Shown here: positions 1-64,000 of the stretch, one piece after another
Position numbering within the stretch: position 1 is the first letter of the stretch
Layout: every line of letters begins with the position of its first letter
Virus record (IMG/VR): IMGVR_UViG_3300042429_001107
DNA length: 64,000 bases
Reading direction: 5' to 3' (one strand)
Source: a virus
Made by a program: the position numbers and the translations under genes
Notes under the pieces: model-generated
Told to the model about the DNA's origin: nothing
The model's input: only the letters and a program-made list of their open reading frames with translations
Database searches by the model: none

Positions 1-1
1 T

Positions 2-3000
2 GTAGAGAATCAGATCCCAGTAAATTCTGAAAATGTTTACGTAAAAAGAATTATAGCTAACACTCAAACTGATGTGCAAAAAGCATATTTCGATGCTAAT
101 TTAAAAGGAAGAAATGATATTACTGATTCTGATTTTATTGATTCATTAAAAAGCCAGGGAATTCAATATTTTACTGATGAGCAAATAAATGAATTAGAAT
201 TAAGAACAATAAGATATATTGGATCTTTTGGAGTACTTAGAATTTATGATGAAGAAACTCAGGTAACAGAAAATGGTATCACATCAACTAATACTGTTAG
301 AAAATATAAGTTAACCACATTAAGATATACAGATACTTTAGCAACATCAACAGATTCTAGAACCCTAACAAAAGGTGACACTTTAATGACATCTGGGGGA
401 ACTAAATATGAAATAACATCAATTGACACTACTAATCAAACATTATCTCTAAAAAGATTATTTGGATTTGAAGCAATAAAAATAGGAGATAATGCTCTTA
501 CAATTTATTCTAATGTTTTATCTGATAGAATGGTAGATGTTAATGTGGGATTTGATGAAAGACAAGCTATTTTTATTAAATCTATTGATGGCGATTTTAA
601 TGTTGCATCTAGTAAATATAGTCCTGGTGTTTGTTTCTTGTCTAATGAATTACAAATAAACACATCCGATGGTGTTAAGACATTATCCGAATTCTATTCT
701 TCACAAGTTTCGGATTTTAGTAAGATCTTTATTTCTTCTGCTAAAGAGAATGTTATTCCTGCAGTTTATGGACAAACCCCTTCTGCTCCTGTAGTTTCTC
801 CTGGAAACTTTAAGGTAGTTAAAGTGAATTCACAGATAACAGATTCTAAAGAAAATGTAGATTTTAAAGATAAGATTAAAATTAAAACATCTTTAAAAAA
901 TGAAATAGGTTCAATAGACAGAGCAATAGATCAGACAAGAAAACAACTTTCTGAACTAACTACAACTTCTAAAGGGAAAACACCTACTGCTGAATACAAG
1001 AAATTAAACGATAAGATCACTTCATTAGGCAAAGATAAACAAATCAGAACAGATTTATTAGCTACTACAATTACCGAAGTTAATAATCTAACTATTGCAG
1101 CACCTGAATTAACGGAGGCTCCTAAATATAGAGTCAGAGGATTTTGGCCTATACCTGAGCCAATTATTGATTCTAAAACGGGAGAACAGAATATTGTTCA
1201 ATTTAATGTGAGATACAGATACCTTTCATTAACAGGAAATTCTAATGGTACAACTCAGATTGATTATGTAGACAATAATGGGGTACAAAAGACTGGACAA
1301 TTTACAAATTGGACACAGTTTACAAGCGATTTAAGAAAGAAAGTATATGATTCTAATACTGGAACATATGTTTGGCAAATTGAAGATGTTAGTGATGCTA
1401 ATACGGTAAATATAAATCAATTAGATATTGCTATAACCAAAGGAGAAAAGGTTGAAATACAAGTTCAATCTATATCTGAAGCTGGTTGGCCCACTAATCC
1501 TTTGACTTCTGATTGGTCAACTTCTGCTATAGTAGAATTCCCTGCTAATTTGGTTGTGTCAATAGACAACGGTGCTTTTATAGCACAAAATAGTATGGAT
1601 CAGGCTGTAGTTAAAGTACAGGAGGATTTACAAGCTAAAGGATTAGACCAACATTTATCTACACAGTTTACATCTGGTGATAAATTTTATGCTCATAATT
1701 CATCTGCTATTGCATCAGGATTCTTTGATGGAGCAGGAAAAGCATTAGATTTATTTCAGAAGTTAACTCAAATTGATAATGAATTACAATCATTAAGAGC
1801 ATTAGTAGCTAAAGCAAAAGGCACTTTAGGTGTTTATATAAGAAGCGGTGGTACCTCTAATAAGATTAATCCTGGTAGTACAGTTAATTTATTTGCTGGA
1901 TATTATGATCAATTAATAGATCTTTCAAATCCAGGTAATAAAGGTAAAATAGCATCTGTGATTTATTACTTAGAATTAAGAAATGAAGCTGCTACGCCTT
2001 TAGAACTTTCTTCTTTAATACCTGGAGGACAAGGAGTTAAAGCACCTATCACAATAAGCGGACAGAACGATTATAACAATAACAGAAAATACGGAGAAAC
2101 GCCAATTCAATTATCGGGTATTAACTCTGCTAATGTTGATGTTAATACACCGGGAGCATTTATACAAGCATCAGGATATCAAAGTGGTAATGCCTATTCA
2201 CAATTTGTTTACACTAGGTATAAGAGTGTGGGATTAGGCGAGAATCTTTATTTTATTCCACCTACGGGTTTAATATGGAATAGTACTCAAGGTACTGCTG
2301 ATGGCGCATCACAATTACCTATAAATAATGATGGTATACTTATGCCTTTTGAGCAACCAGGAGCTCCTACAGGAGCTGGTGCTAATGCTAATATTTGGAG
2401 CGGAACTTATACTTCAGCTTTACCTGATGGAAATGGTAGTCTAAATGAATTCTGTGTACATATATCGCATCCAGATATCAATGATGCATCTTCCAGTTCT
2501 TTTTCTAATTTAGAAAGACCATTAGTAATTGGATCTGGAACTATGGCTTATCCTGCATTCAGACATGCTTTAGGATTTGAGACTGACACTAATATAACAT
2601 CTTCTTTATCAACAAGTTTACAAACACTTTCTACTCAACAATTAGAATACTATCCAGCTAATTCGGCATCAGCATTTGGTATTGACGATAATGCTTATCC
2701 TAATAAATTAGGATTTATAGATTCTGATGAGTTCTTATGTGGTAAGTACTCTTGCGGATCTTATTTATTTATAGCACCAACCTCACACACTGCAATACAA
2801 ATAGAAGGATCAACACAGTTAGCTAAAAAGACATTAGAGTTTGGACAAGAAAACGCAATAACAGTTCCTTTAATTTTTCAAATGAGAGCTCAAGATAAAT
2901 TAGGATTTATTGGAGGATGGAGAAATGCTGGTAACCTTAAAAATATCACATACAGTAAAAAAATAGGAATAGATATACAAGTAAGAAACGAGGATTTATT

Positions 3001-3085
3001 TTCTCTTGACGTTCTTGTAACCGGAAGCTATACTAAAACTTCGTTAGTTTCTCCAGCTTATTCACAAAGTAATCAAACTATTTAA
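2..3085 (+). CDS. Large virion structural protein (baseplate/tail-like), 5'-truncated
   Basis: Frame is open from position 2, so the true start is upstream of the window; S/T/G/N-rich beta-type sequence with a coiled-coil stretch; first gene of the structural cluster. Confidence 0.55.
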   Translation, partial: VENQIPVNSENVYVKRIIANTQTDVQKAYFDANLKGRNDITDSDFIDSLKSQGIQYFTDEQINELELRTIRYIGSFGVLRIYDEETQVTENGITSTNTVRKYKLTTLRYTDTLATSTDSRTLTKGDTLMTSGGTKYEITSIDTTNQTLSLKRLFGFEAIKIGDNALTIYSNVLSDRMVDVNVGFDERQAIFIKSIDGDFNVASSKYSPGVCFLSNELQINTSDGVKTLSEFYSSQVSDFSKIFISSAKENVIPAVYGQTPSAPVVSPGNFKVVKVNSQITDSKENVDFKDKIKIKTSLKNEIGSIDRAIDQTRKQLSELTTTSKGKTPTAEYKKLNDKITSLGKDKQIRTDLLATTITEVNNLTIAAPELTEAPKYRVRGFWPIPEPIIDSKTGEQNIVQFNVRYRYLSLTGNSNGTTQIDYVDNNGVQKTGQFTNWTQFTSDLRKKVYDSNTGTYVWQIEDVSDANTVNINQLDIAITKGEKVEIQVQSISEAGWPTNPLTSDWSTSAIVEFPANLVVSIDNGAFIAQNSMDQAVVKVQEDLQAKGLDQHLSTQFTSGDKFYAHNSSAIASGFFDGAGKALDLFQKLTQIDNELQSLRALVAKAKGTLGVYIRSGGTSNKINPGSTVNLFAGYYDQLIDLSNPGNKGKIASVIYYLELRNEAATPLELSSLIPGGQGVKAPITISGQNDYNNNRKYGETPIQLSGINSANVDVNTPGAFIQASGYQSGNAYSQFVYTRYKSVGLGENLYFIPPTGLIWNSTQGTADGASQLPINNDGILMPFEQPGAPTGAGANANIWSGTYTSALPDGNGSLNEFCVHISHPDINDASSSSFSNLERPLVIGSGTMAYPAFRHALGFETDTNITSSLSTSLQTLSTQQLEYYPANSASAFGIDDNAYPNKLGFIDSDEFLCGKYSCGSYLFIAPTSHTAIQIEGSTQLAKKTLEFGQENAITVPLIFQMRAQDKLGFIGGWRNAGNLKNITYSKKIGIDIQVRNEDLFSLDVLVTGSYTKTSLVSPAYSQSNQTI

Positions 3086-3088
3086 TAA

Positions 3089-6000
3089 GTGGCTAGAAAA
3101 ATAATAAAACAGACCTCATCTTTTGGGGTACTTAGAGCAAATCCTAGAATATCTGGTAATGTTAAAATAACCGTGGATTCTAGTAAAGGGATCTGGCTTA
3201 ATTCGATAGATTCTAATTCGGAAATGTCTAATAGTGCTTATAAAGGATTTAGTATATCACCGGATTCATCATTTGATAAGGATTTATATAGATTTTTTGA
3301 CGAGGGGAAGACTCCACCGCAATTTGTTTTTGGACTTATTGGAGAAGAAGAACCTGTACAAAATCAAACAAATGATCTATCAAGTGTATACAATTTCTTT
3401 TATAGCTCAGGTGTATCACCTTTAGCTTCTGATAGATATTCGGAAGATTTCACTTATCTTGCACCTTTATGGATAGGTGAGGATATTCCTGATCATTTTG
3501 TTATATTCAAAGTGAATGATCCTATAGATTATTCTTATAAGATACCAGTTACATCTTTAGTAGTGGGAAAATTATATAAAGTATTACAAGACACAACAGT
3601 AGATGCTACTGCTCCTGGTTACTTACCTTATAAAATATCAAGTAATACTGTTACATATACGGACGGAAATGTTTTTACTGCTGCATCTACATTATTTAAT
3701 GTTACACAAGGAAGCGGAACAGTGATATTATTAGATTCTTCTTATAATATAAGCTCCGTAGAGGACACAGAAAACCATTTCTATGATAAGATCTTACCTA
3801 AGGCTACAATAGTGTCTACGTTCGATCTCACTGAAGATTCTGATATTGGTAAATATTTAAGAAAAATAAAAACAACTCCAGGATATACGGAGAATTTAAT
3901 AGACGCAAGATTTGAAGATAATCAATTAACTACATTTAATGGGGTTAATTATAATGTTGGTATATTCGATAAAAAAGGTGATTATCTTTTTGATTATTAT
4001 GAAAATGCAGAAACACAAATAGGATTTGAGGATTTTATAACTAATGGATTTAGAAATAATGGAATTCTTAGTTATAAACTATTAAATATGGAATTCCTAT
4101 TTAATGATACAGACTCGGAAAATTACACCATAAATAGATATTTTGGTCTTTATGTTAATGCTCCAGAGTTAGCTAAATTTAAACTTGATGGGGATTCACT
4201 ATTTAAAAGTCTTGGATCTTCAGGAAATACACCAATCCCAGATAGAAATGATAAGGGATATTATAGCCAAGAAAATAGTTATTTCCAATACAACGACAAT
4301 GGTGTTAGAATTTATATAGATCCCAATTATATCACTGGTGTTCTTCCAAATTCTGATGATGTAAACATTTTAGAGCAAACCAAATTATTTTGGATAAAAG
4401 ATAAGAATGGAAATTTTCATTCATTAAAGAGAGAAATAGATTATGGAATAACTTCTCCGACTTCTTCTTATACAACTTATGGATTAGGTCCAACAGAGAA
4501 TGAATTAGTTATACAAGATGTTTCTTTAGATCTTAGTTTACTTACTGGTAAAGATGATTCAACAAAGAAACAATATAAAGCAGTAAGCACGGGGGAAAAA
4601 GGAAGAGGATATTCAGTAATAAGAATTGGCGGAACGTTAACAAACAACAATGAAAATTGTTTCTTATTTTATAATCCATTAGGAGCTTATGGAGTTCCTG
4701 GTTCTAAATATGATATACTTAGAGCTTCTGATATGTCATCGATTGTAGATGAATGGGGTCCTGGAAGTTTTTATTCTCAAGATAGCACATACTATTATCA
4801 TGCAGGAGGAACAAAAGAAGATATAGCAAAAGCATTATCGGGATTATTAAACAGTTTTAATTATAATTCATTTGAAGCATTTGAATCTGGTGATGAATTA
4901 GTAATAAGAACTAAAGCAACAGGTACACAGGAAAATAATAAATATTATCTTGACTTCTTTTTAAATCTGTCAACTAATCAAAGAATGCCAGATTCACAAA
5001 GAGGTATCGTTTTTATAAACGAGAAAGATGCCTGTGATATAAACCAAAAGCAATCTTTTGTTGGAGGATCTAATTATTCTAATACTAGAATAAAAGTTAA
5101 AATAGAAGATGCAAATAAAATAGAAGTTGGTAAAACTTTTATTGACACAGTAAAAAATACATCAACCGATTCTTTTAGCGGATTATCAACATATTCTAAT
5201 AAGTCTTCATCTGTAGTTATAGGTAAGTATAGGTTCATTGATCAATATTCTAAAGATGAAAAAGGAGAGATTATAGGAATTAAAGACTTTGAAACTCATG
5301 CAACTTTAGAGATTAAGAATTTCACAGAAACTGTAGCCATTGGCTCATCTGGAGATATCTCTGCATTTAATACATACGATATACCTTTAGGAGTATTCTC
5401 ATTCTACGGTCTAAGAGAGATTGATATGGATTTTTGGTCAAGTCAATATGGCTATACACCCACTGAGGAATATTATAAATACTTAGATGTTCAGCCTTCT
5501 GGAGTTACTAAAATAATTCCAGGTAAAACATATTTTGTATCTAATGGAGCAGAAATAACATACGGGGCTTCATCTATAAATGGTCCTGATTTCTTTGAAG
5601 GTATTGCAGGAAATGAAGAATATACTCTGGTTACTTCCTCTACAGGAGCAGAGTCTAATGTTTTTCCTACATTATCATCAAGAGGTCTTATAACATCAGG
5701 AATAACGGGAAGTAATTTTGATTATACTTTCTATCCAGACCTAGATGCTTTCCCTGGATTTTATGGGATACAATCTCTACAATTTATTAATAATACTAAT
5801 GGTATTGATACTAAATATGATGTATTAAATTTTGGTAAATTAGACTCTGAATATGATTACACTCAAGATAATTATAATCCTGAATTTGCTTTAAAAAGTA
5901 GGGTAAGTCCTTATATAACAAAATGGGTTTATAACGGAGGAACAGATATTAGAGGAAATGGATACAGACTAAATTCAAATATTGCTTTTAGTCCTCTAAA

Positions 6001-8704
6001 TTTCTCACCAAGCTTTTTTAAAAGATCGCAAGATCCACAATACTTTACCCACGAATGGTATCATCTACAGAAACCCCCTTATTCTATACCAGAATCAAAT
6101 CTTCATATTGATAAAAATTATTTAGCAGAAGAAATAGATGAGACTTTATTGACTGATACCAATCCCTCTTTAAGAGATTATTTCTTAGATTATTTCTCAA
6201 TTGAAGGTGAGGATCTTAATCCTTATTACCCTACAAGTTCAACAATTGATAAAATAGATTTAACGGAAAGATTCTCACTGTTCAATTTCAATTCAGGAAA
6301 TGGATTTTCTGAAACATTATATAGAGGAGCTAAGGTAAGGATCAAGAGAACATTTACTGATTATGCACAGGGGGAATCTATAAAATATGTAGATGATGAT
6401 ACATTTTATGATGATTACAAATTCTCTTGTGTAATAGTTCCTATAAAAAATATAAGTGACGAGATACAGACACCGGTAAAAGTTAAAATTATTGAAAATA
6501 GAACTTTTAAAAATATCACTTTTGTTGTTGAGGTTCTTATTGAAGATGCTAGAGCATTAGATTTTGAAAATATTAGCCCGGAACTTCAATATTTGAATCT
6601 TGACTATTTCTTACTTTATTCTCTAAAAGATAAACTAGATAGCCAATATTATCCAGTAAGCTCACCACCTAGTTGGTTACCTAATAATGATATTGAATTA
6701 CCAAAAATAGGAGATGTTAAACTTTCTTCTTCTTTGAATGTCTCAACCAATCCCAATTCACAAGGATTTTTCTCCATAGTTAATAGTTTTACAACAGGAG
6801 ATTCTGGAACTATATATGTTGTACCAAATCCTAATTATGAATCAGATCTAAGAGAGGAAATTAATTTTACATATTTACCTAGTGTGGTACCTTCTGTAGC
6901 TGGCCCAAATTCTACTAGTCCTGGATCTTTCTACGGAATAGTAGGAAATTCAGGAGTAGGAGGTGGTTATACTTTACCTTTCCCTACGGGAGTTTCAGAA
7001 GATGCTGTTAAATTCACAGCTATTGATTCTAATTATGGATTTGATTTCAGTGAAATTGGTTTAGCAGGTCCTTTAGATATACCATCAACCGCTAATTACA
7101 CTGCTATTTCGAATATACCAATTTATCAAAGAGAAGGAGGCAAATCATACTGGGGTAATATATTAGAAAAAATATCATTTGCTAATTTATCACTTTGGGT
7201 TAATACTGAATATCCATATATAGAATATAAGACTTATGTGTGGAACGAAACGACTAATACCACGGATATTTTAGATAATCAGTTTGTTTTAGAATTCATT
7301 AAACCTTCTACATTTGTTCAAAATTCTATTCTATTCCCTGAAGAAATAGAAGATAAACCTCAAGAGCTTTCTTTATTTAACGTGGGATATAATATAACAG
7401 AATTAGAGGGAGAAACAGAATTATACAGATATGGCGGAGGTTATATTCCTAGCTTTAGAGAGATTCTAAAATTTGAGAATGTAAAGTATGACATACCTTT
7501 ATGGACTACGCCTTCTGCTTATACATTTACTGTTAAAGTTACCGATAAAATAGAGGGGACAGAACTATATGATTTAGGTGCTAATTTATGTTACGAAATA
7601 AACGGGAACACACAAGGGGAAATATCATTAATCAAAGGTGTCACTTATTTCTTTAATCTTAGCGATTCTAGTAATACTGGATATCATATATATTTTTCTC
7701 GAAATAATATTGGCAATTCTTATTCCACTGATGCTTTAACTCAAGGATATAGCTTAATTGGAACACCAGGAACTTCGGGATCTTATATAATGTTTAAGGT
7801 TCCTTATGACTTTTCTTCTGAAGTTTATTATGTTGCAGAGGGGGGAAAATATATGGGACATAAAATAAATGTAATAGATTCTATAGAATATTCATATTGT
7901 TCTTTTGGTCCAAGTAAGGATAATTTTGGAAACGTTAAAAACGTTAACTATTATAAATATGCAACCGATTGGATATTCAGAATAGGACAGAATTCTCCAT
8001 ATAATCCCACTTATAATTTAATAGGTGAAACACCAATAGATAAAAGAGATCTTTCTCTTTTTGAGAGCTCTTGGGACGCAGGATTTTATAGACAATACTC
8101 GGGTCCTACTGGATATGTGAGTTTGCCGGGAACTAAAAATATGAAAGAAGAAAAATCTTTCTTTGGTAGCAAAGTAATGCAAACCCCTGACACAATTAAT
8201 TCACAAAAACAGATTGTTTATCCTAATTCACTTAAAGGCGTATTAGATCTTAATTATAACAATTATGCTAATTACGAAATACTTTGGGAAAACACACCAA
8301 CAGAACTAAGAGGTGTTCTATTAGTTGATAGAATGTTAACAAGATTCTTCTTAGAAAATGGAGGTAAAGAATCTTTTAATAAATTTATAATTCCTGAATT
8401 TGGATTTGGTAGTTTGTCTGATGTGGATGATGATTTTATAGAATACATAAAATTAAATGTATTGCCTATTTTCCAATCTAAAGATAATGGATCTTATTTG
8501 AAAAAAACACCAGTTGCAGACACGCAGACATTAATTCCCGTTACTGGTGATCTTGCAGATTATCAAAAATTAATAAATGGCTATTACCCTTCACAAGAGA
8601 TTAGATACACTAAAGTTAATGAATTAAAATACGAATTTAGAATACCAAAGGATCCTTCATTTAATTATTCTCTAGCATTTTCTATACAGATAGGGAAAAT
8701 TTAA
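3089..8704 (+). CDS. Very large virion structural protein (baseplate wedge-like), 1871 aa
   Basis: GTG start, long Y/F/N/D-rich ORF in the structural cluster; no catalytic motif recognised. Confidence 0.5.
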   Translation: MARKIIKQTSSFGVLRANPRISGNVKITVDSSKGIWLNSIDSNSEMSNSAYKGFSISPDSSFDKDLYRFFDEGKTPPQFVFGLIGEEEPVQNQTNDLSSVYNFFYSSGVSPLASDRYSEDFTYLAPLWIGEDIPDHFVIFKVNDPIDYSYKIPVTSLVVGKLYKVLQDTTVDATAPGYLPYKISSNTVTYTDGNVFTAASTLFNVTQGSGTVILLDSSYNISSVEDTENHFYDKILPKATIVSTFDLTEDSDIGKYLRKIKTTPGYTENLIDARFEDNQLTTFNGVNYNVGIFDKKGDYLFDYYENAETQIGFEDFITNGFRNNGILSYKLLNMEFLFNDTDSENYTINRYFGLYVNAPELAKFKLDGDSLFKSLGSSGNTPIPDRNDKGYYSQENSYFQYNDNGVRIYIDPNYITGVLPNSDDVNILEQTKLFWIKDKNGNFHSLKREIDYGITSPTSSYTTYGLGPTENELVIQDVSLDLSLLTGKDDSTKKQYKAVSTGEKGRGYSVIRIGGTLTNNNENCFLFYNPLGAYGVPGSKYDILRASDMSSIVDEWGPGSFYSQDSTYYYHAGGTKEDIAKALSGLLNSFNYNSFEAFESGDELVIRTKATGTQENNKYYLDFFLNLSTNQRMPDSQRGIVFINEKDACDINQKQSFVGGSNYSNTRIKVKIEDANKIEVGKTFIDTVKNTSTDSFSGLSTYSNKSSSVVIGKYRFIDQYSKDEKGEIIGIKDFETHATLEIKNFTETVAIGSSGDISAFNTYDIPLGVFSFYGLREIDMDFWSSQYGYTPTEEYYKYLDVQPSGVTKIIPGKTYFVSNGAEITYGASSINGPDFFEGIAGNEEYTLVTSSTGAESNVFPTLSSRGLITSGITGSNFDYTFYPDLDAFPGFYGIQSLQFINNTNGIDTKYDVLNFGKLDSEYDYTQDNYNPEFALKSRVSPYITKWVYNGGTDIRGNGYRLNSNIAFSPLNFSPSFFKRSQDPQYFTHEWYHLQKPPYSIPESNLHIDKNYLAEEIDETLLTDTNPSLRDYFLDYFSIEGEDLNPYYPTSSTIDKIDLTERFSLFNFNSGNGFSETLYRGAKVRIKRTFTDYAQGESIKYVDDDTFYDDYKFSCVIVPIKNISDEIQTPVKVKIIENRTFKNITFVVEVLIEDARALDFENISPELQYLNLDYFLLYSLKDKLDSQYYPVSSPPSWLPNNDIELPKIGDVKLSSSLNVSTNPNSQGFFSIVNSFTTGDSGTIYVVPNPNYESDLREEINFTYLPSVVPSVAGPNSTSPGSFYGIVGNSGVGGGYTLPFPTGVSEDAVKFTAIDSNYGFDFSEIGLAGPLDIPSTANYTAISNIPIYQREGGKSYWGNILEKISFANLSLWVNTEYPYIEYKTYVWNETTNTTDILDNQFVLEFIKPSTFVQNSILFPEEIEDKPQELSLFNVGYNITELEGETELYRYGGGYIPSFREILKFENVKYDIPLWTTPSAYTFTVKVTDKIEGTELYDLGANLCYEINGNTQGEISLIKGVTYFFNLSDSSNTGYHIYFSRNNIGNSYSTDALTQGYSLIGTPGTSGSYIMFKVPYDFSSEVYYVAEGGKYMGHKINVIDSIEYSYCSFGPSKDNFGNVKNVNYYKYATDWIFRIGQNSPYNPTYNLIGETPIDKRDLSLFESSWDAGFYRQYSGPTGYVSLPGTKNMKEEKSFFGSKVMQTPDTINSQKQIVYPNSLKGVLDLNYNNYANYEILWENTPTELRGVLLVDRMLTRFFLENGGKESFNKFIIPEFGFGSLSDVDDDFIEYIKLNVLPIFQSKDNGSYLKKTPVADTQTLIPVTGDLADYQKLINGYYPSQEIRYTKVNELKYEFRIPKDPSFNYSLAFSIQIGKI

Positions 8705-8720
8705 TGAGGATCGAATTTTT

Positions 8721-8743
8721 GATATATATTGTAACTATAAATA
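8721..8743 (+). promoter_or_regulatory. Late-type promoter GATATATA (8721-8728) plus TATAAATA (8736-8743)
   Basis: Intergenic recurrent motif directly upstream of the fibre gene. Confidence 0.6.
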
Positions 8744-8746
8744 GAG

Positions 8747-11521
8747 ATGCCGCAGATTAACATATTAAACATTTTACAGGGAGACAATCAATCAACAATA
8801 GTTGACAAGATTAATTATAACTATGACCAAATACTTAGTGCTGGTGGTGGTCCGCAAGGACAACAAGGACTGATAGGTCCTACAGGATCTGTTGGTCCAC
8901 AAGGACCACAAGGTGTTCAAGGAGTACAAGGTCCTTCAGGGACTAAATGGTTTGTTCAAGATAGCGCCCCAGCTATTAGTAATATAACAGGATCTAATCC
9001 ATGGACATTTCCCACATTAGGAGATTATTGGTTAGACCCAGATTCTGCAAATCAAGAAGTTTATGTACTCTCTGCTACTGGATGGGTTGATACAGGATAT
9101 GGATTAAATGCCGGAGAGTTATTTCAAAAAGTTACACCAATTGATATAGTTGGAGGTGCTACTGGCTCTGGTATATTAATATCAGGAACTGGAACTAGTG
9201 GTGCTACTGCTGCCACATTGGTACTTTCAGATGCTTCAATTAGTGATTATACACCAGGAGGATCAGCAATATATAATGTTAATTACGAAGGAGCTAAATT
9301 AAAAATAGCCACTAGAAATGATAGACTTAAGATATTAAGTTTTGGCAGAGCTGATCTTGATATTACAACAGGGGCAGGTGCTACTGGATACCTAAATAAC
9401 CCTTCACTAGAATGGGATACATCAAGCCCAGTAGCTCCTAATTTTTATGATATCTCTTTAAGAAACCCAGGGGGATCTATAGGTATAATATCTTCAGCTA
9501 CTGCAGCTTCGGGAGGAGTAAATATTCTTGCTAAGGGTGAAATAACAGCAACTAGTAGTGAGGATAACATAATGCTAAGAACCCCAATACCAAATAAAGG
9601 TACATTTATTAGTGCAGCTTCTAATGGTGGATTTCTAGAATTATCAAATCAATCATCAGGAAATCCTAGCAATAATACCAATGCTCCTTTATTTGCTAAT
9701 GCAACAGGATTAGGTATTGGTTTAGGTACAGGTCAATTTAGACAATCAGGAGACGATTCAAGAAGATTAGGGGTATTTGGAAATACTAGTATATCTAAAA
9801 CTCTTTCACTACATACTGGAGTTTTATTTACTGGTAATGCTTTATCTCCTCTAAATAACAATAAAGGTGTATTATTTGTAGAGGGACACAGTATGTTCGG
9901 GCACACAAATCCTACCGGGGATAATTCAGGAGGAATACAAACAACAGGTATGGCAGAGGCGAGTAATAGATTTCCTCAATTATTTGTCACATCTCCTAAC
10001 TACGGACCAGGAGTACAAGTAAGAACAAAGGGAGCTTCTACATATGCACCAAGAACTATAATAGGTGACGGTGTATTTGATTTCACTTCTGCTGGTGGTG
10101 CAACATCATCTGCAGGTACTGGTCCTGACATCACACAAGAGTTTTACGCTAATAGTAGCCACTTATTTGGCGCTGGTCCATTAATAAGTTATCAGCATAA
10201 GATATCAACACCAACAAATACCACAGGTTTTGCTCCTGTATTTAGTATTACTACGTATACTAATTCAGGTGTTTATAGTGCTAATAATGTTGCATCAAGG
10301 ACTTTAATTCAAACTAAAAATTCTAATAGGTTATTAGAAATAATGGCGAACGGTACAGGAGGAGGAAATAAGCTTAATCTAGTAGCTGGTACGTATCCAT
10401 TACTAAGTGTAAATAGTGGTTCTGGAGCAACTGCAGGAGGAGTTTCTATAGGATCTTCTTCTAATACTTATTCTACTATATTATTACCCTTAACTGGATC
10501 AACTTTTATTGGAGGTAATGCTAATAATCACAGTTTACTTGTAACAGGAGTACAGACTATAGGTACTGATAGTCCTATATCAATGTTTAATAATAGTGCA
10601 AAAGGACAAAACCAACTAGTTGGTGGTAATTCTTTACTTAAGATTTCAAGAGAGCTATATTCAACAACAACATTATCAAAAGGATCGCCTTCTGCAGCTG
10701 GATACTCCGTTAATAATTATCCTAACGGATTAGAGATAACATCTTTTATACCTTTAACATCAAGCACAAGCCTGAATGCCAATAAATCAGTAGCTATTGC
10801 AGTTGGCGCAAAAACATTAATTAGTGGTACAGCCATTGCTAATACTACTGGATTCTTTGTAAGCGATTCTGGGGAAAATATAGCTGTTGGACAGGCTATA
10901 GATTATACTGCTGCTATAGGAGTTTCCGGAGCCGGTACAGATTATGCTATTAAGGCAAAAGGAAGTGTTGGAGTAACGGGAGGAAATGTTGAGGTAACAG
11001 GAAATGTTGGTGTGACGGGAAATGTTGGAGTAACAGGAAATGTTGGTATTGTAGGTGATACATCAGCAACGGGTGATCTTACTGTTACAAATGATGTAAT
11101 TATTGGACCAAGTACAGGATCTTTAACATTAAATGCAAGTAGTAAGATAAAGAAAACGTGGACAGGATACGCATTTTTCTACTTTAATGAACCAGCCGAT
11201 CCAATAATAGCTTATGACTTTGGTGATCCTTATACTACAGGAGCATTGCCTACTGGATTTGGTTATAATCAAGCTGGAGGTGCATCGAATGCGAATAGTG
11301 CAACAATTGTTTTAACACATCCTACTATAGATCCTTTAAAAACCACTGTACACGTAACTGGTAGATATGCAGGTTCCGGTTTTACCGATTCTTTATTTTG
11401 TTTCTTTACATCATCACCCCAAGTAACTACTACAAATATCTATATCCGGAGAATGATTAATTGGAATGATGGTAATAACGTTAAGCTAGGATTTAATTTT
11501 ACTATTATAGAATACTATTAA
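8747..11521 (+). CDS. Tail fibre-like protein with short collagen segment
   Basis: N-terminal KINYNYDQI anchor-like motif, (GPQ)n collagen, G/S/T-rich body, GNVGVT repeats near the C-terminus. Confidence 0.65.
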   Translation: MPQINILNILQGDNQSTIVDKINYNYDQILSAGGGPQGQQGLIGPTGSVGPQGPQGVQGVQGPSGTKWFVQDSAPAISNITGSNPWTFPTLGDYWLDPDSANQEVYVLSATGWVDTGYGLNAGELFQKVTPIDIVGGATGSGILISGTGTSGATAATLVLSDASISDYTPGGSAIYNVNYEGAKLKIATRNDRLKILSFGRADLDITTGAGATGYLNNPSLEWDTSSPVAPNFYDISLRNPGGSIGIISSATAASGGVNILAKGEITATSSEDNIMLRTPIPNKGTFISAASNGGFLELSNQSSGNPSNNTNAPLFANATGLGIGLGTGQFRQSGDDSRRLGVFGNTSISKTLSLHTGVLFTGNALSPLNNNKGVLFVEGHSMFGHTNPTGDNSGGIQTTGMAEASNRFPQLFVTSPNYGPGVQVRTKGASTYAPRTIIGDGVFDFTSAGGATSSAGTGPDITQEFYANSSHLFGAGPLISYQHKISTPTNTTGFAPVFSITTYTNSGVYSANNVASRTLIQTKNSNRLLEIMANGTGGGNKLNLVAGTYPLLSVNSGSGATAGGVSIGSSSNTYSTILLPLTGSTFIGGNANNHSLLVTGVQTIGTDSPISMFNNSAKGQNQLVGGNSLLKISRELYSTTTLSKGSPSAAGYSVNNYPNGLEITSFIPLTSSTSLNANKSVAIAVGAKTLISGTAIANTTGFFVSDSGENIAVGQAIDYTAAIGVSGAGTDYAIKAKGSVGVTGGNVEVTGNVGVTGNVGVTGNVGIVGDTSATGDLTVTNDVIIGPSTGSLTLNASSKIKKTWTGYAFFYFNEPADPIIAYDFGDPYTTGALPTGFGYNQAGGASNANSATIVLTHPTIDPLKTTVHVTGRYAGSGFTDSLFCFFTSSPQVTTTNIYIRRMINWNDGNNVKLGFNFTIIEYY

Positions 11522-11522
11522 T

Positions 11523-11726
11523 ATGAAGAAATGGTTTATTGAACAATATAATGATATACATGATAATCTTTCCGCAATAGAGAAAGAGATTGGATATCAT
11601 TTAGAGAACAAAGAGAATCTTATCGGTCGCGAAGAGATTATCGAGTCTCTTAAAACCAAAGCTCAATTAGAGATTGAGCGATTAAATAAAACAAGAGAAG
11701 ATGAAAGAAGAATCTTTAATTACTAA
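11523..11726 (+). CDS. Small coiled-coil hypothetical protein
   Basis: Tightly packed ORF following the fibre gene. Confidence 0.5.
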   Translation: MKKWFIEQYNDIHDNLSAIEKEIGYHLENKENLIGREEIIESLKTKAQLEIERLNKTREDERRIFNY

Positions 11727-12498
11727 AATGCTTAAAAGAAAGGACATTGTGCTACTAGCAATAGTTGCTGCACTTTGTTTATTGCTATTTAGACAGTGCG
11801 ACAGCAACTTATCACTTAAGTCACAGATCAAGATACAGAATATGAATTTAGATGCGTTAAAAGACACTGTACGCATTCAAGAAAATAAAGCTGGTGAAGC
11901 AACATATGTGAGAAAGACCCTATTGTCTTCCAAGGAAGATTTAGAAAAACTCAATAAAGGATTAGCTGAAGAATTAGATAAACAGAAGGGAAAAGTCATA
12001 GTGATTGAGAAGGTAATAACTGAGACTAAAGTTGATACACATTATGTAAATAATTATCTCACTAGTTATCAAAACGGTAATTATAGTTTAGATTGGAAAT
12101 ATGATTCTTTATTTTCTGTAAACAATTACAGAAAATTTTCAGGTAAGAGTTTCTTTATTGTAGACACAATTAATAATAGTGTTATTCCAGGAAAAACCAG
12201 AATAGACCAAGACGAAATGGGATTCTCATTTATCACTGGTCTTAGAGAGAAAGATAAAGCTCTTGAAATATTTGTAACCCCTAAATATCCAGGAATGAAA
12301 ATCACAGATATCGAAGGTGCTGTTATAGATCCTTATAAGTCGGATGTGCTTAAGTCAATGTTTCCCAACAAAAAATGGTCAGTTGGACCTTATGTTGGAA
12401 TTGGTGTGGGAGCAGGATATGGACTTAATGGCAAACCTATTGCTGGACCTGTATTCAATATAGGATTAGGTGTTCAGTATTCTTGGTTTAAATTTTAA
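11701..12498 (+). CDS. Membrane-anchored coiled-coil protein with C-terminal amphipathic beta-hairpin (spanin-like candidate)
   Basis: Hydrophobic N-terminal helix IVLLAIVAALCLLLF, coiled coil, C-terminus WSVGPYVGIGVG...GLGVQYSWFKF; start may be Met at 11728. Confidence 0.5.
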   Translation: MKEESLITKMLKRKDIVLLAIVAALCLLLFRQCDSNLSLKSQIKIQNMNLDALKDTVRIQENKAGEATYVRKTLLSSKEDLEKLNKGLAEELDKQKGKVIVIEKVITETKVDTHYVNNYLTSYQNGNYSLDWKYDSLFSVNNYRKFSGKSFFIVDTINNSVIPGKTRIDQDEMGFSFITGLREKDKALEIFVTPKYPGMKITDIEGAVIDPYKSDVLKSMFPNKKWSVGPYVGIGVGAGYGLNGKPIAGPVFNIGLGVQYSWFKF

Positions 12499-12512
12499 GG
12501 AATATATACGAC

Positions 12513-14858
12513 ATGGCTTATACATCAACACAAAGGTTTGTTAAAATCACTGATTACTTATTATTAGAGTATAATTACACAACTGCACCAACTCCTGAAA
12601 TATATTATGTTAATACTGGATTCCCTGCAATAGGATTTGAAAAAATAGTAAATGGGTATTTTGATAACACTGTACAGATATTAAATGATCCTAATGCAGA
12701 AGCCACAACAAACAATGTTAGGGATTTAAGTGTAGTCCAGATTGACAAAAATAGATTTGTTACATTAGATAAAGATTACTTAGTTCCTTATTTAGATACA
12801 GATCCTAAATTAACTTCAGTAAGTAATCTTCCTGTAGTGTTTCCTTCTAACATAGGAGTTTATTATGACTCTGTAAAATTCCATATTGTATCAGGATACA
12901 ATTTTGATAATCTTGATGGTGTAATTTTGCAAGCTAAATATCAAGAAAGAACTGGGAAAAAAGCCACGGTAATGCAGATTTTGTTACAAAAATCTGATGT
13001 ATTATTATCAGTTTTAAATCCTAATCCTATTTATTTAGGGGGTGCTTTATATGACAGATATGTAGAGGTTAAGATTCCTGCCTATGCTAATATGGTTTAT
13101 GAGTTTGAAGTACTGAATGGAAATTCCACACAGTCAAGCACATTAGCTGCAAAGATATCTTCAGATGGAAAAGGATTCTTAAAAGATGCTCCTGTAGAGT
13201 TTACAATATTTGAAGTCACACAGACTGTTCTTAAAAATGGATATCAGAATTATATAGGTCAAACTAGATCACAGCTCAGTATATTTCCCAAAGATAATTT
13301 TAGTTCTTTAGCTGGGGTTATTCAGGAGAATCAATTTTATAATTATTTAGAATTCTATCCCACATGGGATGGTAATTTTTTAGAAGATTTCTTAACAGCA
13401 GAAGGAAAGGTGGGAAATACCTATTATGTTGTTAATGAGCTAGAGGTAAAAGAGCAAGTGGGTCTTTCTTATATAACTACATACAATTTTTCTAGCACAC
13501 AAATAGACGATTTTAACTCTCCTTCTATATTTAGGCCAGTTTTAACTAATCCTTTATCCACATCTTTTGTTGTGAATTACACTATGAGATTGGTTAATAA
13601 AGGAAATCAGAATCAGATCATAAGAAGATCTACATTTTCTTCCTTTGATATAAACAAATACGGAAAAGAAAATAATGTAATAAATCTTACTACTGGTGCA
13701 TATGCTCAGAAAGTTTATAATAAAATAATACAAGCACCTAATCTTATTTCTGGTGTGGGAGTTGCTCCTAATGTCACTCCATTAGAAAAGAAAATACCAG
13801 TATTTTATAAAGATAATAATATTTCAGTAACACAGGAAACTATAATTATAGATAAAGACGGTAATGTGATATCAGAAACATCAGGTCCAGACGTAACACA
13901 ATTATACGGTCAAGGTAAAGCCAAGATTTTAATAGATCCTTTTGATAACTTCTATAAATTCACAGTGTATAATTTAAAAGATGCAACAACTCCAGAGATA
14001 ATAGATCTTGGTAATTCTTTAACTTATTATATGGTATTTTTAGATTCTAGTGGTCAGAGTGTTAGGGTGGAAAATATAAAGAATAAAACATCAATATCTA
14101 ATCCTTCACAGGGACAGGTTTCATTTAAGGTTGTTGGATCTAATTCTAAAAAAATTCTTGGATTTATTAGTAAAGAATTTTATATAGTTTCTAAGACCCC
14201 AGATGGCATAGAAACTAAGCTATATTCTGGATCTTGGCAAAATCAGTCTGAGTTTTTAGCAAGTACTAATACAATTCAAGTTGCTACTACAACTGGAGTT
14301 ACTGGAGCTACTACAACCACAACTACAACTGTTTCTTCAACAGGAACAACAGGAACAACGGGAACTTCAACAACTACAGGAAATCAAATTAATTCTAAAG
14401 TACCAATTACTAAAGTTAACAAAGCTATAAAAGATTATGTTTTGGGAAGTAGCTCTATACTAAGTGTTAAACCCGCTACACAATTAAATTCTACAGGATC
14501 TGGAGTTTCTGTTGGAAAATCATCATTATCCATACAAAGTTCTTTACAATCGGTTAATATAAATATACCAGCTTTAGCTGATTCAATAGCAGGTAAAGAA
14601 TCACTAATATTTGGAGCAACAGTGATTGTGTCTGATGTACAAAAAGTAGTTAATTATTATTTTACACCAGGATCCCCTGGAGCAACATTATTTAAAGGTA
14701 TAAAACCTAGTCAATTCTTAACTGCAGCTTTACAGATTCACCCTAAATTAGCAAATGGAACTTTTGATCCCACATATGTCAAATATTGTAATGCTTTAGT
14801 ATTTCCTGTTACTAATGATCCTGAAGCAGCTGCAAATAAAGGTAAGACAAAGAAATAA
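12513..14858 (+). CDS. Virion structural protein with Thr/Gly-rich linker
   Basis: Preceded by AATATATA (12501-12508); T-rich low-complexity segment; structural cluster. Confidence 0.5.
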   Translation: MAYTSTQRFVKITDYLLLEYNYTTAPTPEIYYVNTGFPAIGFEKIVNGYFDNTVQILNDPNAEATTNNVRDLSVVQIDKNRFVTLDKDYLVPYLDTDPKLTSVSNLPVVFPSNIGVYYDSVKFHIVSGYNFDNLDGVILQAKYQERTGKKATVMQILLQKSDVLLSVLNPNPIYLGGALYDRYVEVKIPAYANMVYEFEVLNGNSTQSSTLAAKISSDGKGFLKDAPVEFTIFEVTQTVLKNGYQNYIGQTRSQLSIFPKDNFSSLAGVIQENQFYNYLEFYPTWDGNFLEDFLTAEGKVGNTYYVVNELEVKEQVGLSYITTYNFSSTQIDDFNSPSIFRPVLTNPLSTSFVVNYTMRLVNKGNQNQIIRRSTFSSFDINKYGKENNVINLTTGAYAQKVYNKIIQAPNLISGVGVAPNVTPLEKKIPVFYKDNNISVTQETIIIDKDGNVISETSGPDVTQLYGQGKAKILIDPFDNFYKFTVYNLKDATTPEIIDLGNSLTYYMVFLDSSGQSVRVENIKNKTSISNPSQGQVSFKVVGSNSKKILGFISKEFYIVSKTPDGIETKLYSGSWQNQSEFLASTNTIQVATTTGVTGATTTTTTTVSSTGTTGTTGTSTTTGNQINSKVPITKVNKAIKDYVLGSSSILSVKPATQLNSTGSGVSVGKSSLSIQSSLQSVNINIPALADSIAGKESLIFGATVIVSDVQKVVNYYFTPGSPGATLFKGIKPSQFLTAALQIHPKLANGTFDPTYVKYCNALVFPVTNDPEAAANKGKTKK

Positions 14859-14865
14859 TTAACAA

Positions 14866-15417
14866 ATGATTTTAAATGCTAGACAGAATGGTTTCATCTT
14901 TAATTTTCCTAAGGGATTTGTAGTTGATAGTGTAATTGATAAGTATTCTAAATATGTTAAGAGAATGCCCATTCCTTATGACACAGTAAATGACTTTATA
15001 AATTCAACTATTCAGCAAGTTAATTTTCCCACACTCAGAACTATAGATACTGTGGAACAAATTAGACCTGGTGGTTTTAAACAAACTTATAAGAGTGCTA
15101 CAACTCTACAAAATTTAATACAAAGAGATTTCACTGTCACTTTTAAGTTGGGCGAAGGATTTATAAACTATTGGATTTTGTATGAGAACATAATAAAGTT
15201 CTTGGATTTCCAAAATCCGGAACAATATCTACAGGACTTTAGATTATTATTACTTGATAATGAGGGAGTTGTTATGGCTAGCGTGCTTCTACAACAGCCG
15301 GTCTTCACTTCATTATCTGAAATACAATTGAACTACGCTTCAAGTACACCTCAATTTTCTACTTTCTCAATAGGATTTAAATGTAATTACGTGGATGTTA
15401 AACTTGAAATCGGATAA
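14866..15417 (+). CDS. Tail tube / baseplate-tube initiator-like protein (gp19/gp54 fold)
   Basis: 183 aa; pattern IQQVNFP...FTVTF...LLLLDNEG...P.FTSLSEIQLNY...FSIGF typical of tube-fold proteins. Confidence 0.5.
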   Translation: MILNARQNGFIFNFPKGFVVDSVIDKYSKYVKRMPIPYDTVNDFINSTIQQVNFPTLRTIDTVEQIRPGGFKQTYKSATTLQNLIQRDFTVTFKLGEGFINYWILYENIIKFLDFQNPEQYLQDFRLLLLDNEGVVMASVLLQQPVFTSLSEIQLNYASSTPQFSTFSIGFKCNYVDVKLEIG

Positions 15418-16093
15418 GAGAATAGTCGGTGTCGATTTTTCGTTGAACTCTCCTGGGTTTTGTATACTAACAAATGATAGCTGTAAATGGATAAGTCTTC
15501 ATAGAACAACTAACATCATAGATAAGATGCTTAAAAAAGAGGGATCTCCTTTTAAAGTTCTCAATGATAATGGGAGTGTCTCAATAAATATTATTTCCAA
15601 GAAAGAATTTACTGGAGAATATCACGAGAAGGAAAGACAGAAGATTTTAAACGCTGTTTATTTTTCTGAAGTTGCTTTGGATCTTTTATCCCCATATCTC
15701 GACGAGAACACTATAGTGGGTATGGAAGGTTTATCTTTTGGATCTAATGGTAATTCACTTATAGATATTTCTATGACAACCGCTCTAATTAGAGCTGGTG
15801 TAGTTAAGAAAATAAATCCTGATAATTTCTATGTGATCTCTCCGACCACACTTAAGAAATTTGCAGTAAAAGGAAATGCTAAGAAAGATGAGCTTTACTG
15901 TAAGCTTATAGAAGACAGAATATCTGAGGACAGATTAAAACCACTTTTGAATGTTTTGAAGGAATATAAAGATTTATGGATCAAAGGAGCGGGTAAAGTT
16001 GAGAACCCTTGTTCTGATATAATTGATGCAACATGGATCTGTTTGTTTATTGAGGATAATTTAGAGAAACTTTTATCTGGTAGTAAGATATAA
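15395..16093 (+). CDS. RuvC-like Holliday junction resolvase
   Basis: VGVDFSLNSPG, MEGLSFGS, SPTTLKKFA..GNAKKDEL, DIIDA motifs. Confidence 0.8.
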   Translation: MLNLKSDKRIVGVDFSLNSPGFCILTNDSCKWISLHRTTNIIDKMLKKEGSPFKVLNDNGSVSINIISKKEFTGEYHEKERQKILNAVYFSEVALDLLSPYLDENTIVGMEGLSFGSNGNSLIDISMTTALIRAGVVKKINPDNFYVISPTTLKKFAVKGNAKKDELYCKLIEDRISEDRLKPLLNVLKEYKDLWIKGAGKVENPCSDIIDATWICLFIEDNLEKLLSGSKI

Positions 16094-16096
16094 ATA
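16066..16096 (+). promoter_or_regulatory. Middle-type promoter GAAAC-N18-TATAAA
   Basis: Recurrent bipartite motif, upstream of the SSB gene. Confidence 0.65.
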
Positions 16097-16131
16097 CTAA
16101 ATAATATAAATTAAAAAAAACTTGAATTATT

Positions 16132-17097
16132 ATGGAAGAAAATTTTGACATCTTTAATCTTGACAATGAATCGTTTGTTAAGCAGGAAATTAAAACAAAG
16201 GACGATGATGAGTTTATTTATAAACCTTATCCCGAATTAGGAAAAGACGGAGTGTATAAATCTTTAATTAGATTCTTACCTAACATCACAAATCCTAAAA
16301 AATCTAAAATTCACCAATATTATGTTTGGTTGAAAGATCCAGTAGACGGAGCAAATCACAAAGCTATTTGTCCATCTACGGTAGGAAAAAAATCAATACT
16401 TAAAGATCTTTTTTGGAAGCTTAAAAATTCTGCTTCTGCTAAGGATCAGGATTTATCTAAATCATTCTCTAGAAAAGAAGATTTTTATTCTTTAATTCAA
16501 GTAGTTAAAGATGCAAATCGACCAGACTTGGAAGGTAAAATTATGATATTCAAATTCGGTAGAAAGGTTAACGATATGATCGAGCAACAAATCAAACCAG
16601 AATTCGGAAATCCTTCAAATCCTTATGACTTATTCGAAGGTAAAAACTTCGGTCTTCAAGTGAGAAAAGTTGGAGAATGGAACAACTATGATCTTTGTCA
16701 ATTTGTAGGAGATAAAATGGCTTTAATTATTGATGGAGTATCAGTAGAAAGATCTGAAGAAGGTAGAGAGATGGTTACAAACTTTCTTAAGACTGGTCCT
16801 TTAGATATAGAAAAATATGATTATTCTGATTGGGACGATGAAGAGAATGAAAAAATCATGAGAATTATTAGAAACACAATTCCTGACGGAAGAATGGTTT
16901 CTGAGATTATCGGAACTAGTTCAGATTCTAAACCAGTAAGTACAACTGCTTCTGTAGATTCATTCTACGAAGATGCTAATAGCAGAACATCAACCCAAGA
17001 ATCTAATGATACAGAGGATGAAGCTCCTGCTAAACCTGCTAAAGCACCAGCTAAAAAATCTGCACCATCTTTGGATGATCTTTATAACGATCTATAA
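16132..17097 (+). CDS. Single-stranded DNA-binding protein (T4 gp32-like)
   Basis: LIRFLP, GKIMIFKFGRKV, NPYDLFEGKNF motifs; acidic tail ending LDDLYNDL. Confidence 0.85.
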   Translation: MEENFDIFNLDNESFVKQEIKTKDDDEFIYKPYPELGKDGVYKSLIRFLPNITNPKKSKIHQYYVWLKDPVDGANHKAICPSTVGKKSILKDLFWKLKNSASAKDQDLSKSFSRKEDFYSLIQVVKDANRPDLEGKIMIFKFGRKVNDMIEQQIKPEFGNPSNPYDLFEGKNFGLQVRKVGEWNNYDLCQFVGDKMALIIDGVSVERSEEGREMVTNFLKTGPLDIEKYDYSDWDDEENEKIMRIIRNTIPDGRMVSEIIGTSSDSKPVSTTASVDSFYEDANSRTSTQESNDTEDEAPAKPAKAPAKKSAPSLDDLYNDL

Positions 17098-17110
17098 ATA
17101 ATGGATTGTT

Positions 17111-18184
17111 ATGGAAACAAAGGATATAAGTGTCCTATCAGTAGATAGGGTTAAAGGAATAGTTAATTCTGCTTTACTTAAGTTCTTTGGTAATGATCCT
17201 CAAAGATTAAAAATCTATCAAGGGGGCAACAGACTAAACTTCTGTTGCCCTTATTGTGGAGACTCCAAAGACGCTAAGAAAAAAAGAGGAAATCTTTATG
17301 TCGATACATTAACATATAAATGTTATAATGGTGGATGTGCGGTCTTCAAAAATCTAAATCAATTTACTAGAGATTTTGAAATCAACGGAATGCTTTCCAC
17401 TGATGAAATTGCAGAGATAGCAGAGATATCTAGAAATTCGACTATAAGGAAAAAAATAAGAAATTCTTTAGATTACTTTTTTTCTGAAAATTACAAAGAT
17501 ATACTTGTTGGTAGAGAGGAATTTAAACATGCATTAAATCTTCTAGAAGTGAAAGGAACATACGGAGAGAAATGGTTAATCGAAAGAAATCATGTACCCG
17601 ATAATAAATTCCTATGGGATCCTAAAAGAAGGAACTTATATCTCCTGAATCTATCCGGAGATGAAACAAAGATACTTGGTCTACAGATTAGGCCTATAGT
17701 AAAAAAGAATAGTGGAAGTAAATACTACACTTACAAGCTTAGTGGTATTTACAAAAATCTCCTAAAAGAAACAAACCCCGAAATTATATTAAAAGCCGAA
17801 GAAGTTGATCCAATATCTAGCGTTTTTGGATTCTCTACTGTGGATCTAGATTCAATGATAACAACTTTTGAAGGTCCTTTAGATGCTTGGCTTTGTCCTA
17901 ATGCAATAGCATTATGTTCTATAAATAATCCTTTTCCTTTTGATGTAACAAACAAAAGATGGTTATTAGATAGCGATGAGGTTGGGAGACAAAAAGCCAG
18001 AGAATTTTTGGAAGCGGGCGAGGAAGTTTTTCTATGGGGAAAATTTATAAAAGAATGTGAATTACCAGAAAGGGATAAATGGGATTTAAACGATGTGGTT
18101 AATTATGTAAGATCCACAGGAAAGAAGATCAAAAGATTAGATAATTACTTTTCTGTTGATAAATGGGATATTATAGATATATGA
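17111..18184 (+). CDS. DNA primase (T4 gp61-like)
   Basis: Zn finger CPYCGDS...YKCYNGGC; Toprim FEGPLDA and DSD. Confidence 0.85.
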   Translation: METKDISVLSVDRVKGIVNSALLKFFGNDPQRLKIYQGGNRLNFCCPYCGDSKDAKKKRGNLYVDTLTYKCYNGGCAVFKNLNQFTRDFEINGMLSTDEIAEIAEISRNSTIRKKIRNSLDYFFSENYKDILVGREEFKHALNLLEVKGTYGEKWLIERNHVPDNKFLWDPKRRNLYLLNLSGDETKILGLQIRPIVKKNSGSKYYTYKLSGIYKNLLKETNPEIILKAEEVDPISSVFGFSTVDLDSMITTFEGPLDAWLCPNAIALCSINNPFPFDVTNKRWLLDSDEVGRQKAREFLEAGEEVFLWGKFIKECELPERDKWDLNDVVNYVRSTGKKIKRLDNYFSVDKWDIIDI

Positions 18185-18366
18185 AATATAAAAAGAACAA
18201 CAACAAATTTAAGTTCCCTGTAGATATAAAAGGTGATTTAGATGTTCCCGATTTTGATATATCTGATAATTTTTCCACAGAGATAGTAAAGAATAAGATA
18301 GACTCGGAAGTTAAAGAGATATCAAAAAATAAGAAAAAGAAATGTCAGAGCAACAACCTAATGTAG
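18163..18366 (+). CDS. Small hypothetical protein (probable start 18181)
   Basis: ATGA overlap with the primase stop at 18181-18184. Confidence 0.4.
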   Translation: MGYYRYMKYKKNNNKFKFPVDIKGDLDVPDFDISDNFSTEIVKNKIDSEVKEISKNKKKKCQSNNLM

Positions 18367-18809
18367 AGAAGAAAGATTTCGATAAAGGATTTCAAATAGA
18401 AAGAGAAGAATGGACAGAAAAAATTAGAGAACTTTCTATTAGAATGAAAAATATTAGAGAACTTGCAGATGTGCAGGTAGATCTTTATTATAATAGACAG
18501 ATATTATTAGAATACTCTGCTAAGTTGGGTCAGGTAATGAGCAAGCTTAATGCTAAATTTAGAAAAGATAAGTCTAATAGATTAAAATACTATTCTGAAA
18601 TGTCTCAAGTAAAATATGGGGCTAATGAAAAAACCCCTTTAATAGAAGGGGATCTTTCTGAATTAAAAGAAAGAATGGATCTTGTTGATGGACAAATATC
18701 TTTCCTTAACGAGACTATGAAAACTGTCGATCACATGCTTTATGGTGTGAAATCAAGAATATCTTTAGAGGAATATTTAAGATCAGGAGCGGTTAAAAAT
18801 AACTATTAA
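18342..18809 (+). CDS. uvsY: Recombination mediator UvsY-like
   Basis: Coiled-coil 155 aa with RLKYYS...LIEGD pattern, directly upstream of UvsW as in T4-like phages. Confidence 0.7.
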   Translation: MSEQQPNVEKKDFDKGFQIEREEWTEKIRELSIRMKNIRELADVQVDLYYNRQILLEYSAKLGQVMSKLNAKFRKDKSNRLKYYSEMSQVKYGANEKTPLIEGDLSELKERMDLVDGQISFLNETMKTVDHMLYGVKSRISLEEYLRSGAVKNNY

Positions 18810-18811
18810 TA

Positions 18812-20353
18812 ATGTTAAAATTTGTAGTAAGTGAAGATAGAAATTGGTTAAGTCTTATAGATTACGAAGAGGAATTTGAAAGAAAACAGATTGATATATC
18901 TTTAACTAGAAAAATACATAATCATTATTTTCATCCATTAGTTAAGAAAAAACATTGGGACGGAGCAATATGCTTTGTTGATAAAAGGTTACCTATTTGG
19001 AGAGTGCCTTCTGGACTTTGGTCTGAGGTATACCAGATATGCGAAAAATATAAAATAGAGGTAGAAATAAACGGACTAGAAAGAATCATCGATAATTCTT
19101 TTACCTTAGAAAAATACACTGAATGGTGTAATAAATTCTTTAAGGGGGGTGTCGGAGGGGATCCTGAAAAAATGCCTAGGGATTACCAAATAGAAACAGC
19201 ATGGAAGATTATAAAATTTAAACTTTCTGTTTCCGAGGTAGCAACAAGTTCTGGTAAGACCCTAATCGCTTTTATGGTAATGGCTTATCTTAAGGAGGTT
19301 TTAAAGGTGAAAAAATTCCTTATGGTAGTTCCTAACACCAATCTAGTTATACAAGGATCTGAAGATTTTGAAGAATATGGTCTAGAGAAATTAGAAGACT
19401 GCGAGATACAACAAATTCATGGATCTAATAAGAAAAAGATCTCTGGTGGATTAATGATAGGTACATATCAATCTTTAGTTAAAATGGATCCTGAATTTTT
19501 TGATGATGTGGAAGCTGTATTTGTAGATGAATGTCACCAAGCTCAAAGTGCATCTATTAAAAAGGTAGTTGCATTATGTAAAGACTCTAAATGGAGATTT
19601 GGGCTATCTGGAACATTAGCTAATAAAAATACTGCAGAGTATTTAACTATACAACAATTTCTTGGACCTTTAATTATGGAGATTTCTCCAAAGTTTTTAT
19701 TTGATAACAAATATGCTACTCCTGTTTCTATTAAGATAGTTAAAATGGATTGGATGGACGAGGAAGTTAAAGAGAAGCTTGCTACATTAAAAGAAACTAA
19801 AAATGAGATGGAGGGTAACGAGCTTTTTAATCTAGAAAGAAAGCTTGTTGTTAATTCTGACAAGAGACTTAATTATATTATAAATTTTGTTCTTAAAACA
19901 TCAAAGAATTCTCTTTTACTTTTTCAATCTGTTGGCGAGGGATATGGTAAAAGAATATATGACGGAATAAGAGAAGGGTCTAATGATAGAGAGGTTTATT
20001 ATATAGACGGTGACACTGCTCCTGATAAAAGAGATATTTTCACTAAAAGAATGGAAGAAGGTATTAATAAAGTAATGGTTGCTTCTTTTGGCACTATGTC
20101 TACTGGTATATCTGTTAAAAATATACACAATATATTTCTTATTGAATCATATAAATCTGAAGTACTGATTAAGCAGAGTTTAGGTAGGGGGATGAGACTA
20201 TTTGATGGTAAAGAGAAAGTTAATATTATAGACTTTGTTGATGACTTCTCTTTTGGTGGAAAAGACAACTATTTGCTTAAACATTCTAAGGAAAGAATTG
20301 AAATTTATAAAAAAGAGCAATTTGAATACAAGATATATGAGATCAAAATTTAG
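18812..20353 (+). CDS. uvsW: SF2 DNA helicase UvsW
   Basis: WDG N-terminal motif, PRDYQ, ATSSGKT, DECH, GLSGT, QSLGRGMR. Confidence 0.9.
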   Translation: MLKFVVSEDRNWLSLIDYEEEFERKQIDISLTRKIHNHYFHPLVKKKHWDGAICFVDKRLPIWRVPSGLWSEVYQICEKYKIEVEINGLERIIDNSFTLEKYTEWCNKFFKGGVGGDPEKMPRDYQIETAWKIIKFKLSVSEVATSSGKTLIAFMVMAYLKEVLKVKKFLMVVPNTNLVIQGSEDFEEYGLEKLEDCEIQQIHGSNKKKISGGLMIGTYQSLVKMDPEFFDDVEAVFVDECHQAQSASIKKVVALCKDSKWRFGLSGTLANKNTAEYLTIQQFLGPLIMEISPKFLFDNKYATPVSIKIVKMDWMDEEVKEKLATLKETKNEMEGNELFNLERKLVVNSDKRLNYIINFVLKTSKNSLLLFQSVGEGYGKRIYDGIREGSNDREVYYIDGDTAPDKRDIFTKRMEEGINKVMVASFGTMSTGISVKNIHNIFLIESYKSEVLIKQSLGRGMRLFDGKEKVNIIDFVDDFSFGGKDNYLLKHSKERIEIYKKEQFEYKIYEIKI

Positions 20354-20387
20354 AATTCGGATATATAAAAGAAATAATTAAATCTCA

Positions 20388-20987
20388 ATGAGAAACATCA
20401 AAGAATATAGAGATTTCTGTATTAATGAATCTGAAGAATTATTCTTTAGCAGACACTTAGGAAATGATGCTAAGACATATGGTGATAGGGCTAAAAATCA
20501 TTATAACCTACCTGAAGATGCTAGTATATTACAAAAAACTCAAAGGTTCTTTGGGTACATCGAAGACAAGCTAAACAATATTGCACAAGCAGGACAAGAT
20601 ATAACAAGACAAAATAGAGCTGTTAGAGGCGGGGGTTTAAATACTGGATATGAAATGTTATTCGGTCTTCCGGCTATTGTACCAGGAGTACTTAAAAGAG
20701 TATTCGGACCTACTAAATATGAGATTTCTAAAAGAGTACCAGCTAAGGATGAAGATGTAGATGTTGAGTTCATGAGACACACAAATGAGGATTTTGCTAA
20801 AAATGAACTACCGAACATTAAAACTGAGCAACAATTAGAAGATAATATCACCGAGCTTTATCAAAAAGCTCAGGTTAATAAAGGACAGGTACCTGCTCTA
20901 GATGATATAGGAATGAATAGAGCTTACCTTTATTATACAAAACAAAAAAATCCTAATCAACCTATATTCCAACCAAATAACGCATAA
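20388..20987 (+). CDS. Hypothetical protein with capsid-targeting-like N-terminus
   Basis: MRNIKEYRDFCINES; GATATATA at 20360-20367. Confidence 0.55.
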   Translation: MRNIKEYRDFCINESEELFFSRHLGNDAKTYGDRAKNHYNLPEDASILQKTQRFFGYIEDKLNNIAQAGQDITRQNRAVRGGGLNTGYEMLFGLPAIVPGVLKRVFGPTKYEISKRVPAKDEDVDVEFMRHTNEDFAKNELPNIKTEQQLEDNITELYQKAQVNKGQVPALDDIGMNRAYLYYTKQKNPNQPIFQPNNA

Positions 20988-20991
20988 AAAA

Positions 20992-21744
20992 ATGAAAAAA
21001 TTCTCTTTAGTAATAGAAAAGAAAAGACAAGACTTAAAAGAAGCAGAACTTGTAACTGAAAGAAATCAGTATTTAGATTTCTCTAAGAAGTACAATAAAG
21101 AACATGGTGTTTCTGGACCTTTTGATAAAAAATTCAAAGGTGATGAAAAATCACAGGAAGAGTACATGCAAGGTCTTTCAATGGCTTGGGACGAGTACAA
21201 GAAAAAGAAAGGTATTAAACTTAAATCTAATAGCAAAGACTTTGCTTTCAAAAAGAAAATGAATGAGTCTAAATCTTCTGATATGGCTAAGCAGATGATC
21301 GGTGATGGCGGAGATCCTAACTATCATTTTGTTACTATGTGTGACGATTACATGTTTGAGAAAGAAGATGCTATGATGAATTATAGTAAAGAGCCAATGT
21401 CTGCTCCTTTAAAGATCAAAACCACACCGGATTTTGGAATCTATACATTCGGTCCTTTTATGAATATAGAAGAATCAAAAATGTTTGCTGAAAGCATCGA
21501 ATTAGATGAGATCAACGGACCAAGAATGGTAACTATACAAGACAGAAAAAATGGTGAAGTATTCTCTAAATTCTTATCATGTAAAATGCAACCAGTTTGG
21601 GACGAGCATATTGAAGAGCATGTAGGAAGCATGGAAGATGAAGAAGACGAAGAAGAGGAAGAAGATCCTAACATGGAATACACTTATGGTGATGAAGATG
21701 AAGGTACTGACGATGTAGTTTACGATGAGGATGAGGAGGAATAA
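20992..21744 (+). CDS. Hypothetical protein with highly acidic C-terminus
   Basis: MKKFSLVIE start; D/E-rich tail. Confidence 0.5.
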   Translation: MKKFSLVIEKKRQDLKEAELVTERNQYLDFSKKYNKEHGVSGPFDKKFKGDEKSQEEYMQGLSMAWDEYKKKKGIKLKSNSKDFAFKKKMNESKSSDMAKQMIGDGGDPNYHFVTMCDDYMFEKEDAMMNYSKEPMSAPLKIKTTPDFGIYTFGPFMNIEESKMFAESIELDEINGPRMVTIQDRKNGEVFSKFLSCKMQPVWDEHIEEHVGSMEDEEDEEEEEDPNMEYTYGDEDEGTDDVVYDEDEEE

Positions 21745-21746
21745 AA

Positions 21747-22193
21747 ATGATGAATCAATTACAAAGTCAAGCTCTATATCCAGTACTGCAACACTATACT
21801 GGTGAAAAGATAACTTCAATATCTGTTCTTGATGATCATAATCTTATTTTTAATACTTTCATTGGTGATGATGGTTTTGTTAATCAGAACACAGATGGAG
21901 ATTGGGAAATAATAATAGAAAACAAAATTGTCTATACAATAGAGAAGGATGTTTTTGAGGTTCTTGTAAAACCAAGTAGAAAAAGTTCATTAGAGAATTA
22001 CGTTGGTATTCTTAATGATCTTTTTAATGATAAAAAAATAAGCAATAGATCAAGGATATTGGTTTTTAATATCCTCCTATTTCTAGAAGAATATATAATA
22101 AACTCAGACTTTCTTCCAAAGAAGAATTTAAGAGTTGGTCCTTTTAGTATTTTTAATTACAAGGGGAATAAATTTGTTTACTGTTTAAATTAA
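21747..22193 (+). CDS. Hypothetical protein
   Basis: Tightly packed ORF. Confidence 0.5.
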   Translation: MMNQLQSQALYPVLQHYTGEKITSISVLDDHNLIFNTFIGDDGFVNQNTDGDWEIIIENKIVYTIEKDVFEVLVKPSRKSSLENYVGILNDLFNDKKISNRSRILVFNILLFLEEYIINSDFLPKKNLRVGPFSIFNYKGNKFVYCLN

Positions 22194-22196
22194 AAA

Positions 22197-24230
22197 ATGT
22201 CTGGAATAAAATATTTAGCCGATATCTACGAAAAAAAAGGAAAGGATTTTATAGAAAAACTTTTCAGCCAGGAACTTAGTGTTACTGAGAATCTTGATGG
22301 ATCATCTTTTTCTTTCGAAAAAGATTTTACTGGTGACAATATTTCTTTTTATAAAAAAGATCAGGAAAATCCTATAACTAAAGTTGATAGGATATTAATG
22401 AGATACTACGATAAGCCTATAAATTATATAGATTCCCTTCCGGAGTCAGTAAAAGCTGAGATACCAAAAGGATGGAGATTTGGTATGGCTTATTTTCCTA
22501 ATACAAAGCCAGTAAGAATTGAATATGAAAGACTTCCAAAAAATCATTTAATTCTAACACATATTCTTGTAAGGGACGAATTTGGCGAAACCACAAGAAC
22601 TATACAGGAGAAAGACGAACTAGATGAATGGGCAGATAAGCTCGGAGTAGAAAAAGCACCTATTATTTTCCAAGGAAAATTAAACGACGATCAGAAAATG
22701 TCTATTATGGATTTTTTATCAACTCCATTAATGGATTTAAAAACACGTTTCAAGACTGAAAGTTTTTCTAAGTATCTAATATCTTTATTAAATCCAGAAA
22801 TAATTAAGACCACTTTAGGTAAGGATTTACAAGGAGAGATAGACTCCTTGGTTTTTAGATTCGAGGAAGATGGTAAGGAAGATGTTGTTTTAGCTAAAAT
22901 GGTTGATCCAGTTTTTTATGAAATAACAAGAGATAGAAAAGTTACAAGGTCTTCTTACTTCCCTAGCGACATTTATTCTCTTTGTCTAATAGATATTATG
23001 AATTTCATATTAGAAAGAGGTGTAGAGAGCTTTAGCGCAGAAGGAACTGAGCCTGAGGAGAGGTATATTAATTTTGTATTCTCCGTTTTTAAAACTTTTT
23101 CGTACGAAGAGGGAGAAAGATATATTGGTGCAGACTTTGATAAACCTGAGTATCTTAAATCTGAAAACTTTGACATTAATAAGGAACTAATAGTCGATAA
23201 AGATGTTGTTGAGTATTTAGATAAAGATGAAGTTTATTGTGATATCCTCCAAATGGTATTAAATTCATTTAGAAAATTCAAAAGAAAACCTCATGGGTTT
23301 TTCACTGAGGGTCTAATAGAACAATTCAATCTTCTTGTTGAAGAGATAGCTGATTATATAAATGCTAAAAGAAAAGATAGGATAGAAGAATCTTTAGGAG
23401 TTCCCACATTTGTTTGGTTTAAAAAAACAGGAAGTAGATTTAAAATCACTGACGATGAATCTTTAGAAGATGAAATAGATTTAGATTCTATTATAGAAAA
23501 TACAGTATTTAATGAGTCTGATCTATTATCCGAATCATTAAATGATATCAATGAAAAAGATGACGAATCTATTGAAGAATTAAAAAAATCCGAAGATGAC
23601 GCATCTGAGTTCTTTTCATTTAAAGATTTTAAAAAAGTGGTATCAACTCATAAAGAGAAAAAGAAAACAAAAATATTAAATGAGGAAAACCAAAAAGTTA
23701 ATTTAATAATTGGTAAATTCCAGCCATTTAATAACGGACACCTTAAAATGTGTACAAGACTTAAAAAAGAAAATGACCTCCCCGTTTTTCTTTGTGTAGT
23801 TCATCCAGGAGGAGAAACTTCATCTAAAAAATACCCTTTTTCCGAAGAGGCTATTAAGAAGTCTATAGGATCTTTAACAGCAGAAAATGATAAATTATTT
23901 GCTGGTTATAAAATAGTTCCTACTGATCTTTTAGAAGATGCTATTAAATCTATTGCAGAGAATGTAAATCCTATATCAGTTTGTATAGGAGAGAAAGACT
24001 TCGAGAATATGGTTTTACAAAGAGACTGGGTTAGAAATAAATACGATCTTAATGGAAATGATATTGAAATATTTAAAACTCCATATTGGTCTAATAATGA
24101 AGAGATAAGATCGTATATACAAAATACAGATTTCCAGAAATTCAAAAATAAAGTACCTAAATCTATTGCTGTTCTTTTTAATGAGTTTGTAAAGGAAATT
24201 CAAGAATCTTCTAATGAAGATAATATATAA
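22197..24230 (+). CDS. RNA-ligase-like (ATP-grasp nucleotidyltransferase) domain fused to a C-terminal HIGH-type cytidylyltransferase-like domain
   Basis: VTENLDGSSFSF (motif I-like), LGVEKAPIIFQG, LAKMVDP; C-terminal IIGKFQPFNNGH and PFSEE. Confidence 0.6.
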   Translation: MSGIKYLADIYEKKGKDFIEKLFSQELSVTENLDGSSFSFEKDFTGDNISFYKKDQENPITKVDRILMRYYDKPINYIDSLPESVKAEIPKGWRFGMAYFPNTKPVRIEYERLPKNHLILTHILVRDEFGETTRTIQEKDELDEWADKLGVEKAPIIFQGKLNDDQKMSIMDFLSTPLMDLKTRFKTESFSKYLISLLNPEIIKTTLGKDLQGEIDSLVFRFEEDGKEDVVLAKMVDPVFYEITRDRKVTRSSYFPSDIYSLCLIDIMNFILERGVESFSAEGTEPEERYINFVFSVFKTFSYEEGERYIGADFDKPEYLKSENFDINKELIVDKDVVEYLDKDEVYCDILQMVLNSFRKFKRKPHGFFTEGLIEQFNLLVEEIADYINAKRKDRIEESLGVPTFVWFKKTGSRFKITDDESLEDEIDLDSIIENTVFNESDLLSESLNDINEKDDESIEELKKSEDDASEFFSFKDFKKVVSTHKEKKKTKILNEENQKVNLIIGKFQPFNNGHLKMCTRLKKENDLPVFLCVVHPGGETSSKKYPFSEEAIKKSIGSLTAENDKLFAGYKIVPTDLLEDAIKSIAENVNPISVCIGEKDFENMVLQRDWVRNKYDLNGNDIEIFKTPYWSNNEEIRSYIQNTDFQKFKNKVPKSIAVLFNEFVKEIQESSNEDNI

Positions 24231-24239
24231 TTAAAAAAA

Positions 24240-25076
24240 ATGAAGAAGATATTAAGCTTTAAAGATTTTTCACTATACGAATATCAAAAATTTGACAACT
24301 CACTATACAATAAAATTAACGAAGCTACATTTACGGACGAGGTGGAGAAAAGAAAATATGATCCGGTAGCTTTCAAAAAAATGAGGGCTGCAGTTTTCTT
24401 TCTAAACGCACAATATCCTTTCTTTGGAGGTCTTTTGTCTAGATTAATCATTAGAGAAAATAGAGGTATAAAAACAATGTGTACTGATGGAGTAAGTATT
24501 CACTACAGCCCAGGATTTGTACATGAACATACTGATGATGAAATAATGTGGGTAATAGCCCATGAGGTTTTACATTGTGCTTTATTACATTTCCTAAGAA
24601 TGCCAGGAAAGGATTCTAAAACAGTAAGTATATGGAATTATGCTACAGATTATGCTTTAAATCAGATGCTTACACCAGTCGATGAATCAAATCCAGGTAA
24701 TCCTAAGCCTAGCGAAAAGAGAGGAGACTCTATAGGTAAAATGCCAAAGGGAGCATTATATCCTGGATGTGGAAGAGTTTCTTACGATAAAGAATTTGTT
24801 GGATTATCTGCTGATAGCATTTATGGTATTTTAATTAAAAATGGATTTCAACCAGATCCGGAAGATTCGCAAGCTGTTAATCCTCCACCACCTCCACCAC
24901 CACCAGCTCCTCCACAGATACCTGTAGTCGGAGATATTATATTCGACCCAGCTAGTGGTAACTACGGTGTGGTAAATAGCGTAGATGAAGATAATGATTC
25001 AGTGGATTATGATCCTATACCAAAATCTAAGGTTCCTGAATATATTAGAAAAAAATACGAGCAAGACAATTTATAA
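24240..25076 (+). CDS. Putative zincin metallopeptidase (DUF2201_N-like), module 1
   Basis: PFFGGLL, TMCTDG, AHEVLHC (HExxH), WNYATDYALN; poly-Pro linker; C-terminal KOW-like segment. Confidence 0.8.
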   Translation: MKKILSFKDFSLYEYQKFDNSLYNKINEATFTDEVEKRKYDPVAFKKMRAAVFFLNAQYPFFGGLLSRLIIRENRGIKTMCTDGVSIHYSPGFVHEHTDDEIMWVIAHEVLHCALLHFLRMPGKDSKTVSIWNYATDYALNQMLTPVDESNPGNPKPSEKRGDSIGKMPKGALYPGCGRVSYDKEFVGLSADSIYGILIKNGFQPDPEDSQAVNPPPPPPPPAPPQIPVVGDIIFDPASGNYGVVNSVDEDNDSVDYDPIPKSKVPEYIRKKYEQDNL

Positions 25077-25085
25077 AATCGTAAT

Positions 25086-26069
25086 ATGAAAACAACAATA
25101 ACCGGAATAAGAATCCAAGAAATGGATCCACCTGCAGGAACGGGAGGAACAGGACCAACTCCGCCACCACCACCTATTGGAGATCCTGAAAACGTTGATA
25201 AATGGAAAGAAGATGAGGATGAGAAAAAAAGGGATCAAGATGGAAAACCAGAAGAAGAAGATGATGAGGATACTTTCGAAAGAGGCTTAACTGGAGGTGG
25301 AGGAACTTCTAATGTTGGGGGAGTATTACCAACAGGATCTCTAGGAGATCTTGGTGGAGATTCTGGATTAAATGGTGAAACATTAGGAGAAGAATGGGAG
25401 ACATCATTAAAAAGATCAGAAAATGCTGGAAACGTACCTGCTTCTGTTAAAAGAGCATTAGATAAATTAAAAAGACCTGTTATTGATTGGAAATCTGAAC
25501 TTGAGAAATATATTGATGATGCAGTATCAAAAACTAAATATAAATTACCTGCTAGAAGATTTATTGGAGGCGGTGATGCTCAATACGGATATAAAAGATA
25601 TAAAGAGGACTTTGAGAACTTAGTGATTGCTATAGACACATCAGGATCTATAACTAGACCTATGATTGAGCAATTTCTTTCAGAGACAATGAAAATTACA
25701 GAGGATTACGCTCCACAAAAAACAGTAATACTTTATTGTGATACCCAAGTTTATGCCCCAGATATTTTAGAACCAGGAGATACTCCAGATTTTAATAAGA
25801 TTGCTGGAGGTGGGGGAACTAATTTTTGGCCTCCTTTTAAATGGGTGGAAAAAAACATACTTGACGTGGGTGAAACCCCAACGGTATTTATATACTTCAC
25901 TGATGGATTTGCAGAATTTCCTAAATCATCCGAATACGGAATAGATGGTTATGATGATAGATGTATTTGGGTATTCTTATCTTTTAATGGAGAGCCTTTT
26001 GGAAACGATCAACCTTTTGGTGAAAGAATAGATATCACACTGGCAAATAAAGAAGTGGAAACTATATAA
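25086..26069 (+). CDS. vWA domain protein (DUF2201-like), module 1
   Basis: IDWKSEL, IDTSGS MIDAS, GGGGTNF, FTDG. Confidence 0.85.
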   Translation: MKTTITGIRIQEMDPPAGTGGTGPTPPPPPIGDPENVDKWKEDEDEKKRDQDGKPEEEDDEDTFERGLTGGGGTSNVGGVLPTGSLGDLGGDSGLNGETLGEEWETSLKRSENAGNVPASVKRALDKLKRPVIDWKSELEKYIDDAVSKTKYKLPARRFIGGGDAQYGYKRYKEDFENLVIAIDTSGSITRPMIEQFLSETMKITEDYAPQKTVILYCDTQVYAPDILEPGDTPDFNKIAGGGGTNFWPPFKWVEKNILDVGETPTVFIYFTDGFAEFPKSSEYGIDGYDDRCIWVFLSFNGEPFGNDQPFGERIDITLANKEVETI

Positions 26070-26107
26070 AAATAGATATATAAGAAATAAAATAAGAAAT
26101 ATTAAGG

Positions 26108-27697
26108 ATGAAAAAAATCTATAACTTTAAAGAATTCGTAAATGAATCTTACAATGTAGACGAAGGGGTATTATCTAATATCGGTAGCAAGATTTCACAA
26201 TGGGCTAAACAGCTTATGACCGCAGTAAGAAATGGCATTATTAGAATGATCTCATCTGGTCCTAAAAAGGGATTACCTGCTTATGTGTTATTTAATTCAG
26301 ATGAAGGATCTATCTCAGATCAAGTTGAAAAATTCTATCGCGGAACACCTTATTATGATATGAACAATATCAATAATCCTTCCGTAGCAAACGAGGCAGT
26401 GATTCCTTTGGAATGGGATAGAGAGGATGATGTACCTAATTCACTTCCCGAAGAAATAGAATCAGATATTAGAAGAAGTCTTAAAGCTTGTTTATCCATT
26501 GCAGATCAAATGGATGCCACAACTGATATGGACGAAAAAGCAAGATTACAAAGGGAATTAAGAAAAGTTAAACCATATTTTATTTATGGAGCACCTGGTA
26601 TTGGTAAAACACAAATCATAGCTAAAATATGCGATGAGCTTGGGTTAAACCTATTGAATTGCGATGGATTAAGTGCAGAACCAGTAGACTTTGCTGGTGT
26701 ACCTAAAGTGGTAGATATTGAAGCTCCATCAGCAGAAAATCCATTAGGTAGGGGGGTTACAAGATCTAACGTAAGTGCGGATATTTTACCATATGATAAC
26801 GGAAAAGGTGGAAAAGGGGGTATCTTATTTATTGATGAATTCAACCGTATGCCTGTTGAAGTACAAAAGATATTCTTATTATTAGCTCAGCAAAGAAGAC
26901 TTGGTGTTAATTATGACATGCCTAATAGATGGTATATCGTAGCAGCAGGAAATAGAAAAGTTGATGACCCTAAGGGTGGTATTGTTGAAATGGGATCTGC
27001 ATTACAGGATAGATTTGAGATTGTCAATCTTATTACTAATCCAGCATCAATGAGAAAATATGTAGAGACTACTCCTGGATTATCTGATATATTCCTACCA
27101 GAACTTCTTGATTTCTTAGATTTTGATGCTAGTTGGTTCCACATGAATGATCCAACTGCTAAGAAATTAAAATACCCTACTCCTAGAGCTTGGGAAGATG
27201 CTTCTAGAGCAGTTAGAAGGGTTCTTCAAGAGTATGAACAAAAAGGAATATCAGAAGTGCCTCATAGCGTATTAGCAAGAGAATTTCAGAAGAACGTAGG
27301 TAGAGATGCTGCTGTAATGTTCTTAGATTTCTATAAGATAGCTCAGCAGATCCCAGTTAAAGAATTATCGCTTCCTTTTACTGATCCTGATAGAGCTCCT
27401 ATTCCTAGTGAATACCAAGGAAAAACTAAAAAATCAGGTACTACTAATAGAACTGATTATGAGCACGCTTTATTCACTGCTGTAATTAGAAAAAGCACGG
27501 AATTACCAAAATTAACAAGCACTGAGTCTTGTAACTTTTCAAAATGGTTAAGAAGAGTTAATGCACCAGAGATGGGAGCAATGGCAATCACATCATTCTT
27601 CCAAAAACATCCTCATTTATTAGAAGATTATGCAACTATGGAATGTTTAGGACCATTAGCTGATCAATGGGGAGCAGAAATTGGAGTTCAATTTTAA
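26108..27697 (+). CDS. MoxR-like AAA+ ATPase, module 1
   Basis: GAPGIGKT, ILFIDEFNR, AAGNR, LQDRF, PTPRAW; GATATATA at 26075-26082. Confidence 0.85.
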   Translation: MKKIYNFKEFVNESYNVDEGVLSNIGSKISQWAKQLMTAVRNGIIRMISSGPKKGLPAYVLFNSDEGSISDQVEKFYRGTPYYDMNNINNPSVANEAVIPLEWDREDDVPNSLPEEIESDIRRSLKACLSIADQMDATTDMDEKARLQRELRKVKPYFIYGAPGIGKTQIIAKICDELGLNLLNCDGLSAEPVDFAGVPKVVDIEAPSAENPLGRGVTRSNVSADILPYDNGKGGKGGILFIDEFNRMPVEVQKIFLLLAQQRRLGVNYDMPNRWYIVAAGNRKVDDPKGGIVEMGSALQDRFEIVNLITNPASMRKYVETTPGLSDIFLPELLDFLDFDASWFHMNDPTAKKLKYPTPRAWEDASRAVRRVLQEYEQKGISEVPHSVLAREFQKNVGRDAAVMFLDFYKIAQQIPVKELSLPFTDPDRAPIPSEYQGKTKKSGTTNRTDYEHALFTAVIRKSTELPKLTSTESCNFSKWLRRVNAPEMGAMAITSFFQKHPHLLEDYATMECLGPLADQWGAEIGVQF

Positions 27698-27700
27698 TAG

Positions 27701-27973
27701 ATGAAAAAATTCAGTGAAATAATGGAAGGTCATACATCAAAGTATGACCTTTCTAATAGTAAGAGATTATTAGAAGAAGCCATGGAAAAAATAAACATGG
27801 TTAGAGAGGAGTTTTCTAAATTAGAAGATGCTGATGTGACTGAGTTAGAAGAGGGATGGAATCTAATAGATAGATACTACGGTAATTTAACCAAGGGACA
27901 AATATTCAAAAGAAGAAAGAAAGATCAATACATACCTAATACATCCGCTAAAATTCCGGAGAGAGGTTTTTAA
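27701..27973 (+). CDS. Small hypothetical protein
   Basis: MKKFSEIMEG start resembling the shared targeting motif. Confidence 0.5.
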   Translation: MKKFSEIMEGHTSKYDLSNSKRLLEEAMEKINMVREEFSKLEDADVTELEEGWNLIDRYYGNLTKGQIFKRRKKDQYIPNTSAKIPERGF

Positions 27974-27989
27974 TTAAGATATATAGAAT

Positions 27990-28523
27990 ATGAAACACAT
28001 TAAATTATTTGAAAATTTCTTAAATGAAGATGGATACGGAAGAGACTTCTTTGTAAAAAAGAAAGACGGTAAACTTTCTCAATATTTTTTTAAGATTGAG
28101 GGAGAAGAGGAGGATCTAGGATTTGTAATAAATCTTGGTAAACTATCTAGAAATATCACCATAGAATCTGCAGAGAATAGTTATGCTGTTCTTTCCGTAG
28201 AGCCTATCAGAGAATCTGTGATGGATGATTTTTTAGTGAAAGATTCGGATTTTAAATCAAGAGAAGATGATCAATTCACATTGACTAAATCTGAATATAT
28301 GAGATTCTATAAGATTGTTGGTGAATGTATAAAAGATTACTTACAATCTAATCCTAAGGTTTCTATTATTTATGATGAGGTACCTTTAAATCTTGATATG
28401 GATTTTGAAGAGTATTCAGATAAAGTTAAATCTCTTATGGATGAATGGAGCTACGGTAAATGGAGCTCACAAGAGGGAGCAACAAAGAAAACATTAATTT
28501 ATTCTAGAAGAGACCATGATTAA
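27990..28523 (+). CDS. Hypothetical protein with capsid-targeting-like N-terminus
   Basis: MKHIKLFENFLNED; GATATATA at 27978-27985. Confidence 0.55.
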   Translation: MKHIKLFENFLNEDGYGRDFFVKKKDGKLSQYFFKIEGEEEDLGFVINLGKLSRNITIESAENSYAVLSVEPIRESVMDDFLVKDSDFKSREDDQFTLTKSEYMRFYKIVGECIKDYLQSNPKVSIIYDEVPLNLDMDFEEYSDKVKSLMDEWSYGKWSSQEGATKKTLIYSRRDHD

Positions 28524-28833
28524 TAATATTCTTTCATATGATGAATTTATATTAGAATCTAGGATACCTATAGCTTGGGCTAAGCCTTCAGTAACAACTA
28601 CTAAGGTACTTTCATTCATAGGAGAGAAAGAAAAAGTAACCAAGAAAGAACTATTAGAATTCTTAGATAGTATACCAGAAGATGCTTCAGGTAAGAAACC
28701 CAGTATGTCTTGGGTTAGAAATCAGAAGAAATATATCAAGTATAAAATACAAGAAGAAGATGCTAACCACTTTGAATTGACCGCTTTAGGCAAGAGAGTT
28801 TTAAAATCTTTCAGGATTAATGAAACAAAATGA
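28516..28833 (+). CDS. Small protein, possible winged helix, with targeting-like N-terminus
   Basis: MINNILSYDEFILES; C-terminal FELTALGKRVL wing-like motif. Confidence 0.45.
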   Translation: MINNILSYDEFILESRIPIAWAKPSVTTTKVLSFIGEKEKVTKKELLEFLDSIPEDASGKKPSMSWVRNQKKYIKYKIQEEDANHFELTALGKRVLKSFRINETK

Positions 28834-28850
28834 AATAATTAGGATACAAT
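28822..28850 (+). promoter_or_regulatory. Middle-type promoter GAAAC-N18-TACAAT
   Basis: Same spacing as the other copies; upstream of the Hc1-like gene. Confidence 0.6.
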
Positions 28851-28867
28851 TATTAAAATAAACAATT

Positions 28868-29047
28868 ATGGAAAATTACGAAAAAATTAAAGAATTAGTA
28901 GAAAGCATGCAAAAAGACATGGAAGCTTTCTATGTAAAAGGTAACAAATCAGCAGGAACACGAGTTCGTACTGCTTGCCAAGACCTTAAAAAATTGGCTC
29001 AAGATCTAAGAGTAAATGTACAAGAAACTAAGAACACTAAAGCTTAA
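28868..29047 (+). CDS. Histone H1-like protein Hc1 family, 59 aa (not in ORF track)
   Basis: Translated by hand: MENYEKIKELVESMQKDMEAFYVKGNKSAGTRVRTACQDLKKLAQDLRVNVQETKNTKA; F..KGNKSAGTR.R signature. Confidence 0.8.
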   Translation: MENYEKIKELVESMQKDMEAFYVKGNKSAGTRVRTACQDLKKLAQDLRVNVQETKNTKA

Positions 29048-29052
29048 TTAAA

Positions 29053-29283
29053 ATGGGATACTACATTTGTAAAGTTAGCTTTTTTAGTGGGGAAGTTTCT
29101 AAAAGTACAGGAAAAGCGAAAGCTTCTAGGTCTGAAATTTTAGTCGAAGCAGAAACAGTAACACATGCCGAAACTAGACTTCATGAACATTTAGCTGGAG
29201 ACAATTCTACTGCTCATTTAGACTTTGAAGTTACTTCTGTTGCTCAATCTAAGATTGAGTCAGTGGTACATCTTAAAGGCTAA
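29053..29283 (+). CDS. DUF4494-like protein
   Basis: YICKV...GKAK..SEILVEAETVTHAE...FEVTSVAQSKIESV pattern. Confidence 0.65.
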   Translation: MGYYICKVSFFSGEVSKSTGKAKASRSEILVEAETVTHAETRLHEHLAGDNSTAHLDFEVTSVAQSKIESVVHLKG

Positions 29284-29294
29284 AAAACACTTTT

Positions 29295-29331
29295 AACTCC
29301 TGATGGATATATAATCTATCAGGGGTTTTTT
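29295..29331 (+). terminator. Intrinsic terminator overlapping a late promoter motif
   Basis: 14-bp stem AACTCCTGATGGAT/ATCTATCAGGGGTT, loop ATATA, then T-run. Confidence 0.75.
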
Positions 29332-29355
29332 GTATCCTCTGGTTTCAATAATTAT

Positions 29356-29529
29356 ATGAAGAAGAGAAAAACTACATCAGCAGAAACTAGCTCATATCTA
29401 CCACCAGATTCACCAGTGAAGATACCGGTAGGAGATACGGGTTTTAATATGGTTAAGAAAAACTACAATAGGTTTATATGGACTTGGAATGAATATATAG
29501 ACAAGAAACCTAAAATTACAAAAAGTTAA
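29356..29529 (+). CDS. Small hypothetical protein, 57 aa (not in ORF track)
   Basis: MKKRKTTSAETSSYLPPDSPVKIPVGDTGFNMVKKNYNRFIWTWNEYIDKKPKITKS; fills the gap after GATATATA 29306. Confidence 0.55.
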   Translation: MKKRKTTSAETSSYLPPDSPVKIPVGDTGFNMVKKNYNRFIWTWNEYIDKKPKITKS

Positions 29530-29531
29530 TT

Positions 29532-29870
29532 ATGCCAGCAGTTTCTAAGACACAGCAAAGATTAATGGGACAGGCTTACGGAGTCAGAAAATTTATGGAT
29601 ACTAACGGTAAAGATGGTATTGATCCCGATAGTATAAAATCTGCTTATAGACAAACTATTGTTGAGCTAGCAAGTAATATGAAGAAGAAATCTTTAAAGG
29701 ATTTTGCTTCAACCAAACATAATAAATTACCAGAGGAAGTTGAAGAGGGAGAAATTCCTGCAATATATAATTATCTTAAACCTGAATCTAATAAACCAGG
29801 CAAAAAATCTAAATCTTCCAAGATGTCAAATCTTGCAGATTATAGAGAATTTATATCTAATAAAAAATAA
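29532..29870 (+). CDS. DUF3008-like small protein
   Basis: MPAVSKTQQRLMG...MKKKSLKDFASTKH..LPE pattern. Confidence 0.6.
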   Translation: MPAVSKTQQRLMGQAYGVRKFMDTNGKDGIDPDSIKSAYRQTIVELASNMKKKSLKDFASTKHNKLPEEVEEGEIPAIYNYLKPESNKPGKKSKSSKMSNLADYREFISNKK

Positions 29871-29873
29871 AAT

Positions 29874-30347
29874 ATGGAAGAAGTAAACGAAGATTGTGGA
29901 TGTGGTGGTACAACTGACAACATCAGAAGTTTTAATACTAATAGTACACCTAGATACTCTCAAGATCCTTTAGTTGGTAGAAGAGTTAGTCTAAGAGACG
30001 GTAGAAGTGGATTAGTTGATGATTCGATTAGAAACAATACAGGAGAAGTAATAGGATATGTAATTGAAGGCGATAGAGGTAACTACAGAGTCTTTAAAGA
30101 TAAAATAGTTGGTCCAATGGAAGAAAGTGGAGGTGCAATGGCATCTTTATCTAGTACACCAGGAATGGGAGATGTGATTCCCCCTGGACCAGGAAGAACA
30201 GGATCTGGTGATCAATTCCCTTCATTAACTGTGGGAACACCTGCAGCTGGAAAGAAAAAGAAAAAGAAAGATTCTAATAAGAATCCTCTTGATTCATCTG
30301 TGATGGATTATAAAAGCTTTCTTACTAATTCAAAAAAGAATCAATAA
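29874..30347 (+). CDS. Hypothetical protein with SH3/KOW-like segment
   Basis: VNEDCGCG start; LVGRRVSLRDGRSGLV...GYVIEGDRGNYRV. Confidence 0.5.
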   Translation: MEEVNEDCGCGGTTDNIRSFNTNSTPRYSQDPLVGRRVSLRDGRSGLVDDSIRNNTGEVIGYVIEGDRGNYRVFKDKIVGPMEESGGAMASLSSTPGMGDVIPPGPGRTGSGDQFPSLTVGTPAAGKKKKKKDSNKNPLDSSVMDYKSFLTNSKKNQ

Positions 30348-30348
30348 G

Positions 30349-30930
30349 ATGAATCATATACGATCATTTAGAAGTCTTTTTGAAGGAGTAAGTGCAGTAA
30401 CAACTAATTGGTATATTGTAGATAACGAAGCTTCTTTTGATAAGATAAAAGGTAATGGATATATGCTTTTTAGCCAGGTAGGCATAATGACTATCGTTTA
30501 TGTTAAACCTAAAGTAGAGGAAGAAGCTAGATTGGATTTTTATTTTGATAAAGCAAAATCACCAGATAAGAAAAGCATTTGTGTTTGTAAGATAATAGCT
30601 AATGACGGTAAAGTTAGGAGCTCTAAAAATTTTGATGATGTAACTACAGATAATGTTTGGGACATAACAGCTACGTTTTTTGATTATTGTGATTTAGAGA
30701 AGTCTGAAAAATCAATTAGAGATAAATTCATGATGGGATATTCTAAGACAATAAAGGATATCTTTAAAGGTGATACAGAAAGAATACCCGGATCATTTAA
30801 AACATATTTGAATTATATGAAAGAATGGGCAAAGAAATCTATAGAGGGTGTTTCTTTAGATAAGAATGAAGATAATTACGATTTCCGAGAGATGATTAAA
30901 GAATTTATTGCTTTCTTTAAAAAATCATAA
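30349..30930 (+). CDS. Hypothetical protein with targeting-like N-terminus
   Basis: MNHIRSFRSLFEG. Confidence 0.5.
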   Translation: MNHIRSFRSLFEGVSAVTTNWYIVDNEASFDKIKGNGYMLFSQVGIMTIVYVKPKVEEEARLDFYFDKAKSPDKKSICVCKIIANDGKVRSSKNFDDVTTDNVWDITATFFDYCDLEKSEKSIRDKFMMGYSKTIKDIFKGDTERIPGSFKTYLNYMKEWAKKSIEGVSLDKNEDNYDFREMIKEFIAFFKKS

Positions 30931-31230
30931 TTTTTCTTTCTGTCTCAATTGGATAAGATAATTTTCCCAGATTGATCCTCCTTCTTTTATACCAGGTTTA
31001 GCGCTCTTGTGTAACTTAGCTCTTTGTGACATTATATACGATGCTATAATAGCATCTTTTAATTCTATTTCTTTTTTATCCAACATTTCTTGTAATCTTC
31101 TTATTGATTTTAGAGCTTCGTCCCTATTTGCAAATCTTAATCCTTTAGGATAGCTTTGTCCTGAGTCGAAAGGTTTAATATCATTTAGATAAATCTGTTC
31201 GAATAATTTGAAGGTTAGAATTTTTTTCAC
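30925..31230 (-). CDS. Hypothetical protein with targeting-like N-terminus (reverse strand)
   Basis: GTG start, MKKILTFKLFEQ; reverse-strand AATATATA at 31235-31242. Confidence 0.6.
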   Translation of the reverse strand: MKKILTFKLFEQIYLNDIKPFDSGQSYPKGLRFANRDEALKSIRRLQEMLDKKEIELKDAIIASYIMSQRAKLHKSAKPGIKEGGSIWENYLIQLRQKEKL

Positions 31231-31249
31231 TTATTATATATTCTAAAAT

Positions 31250-31278
31250 GAAACCTCTTTCAATTATTATTATAAGAT
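31250..31278 (+). promoter_or_regulatory. Middle-type promoter GAAAC-N18-TAAGAT
   Basis: Recurrent motif upstream of the polymerase N-half. Confidence 0.6.
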
Positions 31279-31284
31279 AAGAGT

Positions 31285-32691
31285 ATGATAATCGATATAG
31301 AAAATACAGGAGGCGGTTTAACGGTCTCACATTACACCGAAGAAGGTGAAGTTAATATGTTAAAAATCCCAGTACCAAAGGCATTACAATTTGTTTGGCA
31401 AAAGACACAGGATTACGATAAAGCCAAAGATAAAGAATGGCTTTCTTGGGACGCAAAACCTATTAAGAAAGTTTCTTCCACAAAATTTGATAAGTATAGA
31501 GTAGTAGAAATATTAGAAGCTATAGATCCGGAGATAACTAAACCTTTATGGGATTATCAGACTCCGAAAAAATACTTTGTCGATATAGAGGTAGAGATCA
31601 CAGATAATCGTGCAGATTCATTAGACACTGAGAATGCTAAGAATAGAGTGCTTTCAATAGGAATGGCTTCTTCTCACGGAAAGGTACTAGTGATTGGTCT
31701 ACAAGATATGACACCCGAAAGGATTCTTAAAATTGAAAAAAGAATTAAAGAGCATTTTAAAGACCAGGAAGGAGATTGGACATTTAATTATAGGAAGTTT
31801 GAAAGTGAATTTGATATGATGTACACATTTCTTTCTAAGTTAGTTCCAAAAATGCCTTTAATTACTGGATGGAACTGGTTTGGGTATGACTGGCCTTATT
31901 TGATAAACAGAGCTAGGAGATTAGGTATAGATCCTAAAATTGCTTCACCGAGTGGAGTTCTTCTAGGAAAGAATCAAATACCTATGCATGTACTAATGGT
32001 TGACTATCTGGACATTTACAAAAAATGGGATAGGGTAGTTAAGATCAGAGAATCTAATTCTTTAGACTATGTGGCAACTCAAGCAATTGGTATTAAAAAA
32101 ATTGCTTATAATGGAACATTAAAAGATTTATATGAATCTGATTTTGATACATTCATATTCTATAATGCTATTGACTGTGGTCTTGTTCATTATATTGATA
32201 GAAGACTCGATACTCTTTCTACATTCTTTAAAATAGCAGAAGTTAGTAGAGTGGAGATTAATAGAGCACTTTCTCCTGTATGGACTACAGAAGTACTTAT
32301 GTTAAGAAAATTCTTAGAAAGAAAAAGAGTTATACTAAGTGAAAGAAAAGAAGAGAACCACGTAAAATTTGAAGGAGCCTATGTAAAGAAACCAGAGAGA
32401 GGAATTTATGAATGGATCGCTTGCTTTGACTTTGCTTCACTGTATCCTAATACTATGATGCAATGGGGAATTTCACCAGAGGTTTATATAGGAAAGAATC
32501 TAAAAGAAATACCAGAAGGAGCAATTAAGACATCATCAGGAGCAGTATTTTACAGCAAAGAAGGAAAGGAACCTATACTTAGAGAAATATTACAAGGATT
32601 ATACTCGCAAAGGAAAGCAACTAAGAAGAAATATTTTGAATGTGAAAAAGAAATAGAAAAAATTAAAAAAGTAATAAAAACAAAACAATAA
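31285..32691 (+). CDS. Family B DNA polymerase, N-terminal part (3'-5' exonuclease + motif A)
   Basis: Exo I DIEVE, Exo II GWNWFGYDWPY, Exo III YNAID, motif A FDFASLYP; ends in the first fingers helix. Confidence 0.9.
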   Translation: MIIDIENTGGGLTVSHYTEEGEVNMLKIPVPKALQFVWQKTQDYDKAKDKEWLSWDAKPIKKVSSTKFDKYRVVEILEAIDPEITKPLWDYQTPKKYFVDIEVEITDNRADSLDTENAKNRVLSIGMASSHGKVLVIGLQDMTPERILKIEKRIKEHFKDQEGDWTFNYRKFESEFDMMYTFLSKLVPKMPLITGWNWFGYDWPYLINRARRLGIDPKIASPSGVLLGKNQIPMHVLMVDYLDIYKKWDRVVKIRESNSLDYVATQAIGIKKIAYNGTLKDLYESDFDTFIFYNAIDCGLVHYIDRRLDTLSTFFKIAEVSRVEINRALSPVWTTEVLMLRKFLERKRVILSERKEENHVKFEGAYVKKPERGIYEWIACFDFASLYPNTMMQWGISPEVYIGKNLKEIPEGAIKTSSGAVFYSKEGKEPILREILQGLYSQRKATKKKYFECEKEIEKIKKVIKTKQ

Positions 32692-32700
32692 AAATAAATT

Positions 32701-33165
32701 ATGGCAAATTCAGACAACACATGCGCAGATCTTCCAGTAGAAGATTTTCACACAGGAGCAAACGATACATTCGGTTTGATCTACGACAAACAAAAAGAAT
32801 TACAAACTAGATACGGGTTTGATTTTAGCGATTGGACGCTAAAACAAATTGCAGATTTCTGGATGGTAAATAAACACGCAATGAGTGACGAACTAAATGA
32901 AATGTTTGACTCATTAGGAGGCGTTAAAGATGGTATTGGATCTGCAGCTTGGAAATACTGGAAAGGAGACAATAAGAAAGCAGCAGAGATGAAAATCTCA
33001 GATTTAACAGAATCCGACAAATTGGAATTATTTTATGAGTGGATTGATGGTTTACATTTCTTTATGAATTTTGCAATTTCTATGGGTATGACAAGTAAGG
33101 ATATTATTAATCTTTATATGGCAAAAAATTCAGAAAATCACGACAGACAGCAAAGAGGTTATTAA
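32701..33165 (+). CDS. All-alpha dUTPase/dCTP pyrophosphatase (gp56-like)
   Basis: DELNEM, WKYWK, EWIDGLHF, YMAKNSENHDRQQRGY. Confidence 0.8.
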   Translation: MANSDNTCADLPVEDFHTGANDTFGLIYDKQKELQTRYGFDFSDWTLKQIADFWMVNKHAMSDELNEMFDSLGGVKDGIGSAAWKYWKGDNKKAAEMKISDLTESDKLELFYEWIDGLHFFMNFAISMGMTSKDIINLYMAKNSENHDRQQRGY

Positions 33166-33188
33166 TATATAAAAGACAAAAAACATAA

Positions 33189-34169
33189 ATGGAAAAGTTA
33201 CTTACGCCGAATCCTAGAAGATTCTCATTATTCCCAGTACAAGAACCAGATATCTGGATGATGTACAAAACTGCAGAAGCTTCTTTCTGGACAGCAGAAG
33301 AGATTGATTTAGCACAAGATATTTCTCATTGGAGAGATAAGCTTAATGATAACGAAAGATATTTTATTAAGAACGTAATTGCTTTCTTTAATAACTCTGA
33401 TGGGATAGTTAATGAAAATCTTGCAGCTAACTTTTTCAATCAAGTTCAGTATCCAGAAGCTAGATGCTTTTATGGATTTCAATTAGCTATTGAGAATATA
33501 CACGGGGAGGTTTATTCACTTCTTATAGATTCTTACATATCTGATGAGGAAGAGAAAGAACATCTATTTAATGCTATTGATACTGTTCCTGCTGTTAAAA
33601 GAAAAGCAGATTGGGCAATGAAATGGATTGATAATGGAACATTCACTGAGAATATGATTGCATTTGCTGCTGTTGAAGGTATTTTCTTTTCTGGATCTTT
33701 CTGTTCTATATACTGGCTAAAGAAAAGAGGACTTATGCCAGGTCTTTGCTTTGCCAATGAATTAATCTCTAGAGACGAAGGTCTACATTGTGATTTTGCT
33801 TGTTTACTTTACACTAAACACATCGAAAATAAACTTCCAGAGGAAACAGTGAAAGCTATTATTAGTGAAGCTGTAGAGATCGAGAAGGAGTTTGTTACTT
33901 CATCTTTACCTGTTAGATTAATTGGTATGAACGCTGATCTTATGTGCGAGTATATTGAATTTGTAGCAGATAGGCTTTTAACATCTCTGGGATGTTCTAA
34001 AATCTATGATACTAAATGTCCTTTTGATTTTATGATAAATATTGCTTTAGAAAACAAAGGAAATTTCTTCGAGGGTAGAGTTGGCTCATATCAGAAATCA
34101 GGAGTTATGGACAGTACCAAAGATAATGGAAATACAGGAAAAGCTTTTACAATGGATGCGGATTTTTAA
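33189..34169 (+). CDS. nrdB: Class Ia ribonucleotide reductase beta subunit
   Basis: [35 protein letters not shown]. Confidence 0.95.
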
Positions 34170-34194
34170 TTTCCAATAACATAGTAATTATTGA

Positions 34195-36627
<2,433 letters not shown>

Positions 36628-36628
36628 T

Positions 36629-36793
36629 ATGTACGATCACGTATACAGAATAACTGATTACCAAATAGAGGTAGATGGCGTAATGGAAAACCGTCAAAGA
36701 ATTCAATATTGGAATAACGAGGAAGATTATCTGATAGAGGAATATTACGGAGCACCGGGGGAAATACGTTCAGGATACACCCAAATTCAATAA
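36629..36793 (+). CDS. Small acidic protein, 54 aa, possible fibre partner/chaperone (not in ORF track)
   Basis: MYDHVYRITDYQIEVDGVMENRQRIQYWNNEEDYLIEEYYGAPGEIRSGYTQIQ, 1 nt after the collagen gene stop. Confidence 0.55.
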   Translation: MYDHVYRITDYQIEVDGVMENRQRIQYWNNEEDYLIEEYYGAPGEIRSGYTQIQ

Positions 36794-36822
36794 AAAAAGC
36801 GAAATAAATATTATTATTAGTG

Positions 36823-36850
36823 GAAACTAATGGGTTTATTTTTCTATAAT
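36823..36850 (+). promoter_or_regulatory. Middle-type promoter GAAAC-N17-TATAAT
   Basis: Upstream of nrdA. Confidence 0.6.
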
Positions 36851-36888
36851 TTTTTACATCAAATAAAATAAATAAAAATATAAAAATA

Positions 36889-39258
36889 ATGGAAGTAACA
36901 AAAAGAGACGGAGCTAAAGAAAGAGTTAAGCTTGATAAAATTTTAAATCGTGTTAAGAAGCAATCTTATGGTTTAAATATGGATTATATTGAGCCAATGG
37001 AAATTGCAAAGAAAGTTATACATGGTTTATATGATGGTATTTCTTCAGTAGAACTTGATACTTTAGCAGCAGAAACAGCAGCTGCTTTAACTCCTACTCA
37101 TCCTGACTATTCTATTTTAGCTTCCAGAATATGTGTTACTTCATTACATAAAAGAACTCCTAAAAGTTTTTCAAGTGTGATCGATCAGCTTTATAACTAT
37201 GTTGATCCTAAAACTGGATTAAAAGCCCCAATGATTGCTGATGATGTCTATGATATTATTATGAAGAATTCTAAAGATATAGATTCTCAAATTATTGCTG
37301 ATAGGGATTTAGATTATGATTATTTTGGATTTAAGACTTTAGAAAAATCATATCTTTTAAAGATTGACGGTTTACCAGCAGAAAGACCACAACAAATGTT
37401 AATGAGAGTTGCTATTGGTATACATAAAGAAGATTTAGCTTCTGCTTATAAAACATATGACTTAATGAGTCAAGGTTACTTCACACATGCTACACCTACT
37501 TTATTTAATGCAGGTACTAGAAGACCTCAGCTTTCTTCTTGTTTCTTAGTTTCAATGGATGGGGATTCAATTCAAGGCATTTATAAAACATTAGCAGACG
37601 TAGCTCAGATCTCTAAAAATGCGGGAGGTATTGGTTTACATATACATAATGTAAGAGGCACAGGAGCTTATATTAGAGGAACAAATGGTACTTCTAATGG
37701 AATTATCCCGATGTTAAAAGTATTTAATGAGACTGCAAGATACGTAGATCAAGGCGGAGGAAGAAGAAAAGGTTCCTTTGCTATTTATTTAGAGCCTTGG
37801 CATTGTGATGTTGAAGACTTCTTAAATCTTAGAAAAAATCACGGTAAAGAAGAAATGAGAGCTAGAGATCTTTTCTTAGCTTTATGGACTCCTGATTTAT
37901 TTATGCAGAGAGTTAAAGAAGATGGCGAATGGACTTTGTTCTCTCCAGACGAAGCTCCTGGATTAGATGATGTTTATGGTGATGACTTTGTTAAGCTTTA
38001 TACAAAATATGAAGAAGAAGGAAGAGGAAGAAAAACGATCAAAGCACAGGAGCTTTGGTATAAAATAATTGAAGCACAGATTGAAACAGGAACTCCTTAT
38101 ATGCTTTATAAGGATGCAGCTAATATCAAATCCAACCAGAAAAATTTAGGGACTATTAAATCTTCAAATCTTTGTACGGAGATTATGGAATATTCAGATT
38201 CTAAAGAAACTGCAGTTTGTAATTTAGCTTCTATTGCATTACCTAAATTTATTATTCCTGGTAAGAAACCTAAATATGATCTTATTGCTCTTAAGGATAT
38301 AGCTTACACCGCTACAATCAATCTTAATAGGGTAATTGATGTTAACTATTATCCTACAAAAGAGACTAAGACTTCTAATATGAAGCACAGGCCAATTGGT
38401 ATTGGTGTTCAAGGTCTAGCTGATACTTTTGCTATTCTAAAAATACCTTTTGAATCTGATGAAGCTAAAAATTTAGATAGAGATATTTTTGAAGCAATTT
38501 ATTACGGAGCTATGTGTGCTTCAGTTGATCTTGCAGAAAAAGAAGGAGCGTATCAAACCTTCAAAGGATCACCACTATCTAAAGGATTATTCCAATTTGA
38601 TCTATGGAATGAATCACCAAGTACAAGATGGGATTGGGAGGAATTAAGAGAAAGAGTTTTAACTCACGGAGCTAGAAACTCTTTATTGCTTGCACCTATG
38701 CCTACTGCTTCTACAAGTCAGATCTTAGGAAACAACGAATGCTTTGAACCATTCACTTCCAATATTTATATCAGAAAAACATTATCTGGTGAATTCCCAG
38801 TAGTTAATAAACATCTTGTTAAAGATCTAGTTAAACTTAATATGTGGGATGACAATCTTAGAGATAAGATCATAATCAATAATGGATCAGTTCAGGATAT
38901 TGCAGAAATACCTGATGAGATTAAGATCATTTATAAAACTGCTTGGGAAATGAGTCAGAAGATCATTATAGATCATGCTGCAGCACGAGCACCTTTTATA
39001 TGTCAAAGTCAAAGTATGAATTTGTTTGTTCAAGATGCCAACTTTGCCAAACTTTCTTCTGCTCATTTTTATGGGTGGGATAAAGGACTAAAGACTGGTA
39101 GTTATTATATAAGAACTAAAGCTGCTACTACAGCTATAAAAGGTCTAGGTATAGATCTTAGTAGAAACCAAGACATTCCTAAATCTGAAGATGATAACTA
39201 CAGTGATTTATCTTGTAGTATAGACAACCCAGAAGATTGTGAAGCTTGTGGATCATAA
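36889..39258 (+). CDS. nrdA: Class Ia ribonucleotide reductase alpha subunit with ATP cone
   Basis: VTKRDG ATP cone, [31 protein letters not shown]-terminal CEACGS. Confidence 0.95.
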
Positions 39259-39270
39259 GATATAAAAAAA

Positions 39271-39918
39271 ATGAATAGACCTAAGAAGCTTAGCAATTTT
39301 AAAGAATTCGTAAAAGAATACGGAGATATAGATGGAAAAGAAGATACCAAAAAAACCCCATGTATAATTTTAGCAGGACCTCCGGGATGTGGTAAGGGAA
39401 CACAAGCTAGAATTATAGCCAAAGGTATGAGATGGAAACACATTTCAACTGGGGATATATTAAGGGATTCTGATAATAAAGAGATCAAGAAGTTAATGAA
39501 AACTGGTAATCTTCTTCCTGATGAGATTGTAGGTAAAGAGCTTATAGATTATCTTAAAAAATTAACTAAACATAGCGATCCTAAGGGATATATTTTTGAC
39601 GGATATCCTAGAAATCTTCAACAGAAGGCTATATTTGACGAGATTTGTAGAATTAATAATATCTCATTAGAATATGTTTTCTTTTTAAATGTCGCAGAGA
39701 AGATATTAAGGGAAAGAATAAAAGAAAGAAGTAAATCTTCGGGAAGATCTGATGATAAAAACGAGGAAGCATTCCAAATTAGAATGGATGAATATAATGA
39801 ACAGACGTTACCTATGATAGAATCTATGAGAAAAGGAGGAGGATTTTTGGAAATATCAGGGGAAAATAAATTGGATGATATTACTAAGCTGATATTTAAT
39901 AAAATTAATGAAATTTAA
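39271..39918 (+). CDS. adk: Adenylate kinase (short LID) with N-terminal extension
   Basis: GPPGCGKGTQA, HISTGDILR, DGYPRN, GRSDD. Confidence 0.9.
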   Translation: MNRPKKLSNFKEFVKEYGDIDGKEDTKKTPCIILAGPPGCGKGTQARIIAKGMRWKHISTGDILRDSDNKEIKKLMKTGNLLPDEIVGKELIDYLKKLTKHSDPKGYIFDGYPRNLQQKAIFDEICRINNISLEYVFFLNVAEKILRERIKERSKSSGRSDDKNEEAFQIRMDEYNEQTLPMIESMRKGGGFLEISGENKLDDITKLIFNKINEI

Positions 39919-39938
39919 TTGCAATTTTATTGTATAAT
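39910..39938 (+). promoter_or_regulatory. Middle-type promoter variant GAAAT-N18-TATAAT
   Basis: Same spacing; upstream of the glycosyltransferase. Confidence 0.5.
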
Positions 39939-39955
39939 AGTTAAATCTTAAAAAT

Positions 39956-41203
39956 ATGTCAAAATCAAAAACAGAAGAAATAGTTAAGGCAACTCCTACT
40001 ATATGTCTTACTATGATCGTTAAGAATGAATCTAAAGTCATAAGGAAATGCATAGATTCAGTTAGAGATTATATTAGTTATTGGGTTATTGTTGATACTG
40101 GATCAACCGATGGAACTCAAGATCTTATTAAAGAAATAATGGCCGAATATGGTATTCCTGGAGAATTACACGAAAGACCATGGGTAGATTTTGGATATAA
40201 TAGAACAGAAAATCTTAAACTTGCCAAAGACAAATCTGACTATAGACTTATTATAGATGCTGATGATGTGTTATTCGTAGAGAACGGAGAAAATCCATTT
40301 ATTAACCTAACTGAAGACTTCTATAAGATTAAATTAAGATTGGGAAGTCTGGCATATTATAGAACACAAGTAATTAGAGGAGATCAAGATTGGAAATATA
40401 TTGGTGTACTTCATGAATATCTTTCTGGACCTGAAGGAATAGATCTAACCGAAGAATTTTTACCCGAAGGTGTTGAAATGCACGCAGCAGTATCCGGGCA
40501 TAATAGAGATATCAAAGGGAAAGATAAGTATTACAATGATGCTTTAATATTTGAAAAGGCCATTATAACTACACCTAAGGAGGAACTTCCTATTGATTTA
40601 GAAAGAAGATATGTTTTTTATATGGCTCAAAGTTATAGAGATGCTGGAATGCACGAAAGATCTATAGAAGCTTATCAAAGAAGAGTAGATCTAGGTGGAT
40701 GGGCAGAAGAGGTTTACGTCTCTAAATATTGGATTGCTAGACAGAAACACTCATTAAACAAATCAGACGAGGAGATTATTGATGCTTATTTAAAAGCTTG
40801 GGAATATAGACCTAATAGACTTGAATCCCTTTATCATTTAATAAAATTCTTAGGAAGTAAAAAAAGATATGCTTTGGCTTTTGCTCTAGCTGCTGTTGGA
40901 ATGAAAACAGGATCTTGCTCAGATATTCTTTTCGTTGAAGATGAGATCTGGAAATGGAGAATGCCTGATGAATATTCAGTATTGGCTTATTATAATGGAA
41001 ATGCAGAGGAAGCACACAAAGTAACCACAATAATTATTAATTCCCCTCTATTTGATAAGATTTCTCCTAACGAACAAGAAAGAATCAGAAAGAATATGGA
41101 ATTCTATAGTAAAGCTATTACAAAAGCTACAGAACCTACAGAACCTACAGAACTTATAGAAGCTACAGAAGATGTAGAAGCTACAGAAGAAGTTAAAAAC
41201 TAG
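39956..41203 (+). CDS. GT2 glycosyltransferase with TPR repeats
   Basis: ICLTMIVKNE, VDTGSTDGT, IDADD, GVLHEYL, RYVFYMAQSYRDAG TPR region. Confidence 0.9.
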   Translation: MSKSKTEEIVKATPTICLTMIVKNESKVIRKCIDSVRDYISYWVIVDTGSTDGTQDLIKEIMAEYGIPGELHERPWVDFGYNRTENLKLAKDKSDYRLIIDADDVLFVENGENPFINLTEDFYKIKLRLGSLAYYRTQVIRGDQDWKYIGVLHEYLSGPEGIDLTEEFLPEGVEMHAAVSGHNRDIKGKDKYYNDALIFEKAIITTPKEELPIDLERRYVFYMAQSYRDAGMHERSIEAYQRRVDLGGWAEEVYVSKYWIARQKHSLNKSDEEIIDAYLKAWEYRPNRLESLYHLIKFLGSKKRYALAFALAAVGMKTGSCSDILFVEDEIWKWRMPDEYSVLAYYNGNAEEAHKVTTIIINSPLFDKISPNEQERIRKNMEFYSKAITKATEPTEPTELIEATEDVEATEEVKN

Positions 41204-41245
41204 GAATTAGTGAGGACGGAAGATATATAACATAAAAGTTATATC

Positions 41246-41731
41246 ATGAGAATTTTAAAATTTTCCGAATTCCTTAATGAGCAATCAGTTTATAATACAG
41301 GAGTCCCTTTATACAGAGGCACAAGTTTTGAGCCAGAAAGAACTATTAAAAGAAATCAATTAATTTCTGAATTAAGAAGTCTTTTAACTCAAGTAATGAA
41401 TGGTACTCTTTCCGAAATATCTTTAGTAGCAGAAATACCTACACAAGGTAAAAATGCTCCACAATATTTGAAAGATATTTATTCTGAAATGGGATACAAT
41501 CCAGGTAAAGATATGGAAGATGAGTACGATGAAGAAAACGACACTTATCTTGGTAACAGAGACAGAACTGGAGATGAACCATCTACAAACATATTTGTAG
41601 ATTCTGAATTTTTAGTTAAAGATGTAGATGAAGCTAGAAATGTTATTATAGCAATTCCTTATTCATTAAAAAAGAAAAACATCTTAGTTGAACTTACTCC
41701 AGAAATGATTGATGAAGCATTCATTAAATAA
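41246..41731 (+). CDS. Hypothetical protein with capsid-targeting-like N-terminus
   Basis: MRILKFSEFLNEQ; GATATATA at 41222-41229. Confidence 0.55.
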   Translation: MRILKFSEFLNEQSVYNTGVPLYRGTSFEPERTIKRNQLISELRSLLTQVMNGTLSEISLVAEIPTQGKNAPQYLKDIYSEMGYNPGKDMEDEYDEENDTYLGNRDRTGDEPSTNIFVDSEFLVKDVDEARNVIIAIPYSLKKKNILVELTPEMIDEAFIK

Positions 41732-41737
41732 TTAATT

Positions 41738-42097
41738 ATGGAATACGAAGATTTTCATTTAGTAAAAATCGGGGACCATACTTTTGTTTTAGAACAATGT
41801 AAAGATTTTTCAAAGGGACTTTCTAATAGAGAGCATCTTCTCGAAAATGAGGGGATGCTTTTTAATTTTAAAGAATCTGGTCCTAAAAGCTTTCATATGA
41901 AAGATTGTTATCTACCTCTTGATATTCTATTCATAAAAGAAGGCAAAATCCAAAAAATTTATCACAATTGTAGTCCATGCGAAACTGATGAGTGTCAAAA
42001 ATTTGAACATGATTCCGCAGATACTATTATTGAACTCCTAGGAGGCACATGTGAGAGCAATAATATTAGCGAAGGACTAATCTACAGACTGATGTAG
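41738..42097 (+). CDS. DUF192 family protein
   Basis: GLSNRE...EGMLF...FHMKDCYLPLDILFI...IELLGG. Confidence 0.85.
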   Translation: MEYEDFHLVKIGDHTFVLEQCKDFSKGLSNREHLLENEGMLFNFKESGPKSFHMKDCYLPLDILFIKEGKIQKIYHNCSPCETDECQKFEHDSADTIIELLGGTCESNNISEGLIYRLM

Positions 42098-42126
42098 GAA
42101 ACTTTTCCCTCTTTTACTGTTAAAAT
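42098..42126 (+). promoter_or_regulatory. Middle-type promoter GAAAC-N18-TAAAAT
   Basis: Upstream of the topoisomerase ATPase subunit. Confidence 0.65.
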
Positions 42127-42171
42127 ATATGTTACTAAGGTAAATTGTATTTTATAAAAATTAAATCTTGA

Positions 42172-43959
42172 ATGTCATCTAACAAAGAAATTAAAGTATT
42201 ATCAGAGAGGGAGCACATCCTATTAAGACCAACCGTTTATGTTGGGAGCGTTAAACCAACAGACGAGAAAGTACCAGTGATTCGCGATAGCCGTGTTTTT
42301 GTTGAGTCTAAGACCATATCAGTTGGAATGTATAAGTTATTTGATGAGGTATTCTCTAACTCATTAGACGAAGCTAAACGAATGAATGGCAAGATGAAGA
42401 AAATCACTATAGCTATTGATTCTAAAAGCAATTCCGTTTCTGTTAAAGATTCTGGTAATGGATTTTATAAAGGTACGGAGATTAATAAGATAAGTGAAAA
42501 ATCTAATATCGAAACTGCAGTATCACAATTAAGAGCAGGATCAAATTTCGAGAATGATGATGTTGAAGAATCACTAGTGGGTACTAATGGTATGGGTGTC
42601 AGCTTAGTTAATGTACTTTCTAAATATTTCAGTATCGAAACAGTAAATGATAAATTCTATTACTTTCAGGAATGGAAAAATTACGAGGGTAAAGATCCTA
42701 AGGTCTCTAAGAGATCGTCTGATATGAAAACTGGTACTTCAGTTACATTCACACCTCTTTCTGAAACATTTGGATATTCTAAATGGGACAAAGAAGTTCT
42801 TTCATCTATACTTATTCTAAAATACGATCTAATCAAAAGAGACCCGATTATAGGTAAACTTGAAATAGAATTATCTTGGGACGGGGAGTCAATAGATCTA
42901 TCTCCTGAATTTTTACCACAGGATTCTTTTAAGATTAATACAGAGATAGGTCAGATAACAATATGGGAAAAGTATGAAGGATCAGGATCATTAAGCTTTG
43001 TTAACTCCGCTCTTTGTTCTGGAATACACCAGAAGATATTTAATGACTTTGTAAACACAAAATTAGAAGACACATTAGGTCATCACTTTTACGATTGTCT
43101 AATTGTGCTAAATCTTCCACCTAAGTATGTTAAATTCGGAGATCAGAATAAAACTAGATTTGTTACAACAAGGGAAGAGATTGATAATTTACTGATGAAT
43201 AAATTTGGAGCTAAGTTACAAGGACTTTTTAAAACCGAACTATTTGAAAGAATAGCAAAGAAAGTTGAAGAGAGAAAGAATGATGGATACGTAAAAAAAC
43301 TTAGAGCAGAGAAAAGAAAAGTAAATCTTAAACATTCACACAAGTACTTTCCTGCACAAAAAGCTATTGCAGAAAATCTATTTATAGTTGAAGGACTTTC
43401 TGCTATGGGATCTATATTACAAAAAAGAAATCCTAAGGAAGATGGAGTTTATGCTCTAAAAGGCAAGATAAAGAATTGTAAAAATATTGGGGATCTTTCA
43501 GATAACAAAGAGATTCTTGAATTAATGCACATTCTAGGATTAGATCCCAGTTCTAGAAACAACGAAATTATAGGTTACAAAAGAATAGTTATTGCTACTG
43601 ACCCAGATCCGGATGGATCGCATATCACATCTTTATTAATAAATCTTTTTTATAAATGGTTTCCTACTGTTATTAAAAATAAAAGGTTAAGTTCATTAAA
43701 AATCCCTCTTGTTTCTGTAGGTGATGGAAAGAAAAGAAAATACTATTGGGACATGGATGATTTTAAAACTGCTAAGCCCACTGGTAATGTTAGATACTTA
43801 AAAGGATTAGGTTCTCTTTCTTTAGAAGATTGGGAATGGGTAATGAATAGAAAAGATTTTGTTGGAATAGATGAAAATTCAGATAGTAAGGAAAAACTAG
43901 AAATGGCATTTGGTGATTCTTCTGAGGCTCGGAAAAAATGGTTATCTAATATTAAATAG
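42172..43959 (+). CDS. Type IIA topoisomerase ATPase/Toprim subunit (GyrB/ParE, T4 gp39+60-like)
   Basis: EHILLRP..YVGS, DEVFSNSLDE, GTNGMG, VEGLSA, DPDPDGSHI, YLKGLGS. Confidence 0.9.
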   Translation: MSSNKEIKVLSEREHILLRPTVYVGSVKPTDEKVPVIRDSRVFVESKTISVGMYKLFDEVFSNSLDEAKRMNGKMKKITIAIDSKSNSVSVKDSGNGFYKGTEINKISEKSNIETAVSQLRAGSNFENDDVEESLVGTNGMGVSLVNVLSKYFSIETVNDKFYYFQEWKNYEGKDPKVSKRSSDMKTGTSVTFTPLSETFGYSKWDKEVLSSILILKYDLIKRDPIIGKLEIELSWDGESIDLSPEFLPQDSFKINTEIGQITIWEKYEGSGSLSFVNSALCSGIHQKIFNDFVNTKLEDTLGHHFYDCLIVLNLPPKYVKFGDQNKTRFVTTREEIDNLLMNKFGAKLQGLFKTELFERIAKKVEERKNDGYVKKLRAEKRKVNLKHSHKYFPAQKAIAENLFIVEGLSAMGSILQKRNPKEDGVYALKGKIKNCKNIGDLSDNKEILELMHILGLDPSSRNNEIIGYKRIVIATDPDPDGSHITSLLINLFYKWFPTVIKNKRLSSLKIPLVSVGDGKKRKYYWDMDDFKTAKPTGNVRYLKGLGSLSLEDWEWVMNRKDFVGIDENSDSKEKLEMAFGDSSEARKKWLSNIK

Positions 43960-43971
43960 ATATATACTTTA

Positions 43972-44724
43972 ATGATTTTAAGATTAAGCGATTTTGTTAA
44001 TGAGCAGGATTCGAATATTCCTGATGGAAGCGAGGGAACTCAAGCTCCCGTTAAGAGCTATGCAGGTAAACTAAAAATAAACTGGGATATGCCAGACCTT
44101 GCTGAGGAAATATCTCATTATGACGATAAAGCTAAATTGGAATTCTACCAGCATAATATTACTATTGGTAATAAAGATATAGGTAAAGTTGCTGCTAGAT
44201 CCACCAAGTTTTTTAAATATATTAATGAGCCATTTAAAAAAGGACACATGGAAACAATTCCTATTGTTTCTGAGGATGGATTTGATGTTAATAGTATTCA
44301 GAATTTAATGGCTTATGAGTTTGATAACATCATTGCTGGAGCATATGGTAGATCTTACGGAGATGTTCTAATAAAAATATCAGATGATCTTAAAAGAAAA
44401 GGCACTTTATCATTGCCTGCTCCTATTGTGATTAAATTTATAAATTTTGGAGAGACAAGAACATCTTCAGAATACAGCTATTATCTTTTTTCTGGTAATA
44501 GGATAGCTAACTTAGCATTACAATATAATATTCCACTAAGAGCTTTAGTATTAGATTTAGTTCCTTCAAGAAGAGACGTTAGAGAATTTGCACAAAAATC
44601 AGGTGCTACTACAGATCCGGTTAAATTCAAAAAGCTTCTTAGAAGAGAAACTGGTAAAGAAACTCTTGACGATCTTAATGCTAGAGAAAGATTTAAAATT
44701 ATACAATCTCTTAAAGATTTCTAA
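43972..44724 (+). CDS. Protein with ParB/sulfiredoxin-like segment and targeting-like N-terminus
   Basis: MILRLSDFVNEQ; LPAPIVI...YLFSGNRIANLA...IPLRALVL; GATATATA at 43959-43966. Confidence 0.45.
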   Translation: MILRLSDFVNEQDSNIPDGSEGTQAPVKSYAGKLKINWDMPDLAEEISHYDDKAKLEFYQHNITIGNKDIGKVAARSTKFFKYINEPFKKGHMETIPIVSEDGFDVNSIQNLMAYEFDNIIAGAYGRSYGDVLIKISDDLKRKGTLSLPAPIVIKFINFGETRTSSEYSYYLFSGNRIANLALQYNIPLRALVLDLVPSRRDVREFAQKSGATTDPVKFKKLLRRETGKETLDDLNARERFKIIQSLKDF

Positions 44725-44745
44725 TTCATTTAGAAAAAACTCCGG

Positions 44746-44783
44746 AATCATCTGAGCCCCTATTTAATTTCTAGATATATTTG
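44746..44783 (+). promoter_or_regulatory. Host-type (Bacteroidota primary sigma) promoter AATCAT...TATATTTG
   Basis: TAnnTTTG -7 element 4 nt before the uvsE start. Confidence 0.55.
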
Positions 44784-44787
44784 TAGT

Positions 44788-45711
44788 ATGGTATACAAAA
44801 ATAATATGGGATATTGTTGTATATGCCTTTCTTTAGATAAGGAAGGTGTTACTACAAATAGAGGAATGGTTAAAAAAACATTTCTTAGAGAAGGATTAAA
44901 GTATGTTTCTGAGCTAGCTTTAAAAAACACTAGCGATTTAATTCGTATAATCAAATTCAATTCTGATAATTCAATAAAAATGTATAGAATAAGTTCTGAT
45001 ATGTTTCCTTGGATGTCTGAATATGAAATAGACGATCTTCCTGATATAAAAGAGATATTAAATAACCTAGAGGAAGCTGGTAGAATAGCAAAAGAAGCTG
45101 GACAAAGACTTAGCTTCCATCCATCACATTTTTGTGTGATTGCTTCACTAAATCCTGAGGTTGTTACAAAATCTGTAAAAGAGCTTAGACAGCATGCAGA
45201 AATTATGGACAAAATGGGATTAGAAAGAAGCTATAAATATCCTATAAATATACACATCAATACAACTAAGCCATCCAAAGAAGAATCTGCTGAAAGATTC
45301 ATAAAAGAATATAATAAATTACCAGATACTGTTAAATCTAGATTAGTACTCGAGAATGATGACAAAAAAAGTCAATTCACACCAACGGATCTTTACACCT
45401 TGATATATAAAAGAATAGGAGTACCTATTACTTATGATTATTTACATCATAAATGTAATCCGGACGAATTATCTGAAATGGAAGCTTTGGAACTTTGTAT
45501 ATCTACTTGGCCAGAAAATATACCAGCTCTAACTCACTTTTCGGATTCGAGAAAGCTTTTTGAAGATTCTAGTGTTAAAGATGTAGCACACTCCGATTGG
45601 ATATGGAGTAAAATAGAAACTTATGGGAAAGTTTTTGATATAGAATTAGAAGTAAAGATGAAAGATCTTGCTCTATTAAAATATTTAGATAAATGGAAGA
45701 ATCAGATTTAA
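44788..45711 (+). CDS. uvsE: UV damage endonuclease
   Basis: MGYCCI, YRISSDMFPW, RLSFHPSHF, RLVLENDDK, DYLHH, AHSDW, ELEVKMKDLA. Confidence 0.92.
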   Translation: MVYKNNMGYCCICLSLDKEGVTTNRGMVKKTFLREGLKYVSELALKNTSDLIRIIKFNSDNSIKMYRISSDMFPWMSEYEIDDLPDIKEILNNLEEAGRIAKEAGQRLSFHPSHFCVIASLNPEVVTKSVKELRQHAEIMDKMGLERSYKYPINIHINTTKPSKEESAERFIKEYNKLPDTVKSRLVLENDDKKSQFTPTDLYTLIYKRIGVPITYDYLHHKCNPDELSEMEALELCISTWPENIPALTHFSDSRKLFEDSSVKDVAHSDWIWSKIETYGKVFDIELEVKMKDLALLKYLDKWKNQI

Positions 45712-45899
45712 CAAACAAAAAATGGATCCCAGAGAATGAGCTTTATTTATTAAGTGTATCTGAAGGGATAATAGAAAATTATCCTAATATAGATCTTGAA
45801 AAAGAACTGAATGATGCAGGATACATTATTGAAGATTTAATACAGCCAGATAGAATTAAAATCTTCATGGAAAGACTCCAGGAAAAATATCCAGATTAA
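45693..45899 (+). CDS. Small hypothetical protein
   Basis: ORF between uvsE and dnaJ. Confidence 0.45.
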   Translation: MEESDLTNKKWIPENELYLLSVSEGIIENYPNIDLEKELNDAGYIIEDLIQPDRIKIFMERLQEKYPD

Positions 45900-45930
45900 T
45901 GGTATTTATTATTGGGATTAAAAAATAGAG

Positions 45931-46989
45931 ATGGAGAATTATTACAATATATTAGGTGTACAAGAAAATTCTGATCAGAACTCGATAAAAAAAGCTTATC
46001 GTGAGATGGCTAAAAAATATCACCCGGATAAAAACAAAGAACCCAACGCTGAAGAAAAATTTAAAAAAATAACCGAGGCATACGAAAATATTGGTGATCC
46101 AGCTAAAAGACAGGAATACGATAGGAAAAGAAGCTTTCAGAATCCTTTCTCTAGCGGATTTGATGATTTTAGTAGATTTAACACCAATTGGAATCACACA
46201 GATCCTTTTGCTGACCATTATTCTCATGGTAGGGGATTTACACCGGAAGCTCCTAAAGGTACTTCATTAAATATAACACTTAAATTAGATTTACAAGATA
46301 TACTTAAAGGTGTTGATAAGAGGATAAAAATCAAGAGAGATAAAAAATGTAATCCCTGTTCAGGAACTGGTTCGGAAAATGGTGCTTCTTTCCAGACATG
46401 TGGTACATGTAAAGGATCGGGATTTATAACAGTAAATAGAATAAATGGATTTGTTCAGATGAATTCAGTTAGCACTTGCGGTTCATGTGGAGGTGTAGGT
46501 AAGGTAGTACTTGAAGTTTGTTTATATTGTTTAGGTAATGGACTAAAATCAGAGGAAGATATTATAGATGTCAACATACCTGCTGGAGCATCAGATGGTA
46601 TGCAATTTGTTGTTTCTGGTAAAGGTAACGAGGGTAAAGGTAACGGTAAAAGCGGGGATCTTTATGTTAAGATTAAAGAAATACCTAATACTGAATTTAT
46701 TAGAAAAGGAGTTGATCTTATCACTAGTAAACAAATAACTTTTATAGAAGCAATATTAGGAACTAATATAGATGTGGAAATGCCTGATGGAGAGAGTGTT
46801 AAAACAGTAGTATCTCCAGGAACTGTACCTGGTACAGTTCTAAGTTTTGCTCAGAAAGGAATTCCTGTTTTAGGATATGGTGGTATTGGTAATTTTCTTG
46901 TTGAATTAAATATAAAAATCCCAGAAAATCTTACGGACGATCAGAAAAAATTCTTAGAAGAATTAAGACAAAACGAAATATTTAATTGA
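45931..46989 (+). CDS. dnaJ: DnaJ chaperone
   Basis: J domain with HPD, four CxxCxGxG repeats, C-terminal domain. Confidence 0.95.
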   Translation: MENYYNILGVQENSDQNSIKKAYREMAKKYHPDKNKEPNAEEKFKKITEAYENIGDPAKRQEYDRKRSFQNPFSSGFDDFSRFNTNWNHTDPFADHYSHGRGFTPEAPKGTSLNITLKLDLQDILKGVDKRIKIKRDKKCNPCSGTGSENGASFQTCGTCKGSGFITVNRINGFVQMNSVSTCGSCGGVGKVVLEVCLYCLGNGLKSEEDIIDVNIPAGASDGMQFVVSGKGNEGKGNGKSGDLYVKIKEIPNTEFIRKGVDLITSKQITFIEAILGTNIDVEMPDGESVKTVVSPGTVPGTVLSFAQKGIPVLGYGGIGNFLVELNIKIPENLTDDQKKFLEELRQNEIFN

Positions 46990-47312
46990 TTATGACTTTT
47001 ATATTTTATATACTTGGTGTTTGGGGACTTACACATATTCTAGTAGCTTCTAAAATTCTTGAGGGATTTAGAAATTGGTTATTAATAAACTCCCCTTTCT
47101 TTGGCGATATGCTTAATTGCTATCAATGTACTTCATTCTGGGCATCAATGATTTTATACTTCTTTTTTGATAATTTAAGGCTAGAAACTATAGATTTTAT
47201 TATAAAAGGTTATAGAATAAGCCCCGATTTTTTATTGTATTCTTTTATTGGGTCTGGTATAGTTTCTTTTATTGCTGTCATATTATCTCTATTGATAAAA
47301 AGATCCAAATAA
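46986..47312 (+). CDS. Small membrane protein (DUF1360-like)
   Basis: Hydrophobic helices; MLNCYQCTSFW motif. Confidence 0.6.
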   Translation: MIMTFIFYILGVWGLTHILVASKILEGFRNWLLINSPFFGDMLNCYQCTSFWASMILYFFFDNLRLETIDFIIKGYRISPDFLLYSFIGSGIVSFIAVILSLLIKRSK

Positions 47313-47327
47313 TTGGATATATAGATT

Positions 47328-48821
47328 ATGGACAAAAAATTATTTACGTTTAAACAATTTATAAACGAGCAAGACGATGCAATACCATCGAGTGCAACTG
47401 GATCACCAGATACAGGAAAACCTGAGACTGAAAGAGAAGCAAAATCCAGAATTGCAACGGGTATAATCAAAGGTCTATTTGGTGAAAATGTTGGACTTAC
47501 TGGAGGTGTGGATTCTTTTATAGACCAAACCAAGGAAGTTAAAGAATCTTTACCGTATAGAGGATGTGGTGCTAGCGAGCCTTATAAATTAGAGAAAAAT
47601 CCTCTTTCTGTAATGACTATTAAAATACTTCTTAATTATCTTCAGGAAAAAAAAGTGGGAGATTATAGTAGAATTATAACAGAATTGAATGAGAAAAGAG
47701 CAGTAATAATAGGAATAAGAAATAAGCTTGAAATAAAGAAGGAGACATCAAATCAGGATAGATTCACGGATGCTCTTTATTTTATTCCTGGTAATGCTAA
47801 AGATGGATCTGATGTTGTGAGTGCCACTGGACCTACCGGACCTACTGGATCTACTGGACCTGCACCAGTTAAAGAAACACCTGTTAAAGATAAATCTGTA
47901 TTTGATAGAATAAAGGACAAAAAGAATGAATCTATGGAAGATAGATTAAATTCTATTAACTACGTGATTGAATCTGGTGTTTTTACTTTCGAAGAATATT
48001 ATTCATTGAACGAAGAAAAGAATCAAATATTATCAATTCTAAACGAGGACGATGACGACAATCCAAGTAGTTGGTTTGCCCCTGGTGCTTTTAAAAGAAG
48101 AATTGAAAAGGCTAAAAAAGATGCAGAGGATGCTAAAAACAAAAATAATCCTACGGGACCAATTGTACCAACTGGACCAACTGGACCAACTGGACCAATA
48201 CCACCAGCAAGTCTTGGAGATAAAATAACTCCATATCAAATAACAACTGTACCTAGTTTAGCATACTACGGAAAGAAACCAATGAATCCTAAAGGTGTTG
48301 GTGTTAAACTTCCAGGAGATACCCTATACATTCTTAAAGAAAGCTCCTTAGGTAGTGGCAATAAATATAAAATGATGGTAGAGGGTGAACCAATTAAAGT
48401 TGGAAGATACCCTATCGGAGTAACTAAATTTGAAAGTTACAAACCAGCTGAGGTTTACACTGAATCTTGTGGAATGCAAATACACAGGTCGTCTACGAAA
48501 GGTGTTGGTATTTGTGTGGGACCTTGGTCAGCAGGATGTCAAGTATTTGCTGACAATCAAGAATGGCAGGATTTCATATCTAAAGCTGAGAAAGAACAGA
48601 TGAATGCTACTAAATTTTATTACGCATTAATACAATTAGATGATATTCCAAAAGAGGTTATGGACGATGCAATGAAAGGCCTTGTTTATCAAGGATCTGT
48701 AGATCTTGCTTCAACAAACCCTACTGGAAGTACTGGAAGTACTGGAACTACCGGATCTACGGGAACTACAGGAGCTAATAAAAAAGCAAGAGTACTTACT
48801 AACTTCGATAATATCTCTTAA
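47328..48821 (+). CDS. L,D-transpeptidase (YkuD)-like cell-wall enzyme with targeting-like N-terminus
   Basis: IIGIRN, ITTVPS, GMQIHRS-x-WSAGCQVF (H-x14-S-x-G-C); MDKKLFTFKQFINEQ; GATATATA at 47316-47323. Confidence 0.6.
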   Translation: MDKKLFTFKQFINEQDDAIPSSATGSPDTGKPETEREAKSRIATGIIKGLFGENVGLTGGVDSFIDQTKEVKESLPYRGCGASEPYKLEKNPLSVMTIKILLNYLQEKKVGDYSRIITELNEKRAVIIGIRNKLEIKKETSNQDRFTDALYFIPGNAKDGSDVVSATGPTGPTGSTGPAPVKETPVKDKSVFDRIKDKKNESMEDRLNSINYVIESGVFTFEEYYSLNEEKNQILSILNEDDDDNPSSWFAPGAFKRRIEKAKKDAEDAKNKNNPTGPIVPTGPTGPTGPIPPASLGDKITPYQITTVPSLAYYGKKPMNPKGVGVKLPGDTLYILKESSLGSGNKYKMMVEGEPIKVGRYPIGVTKFESYKPAEVYTESCGMQIHRSSTKGVGICVGPWSAGCQVFADNQEWQDFISKAEKEQMNATKFYYALIQLDDIPKEVMDDAMKGLVYQGSVDLASTNPTGSTGSTGTTGSTGTTGANKKARVLTNFDNIS

Positions 48822-48823
48822 TA

Positions 48824-48852
48824 GAAACTTTATTCTATTCCACTGATAAAAT
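48824..48852 (+). promoter_or_regulatory. Middle-type promoter GAAAC-N18-TAAAAT
   Basis: Upstream of the topoisomerase / clamp / pol C-half operon. Confidence 0.65.
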
Positions 48853-48870
48853 AATAAAATAATTTATTTA

Positions 48871-50280
48871 GTGGAGAATAGAATAACGATCTCGGATCAA
48901 ATCAATGTTGACTATAGAAAGTATGCCTTGTATGTTATACAGAGTAGAGGTATACCTAATTTTTATGATGCTTTAACTCCTGTTCAGAGACTAATTCTAC
49001 AGAATTCTCCCAGTATTTTTAAGAAGACTGTTGGTGTAATTGGTGAGGTTTTTAGTACTGGCCTTTATCATCATGGGGATTCTTCAATGGCTCAGGCCAT
49101 ATCAAAATTAGCTAGACCATTTTCGTGTGCAGAACAGATACTATTAGGTGATGGATTCTTCGGAACCCCTGTTAATCCTTCACCATCTGCTCCAAGATAT
49201 ACGCAAGTAAAAATTTCTAGTAAGTACAAAGAAATAATTGAAAAGTATAAAGATCTAAATGTACCTAATGAAGAAGGCGGGTATGATTGGATACATGTTG
49301 ATTACCCTATTGGTTTATCAACTCACATTGTAGGTATTGCAGTAGGATATAAATCTAATATATTACCAAGAAAACCTGATGATGTTGTTGCATATTTAGA
49401 AGGCAACAGAACAAAGAAGCTAAAGCCTTATTTTAAAGGATTTAAAGGAAATGTATCTAAAATGGATGGACTTAAATCCTCATGGCTTATTGAAGGAGAC
49501 GTTGAGATCGACTTAGCTACAAGGACTTTTAAAATCAATTCAATATCTCCATTACAAAGATATGAATCATTTTTTATAAGACTCAATTCTTTATTAGAAA
49601 GAAAAGGCCTAAATTATAAAATGGATAATTTTTCCACTGATAATGTTAAGATAAGTATCAAATTCAGATGTACAGATCAGGAATTTAAAGATATGTCAGT
49701 CCTTTTAGCAAAAGAAACTAAGCAAATTGTCACAGAAAATATTGTATTTGTTAGAGATGGAAATGTTTTAGAGTATGATTTTATAGAGGATTACTTAGAT
49801 GAATTTATTTTACAGAAAGAAAAAACAATACTTAAAAGATATGAAAGAGATCTTGTGTATCTTAATGATGAACTAGAATATCTTGAAGCAAAATTAAAAT
49901 TCCTATTGTTCATGTCTGATAAGAAAAGGGCATCTGACGAAGTTATGGGATTTTTATCTAAGTATAGAAGAGAAATATCAAGGAGATTAGAATCAATATC
50001 ATTGATTAAATTGAATAAGGAGGAAATTATTAAGACTTCTGTGGAAATTAATTCAATAAAGGATGATATAAAGAATAAGAATCAAGAGATTAAAGATCAG
50101 AAAATTAAACTTAAATTAGCTGAAAAATTAAATTCGACTTTATCTAAAAAGAGTTCTAAAGCAACTTCATTACTAGGAGAAGTTAAGGAGGAATTTCACG
50201 AAGGTATAAGATTTTTTGATCCTGAAGATGATATAGAAGAACAAGAAGAAGAAACAAAATTAAATATAGAAAATGACTAA
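48871..50280 (+). CDS. Type IIA topoisomerase breakage-reunion subunit (GyrA/ParC, T4 gp52-like)
   Basis: YALYVIQSRGIP, DALTPVQR, YHHGDSS, SAPRYT (catalytic Tyr), GIAVGY. Confidence 0.9.
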   Translation: MENRITISDQINVDYRKYALYVIQSRGIPNFYDALTPVQRLILQNSPSIFKKTVGVIGEVFSTGLYHHGDSSMAQAISKLARPFSCAEQILLGDGFFGTPVNPSPSAPRYTQVKISSKYKEIIEKYKDLNVPNEEGGYDWIHVDYPIGLSTHIVGIAVGYKSNILPRKPDDVVAYLEGNRTKKLKPYFKGFKGNVSKMDGLKSSWLIEGDVEIDLATRTFKINSISPLQRYESFFIRLNSLLERKGLNYKMDNFSTDNVKISIKFRCTDQEFKDMSVLLAKETKQIVTENIVFVRDGNVLEYDFIEDYLDEFILQKEKTILKRYERDLVYLNDELEYLEAKLKFLLFMSDKKRASDEVMGFLSKYRREISRRLESISLIKLNKEEIIKTSVEINSIKDDIKNKNQEIKDQKIKLKLAEKLNSTLSKKSSKATSLLGEVKEEFHEGIRFFDPEDDIEEQEEETKLNIEND

Positions 50281-51040
50281 GAAAAATCAAATTTGGAATT
50301 TTAGAATCTCTAACCCTAATAATTTTATTGCTTTCCTTAAGAAGCTAAAACTTGTAGACAAGAGTGTACCTTTAGAAATTGAGGGAAGTAATTTATTTGC
50401 AAAAGTTAGAACACCTGATAAATCAGTAATTAAATTTGTAAGTGTAGATGTTAACGATATTCTTGAAGGCGATTTTCCTTCCACAAGATTAAAGATCGGA
50501 ATTCTGGAAATAGGTAAATTGATTGATGTTTTTAAATACTTTGGACCAGAGGAAGAACTAAATCTTATAATAGATTCACAAGAATATGAAGGCGGATTAA
50601 TAGCTACTGGTCTTAAATTCTCGTCTTCTTCATTAAACATTTTTATTAAATGTGCAGATATTAGTTTACTTGCATATATTGATGATAATATACAAAGACA
50701 GATTCATTCCACCGAAGGATCGGAAGTTAATTTTGAAATCACAAGAGAGAACTTCCAAAAGGTAGCTTCTTTAACTGGAATAGAAACGAACTCTGAAGAA
50801 CTTCTTAATTTTGATATTGAAGAAAATGGGGTTATCATTAGAGGAAATTCATTCCAATATAATTTAATTAAAGGTAGAACTGCAAACGGATTTGAAAGTC
50901 CTAGCGTATATACAATCTATAAAAATCAATTCTCTTATATCGACCAAGAAGCATCAGAGATTCACTTTCACGAAAATAGAATCTTAGTAAAGTCAATTGA
51001 GTCAGATTCAATAATTGCAATAGGTTTAGTAGAGGTATAA
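50273..51040 (+). CDS. DNA polymerase sliding clamp (gp45-like)
   Basis: 255 aa alternating beta/alpha pattern, IGILEIGKLI motif, immediately upstream of the pol C-half. Confidence 0.6.
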   Translation: MTKKNQIWNFRISNPNNFIAFLKKLKLVDKSVPLEIEGSNLFAKVRTPDKSVIKFVSVDVNDILEGDFPSTRLKIGILEIGKLIDVFKYFGPEEELNLIIDSQEYEGGLIATGLKFSSSSLNIFIKCADISLLAYIDDNIQRQIHSTEGSEVNFEITRENFQKVASLTGIETNSEELLNFDIEENGVIIRGNSFQYNLIKGRTANGFESPSVYTIYKNQFSYIDQEASEIHFHENRILVKSIESDSIIAIGLVEV

Positions 51041-51041
51041 T

Positions 51042-52217
51042 ATGGAAGAAATAGATTACATGTCAATGAGCTTAGAAGAGCTCAATCAAAAACTTTCGGA
51101 GTATCAAAAAAAATCTTCGGATTTCTATAATACTGAACAAGGTATTAAGCTAACACTTAACAGTATATACGGAGCGACTGGGAATCAGTATTTTGCTTTG
51201 TTCAATACAGATGTTGCAGAGAGTGTTACATTACAAGGCCAGGACATTTGGAAATTTGCTGAGAAGATAATAAACAGGTATTTCAATGATATGTGGCATC
51301 TTGATACGGAGCTTCACGAAAAAATGGGAGTTCGTAATGTCAGAAAAATAACATTAGACTTTATTATATACGGAGATACAGATTCCAATTATATCAATCT
51401 AGGAGCTGTTATGGATTCTTGTGAATTTGATTCAGATCTAGAACCATTTGAATTTGTAAAAAGACTTAATGAATTTAGACTTAAAGAATACATTAAGAAA
51501 TGCTATGACATCTATTCTGAAAAATGGGGCACAGATAACTATCAGGATTTTGAGCTAGAGAGTTTATCATATGCTGGTATATTCTTGGGTAAAAAGAAAT
51601 ATGTATTACATATAGCTTGGCAGGATCCTAATAAGGATTTATTTCCTAGGCTTTCTAAAGTTAAATCGACTGGTATCGAATTAGCTCAAGGTGGTACTGC
51701 TCCTTTCGCTAGAGAGAAACTTACGTTCTTATTACAGCATATTTTCGAGAAAGGTAAAGCTTTTGATATTAGAGAATTTGTAAAGATCCTTAAGAATATA
51801 AAATCGGAATTTAAGGTACAAAGCCCAGATCAAATATCTGTAGGAACTTCTGTTAATAATATAGAGAAATTCATTGTAAACGACACAACAAAATTCGAAG
51901 TTGCAAAAGGATGTCCAATGCACGTAAGAGCAGCAGGATATCACAACTATCTTCTTAATAATTCCAAGCATAAAGTTAAATACAGCTTAATCAGATCATC
52001 TGAGAAGATTAAGTACTATTATGTTAAGGTAAACAACGAGAGAGAGAATAATGTATTTGGATATCTTAACGGAGCTTATCCCTATGAGCTAGCTCCCCCC
52101 GTAGATTTTGACGAACAATTCAATCGAGTAATTTTAGATCCAATAAATAGATTCATTGAAGCTATGGGATACTCTCCTTTATCACCCAACCTACTTCTTG
52201 TAAGAGCTTTGTTTTAA
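51042..52217 (+). CDS. Family B DNA polymerase, C-terminal part (motifs B, C, thumb)
   Basis: KLTLNSIYG, VTLQGQ, YGDTDS, KKKY, GCPMHVRAA. Confidence 0.9.
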   Translation: MEEIDYMSMSLEELNQKLSEYQKKSSDFYNTEQGIKLTLNSIYGATGNQYFALFNTDVAESVTLQGQDIWKFAEKIINRYFNDMWHLDTELHEKMGVRNVRKITLDFIIYGDTDSNYINLGAVMDSCEFDSDLEPFEFVKRLNEFRLKEYIKKCYDIYSEKWGTDNYQDFELESLSYAGIFLGKKKYVLHIAWQDPNKDLFPRLSKVKSTGIELAQGGTAPFAREKLTFLLQHIFEKGKAFDIREFVKILKNIKSEFKVQSPDQISVGTSVNNIEKFIVNDTTKFEVAKGCPMHVRAAGYHNYLLNNSKHKVKYSLIRSSEKIKYYYVKVNNERENNVFGYLNGAYPYELAPPVDFDEQFNRVILDPINRFIEAMGYSPLSPNLLLVRALF

Positions 52218-52257
52218 TTTATTTTTTTGGATATATAAAAGGATCTAAAAAAATTAA

Positions 52258-53757
52258 ATGAAAAATAGTAGAATAAAAAACTTCAATGATTTTGTTAATG
52301 AATCTTACAATCCGGAGCTTAACGAAGGTTTCTTTTCCAGTATAGCTAATCTTATAAAAAAAGTTGGTGGCTGGGCAGGAGAAATGATCAAAGCAATAGG
52401 ACAGGGTTTAATTAAACCAATACCTTCTGGACCAATGAAAGGTATGCCTGTAGCAATGTTATTCTTACCTGAAAATGGGCCTATCTATCAGCAAATGTTG
52501 AAATATCAGCAAGGGATTAATCCTATAATGGAAGCAAGAATACCTTTAGAATACACAGGTGAAGACCAGAGTGTTAGAAACATTTCAGCTGAGCAATTAA
52601 AGAATGACGTAGTTAAATTATATAGGAGTAAAGACAGAGGGGGAAGAGCTAAACCCATCTTTATTTATGGAGCACCTGGTATTGGTAAGACTGAAATAGT
52701 CGGACAAGCAGCAGATGAGCTTGGTGTACCTGTTATGAAGTTGGATCTTCAATTTATGAATCCGGAAGATTTCTTAGGAATACCTAGTAGACATGATATA
52801 ACTCCTGTTGAGGTCGAAGACGGTAAAGTTACTAATTTTGGTAAAGGATTCACTAGAGCAAATCCCCCTGCATTATTACCACCAGATAATGGTAAAGATA
52901 ATAGAGGTGGTATCATATTTATGGATGAGATGAACAGAGCTAATAAAGCAGTTCTAAACTCTATCATGCAATTCGTACAAAAAGGAGAAGTTGGGCCTTA
53001 CAAATTACCAGACAAATGGGTTATTGTTGCAGCGGGTAACAGACCAGAAGAAGCGGAAGGCGTAGCAGATTTTGACTTTGCACTTGCTGACCGTTTCACT
53101 ATTAAGAACTATGTTCCTACAATTGAAGGATATGCTTCATGGGCAGATAAGAACGAAAAAATTCTGCCTGAACTTGTAACATTCTTAACATTTAATCAGG
53201 AGTATTTCCACAATTTAGATGCTGATAAAAAATCATTAAACTACCCAACACCTAGATCCTGGACAGATGGAGCTTTAATTCTTCATGATGAGATAACAGA
53301 TCAAAGAGTTAATACTTGGAGAGATATACCTAGAGAAGAAATTCTTAACATTTTCTATGATCAAGTTGGGCCTCAAGCAGCTGGTAAATTTGTTGCTTAT
53401 CTTGATATACTTAGAAAAGTTAGTGATACAGAGATGGATAATATGATTAACAATCCTGCATCTGCTAAGATGGTTGCTGAAGCACAAGCACCAGGAGGTA
53501 AAAGTATCCTTTATGGGCTTATTGAAATGGTGATGAAAAGAGTAGATTCTTATTCTCCGCAAAGTCTTTATAATGTAATGGAGTACTTTAATAGATATAA
53601 CGAATTAGAACCTCTTAGCTGGCTGTATAAAGATATTCTAGTAAGATACCCAGATTTTAGATTTGGAGGTTCATCATCTACACCAGAAGATGAATTAAAA
53701 CACAAAGCAGCTTTACTAGTAACTGGAGGAGCTAAAAGTAAAGGACTTCAACAATGA
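52258..53757 (+). CDS. MoxR-like AAA+ ATPase, module 2
   Basis: GAPGIGKT, IFMDEMNR, AAGNR, LADRF, PTPRSW; GATATATA at 52230-52237. Confidence 0.85.
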   Translation: MKNSRIKNFNDFVNESYNPELNEGFFSSIANLIKKVGGWAGEMIKAIGQGLIKPIPSGPMKGMPVAMLFLPENGPIYQQMLKYQQGINPIMEARIPLEYTGEDQSVRNISAEQLKNDVVKLYRSKDRGGRAKPIFIYGAPGIGKTEIVGQAADELGVPVMKLDLQFMNPEDFLGIPSRHDITPVEVEDGKVTNFGKGFTRANPPALLPPDNGKDNRGGIIFMDEMNRANKAVLNSIMQFVQKGEVGPYKLPDKWVIVAAGNRPEEAEGVADFDFALADRFTIKNYVPTIEGYASWADKNEKILPELVTFLTFNQEYFHNLDADKKSLNYPTPRSWTDGALILHDEITDQRVNTWRDIPREEILNIFYDQVGPQAAGKFVAYLDILRKVSDTEMDNMINNPASAKMVAEAQAPGGKSILYGLIEMVMKRVDSYSPQSLYNVMEYFNRYNELEPLSWLYKDILVRYPDFRFGGSSSTPEDELKHKAALLVTGGAKSKGLQQ

Positions 53758-54686
53758 TAAGAAAATTAAACGAGAATAAATATAAAACTGGCAAGATAAT
53801 TACTAGTTTTTCTAATTATGTAAGGTTTATAAATGAATCCTATTCTTTTGATCCTGAAGAGGTTAATAGGAAAATTAAAAGAGTAATTCTATGGATAAAC
53901 ATCAATCAAGGATTCTACGGTGAATTACTAAGCCACGTAAATATATTCGGATCATCTAATATTGATCCTAAGACTATGTGCACAAACGGTAGGGATATTA
54001 TATTCCATCCCGAATTTGTAATGAATCAGACAGAAGCAGCATTAAGGTTTGTTCTATGTCACGAAATTCTTCATTGTATAGGAGATCATGGTAAAAGAAG
54101 AGAAAATAGGAATCCCCAAGGATGGAATATAGCTTGCGATTATGCTATAAATCCTCTACTCCAGGGAGAGACAGGATTCGAATGGCCAGTATCAGAGGAC
54201 GGATCTAGAGCAGGTTTATATGATGCTAGATTTGAAGGAATGAGAGCGGAAGATATTTATCAACAATTAGAAGATGAAGGTGCTCTTAATAAACTTATTA
54301 ATGATCCTAATGTTAAAAAACAAACAGATACTGGTAGGGTAGAAGACGAGGATAAAGAACAACCAGAGCCTGACTCTGATCTGGTTATACAAGAAGGTGA
54401 TTTCCCTCAAGAGGATGAACCTGGAGATGAGCCTGGTGATGAGCCCGGAGATGAACCTGGTGATGAACCTGGAGAACCTGGTGACGAGCCTGGAGAACCT
54501 GGTGACGAGCCTGGAGAACCTGGTGATGAGCCTGGAGAACCTGGTGATGAGCCTGGAGAACCTGGTGATGAGCCTGGAGATAATAAAAAACAATTACCTA
54601 GAGTTGGACAGAAAGTTATAACAAAAGAAGGAAAAGAAGGAACTATAACCAAAGTTTATCCTAATGGGGATATAGAAATTAGTTAA
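53754..54686 (+). CDS. Putative zincin metallopeptidase (DUF2201_N-like), module 2
   Basis: GFYGELL, TMCTNG, CHEILHC, WNIACDYAIN; (EPGD)n linker; C-terminal KOW-like segment. Confidence 0.8.
   Translation: MIRKLNENKYKTGKIITSFSNYVRFINESYSFDPEEVNRKIKRVILWININQGFYGELLSHVNIFGSSNIDPKTMCTNGRDIIFHPEFVMNQTEAALRFVLCHEILHCIGDHGKRRENRNPQGWNIACDYAINPLLQGETGFEWPVSEDGSRAGLYDARFEGMRAEDIYQQLEDEGALNKLINDPNVKKQTDTGRVEDEDKEQPEPDSDLVIQEGDFPQEDEPGDEPGDEPGDEPGDEPGEPGDEPGEPGDEPGEPGDEPGEPGDEPGEPGDEPGDNKKQLPRVGQKVITKEGKEGTITKVYPNGDIEIS
54414..54581 (+). repeat. 12-bp and 21-bp tandem repeats encoding DEPG / EPGDEPG
   Basis: GATGAGCCTGGAGAACCTGGT units directly visible. Confidence 0.9.
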
Positions 54687-54691
54687 ATTAT

Positions 54692-55639
54692 ATGTTAATT
54701 AAAGACGGGGATTATTCAGTAATATCTGATAATAAGAATAAAGATAATACACCTGAGACAGGGAATACAACTAATACAGGGAAACCAGAAGGCGGTGATC
54801 CTAATTTTGAAGATACTCCTAAAAAAATGGAAGACATACCTACAGTTGGTAGTGAATCACCTGGGGTAAAAACATTTAGGGATTTTGATACAACTGGTTC
54901 TTCTACACAAAAAGCAAAAGAGGTAAAAGCAGATAAGCCAAGTAAGATATTTAAAGGAGATTTAAAGACACCAAATTGGGCTGATATATCTAATCAGGCT
55001 TTAAGTAGATCTAAGCTATCTGACAAAGCTAAAAGACTGGTAAGGGCTTTAAAAACTAGTGAACCTCTAGTTAATTGGAAAAAAGAATTAAAGAAATTCT
55101 TTGATAATACATTCAAATCTAGCGAATGGGTTTTACCTAATAAAAGATTCCTTGCTGGCGGTGATATGATATACGGTCGTAAAGAAACTGGAGAAGACAC
55201 TTTAAAAACAATTGTTGCTGCTGTAGATACTTCAGGTTCGATTTCGAAAGAACAGGTTAAAGCATTTGTTAATGAGATAATGTATCTATGTAAAACATTT
55301 GATGCTGACAAGACTATAATTATATACTGTAGTGATGATATTGATAATGTTGATATAGTTAAAAAAGGGGGTCAGCCAGATCTCACTAAAATAGCTTCTA
55401 CTGGGGGTAATGATAAAGGATTTATTCCGCCATTCCAATGGGTCGAGAAGAATAAAATAAAGCCATCAATATTTATTTACCTAACAGATACAGGAGGAGA
55501 AATGCCAGATCCTTATAAATATGGAATAAGTAAATATAGAAAGAAAGTATTATGGTTTATATGCTCTCCAGAAATGTACAATCCTCCTTCATTTGGAAAA
55601 ATACTTTTTGCACCAGTTGGTTCTATAAGACCTAAATAA
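54692..55639 (+). CDS. vWA domain protein (DUF2201-like), module 2
   Basis: VNWKKEL, VDTSGS MIDAS, STGG, YLTDTGG. Confidence 0.85.
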   Translation: MLIKDGDYSVISDNKNKDNTPETGNTTNTGKPEGGDPNFEDTPKKMEDIPTVGSESPGVKTFRDFDTTGSSTQKAKEVKADKPSKIFKGDLKTPNWADISNQALSRSKLSDKAKRLVRALKTSEPLVNWKKELKKFFDNTFKSSEWVLPNKRFLAGGDMIYGRKETGEDTLKTIVAAVDTSGSISKEQVKAFVNEIMYLCKTFDADKTIIIYCSDDIDNVDIVKKGGQPDLTKIASTGGNDKGFIPPFQWVEKNKIKPSIFIYLTDTGGEMPDPYKYGISKYRKKVLWFICSPEMYNPPSFGKILFAPVGSIRPK

Positions 55640-55654
55640 TAAGAAATTAAAGAA

Positions 55655-56524
55655 ATGAAAAGAATTAAATCTTTTAAGTTATTCGAATCATATTCTATAG
55701 GAATATTTGGAGTTAATGAAGTTGATACTGATGACGAATATATTAATGCTTATGCTTCGGCAAGATCAGGAATGATCAAATCTAATTTTTATAAGGACTT
55801 TAAAAATTGGTTAGTTTATAAAGCTTATGAGAGAATATTAATGGATAATGAAGGAGAATCATATAATGATCCCACGTCAATAATAAAATCCGAGGATTCT
55901 AAAATACAATCTCTCGTAAAATACCCTATGAATTATTCTGACGACGGATTTGATTACGAAAAATCTATTAAGGAAATGGGGGTTACAGATAACATTAATG
56001 ATGTAATAACTAGATTAGCTAGAGAATTAAAAATATGTGAACCTGCTAAAAATCCAAATCTACCTCAAGTAAATAAAGCGGTTTCGGTTATTATCGATGG
56101 AGACATTAATGAAGTATTAGATAACATATTTTGGCCAGGTAATATGCCTAATATTAAAGAATTAAAATATTTAGATCTTTTTGGAGATGAAAGAAGAGAA
56201 AATTTTGGGATCAATAATTCACTAAGAGAATCATTAGAGAGAACATGTAATAAATATGCTTCTATGGAGAGGGATATAAATTCATTGGGTAAAAAATTCA
56301 TGAATCTTTTAAAAGAGATTGGTGAAAGCCAAATAGAATCTTTAAGAGTATTAGAATTTCCTCAGGTTGTTACTGAAGCTATAGTGGAATATTTTAGTAA
56401 AGCTGAAGATTCATTTAAAGTTGCTGATGAGGTAAGAAAAGGAAGTGAGCATATATACAATAAGATAAAATCCTTATTACCTAATATTGATACTGCAGCA
56501 GATCTAGGAGATCTAGGATTCTAA
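55655..56524 (+). CDS. Hypothetical protein with targeting-like N-terminus
   Basis: MKRIKSFKLFES; ends AADLGDLGF. Confidence 0.55.
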   Translation: MKRIKSFKLFESYSIGIFGVNEVDTDDEYINAYASARSGMIKSNFYKDFKNWLVYKAYERILMDNEGESYNDPTSIIKSEDSKIQSLVKYPMNYSDDGFDYEKSIKEMGVTDNINDVITRLARELKICEPAKNPNLPQVNKAVSVIIDGDINEVLDNIFWPGNMPNIKELKYLDLFGDERRENFGINNSLRESLERTCNKYASMERDINSLGKKFMNLLKEIGESQIESLRVLEFPQVVTEAIVEYFSKAEDSFKVADEVRKGSEHIYNKIKSLLPNIDTAADLGDLGF

Positions 56525-56545
56525 AAAATAAAATAAAATAAAAAT

Positions 56546-56983
56546 ATGACTTTTGGCGAATATAAAGAAAACGGAATGGAAGGTACAGAAGAAGATTCTC
56601 AGCTTCAAGGAATTAAACAATTAGGTTCTTCATTAGATGAGCATTTTGTAAACCTATTGCTTTTCCAAGCACAACTTAAAATTATGCACTGGGGTACAGA
56701 ATCTTATTCACAGCATAATGCTTATGGTATGACTTATGATTCTATATCTGATGGATTAGACACATTAGTAGAATCTTATCAAGGATATCACGGAAGAATA
56801 GATTTTGGTAATAGCTGCGAGTTCATAAGCTTCTCTGATGTGGAACCTAATTCATGGTTAAAAACCATGATGGAATGTTTAACTACATTAAGAGAAAATG
56901 TTAAAGAATCTGATTTACAAAATCTGATAGATGAACTTATAGCAGGTGTTTCTAAATTGATGTATTTATTAACTTTGAAGTAA
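56546..56983 (+). CDS. Ferritin/Dps-like four-helix protein (DUF5856-like)
   Basis: MHWGTESYSQHNA...YD...DTLVESYQG...LQNLIDE...YLLTLK. Confidence 0.75.
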   Translation: MTFGEYKENGMEGTEEDSQLQGIKQLGSSLDEHFVNLLLFQAQLKIMHWGTESYSQHNAYGMTYDSISDGLDTLVESYQGYHGRIDFGNSCEFISFSDVEPNSWLKTMMECLTTLRENVKESDLQNLIDELIAGVSKLMYLLTLK

Positions 56984-56997
56984 TCATTTCTTTTAAC

Positions 56998-57918
56998 ATG
57001 AGAATAATGAATTTTTCACAATTTTTAAACGAGAACTCAGAAGGTGGATATTCTTCTTTTGAAGCTTTACCTAAACCTCTCAAAGATTTTTTTATTGACG
57101 GGGTTGGAAAAAACATACTATCTAAAGTAGTCGGACTTAAAAACTTTTCAATAGAACTTCAAGGATCAGAGATATATTTCGTTATTAACGGTAATAAAAT
57201 ACTAGTTCCGTTTGTTAATTATGTTTATGATCAAGTTGTGCCTAATACTAAATCATTAACAAATGAACCAATCATTTATAATTTTTATAATAGTTTAGGA
57301 ATGGATTTAGATAATTCTAGCTACAGATTCTATAAACATGATATAAATGGTTTATCTAGATTATTCTATCCTATATTTACCAAACTTAGAGATATTATAA
57401 AAGATGATAGACCACTTCTAAATCCTTTTAATGATATTGATCTAAAAAACAACCGTCTTATACAATTATTAGATAAATTAGGTGCTTATATTGATACTAG
57501 TGATCAAAGGAAAAAGAAAGGGATTTTAAGATTCTCATTAAAAGATTTTGGTTATGGACTTATCATACAACCTAATGGTTATATGAGAATTGATTACGGT
57601 GATAAAACACCAATTCTTACAACTAAGATGGAAATAACAGCACCTGCTTATACTGAGGATGATCTCAATTTAAAATTATCATATTTAGTTGTTTATCTTA
57701 TGAAAGATATACTTAAAAAATATAATGTTCCAGTAAAAACTATAAACTTGCTGGCTAAATTCTACGGAGATAGTGATCTTAACGAATATGATAACCTAAT
57801 AAAAGAAATATCTTTAAACTATCCAGGAGCAACTTCTCTTCTTCCTGATCCTAACTCGGTACTAAATCCTAGCGTAAAGAAAGGATCTAGTATGCTAAGA
57901 AGATTTGGAGTTATCTAA
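56998..57918 (+). CDS. Hypothetical protein with capsid-targeting-like N-terminus
   Basis: MRIMNFSQFLNEN; ends KKGSSMLRRFGVI. Confidence 0.55.
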   Translation: MRIMNFSQFLNENSEGGYSSFEALPKPLKDFFIDGVGKNILSKVVGLKNFSIELQGSEIYFVINGNKILVPFVNYVYDQVVPNTKSLTNEPIIYNFYNSLGMDLDNSSYRFYKHDINGLSRLFYPIFTKLRDIIKDDRPLLNPFNDIDLKNNRLIQLLDKLGAYIDTSDQRKKKGILRFSLKDFGYGLIIQPNGYMRIDYGDKTPILTTKMEITAPAYTEDDLNLKLSYLVVYLMKDILKKYNVPVKTINLLAKFYGDSDLNEYDNLIKEISLNYPGATSLLPDPNSVLNPSVKKGSSMLRRFGVI

Positions 57919-57923
57919 ATATT

Positions 57924-57952
57924 GAAACTTAATTTCCCTTGTTAAATATAAA
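57924..57952 (+). promoter_or_regulatory. Middle-type promoter GAAAC-N18-TATAAA
   Basis: Intergenic, same spacing. Confidence 0.6.
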
Positions 57953-57978
57953 GTTAAACCAATAATCTTTATATTATT

Positions 57979-58335
57979 ATGTCATTCCACAAAAGATTTT
58001 ATACTTGGGAGAGAATAAAAGATAAAACTAGCTCCAATTTTAACGAATTTGATATGTGGCTTTATAAGCCGGATGCACATATTCTGCAAGACACTGAATC
58101 CTCCGATTTTTTTGGTGCCTATTTTGCTTTACCTAACGATTTAAAAGAGAATCTTTATGAATCTTTGAAAGTTGAAGAGGAAAGTTTCCTTAAAGATCTT
58201 ATTAAATGTATTAAAGTTGTACATGAGAATAAGAACGGTGAAAATCACGACGAAGCAATACAAAATTATAGGTCTTTATTCGTATCTAAGTGGGATACTA
58301 AGGCATTGAAATACCAAAATCTAATAGAAAAATAA
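57979..58335 (+). CDS. Hypothetical protein
   Basis: ORF after a middle-type promoter. Confidence 0.5.
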   Translation: MSFHKRFYTWERIKDKTSSNFNEFDMWLYKPDAHILQDTESSDFFGAYFALPNDLKENLYESLKVEEESFLKDLIKCIKVVHENKNGENHDEAIQNYRSLFVSKWDTKALKYQNLIEK

Positions 58336-58336
58336 A

Positions 58337-58609
58337 ATGGATAATAATCAAGTAAAAGTTGATCTGACAGAAACACCTTGGATTAAGTGTGAAGATGGAA
58401 ATATGATGTGGGAAACATCTATGCTATTTAAAAGGATATCACCTCTTCTGAGTCCTTCAGGAAAAGAAGAGCTTGTTCCCGCAGAACTTGTCACGTGTAA
58501 AAAATGCGGAAAGGTTCCTAGATTCTTTTTTGATATGGCTAAAGGCATTCCAGACGAACTAAAATCAACATGTCATCTTAAATCATCTCTTAATGCTTCG
58601 GTATATTAA
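58337..58609 (+). CDS. Small Zn-ribbon-like protein
   Basis: IKCE...ISPLLSPSGKE...CKKCG. Confidence 0.5.
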   Translation: MDNNQVKVDLTETPWIKCEDGNMMWETSMLFKRISPLLSPSGKEELVPAELVTCKKCGKVPRFFFDMAKGIPDELKSTCHLKSSLNASVY

Positions 58610-58623
58610 AGAATAATTTAGGA

Positions 58624-58660
58624 AATCATTTTTTTAATCTAGACTTTTCTATTATCTTTG
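58624..58660 (+). promoter_or_regulatory. Host-type (Bacteroidota) promoter AATCAT...TATCTTTG
   Basis: TAnnTTTG -7 element upstream of the accessory operon. Confidence 0.6.
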
Positions 58661-58682
58661 TTTAAATTCTAAAACTAAAGAA

Positions 58683-59000
58683 ATGGAAAAAGCACAGATT
58701 AAATCGAAAATTTCGGAGATTATTTTAAAAGGCGGGAAGGTATTATTATTCCTCTTTATCTTTACCCTTGGTTACGTTGTTTGCGATATTTACCATAGAG
58801 CTAAAAAAGAGCCAGGCGTAACTTCAGTAGCAAAGGTAACTAAAACGATTGGGAAAGTGTCCGTTGCTATTAATGAAAGGAATGAATTAATGATCATAGA
58901 TCGAACTAACGGAAATTATGAGATCTATCAGGATTCTGTTGGAAGGTGTATATTTAATCTTTATGCCAATAGCATCCAGTCTAAATACGAAGGGCAATGA
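58683..59000 (+). CDS. Membrane-anchored hypothetical protein
   Basis: N-terminal TM helix; coupled to the transglycosylase gene. Confidence 0.5.
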   Translation: MEKAQIKSKISEIILKGGKVLLFLFIFTLGYVVCDIYHRAKKEPGVTSVAKVTKTIGKVSVAINERNELMIIDRTNGNYEIYQDSVGRCIFNLYANSIQSKYEGQ

Positions 59001-59524
59001 AATCCGCAGCTTTAATTATTAAGCTTGGTATATTTGGCATTTTAACTGTGCCATTTAGGCTTTATTTCGAGCCTAGCGAGACTAAATATGAAAAGCAAGA
59101 GGTAAACATGGGGAGCGTCGATATCGACGCTCCTACACCTCTTAAAATGTTTAATGCCATAGAGAAATATTCTGCTATTTATAAGATACCTCTTAAATAT
59201 GCACTAGGTGTAGCTTATGCAGAAACTAGATACTCCGGTCCTTTTCATTGGAAATATAATCCCCAACAAACATCATGTGCAGGAGCACTTGGTCCTATGC
59301 AAATAATGCCGAGTACCGCAAATTCAATATGGAATAAGAACATACCGAGAGCAGAATTAATTTCTGATATAGATCTAAATGTCGAGACCTCTATGAAGCT
59401 TCTAAGAAAGCTTTATGATAGGTATAAAAATTGGAAGATCGTATTCGGATGTTATAATACAGGAAGGCCTTGTGTTAATGATTACGCAGAAAGAGTTTAT
59501 AATTTTAATCCAAATATAAGATGA
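58997..59524 (+). CDS. Lytic transglycosylase (SLT domain) with N-terminal anchor
   Basis: AETRY (catalytic Glu), GALGPMQIMPSTA, YNTG. Confidence 0.85.
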   Translation: MKSAALIIKLGIFGILTVPFRLYFEPSETKYEKQEVNMGSVDIDAPTPLKMFNAIEKYSAIYKIPLKYALGVAYAETRYSGPFHWKYNPQQTSCAGALGPMQIMPSTANSIWNKNIPRAELISDIDLNVETSMKLLRKLYDRYKNWKIVFGCYNTGRPCVNDYAERVYNFNPNIR

Positions 59525-60216
59525 TCTATTGCTCAATTGATTTAGAGACAACTGGACTTAAACCAGAAAGCCACCAGATATTAACTTTCTCTGGTATATT
59601 AGAAGATACTTCTAAAGTTCTTCCTTTTGAAGAAATACCTAAATTTAATATCTACATATTAAGAGATGGTATAACAGGAAGTCCTTTTGCAATAAATATG
59701 AATTCAGAAATCATAGAACGTATTGCAACATATCTTAATACTAGGGATACAGATGCTAGAATGATACAACGTCAAATAGTTGATGGCGTATTTCTTTATG
59801 AGTATGAGGTTACTTTCTATTTTTATTTATGGTGCTTAGTACACCAAGAAGAGAGATCTGATTTAGAACATCTTTTACATTCAGAAGAATGGGGATCTAG
59901 AAAGAACCCTTTAATATCAGTGATCTCCGAAATTAGATACACAAATTCTAAAATAGGATGCAATGCAGCAGGAAAGAATTTCTCTAGCTTCGATAAAAGA
60001 TTCCTAGATAAGATTGATAAGCTATATGACTTTGTTTATTTTAGACAAAGAGTATTGGATCCTAGCGCTCTTTATATAGATTGGGATAACGATAAGACAT
60101 CACCAGATCTTAGTACATGTAAGAGAAGAGCTGGTCTAGATGATTTTGTCTCTCACGATTCTATTGATGATGCTTGGGACGTTGTTGAATTATTTAGAAA
60201 ACATTATAAGAAATGA
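59521..60216 (+). CDS. DEDDh 3'-5' exonuclease
   Basis: IDLETTGL, GKNFSSFDKRFL, HDSIDDA. Confidence 0.85.
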   Translation: MIYCSIDLETTGLKPESHQILTFSGILEDTSKVLPFEEIPKFNIYILRDGITGSPFAINMNSEIIERIATYLNTRDTDARMIQRQIVDGVFLYEYEVTFYFYLWCLVHQEERSDLEHLLHSEEWGSRKNPLISVISEIRYTNSKIGCNAAGKNFSSFDKRFLDKIDKLYDFVYFRQRVLDPSALYIDWDNDKTSPDLSTCKRRAGLDDFVSHDSIDDAWDVVELFRKHYKK

Positions 60217-60380
60217 AAAAGACAGCATTAGAATTTTTAGAAAGTATTGATGTTGAGAAGTTGGCTGAAGAATTTGCTAAGAATCATTCAATATATCCAA
60301 CAGCACAAGATGATACTGAGTATGGATTTAAACACGGATTCCAAAAAGCAATTGAATTAATTAAACAACAAGAACAATGA
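60213..60380 (+). CDS. Micro-ORF cassette 1, 55 aa (not in ORF track)
   Basis: MKKTALEFLESIDVEKLAEE...ELIKQQEQ; ATGA coupled at both ends. Confidence 0.6.
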   Translation: MKKTALEFLESIDVEKLAEEFAKNHSIYPTAQDDTEYGFKHGFQKAIELIKQQEQ

Positions 60381-60514
60381 TAAAAGAACAAGCCAAAAGA
60401 TTAAAGACTGACCATTGGCACAAGAAGTTAAGAAGATGGTGGAAGTTCAAGCGTTGGTTGTGGATGTGTAAAACACGAATCATTATTAATTATTTTAAAC
60501 AACAAGAACGATGA
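60377..60514 (+). CDS. Micro-ORF cassette 2, 45 aa, basic/Trp-rich (not in ORF track)
   Basis: MIKEQAKRLKTDHWHKKLRRWWKFKRWLWMCKTRIIINYFKQQER. Confidence 0.55.
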   Translation: MIKEQAKRLKTDHWHKKLRRWWKFKRWLWMCKTRIIINYFKQQER

Positions 60515-60633
60515 AGATAATTAGCCTTTACCCAAGCAATGATGTGTACCAAGTAGTAAATGAAGATGAAACAACAGTATGGTTTCAAGGTAGCAAAGAT
60601 GATTGTATAAAATATTTATTAGTGAACAATTAA
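60511..60633 (+). CDS. Micro-ORF cassette 3, 40 aa (not in ORF track)
   Basis: MKIISLYPSNDVYQVVNEDETTVWFQGSKDDCIKYLLVNN. Confidence 0.55.
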   Translation: MKIISLYPSNDVYQVVNEDETTVWFQGSKDDCIKYLLVNN

Positions 60634-60646
60634 ATCAGAATAAGAA

Positions 60647-60901
60647 ATGAAATTTTTAAAAATATTTATTGTCATATTTTTGATAACAGGAACTATAAAT
60701 ATAATTTATCTAATTTATTTAGACAGAAAAGATCCTCCATGTAACTGTTTAGTCACAGCTAAAAATGGTGAAAAAATCAGAGCAAAAAGAGTGAATTGGT
60801 ATAATTCAGGTTTTGCTGATATTAAAAAATGTAACGGCGAGAATTTAATTTTACGAAGCAATACAATACTCAAAGTTGAATCATTAAAAGTGATAAAATG
60901 A
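60647..60901 (+). CDS. Small membrane-anchored protein
   Basis: N-terminal TM helix. Confidence 0.5.
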   Translation: MKFLKIFIVIFLITGTINIIYLIYLDRKDPPCNCLVTAKNGEKIRAKRVNWYNSGFADIKKCNGENLILRSNTILKVESLKVIK

Positions 60902-61323
60902 TAATGGAAAAAACACTTTATATAGTTAGAGGAGTACCTGGATCAGGTAAATCAACATTTGCTAAGAAATTAGTAGAACACGATTTCTTAGTTTGTGAAG
61001 CAGACAAATATTTTGTTGATAAAGAGACTGGAGAATATAAATTTGATTTATCTAAGATTAAAGAAGCTCATAAATTCTGTCAAGATCTCGTGGAAACTTA
61101 CATGAAGGATTCATTAGTTAATGATCAATTCTACAGAGAGATTGCTGTTTCAAATACATTCACTCAAGAATGGGAAATGGAACACTATACGGAATTAGCA
61201 AAAAAATACGGGTACGCTGTGTTTACATTAATTGTTGAAAATAGACACGGAGGTAAAAACATTCACAACGCTCCTGATGAGATCATAGAAAAAATGAAAC
61301 AAAGATTTGAGATTAAACTATAA
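60898..61323 (+). CDS. P-loop kinase (AAA_33 / polynucleotide kinase-like)
   Basis: RGVPGSGKSTFA, EADKYF, VSNTFTQEWEM, NIHNAP. Confidence 0.8.
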   Translation: MIMEKTLYIVRGVPGSGKSTFAKKLVEHDFLVCEADKYFVDKETGEYKFDLSKIKEAHKFCQDLVETYMKDSLVNDQFYREIAVSNTFTQEWEMEHYTELAKKYGYAVFTLIVENRHGGKNIHNAPDEIIEKMKQRFEIKL

Positions 61324-61328
61324 AAAAT

Positions 61329-61841
61329 ATGAAATATATTGTAGTAGATGTGGAATCTGATGGACCTCTTCAAGGAATAAACTCAATGGTTTGCTTTGGT
61401 GCTGTTATTGTTGAAGAGGGTTTAGAAAGAACTTTCTACGGTAAATTAAAACCAGTATCTAGCGAATACAATCCAGAATCTTTAGCTATCAGCGGATTTA
61501 GCAGGGAAGAACACGAACAATTTGACGATCCAAAAGAAGTTATGGAAGCTTTCGCAAAATGGATATCAGATAATATTGAAGGTAGCCCAATATTAATTTC
61601 CGATAATAACGGATATGATGCACCTTGGATTAATTGGTACTTTCATCGCTATCTTGGAAGCAATCCTTTCGGGTGGACTTCCAGAAGAATAGGAGATATC
61701 TATTGCGGGTTTAAGAATGATCTTAGAGCCAGTTGGAAACAACTCAGAGAGACTAAGCACACTCACAATCCAGTGGATGATGCTAAGGGTAATGCAGAGG
61801 CATTATTAGCAATGAAAAAAATGGGATTAAAATTAAAATAA
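61329..61841 (+). CDS. DEDDh 3'-5' exoribonuclease (Rv2179c-like)
   Basis: VDVESDGP, DNNGYDAPW, HTHNPVDDAKGNA. Confidence 0.8.
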   Translation: MKYIVVDVESDGPLQGINSMVCFGAVIVEEGLERTFYGKLKPVSSEYNPESLAISGFSREEHEQFDDPKEVMEAFAKWISDNIEGSPILISDNNGYDAPWINWYFHRYLGSNPFGWTSRRIGDIYCGFKNDLRASWKQLRETKHTHNPVDDAKGNAEALLAMKKMGLKLK

Positions 61842-61852
61842 AAAATAAAATT

Positions 61853-62146
61853 ATGGAAAAATTTGGTAAATTTTGCTTTGGAGTATTGTCAATTATTACA
61901 AGATCATTACTTAGTGGCTACGCTTTTATGAAATTGTGGGGATGGTTTATTGTGTATACTTTTCATGTGAATCCAATTAACTTAATTCAATCTATCGGAC
62001 TTGTATTCTTTTGGGGGTATTTAAAACCGAAAAAGAAAGATGAAGATGGATTCACTTGGGAAAAATTTATAAAGGAGTTTGTTGAAGACCTTTTATTAGT
62101 TGTCGTTGTTTTAGGGTTAGGGTATTTAATCACCTTGTTTCAGTAG
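61853..62146 (+). CDS. Small multi-pass membrane protein
   Basis: Three hydrophobic segments, LWGWFIV motif. Confidence 0.55.
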   Translation: MEKFGKFCFGVLSIITRSLLSGYAFMKLWGWFIVYTFHVNPINLIQSIGLVFFWGYLKPKKKDEDGFTWEKFIKEFVEDLLLVVVVLGLGYLITLFQ

Positions 62147-62179
62147 TATTCTGATCCCCTTATAAGTATTTATCTTTTT

Positions 62180-62208
62180 GAAACTAATAAAAGATTCTGA
62201 TATATAAT
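62180..62208 (+). promoter_or_regulatory. Overlapping middle (GAAAC-N18-TATAAT) and late (GATATATA 62199-62206) promoters of tmRNA
   Basis: Both motifs present about 10 nt before the tmRNA 5' end. Confidence 0.6.
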
Positions 62209-62216
62209 AGAGTAAT

Positions 62217-62671
62217 GGGCCTGTTTTTGGATTTGACAGGCGGAGGTAGTTCTTTGAAATGCAGGCCGTGTTAGATGGAAACACGATAATAACCTATCAA
62301 CGCTATAAACGGCAAAACGATTAACACCGAGGATATGATGAGTATCCTCACTTCTATTACAGCACCAGTTGTTGTAGCAGAAGAGGCTGAGTTGCTATTA
62401 GCAGCTTAACCACTGAGTCGCACTTACTCAGTAAAAGAAATGTGCTGGTGGAGTTGACCTATCCTTAAGGTCGGCCTTGAAAACCGGGTTAATACCTGGA
62501 ATTCTTTGACTGAGCATTAAGTCACAAAAAGAAATGCAAACCATTGGTTGTTAGGTTAACGATGGTGAAGAACTAACCAACTATTTTGACACTTTAGAAA
62601 AAGTGTCTAAGCCTGTGAATGAGTTTCTTGAGCATTCGATCTGGACCCGGGTTCGAACCCCGGCAGGTCCA
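62217..62671 (+). ncRNA. ssrA: tmRNA
   Basis: Acceptor stem GGGCCTG/CAGGTCC-A with G3:U wobble, GGATTTGAC D-like loop, T arm CCGGG-TTCGAAC-CCCGG, internal tag ORF 62311-62409 ending LAA-stop; CCA not encoded. Confidence 0.92.
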
Positions 62672-62677
62672 CTCATA

Positions 62678-62714
62678 AAAATCCCCGAATCATTTTTTTG
62701 TTTTGGGGATTTTT
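62678..62714 (+). terminator. Hairpin terminator after tmRNA, overlapping a host-type promoter (AATCAT 62688 ... TATTTTTA 62717)
   Basis: AAAATCCCCGAA / TTTGGGGATTTT inverted repeat. Confidence 0.65.
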
Positions 62715-62765
62715 CTTATTTTTACATCATGGATATTTCTCAAAAACGATTAAAAATTTCTAGAC

Positions 62766-63125
62766 ATGGAAGAATTTAATAGAGAAGAAGGTAAAACTTA
62801 TGTTGTACACTTTAAAAAGTACAATCACGACATTTATATAGGAAGACCCAGCAAATGGAATAATCCATATACTCACAAGGATCTGGATAAGACACAAGCT
62901 AAATTCCAAGTGGATTCAAGGAAGGAAGCAATAGAGAGATACGAAAGACACCTAAATGAGAGTGGATTAATAAAAGAAATCGAAGAATTAAGGGGTAAAG
63001 TTTTAGGATGCTGGTGCTGTAATAAGCCCGCAGATGGATCTGAAAAGAATTTCCTTTGTCATGGTCAAGTCATAGCAAAATATCTTAATAGCGGACTTAA
63101 AAACAAACAAAAACAATTGATATAA
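62766..63125 (+). CDS. DUF4326 family protein
   Basis: DIYIGRPSKWNNPY...ELRGKVLGCWC...CHGQVI. Confidence 0.85.
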   Translation: MEEFNREEGKTYVVHFKKYNHDIYIGRPSKWNNPYTHKDLDKTQAKFQVDSRKEAIERYERHLNESGLIKEIEELRGKVLGCWCCNKPADGSEKNFLCHGQVIAKYLNSGLKNKQKQLI

Positions 63126-63367
63126 TGAGTAGATACGTAATAGACTTAGAAGAGAATAAAGAATTTGTTTATGGATTTGACCATGCGCTTGGTTACTTCT
63201 ATGAATTATGGGATCATGATTTAGGAGAAGAAGATCACGAAAAGCTGGTTGAAGATCGATCTTACTTTCTTAACAAGTTAAGTAAGGGAGATATGATAGA
63301 AGCTATGGTAAAATATAATGCAATAAAAGAGCATTTAGAAAGAGTGGCTATGGATTTACCTTTCTGA
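63125..63367 (+). CDS. Small hypothetical protein
   Basis: Coupled ORF, YGFDHALGYF motif. Confidence 0.5.
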   Translation: MSRYVIDLEENKEFVYGFDHALGYFYELWDHDLGEEDHEKLVEDRSYFLNKLSKGDMIEAMVKYNAIKEHLERVAMDLPF

Positions 63368-63766
63368 TTAGATTTCTTTTATTTCGTAAGAGAATTCAGT
63401 AGTTCCTGATGCTTCGTATTCAAAAAATTCTTTTATTGAATTGCATAATATATCTATAATCCCTTTTGCGGATATATCTTCGTCTTTTAAAATAGGTCTT
63501 AAGTTTAAATTCAAATCTGCATATGATTTAACCTTATATAAAAAATCTGGATTATCCATAAGATCGTATCCATCTTTGCACATCATACCGATAAGACCGT
63601 TAATTACCTCGATTAAATCATCCTCATCTACAACGTAATGCCCATTTTGGTACCAATTTTCAGATAATATATTGCTAAGAATTTCAGTTCTAGTATCCCC
63701 CTCTATTTCTAATGTGAATATTAAAGATCCTTCGATGCTCTCTATAAAGTTTGCCTCGTATTTCAT
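63368..63766 (-). CDS. Hypothetical acidic protein
   Basis: Convergent reverse-strand ORF. Confidence 0.5.
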   Translation of the reverse strand: MKYEANFIESIEGSLIFTLEIEGDTRTEILSNILSENWYQNGHYVVDEDDLIEVINGLIGMMCKDGYDLMDNPDFLYKVKSYADLNLNLRPILKDEDISAKGIIDILCNSIKEFFEYEASGTTEFSYEIKEI

Positions 63767-63769
63767 TAG

Positions 63770-64000
63770 TTATCTTTTTACTAAATAACCAGAAAGATTG
63801 CTGACAAGATCTAGGATATCATCTTTAAGATCTTCAGTGACATCTATTTTATATTTAACTGTGTGCAATTGTACGAATCCTATTAACTGTCCGGATAGAC
63901 TTCTTATAGGAGATGAAAATATTTGTAAAATGCCATCTTCAGTTACTCTACCTCTAATGTAATCTAAAACTGGATTTTCTGCATCTATATAGAAGAATTC
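63770..64000 (-). CDS. C-terminal part of a GAF-like domain protein (truncated by window end)
   Basis: Hand translation ...GILQIFSSPIRSLSGQLIGFVQLH...LVSNLSGYLVKR-stop. Confidence 0.45.
   Translation of the reverse strand, partial: EFFYIDAENPVLDYIRGRVTEDGILQIFSSPIRSLSGQLIGFVQLHTVKYKIDVTEDLKDDILDLVSNLSGYLVKR

Follow-up and report, generated by a model that had tools for sequence, protein, structure and literature searches.

Two diverged MoxR ATPase and metallopeptidase–vWA modules with capsid-targeting-like leaders in a large lake phage

What would a phage do with two copies of an ATP-driven machine that resembles an unfoldase and protease, and where in the infection cycle would it work? This question is raised by a 64-kb window of DNA from a large uncultured lake phage (source record of 149 kb, 54% complete), in which genes for a MoxR ATPase, a metallopeptidase, and a vWA protein occur twice. 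The first-pass annotation described two complete paralogous sets with whole catalytic motifs, and this description holds: all six genes are intact ORFs on the + strand (Table 1). By BLASTP, the paralogs share 34% identity for the ATPases (E 5e-71), 31% for the peptidases (E 8e-21), and 38% for the vWA proteins (E 1e-44). The start of pep2 overlaps the stop of ATPase2, while vWA1 starts 9 nt past an in-frame TAA.

Table 1. Positions of the two modules, their N-terminal segments, and nearby features in the 64-kb window (arrows mark candidate cleavage sites)
Feature	Start	End	Strand	Description
AATATATA	24222	24229	+	one-base variant of GATATATA; ends 10 nt ahead of pep1 start
pep1	24240	25076	+	DUF2201-type N-half; HEVLH zincin core; poly-Pro linker; small C-terminal beta unit
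vWA1	25086	26069	+	C-half; last part of PF13203 and DUF2201 vWA domain, full MIDAS; leaderless
GATATATA	26075	26082	+	25 nt ahead of ATPase1 start
ATPase1	26108	27697	+	MoxR-class AAA+ (AAA_5); monophyletic clade, 58 clusters
ATPase1 N-terminal segment	26108	26395	+	residues 1-96: FKEFVNE↓S, VDE↓G, amphipathic helix, SGPKKGLP, ANE↓A
DnaJ co-chaperone gene	45931	46989		near the modules
GATATATA	52230	52237	+	20 nt ahead of ATPase2 start; just past polB C-part gene end
ATPase2	52258	53757	+	MoxR-class AAA+; NorQ/CbbQ-like fold; family of at least 762 database clusters
ATPase2 N-terminal segment	52258	52533	+	residues 1-92: VNE15↓S, LNE23↓G, IME92↓A
pep2	53754	54686	+	N-half; HEILH zincin core; (GDEP)n linker; C-terminal KOW-like beta unit
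vWA2	54692	55639	+	C-half; full MIDAS; leaderless

The identity of the machine as a MoxR ATPase with a zinc peptidase and a vWA partner is upheld by Pfam profiles, a NorQ/CbbQ-like fold, and predicted peptidase–vWA binding. A profile search of the six proteins returned Pfam families above their curated cut-offs: AAA_5 (PF07728) for ATPase1 (28.5 bits) and ATPase2 (40 bits; cut-off 22) and, in the two modules, PF13203 (83.7 and 76.2 bits; cut-off 23.2) and PF09967 (67.8 and 55.3 bits; cut-off 26.4). Both ATPases have a Walker A (GAPGIGKT), a Walker B ((I/M)DE(F/M)NR), a sensor-1 (AAGNR), and an arginine finger (DRF), and Walker A, the Walker B DE, the sensor-1 N, and the DRF arginine are 97–100% conserved in 58 and 120 relatives covering both clades. 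In the peptidase zinc sites (HEVLH in pep1, HEILH in pep2), H103, E104, and H107 are invariant, as is H112, five residues past the second His of HExxH. The vWA MIDAS, D-T-S-G-S with a later T-D, is invariant at D179, T180, S181, S183, T265, and D266 in eight vWA sequences.

The structure model of ATPase2 (pLDDT 84) fits best, among solved folds searched with Foldseek, to NorQ (9qh4, TMt 0.66) and CbbQ2 (6l1q, TMt 0.58), with E ~5e-7 and an identity of just 12–14% in the structural alignments. A sequence search of the PDB found no relative for ATPase2, pep2, or vWA2, and an NCBIfam search of the module proteins returned nothing informative. For the pep2 model, Foldseek gave weak zincin matches alone (selecase, jannalysin, BlaR1, and SPRTN, E ≥ 0.04), and hence no specific peptidase family is assigned.

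The designation “three-gene sets” does not stand. Each system has two components: the peptidase ORF encodes the N-part and the vWA ORF the C-part of a single DUF2201-type protein, with PHROG 1314 spanning both (E 1e-28 to 1e-40). Each set thus corresponds to a known phage pair, described in group 2.2 jumbo phages as a MoxR AAA+ ATPase and an N-terminal metallopeptidase fused to vWA (Iyer et al. 2021, PMC7824862). Profiles and motifs accordingly identify two diverged copies of a phage MoxR-type AAA+ ATPase plus metallopeptidase–vWA system, a gene pair that is already known, as is the N4 gp24-like ATPase. Two genes encode the peptidase–vWA protein in both modules, and it is likewise divided in every close homologue, while it is a single polypeptide in LR756500.1 and in distant homologues; the cut falls in a disordered linker. 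The halves are predicted to re-associate: the pep2–vWA2 complex reaches an ipSAE of 0.71, against 0.00 for the best of three controls, and pep2 is placed in contact with residues 1–11 and 86–126 of vWA2. The prediction runs share at least 93% of contacts, with partner pLDDT of at least 80. Of 80 solved complexes, 58 attain this score mark, as do 2 of 110 mismatched pairs; these counts are rough because our own alignments were used. Memorization of a structure is an unlikely source of the score, given that no solved relative was found by sequence. Stop read-through or recoding that would join pep1 and vWA1 was rejected, as the reading frame changes between the two halves in module 2 and each vWA gene begins with an ATG of its own.

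The first clue to deployment lies upstream of the genes. Both loci are preceded by a (G/A)ATATATA-type motif, as the first-pass annotation had noticed, with AATATATA ahead of module 1 and GATATATA ahead of module 2 (Table 1). RATATATA is not enriched by count in the window (22 seen vs 22.5 expected). In the 149-kb record, however, 22 of 30 GATATATA copies sit 4–27 nt upstream of a same-strand start, where 0.4 would be expected; the informative property is therefore the position of the motif and not its count. It heads tail genes, leader-bearing genes, and, in a relative, the head operon, and it is absent before neighbouring replication genes. Its association with the leader described below has an odds ratio of 5.3 (p 9e-4). 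We infer that GATATATA is a late-promoter-like motif. Contigs from four lake RNA libraries match pieces of pep1, vWA1, and ATPase1 at 93–99% identity; they give presence alone, with no strand, level, or ends, and the libraries are possibly DNA-contaminated, for which reasons they are not taken as proof of transcription.

The second clue is the N-terminal peptide. An F-x-x-F-(V/I)-N-E-type start had been ascribed to both ATPases and both peptidases; it is present in ATPase1 (FKEFVNE), ATPase2 (FNDFVNE), and pep2 (YVRFINE, within FSNYVRFINE↓S), whereas pep1 has a variant, FKDFSLYEY, followed by a true INE↓A at residues 26–28. All six [LIV]NE-type sites of these four proteins fall within the first 28 residues. 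The broader pattern [FY]xx[FY][LIV]xE has 15 N-terminal versus 5 internal occurrences in 161 ORFs, and some 25 proteins bear the leader, among them an adenylate kinase. The shared N-terminal segment noted earlier in the ATPases is indeed conserved in more than 100 homologues, across which the leader and two further sites are also conserved. In the ATPase2 model, the stretch with VNE15↓S and LNE23↓G is disordered, helices occupy residues 23–33 and 38–48, residues 50–85 are confidently packed and highly conserved, and the loop that holds IME92↓A is again disordered. In the ATPases, an amphipathic helix follows the second NE site. Among the peptidases, all split-type homologues (P0199–P0271) have the leader, while the distant fused ones (P0272–P0293) begin directly at the peptidase core; judged by sequence comparison, the leader is a lineage-specific add-on. 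A mere RNA-level or start-region signal was rejected as its explanation, as conservation is at the protein level despite divergent DNA.

The leader brings to mind the T4 capsid targeting sequence (CTS), MKTYQEFIAE (PMC8442874), and the T4-type and phiKZ-type prohead proteases, which cut after Glu, often at several sites per propeptide (PMC5694885). The lake phage record encodes a capsid protein of the gp23 type, its first base falling inside the capsid gene, while a profile search of this 54% complete record did not find an S77 (gp21-family) prohead protease. A 248-kb relative (L047/G012) has an S77 protease–scaffold fusion adjoining its capsid gene (38.7 bits vs a cut-off of 27). Small Peptidase_S77 and Gp23 matches in G003 were set aside as head genes because they are sited amid accessory genes, and L047 was taken instead. 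In this protease–scaffold protein, [LIVMF]NE occurs 13.3 times per 1000 aa, as opposed to 1.8 genome-wide, and its scaffold part shows a 7-fold enrichment of [LIV]NE sites. In the capsid protein, residues 40–46 of the N-arm form a conserved SLNE↓SAG, with LNE at 41–43. The capsid-targeting reading of the first-pass annotation thus gains indirect backing from the T4-CTS-like leader, the S77 protease–scaffold protein of relatives, the capsid SLNE↓SAG, and the motif common with the head operon. Packaging of the modules is plausible, at about even odds, given the S77 protease in relatives, the [LIV]NE sites of scaffold and capsid, and the N-terminal sites in the module proteins.

In the account that we favour, the ATPase and peptidase genes would be transcribed late from GATATATA-type promoters, and the T4-CTS-like leader would dock their products onto the scaffolding core of a T4-type prohead, with the leaderless vWA half carried in by the peptidase half to which it binds. 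The S77 prohead protease, of presumed specificity, would trim ATPase and peptidase after Glu at [LIV]-N-E-type sites; with three Glu-ending sites in the ATPases, trimming may remove up to ~92–96 residues. The trimmed proteins would remain as head cargo, most likely to be ejected with the DNA and be active immediately in the next host; action within the maturing head is a less likely alternative. By analogy to NorQ/NorD, a target would be held at one of its acidic residues by the vWA MIDAS, remodelled by the ATPase hexamer, and cut by the tethered zincin. The two modules may have different targets, with module 2 an accessory lost by some relatives. To this overall account, in which both modules are deployed as late, leader-tagged, protease-trimmed head cargo ejected into the host, we assign a probability of roughly 0.5.

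Several observations weigh against it. As a cargo, about 25 tagged proteins, an adenylate kinase included, would be odd and unusually large; both modules are surrounded by polymerase, clamp, topoisomerase, and reductase genes, away from the head cluster; and the vWA half has no leader. The packed and conserved ATPase residues 50–85 in the model may serve a function in the working protein instead of being a propeptide to discard. To our knowledge, a packed phage head has no ATP supply and a hexamer is unable to pass through the tail, so assembly of the machine would have to wait until after ejection. A more specific and distinctly doubtful version is that a lake phage related to T4 stocks its head in advance with one or two ATP-driven remodelling proteases (MoxR ATPase, zincin, and interchangeable vWA adaptors) among its ~25 tagged proteins and injects them with the DNA to dismantle host defence or takeover targets before phage gene expression, the prohead protease removing an N-terminal prodomain and thereby arming the ATPase.

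The survey of relatives bears on the two copies. Four close relatives have both modules intact, whereas in one relative (G007) a deletion has left a remnant of module 2, and the module was not found in seven other contigs, including an 85%-complete relative in which the slot after polB-C is empty. Module 2 is dispensable, as the remnant and the empty slot indicate. The earlier view of two specificity variants is weakened accordingly: both copies are retained in four relatives, but one is degenerate or absent in others, an outcome that the first-pass annotation had itself listed as counting against its proposal. The vWA gene is tandemly duplicated in G002, and this and the loss of module 2 are signs of an accessory, host-facing role. 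More distant two-copy genomes were surveyed through IMG/VR loci. The module is absent, ATPase included, from the cultured capsid-lineage relatives Tenacibaculum phage PTm1 and Flavobacterium phage MaF61; a DNA search with module 1 gave no match among phage records; and neither MoxR nor vWA comes up in the main text of the PA5oct omics paper.

The same observations can be read in two other ways. The machine could be a late cytoplasmic chaperone/protease of assembly that acts outside the head, or transiently at the prohead, and is absent from the mature particle, its leader serving as a transient scaffold dock or a common handle for another partner. A virion-assembly role with peptidolytic processing has been suggested for such pairs (Iyer et al. 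2021, PMC7824862), cellular MoxR–vWA pairs such as NorQ/NorD are maturation chaperones, and the late-promoter-like motif, the nearby DnaJ gene, and the conserved, partly folded-looking ATPase segment all suit this reading. It leaves unexplained, however, the close match of the leader to the CTS with a cleavage site and the N-terminal confinement of all [LIV]NE sites. Deletion would also be unexpected for an essential factor, yet module 2 is deleted in G007, where module 1 could cover for it. We consider an assembly role somewhat unlikely.

Action in the cytoplasm of the infected cell, in host takeover, counter-defence, or replication-linked remodelling, would liken the modules to N4 gp24-like ATPase homologues. 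The N-terminal peptide would then be unrelated to the capsid, as an oligomerization or membrane-binding helix, for which the amphipathic helix after the second NE site would be suited, or as a signal for the modules' own peptidase. Homologues occur in 753 phage records, many labelled N4 gp24-like or MoxR ATPase in N4-like podophages, and in N4 itself these genes presumably belong to the non-structural early/middle region. The replication-gene surroundings point the same way, as do the dispensability of module 2 and the vWA duplication in relatives, both being typical of host-specific accessory genes. Against this stand the co-occurrence of the leader with the T4-type head protease lineage and its absence from homologues outside, the marking of capsid N-arm and scaffold by the same motif, and the presence of GATATATA at the modules but not at neighbouring replication genes. 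Nor is there a match to known defence or counter-defence families, PADLOC models giving P-loop-level matches alone (E above 2e-4). Such a capsid-independent role in the infected cell appears improbable.

If the leader truly loads the head, phages of this widespread freshwater group would bring an entire energy-dependent protease machine into the host, and we know of no description of such an injected effector class for tailed phages. Leader and cleavage grammar would then allow the virion cargo of hundreds of uncultured large phages to be predicted from sequence alone. Even without packaging, the locus documents a stable peptidase–vWA split, two long-diverged paralogous modules, and a conserved N-terminal domain on a large, uncharacterized branch of phage MoxR ATPases.

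Among known systems, the Acidianus two-tailed virus (ATV) offers a viral MoxR protein, p618, that ranks as a major component of the virion and has a vWA protein as binding partner (PMC4124505), and the p618/p892 (vWA) pair is likened here by description. Unlike the lake phage, ATV is an archaeal spindle virus, with no peptidase, leader, or protease system and a proposed role in extracellular tail growth. NorQ/NorD and CbbQ/CbbO have the nearest solved ATPase folds and a vWA partner with a MIDAS, and in the general NorQ/NorD model the vWA domain plugs the hexamer pore (PMC9976466); they differ in being cellular maturation factors for one enzyme, with no peptidase domain and no N-terminal leader. 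The gp21-trimmed T4 proteins IPI–III and Alt share the short N-terminal aromatic-x-x-F-(I/V)-x-E peptide, here (K)xFxxF(V/I)NE, a lineage with T4-type capsid protein and S77 protease, and variable, dispensable cargo genes. The T4 internal proteins are, however, small and basic, whereas ~25 tagged proteins are found here, the module members being large enzymes, and P2 is almost always Asn, unlike in the T4 site. The closest counterpart is the group 2.2 jumbo pair (PHROGs 1297 and 1314), which matches in AAA_5/MoxR, PF13203, and PF09967, in adjacency, and in intact catalytic motifs. In contrast to that pair, the lake phage has two diverged modules in one genome, a peptidase–vWA protein split into two genes, and an ATPase N-terminal extension of ~95 residues with three Glu-ending sites. 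What is new is the two modules, the conserved split, the CTS-like leaders on ATPases and peptidases, and, upstream, the late-promoter-like GATATATA shared with the head operon of a relative.

The six ORFs named by the first-pass annotation all exist in the window, which corresponds to positions 70541-134540 of a 148,938-nt IMG/VR virus fragment (32% G+C, 54% complete by CheckV) that starts inside a T4 gp23-type capsid gene. The phage is present in many lake-water metagenomes from 2018-2025. According to Pfam, the peptidases (pep1, pep2) match the beginning of DUF2201_N (PF13203, profile positions about 5-159), the vWA proteins carry the PF13203 tail (positions about 191-258) followed by the DUF2201 vWA domain PF09967, and the ATPases are AAA_5 proteins of the MoxR-type family. 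PHROG 1314 (394 positions) covers the peptidase and vWA ORFs as a single protein; the proposed three-gene sets are therefore two-component systems of a MoxR ATPase and a metallopeptidase-vWA protein, the latter being split. The paralogues of modules 1 and 2 share 34% (ATPases), 31% (peptidases), and 38% (vWA proteins) identity. The catalytic motifs are intact in both copies, as had been claimed: both peptidases have HExxH and an additional invariant histidine, the MIDAS is complete in both vWA proteins, and in the ATPases hardly any variation is seen in Walker A, Walker B, sensor 1, and the arginine finger across about 180 relatives. The assignment to these families, the paralogy, the intact catalytic sites, and the split are secure.

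Locations of the module genes and of other features in the window (bare coordinates) and in related genomes and loci (G and L handles)
Feature	Location	Strand	Details
pep1	24240-25076	+	
vWA1	25086-26069	+	
ATPase1	26108-27697	+	
Family-B DNA polymerase, first gene	31285-32691		exonuclease and early polymerase
Collagen-repeat protein	34222-36627		PF01391, 243 bits
Adenylate kinase	39271-39918		PF00406, 119 bits; LSNFKEFVKE at start
DnaJ, full length	45931-46989		J, zinc-finger, and C-terminal domains
Family-B DNA polymerase, second gene	51042-52217		rest of polymerase
ATPase2	52258-53757	+	
pep2	53754-54686	+	
vWA2	54692-55639	+	
Module 2 neighbours	55655-56524, 56998-57918		leader-bearing; ends ..DLGDLGF, ..RRFGVI
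ORF adjoining polB in G012 (as orthologue)	56546-56983		
Tandem vWA genes, G002	L026:973-1956, 1960-2967		MIDAS intact in both
Interrupted polB C-part, G007	L164:3-1429		380-aa ORF
Chimeric ORF, G007	L164:2402-2842		146 aa
Bipartite start	G000:1831-2718		
Bipartite start	G000:64685-66205	-	
Bipartite start	L047:11864-12739		
Grouped with leader-bearing proteins ending in short C-terminal peptides	L119:8820-10516		

The two halves of the second component are in the same frame in module 1, separated by TAA and 9 nt, and in different frames in module 2; vWA1 and vWA2 each have their own ATG. In the 462-kb phage LR756500.1, the ATPase gene is followed by one in which peptidase and vWA are fused (491 aa). 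Distant peptidase homologues are likewise fused and close ones are all split, many with a KOW-like C-terminal unit, so that the split is a derived state, and it is common to both modules. Complex prediction for pep2 and vWA2 gave a score of 0.71 versus 0.00 for the best of three controls; in calibration, 58 of 80 solved complexes attained the mark, as did 2 of 110 mismatched pairs, counts that are approximate because the authors' own alignments were used. Contacts agree by at least 93% between runs, with a partner pLDDT of at least 80. The predicted interfaces join the peptidase core to vWA2 residues 86-126 and the pep2 C-terminus (282-310) to vWA2 residues 1-11. Sequence searches found no solved relative of either protein. 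Nine peptidase homologues (P0265-P0271, P0274, and P0291) have the leader and no HExxH, and may represent a third type of paralogue that is inactive.

The family of ATPase2 comprises at least 762 database clusters; the 120 best match over the full length with 46-95% identity. A separate set of 58 clusters (43-96% identity) belongs with ATPase1, beyond which matches fall to 35%. This set is monophyletic (FastTree support 0.999) and, with the single homologue of LR756500.1 as the root, nests inside the wider family. The ATPase2 model (pLDDT 84, pTM 0.72) has NorQ and CbbQ2 as its closest folds.

Retention of both copies, which the first-pass annotation had made a test of its proposal, is variable. 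Both ATPases and both vWA genes are kept in four relatives (G001-G004), where ATPase2 orthologues have 74-81% identity and those of ATPase1 58-60% in G002-G004 and 99% in the near-identical G001; module 1 of G002 has two tandem vWA genes. Module 2 was not found in the 248-kb relative G012 (85% complete), in G009, or in five further contigs, where searches recovered only the module-1-type copy. In G012, the polB C-part is directly followed by the orthologue of a window ORF from beyond module 2; module 2 and two flanking leader-bearing genes are therefore missing there. In G007, the position of module 2 is occupied by a chimeric ORF, whose front matches ATPase2 residues 5-55 (56% identity, E 4e-16) and is joined in frame, within a short stretch of similarity (GLI-PP), to an end matching vWA2 residues 243-312 (57% identity, E 5e-30). 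These alignments identify the ORF as what a deletion has left of module 2. Given its absence from G012 and the remnant in G007, module 2 is dispensable. For some relatives, this is an outcome that the first-pass annotation had itself named as refuting its proposal; inactivity of the copy in the phage studied here does not follow from it. The polB C-part of G007 is itself interrupted, with an ORF and intein-like flanks between two polymerase pieces.

The ATPases and peptidases begin with a leader of the FNDFVNE type, a candidate capsid-targeting signal. Of the occurrences of [FY]xx[FY][LIV]xE in the record's 161 ORFs, 15 fall in residues 1-25 and 5 lie elsewhere, and some form of leader begins about 25 proteins. 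It is present on every split-type peptidase homologue, including that of G005 once a TTG start is used, while the fused distant homologues start directly with the peptidase core. On sequence grounds, the leader is a conserved add-on restricted to this lineage. The extra N-terminal segment ascribed to both ATPases is kept across more than 100 homologues in a fixed order: leader, second xNE(G/S) site, amphipathic helix, IPSGPKKGxP, and a third site (hydrophobic-x-E|A, then (K/R)(V/I)PLE(Y/W)). In the ATPase2 model, residues 50-85 are packed and confident, and residues 1-23 and 87-93, the latter with IME92|A, are disordered. All six [LIVMF]NE sites of the four tagged module proteins fall within residues 1-28. 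A bipartite ATPase-like start (leader, LNEG(I/F)(F/L)S, hydrophobic helix) also occurs in head-region and other proteins, so the second element is a portable module as well. The window's adenylate kinase bears the same leader and would be a surprising protein to find as head cargo. The module 2 neighbours end in related short C-terminal peptides; in LR756500.1, ..FGFFD(N) forms the end of a leader-bearing LRR protein and of the protein next to it.

In T4, the prohead protease cleaves the capsid targeting sequence MKTYQEFIAE a single time, and proteins fused to this sequence are encapsidated (PMC8442874); T4-type and phiKZ-type prohead proteases cleave after Glu, often at multiple sites per propeptide (PMC5694885). 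This lineage has T4-type head machinery. The G012 capsid protein is 93% identical to that of the record, and SLNE|SAG at capsid residues 40-46 is conserved in seven relatives. G012 fuses a Peptidase_S77 domain (L047:7014-9047; 38.7 bits, cut-off 27) to a repeat-rich scaffold, in a protein with nine [LIVMF]NE sites (13.3 per 1000 aa versus 1.8 genome-wide). The pattern recurs in PTm1, a cultured phage.

The DNA motif GATATATA is not over-represented in copy number; 22 of 30 copies nonetheless have a start on the same strand 4-27 nt downstream, versus 0.4 expected. The statistics on where the peptide and DNA motifs lie are firm, and GATATATA is the putative late promoter. In the G012 locus L047, it stands before the protease-capsid operon and further genes of the head region. 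It is also found before tail-region genes, the collagen-like gene, and many leader-bearing genes, and is absent before the polymerase, clamp, topoisomerase, and reductase genes surrounding the modules. Its reported presence upstream of both loci holds exactly for the ATPases (25 nt before ATPase1, 20 nt before ATPase2), while pep1 has a one-base variant 10 nt upstream. The family-B polymerase is encoded by two genes 18.3 kb apart; module 1 sits 3.6 kb upstream of the first and module 2 directly after the second. The collagen-repeat gene, downstream of GATATATA, lies between two ribonucleotide reductase genes, and its G003 counterpart encodes only 204 aa. The dnaJ gene is located among replication genes.

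The module genes would be expressed late, and their products would dock to the prohead core, be trimmed by the S77 protease, be retained as head cargo, and be ejected to act on host targets by a mechanism like that of NorQ/NorD (PMC9976466). The main rival is an assembly role, which Iyer et al. proposed for the MoxR and metallopeptidase-vWA gene pair already described in group 2.2 jumbo phages (PMC7824862). Action after ejection is tentatively favoured over action within the head because the modules lie outside structural clusters, because the vWA adaptors duplicate, and because module 2, like the genes for the internal proteins of T4, is dispensable and variable. The MoxR protein p618 of ATV (PMC4124505) shows that an ATPase of this kind can be part of a virus particle.

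What the first reader, a model, noticed from the sequence alone, without database searches (positions are those of the whole stretch)
54594..54740. Peptidase and vWA genes are split at the same point in both modules, at a KOW/SH3-like barrel: possible strand-complementation docking
Seen: DUF2201-type peptidase+vWA is usually one polypeptide, but here it is two genes in both loci. Each peptidase ends with a Pro-rich linker (PPPPPPPPAPP or (EPGD)n) and a short KOW-like unit (IPVVGDIIFDPASGNYGVVNSVDEDNDSVDY at 24918-25076; LPRVGQKVITKEGKEGTITKVYPNGDIEIS at 54594-54686). Each vWA protein begins with one short hydrophobic strand (MKTTITGIRIQE; MLIKDGDYSVIS) and then its own flexible linker. In module 2 the barrel stops where the last SH3 strands would be expected and MLIKDGDYSVI reads like them. 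The gaps are 9 nt (in frame, TAA stop) and 5 nt (out of frame), so a single sequencing error cannot explain both. Inference: a split mini-domain that re-joins the two subunits non-covalently and could enforce cognate pairing.
Basis: partly seen in the sequence, partly recalled or inferred. Interest (0 to 1): 0.8.

Follow-up and report, generated by a model that had tools for sequence, protein, structure and literature searches.

The report
Split barrel clasp joins phage proteins
In a group of large aquatic bacterial viruses, a protease and its adaptor that are normally one chain are made as two genes, each carrying half of one small protein barrel that probably snaps them back together like plug and socket; relatives use the same halves to build extenders and alternative pairings.

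Summary
Both peptidase/vWA pairs are two genes, and so are all 71 junctions read in relatives (gaps in all three frames). All 59 distinct split peptidases end in a KOW unit lacking its last two strands ('socket'); the next gene starts with a conserved 9-residue 'plug' patterned like those strands. Nine fused relatives carry no socket. Six loci insert a 49-residue plug-then-socket gene under purifying selection (a natural circular permutant); others have longer adaptors, two peptidases per vWA, or two vWAs. Complex prediction gave only weak support (0.36; best control 0.05), and a module-1 model did not place its plug. Best reading: a KOW/SH3 barrel split at the strand-3/4 loop replaces the covalent linker of a known phage MoxR-vWA-metallopeptidase system and may carry the leaderless vWA into the head. 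Binding, specificity and function are untested. The scan noted split modules before in other phage genomes (one with an SH3-like cap) and this same idea on an overlapping window; I found no paper on the clasp.

The parts
54594..54686 (+). Type-2 socket: KOW strands 1-3, ending at the stop codon of the module-2 peptidase
54687..54691 (+). 5-nt out-of-frame gap (the cut, at the strand-3/4 loop of the barrel)
54692..54727 (+). Type-2 plug: N-terminal 12 residues of the module-2 vWA, inferred strand 4 - 3/10 turn - strand 5
53754..54686 (+). Module-2 HExxH metallopeptidase (DUF2201_N) with T4-like head-targeting leader, four-residue-repeat linker and socket
54692..55639 (+). Module-2 vWA subunit (plug, linker, end of DUF2201_N, DUF2201), no leader
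52258..53757 (+). Module-2 MoxR-type AAA+ ATPase with leader
24240..25076 (+). Module-1 HExxH metallopeptidase with leader, poly-Pro linker and socket
24918..25076 (+). Type-1 socket: three strands followed by a helix
25086..25121 (+). Module-1 putative plug (divergent; conserved in module-1 relatives; not placed by the model)
25086..26069 (+). Module-1 vWA subunit, no leader
26108..27697 (+). Module-1 MoxR-type AAA+ ATPase with leader

Best explanation
A five-stranded KOW/SH3-type barrel has been cut between strands 3 and 4. Strands 1-3 (socket) sit at the C-terminus of the peptidase and strands 4-5 (plug) at the N-terminus of the vWA subunit; folding together completes the barrel and replaces the covalent linker of the usual one-chain peptidase-vWA protein. 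Shown: the split, its conservation, KOW identity of the socket, co-loss of the socket in fused forms, and plug+socket extenders. Inferred: physical binding; that the MoxR hexamer grips the vWA subunit (as NorQ grips NorD) with the protease tethered through two flexible linkers and the clasp; that the leaderless vWA is carried into the phage head by the leader-bearing peptidase or ATPase; that the clasp makes protease and vWA exchangeable and lets the two paralogous modules of one genome keep their partners apart. Confidence about 0.8 for the module-2 clasp, about 0.6 for module 1, about 0.55 for cognate specificity, about 0.5 for head packaging.
For: Split in all 71 junctions, all frames. 59/59 distinct split peptidases end in a socket (42 type 2, 17 type 1; profiles built from subsets, so partly circular); 0/9 fused relatives have one. 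In 1.84 billion representatives, 42 single-hit proteins end within 6 residues of strand 3, none is a fused peptidase-KOW-vWA, while unrelated intact KOW/SH3 proteins continue into strands 4-5. Pfam KOW in 23/42 sockets, best E 3e-9. Plug core columns are conserved (identity 0.2-0.86, most above 0.29) against 0.08-0.22 in the linker behind them. A 49-aa plug-then-socket gene in six loci has pN 0.02-0.18 against pS 0.24-0.96 and is a clean 151-nt insertion/deletion between near-identical loci L056 and L058; its model (pLDDT 74) has an N-terminal strand plus the three KOW strands and aligns over residues 1-49 to the spectrin SH3 permutant cut at the distal loop (1tud; Z 3.0, rmsd 2.7, 40 aligned; low and tied with unrelated rows). 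Adaptors (leader + plug + linker + socket) occur in at least four lineages. L207 has two socketed peptidases and one vWA; L084, L097, L099, L009 have two plugged vWAs. Prediction made beforehand and met: vWA P0155 with a type-1-like plug follows a helix-tailed socket. Complex of the window's module-2 halves: weak support, score 0.36 against best control 0.05; the mark was reached by 58 of 80 solved complexes and 2 of 110 mismatches, but at 0.60 or under by only 7 of the 80 and by both mismatches; runs agree in at least 91% of contacts, partner pLDDT at least 61; halves of a KOW/SH3 barrel may pass by likeness to solved barrels. Leader-like start on 38/51 peptidases, 1/82 vWAs, 4.9% background.
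Against: No binding measurement. Sequence likeness of the plug to strands 4-5 of intact KOW relatives is weak (p = 0.012, offsets scattered), and Pfam KOW models do not extend across read-through junctions. The module-1 read-through model (5 sequences) folded the socket but left the plug unplaced, pLDDT under 50; the module-1 plug scores negatively on the type-2 plug matrix. No intact barrel inside a fused peptidase-vWA was found, so the pre-split ancestor is missing. The tree cannot say whether the fused forms are ancestral or secondary (AU p 0.57). Socket-plug type agreement is shared by descent within few lineages.
Confidence: 0.75

Rival explanations
1. The clasp is real but selectively neutral: the gene broke inside an inserted KOW domain, the halves still assemble, and the split was simply never repaired; extra peptidases, vWAs and extenders are by-products of tandem duplication. 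Same mechanism, no special purpose or specificity.
For: Fused relatives without socket exist in similar phages, so the clasp is dispensable; the mini gene is present or absent in near-identical loci.
Against: Mini gene and adaptors are under purifying selection or conserved across lineages; two socket types with distinguishable plugs coexist in single three-gene loci.
Confidence: 0.3
2. The three-stranded KOW unit is an independent module that binds RNA, a host machine or its own copies, and the vWA N-terminus is conserved for another reason (translation start, ATPase contact).
For: KOW motifs commonly bind RNA or protein (own knowledge); Pfam's KOW model itself covers only about 32 residues; module-1 socket plus helix resembles PWWP-like folds at low Z.
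Against: Does not explain why the socket is absent from every fused form, why it always ends the protein, or why genes made only of plug + linker + socket exist.
Confidence: 0.12
3. Plug+socket mini genes and adaptors close on themselves as circularly permuted barrels and act as decoys or independent domains rather than as extenders between peptidase and vWA.
For: The 49-aa protein models as a self-contained barrel; SH3 permutants cut at the distal loop fold (PMC2965948).
Against: In the long adaptors the plug is of the type that follows helix-tailed sockets while the socket is type 2, matching the genes on either side rather than each other.
Confidence: 0.3
4. The protein is really one chain, through sequencing error, stop read-through or frameshifting.
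For: Module-1 gap is in frame without a second stop.
Against: Gaps of 0-47 nt in all three frames, three different stop codons, extra in-frame stops in several gaps, and whole genes inserted at the junction.
Confidence: 0.02

Closest known systems
MoxR AAA+ / metallopeptidase-vWA pair of group 2.2 jumbo phages (Iyer et al. 2021, PMC7824862); PHROG 1297 + 1314; Pfam AAA_5 + DUF2201_N + DUF2201
   Same: Same three domains, same gene neighbourhood, T4-like large phage.
   Different: There the vWA is fused to the peptidase; here it is two genes joined by a socket and plug, in two paralogous modules. That paper does not mention KOW (0 occurrences).
NorQ/NorD and related MoxR-vWA chaperones (PMC13036017)
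   Same: MoxR hexamer with a vWA partner whose N-terminal domain hangs on a linker that the motor stretches; the clasp lies in the equivalent linker (inference).
   Different: NorD is one chain, has no peptidase and inserts metal; the finger-in-pore contact was not tested here.
KOW/SH3 barrels (NusG, Spt5, uL24) and the engineered spectrin SH3 permutant cut at the distal loop (PDB 1tud)
   Same: Socket matches the KOW motif; the natural 49-aa gene has the permutant's strand order.
   Different: Known barrels are single chains or engineered permutants; here the halves are on different gene products. No RNA-binding role tested.
Terminal docking elements: PKS/NRPS docking domains, pilus donor-strand complementation, split inteins (own knowledge)
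   Same: Works like them: a C-terminal and an N-terminal element on consecutive genes restore a link and can be chained.
   Different: Different fold (SH3-type barrel); no intein motifs at the junction by eye, no chaperone-usher genes; two strands are donated, not one. Not a member of any of these families.
T4 capsid targeting sequence of internal proteins (PMC9026906, PMC3012670)
   Same: Short N-terminal leader with two spaced aromatic residues and a Glu on ATPase, peptidase and adaptors.
   Different: Resemblance by my own pattern only; packaging not shown.

Membership tests
Phage MoxR-vWA-metallopeptidase system | Adjacent MoxR-type AAA+ ATPase | tested here: met
   AAA_5 and PHROG 1297 on both ATPases
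Phage MoxR-vWA-metallopeptidase system | HExxH metallopeptidase domain (DUF2201_N) | tested here: met
   E 2e-23 and 4e-21; H, E, H invariant in relatives
Phage MoxR-vWA-metallopeptidase system | vWA-like domain (DUF2201) | tested here: met
   E 1e-18 and 9e-15
Phage MoxR-vWA-metallopeptidase system | Peptidase fused to vWA in one chain | tested here: not met
   Two genes in both modules and in 71 junctions
Phage MoxR-vWA-metallopeptidase system | Role in virion assembly or proteolysis | not testable with these tools
   Only proposed in PMC7824862
KOW/SH3-type barrel | KOW sequence motif (strands 1-3) | tested here: met
   23/42 type-2 sockets hit PF00467, best E 3e-9; the window's own socket does not hit Pfam by itself but aligns with them
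KOW/SH3-type barrel | Strands 4-5 in the same chain after strand 3 | tested here: not met
   Proteins stop at strand 3 (type 2) or go into a helix (type 1)
KOW/SH3-type barrel | Complete five-stranded barrel when socket and plug are combined | tested here: inconclusive
   Weak complex support, 0.36 against 0.05; mini-gene model consistent at low Z; module-1 plug unplaced
T4-type capsid targeting sequence | N-terminal leader with spaced aromatic residues and a Glu cleavage site | tested here: inconclusive
   Own pattern: 38/51 peptidases, 1/82 vWAs, 4.9% background; packaging untested
PKS/NRPS docking domains, donor-strand pili, split inteins | Family-specific folds and motifs | tested here: inconclusive
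   No such Pfam family listed for the six ORFs or the sockets; compared by analogy only

The most novel reading that the evidence does not exclude
A naturally split SH3/KOW barrel is a general, chainable and type-specific protein connector: these phages use orthogonal socket-plug pairs, extenders born by tandem duplication of the junction, and spare peptidases or vWAs to assemble interchangeable protease-motor complexes and to carry untagged subunits into the head; the joint may also be released by the ATPase's pull.
Probability: 0.4. Interest if true: 0.85.

Novelty: new variant of a known kind. Interest (0 to 1): 0.72.

Why it matters
It would be a natural case of a tiny barrel split across two genes and used as a docking device, with the evolutionary steps visible in living genomes: fused without barrel, split with barrel halves, circularly permuted mini gene, long adaptors, one-to-two pairings. 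It gives a handle on an uncharacterised, widespread phage motor-protease system (which part binds what, how an untagged subunit is packaged) and a library of about 30-residue + 10-residue candidate affinity pairs, possibly orthogonal, that can be tested with peptides in days.

Tried and rejected
Read-through or frameshift: rejected (gap frames and lengths). Pfam scans of read-through junctions did not extend KOW models over the plug. Foldseek of the mini-gene model gave no match at E 0.001, only weak KOW rows; VIA searches gave no Z of 5 or more for either model, so fold assignment from structure search alone is inconclusive. AlphaFold2 of module 1 with TAA read as a residue (a modelling device only) did not place the plug. 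Direction of fusion or fission unresolved: the seven-member fused clade lies in an open polytomy and monophyly of the split forms is not rejected. Blind plug picking found the expected peptide in 10 of 13 non-module-1 genes behind type-1 sockets; the 47/51 leave-one-out classification includes three wrong picks and related sequences, so it is only indicative. No further sockets in this genome. ESM Atlas gave no usable hit. Only one complex job was available, so cognate-versus-swapped pairs were not modelled.

Full report
Context. The window lies on a 148.9-kb, 32% G+C contig with the gene content of a large T4-like phage; its relatives come from viral and metagenome contigs of up to 434 kb. 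It holds two paralogous modules of MoxR-type ATPase, HExxH peptidase and vWA protein. Iyer et al. describe this set in group 2.2 jumbo phages with the peptidase fused to the vWA and propose a role in virion assembly.

The observation. Coordinates, gaps (9 nt in frame, 5 nt out of frame), linkers and terminal units are as reported. DUF2201_N and PHROG 1314 are each divided between the two ORFs. In related loci all 71 peptidase-vWA junctions are split, with gaps of 0-47 nt (or about 150 nt when a mini gene is inserted) in frames 0/1/2 = 14/32/25 and with all three stop codons. Error, read-through and frameshifting are excluded. One correction: module 2 ends right after the third strand (type-2 socket), whereas module 1 continues into a helix (type-1 socket).

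What the two halves are. Of 42 aligned type-2 sockets, 23 hit Pfam KOW, best E 3e-9. A profile search of 1.84 billion representatives returned 42 proteins with one hit that ends within six residues of the C-terminus (21 of them peptidases, the rest adaptors and fragments); the other hits are unrelated intact KOW/SH3 proteins that run on into strands 4 and 5, and none is a peptidase or vWA. The gene after a socket begins with a 9-residue core of pattern hydrophobic-x-x-x-polar-hydrophobic-x-hydrophobic, which is the strand 4 - 3/10 turn - strand 5 pattern of such barrels (own knowledge of the fold). The core is conserved while the linker behind it is not. By matrix score the plug resembles the continuation of intact relatives only weakly (p = 0.012).

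Comparative evidence that they belong together. (a) All 59 distinct split peptidases carry a socket (profiles were built from subsets of them); none of nine fused relatives does, and their best plug-like scores (-2 to 9.7) lie well under the median plug score of 17. A 462-kb phage also has the fused, socket-free form by eye. (b) Six loci carry a 49-residue gene between peptidase and vWA that consists of plug, four residues and socket, that is, the barrel in permuted order. It is under purifying selection (pN 0.02-0.18, pS 0.24-0.96) and is an exact 151-nt presence/absence unit between near-identical loci L056 and L058, as expected from tandem duplication of the junction. Its model (pLDDT 74, pTM 0.53) shows an N-terminal strand and the three KOW strands and aligns end to end with the spectrin SH3 permutant cut at the distal loop (Z 3.0, rmsd 2.7, 40 residues; low and tied with unrelated rows). 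Such permutants are known to fold. (c) Longer adaptors of 115-205 residues (leader, plug, Pro/Gly linker, type-2 socket) sit behind peptidases with type-1 sockets in at least four places of the tree. (d) L207 has two socketed peptidases before one vWA; L009, L084, L097 and L099 have two plugged vWAs. (e) I predicted that vWA P0155, whose plug looks like those behind type-1 sockets, would follow a helix-tailed socket; it does.

Modelling. The window's module-2 socket and plug gave weak support: 0.36 against a best control of 0.05; the mark was reached by 58 of 80 solved complexes and 2 of 110 mismatches, but at 0.60 or under by only 7 of the 80 and by both mismatches; runs agree in at least 91% of contacts and the partner's pLDDT is at least 61. 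Halves of a common barrel can pass by likeness to solved structures. For module 1, a read-through model from five sequences folded three strands and a helix but left the plug unplaced; its plug is divergent. Module-1 docking therefore rests on homology of its socket to type-1 sockets whose downstream genes have typical plugs.

Specificity. Plugs behind type-2 sockets have Gly at core position 4 in 31 of 34 cases, those behind type-1 sockets in 2 of 17 (three picks were wrong and the sequences are related). Three-gene loci contain one pair of each type, and this genome has one module of each type with very different plugs. Cognate pairing is plausible, not shown.

How it most likely works. Shown: architecture and co-occurrence. 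Inferred: the plug completes the barrel and ties peptidase to vWA through two flexible linkers; the ATPase hexamer holds the vWA subunit as NorQ holds NorD, where the motor stretches the linker to the N-terminal domain; the clasp lies in that linker and could be exchanged or pulled open (speculative). A T4-like leader is present on 38 of 51 peptidases and on the long adaptors but on 1 of 82 vWAs (background 4.9%). In T4 ten such residues suffice to load a protein into the head, so the vWA, whose N-terminus is taken up by the plug, would have to enter as a passenger. The substrate of the protease is unknown; head or tail maturation and action in the host after ejection are both open.

History. 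In the vWA tree seven fused proteins form one clade inside the module-2 polytomy and two more branch deeper on long branches; the AU test does not reject monophyly of the split forms (p 0.57). Whether fusion is ancestral or secondary is unresolved, and no fused protein with an intact barrel in its linker was found.

Novelty. The three-domain system is known, and this scan has noted split versions in other phage genomes, one with an SH3/KOW-like cap, and the same idea on an overlapping window; these notes are not independent support. I found no paper describing the split barrel, the permuted mini gene or the adaptors (the library lacks most subscription journals). Verdict: real feature, new variant of a known system with an undescribed docking device; interest 0.72.

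Noticed in passing
L054:2531-2677, L055, L058, L059, L061, L067: 49-residue plug-then-socket gene, a natural circular permutant of a KOW/SH3 barrel, under purifying selection; present or absent as a 151-nt unit in near-identical phages.
   Followed up: yes
L007:3310-3669, L045, L047, L050, L082-L085, L096, L097, L099, L209:3501-3848, L213:3001-3432: Adaptor genes made only of leader, plug, low-complexity linker and socket between peptidase and vWA.
   Followed up: partly
L207:2188-4876: Two peptidase genes in tandem, each ending in a type-2 socket, followed by one vWA.
   Followed up: partly
L015:3606-3652: The 47-nt gap holds a 10-codon ORF that repeats the start (plug) of the vWA gene behind it; L016 has a shorter remnant.
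   Followed up: no
P0153 (L212:4001-5614): This fused relative has the highest plug-like score of the fused set (9.7) just before the vWA-side region: possibly a relic of a plug after secondary fusion.
   Followed up: no
L103:2530-3636: The only vWA of 82 with a head-targeting-like leader, placed before its plug.
   Followed up: no
window 24240-26069 and 53754-55639: PHROG 1314 and several GenBank records label this peptidase-vWA family 'HNH endonuclease', which the Pfam domains contradict.
   Followed up: partly
window 29874-30347: Weak internal KOW-like hit (10 bits, E 0.036) in a 157-aa ORF; not terminal, not followed up.
   Followed up: no
whole genome: 35 of 146 ORFs begin with a leader resembling the T4 capsid targeting sequence, an unusually large candidate head cargo.
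   Followed up: partly
window 31285-32691 and 51042-52217: The family-B DNA polymerase appears to be in two genes about 18 kb apart (judged from the ORF list only).
   Followed up: no
L085:663-1646: First vWA gene appears broken into two ORFs (frameshift or assembly error).
   Followed up: no
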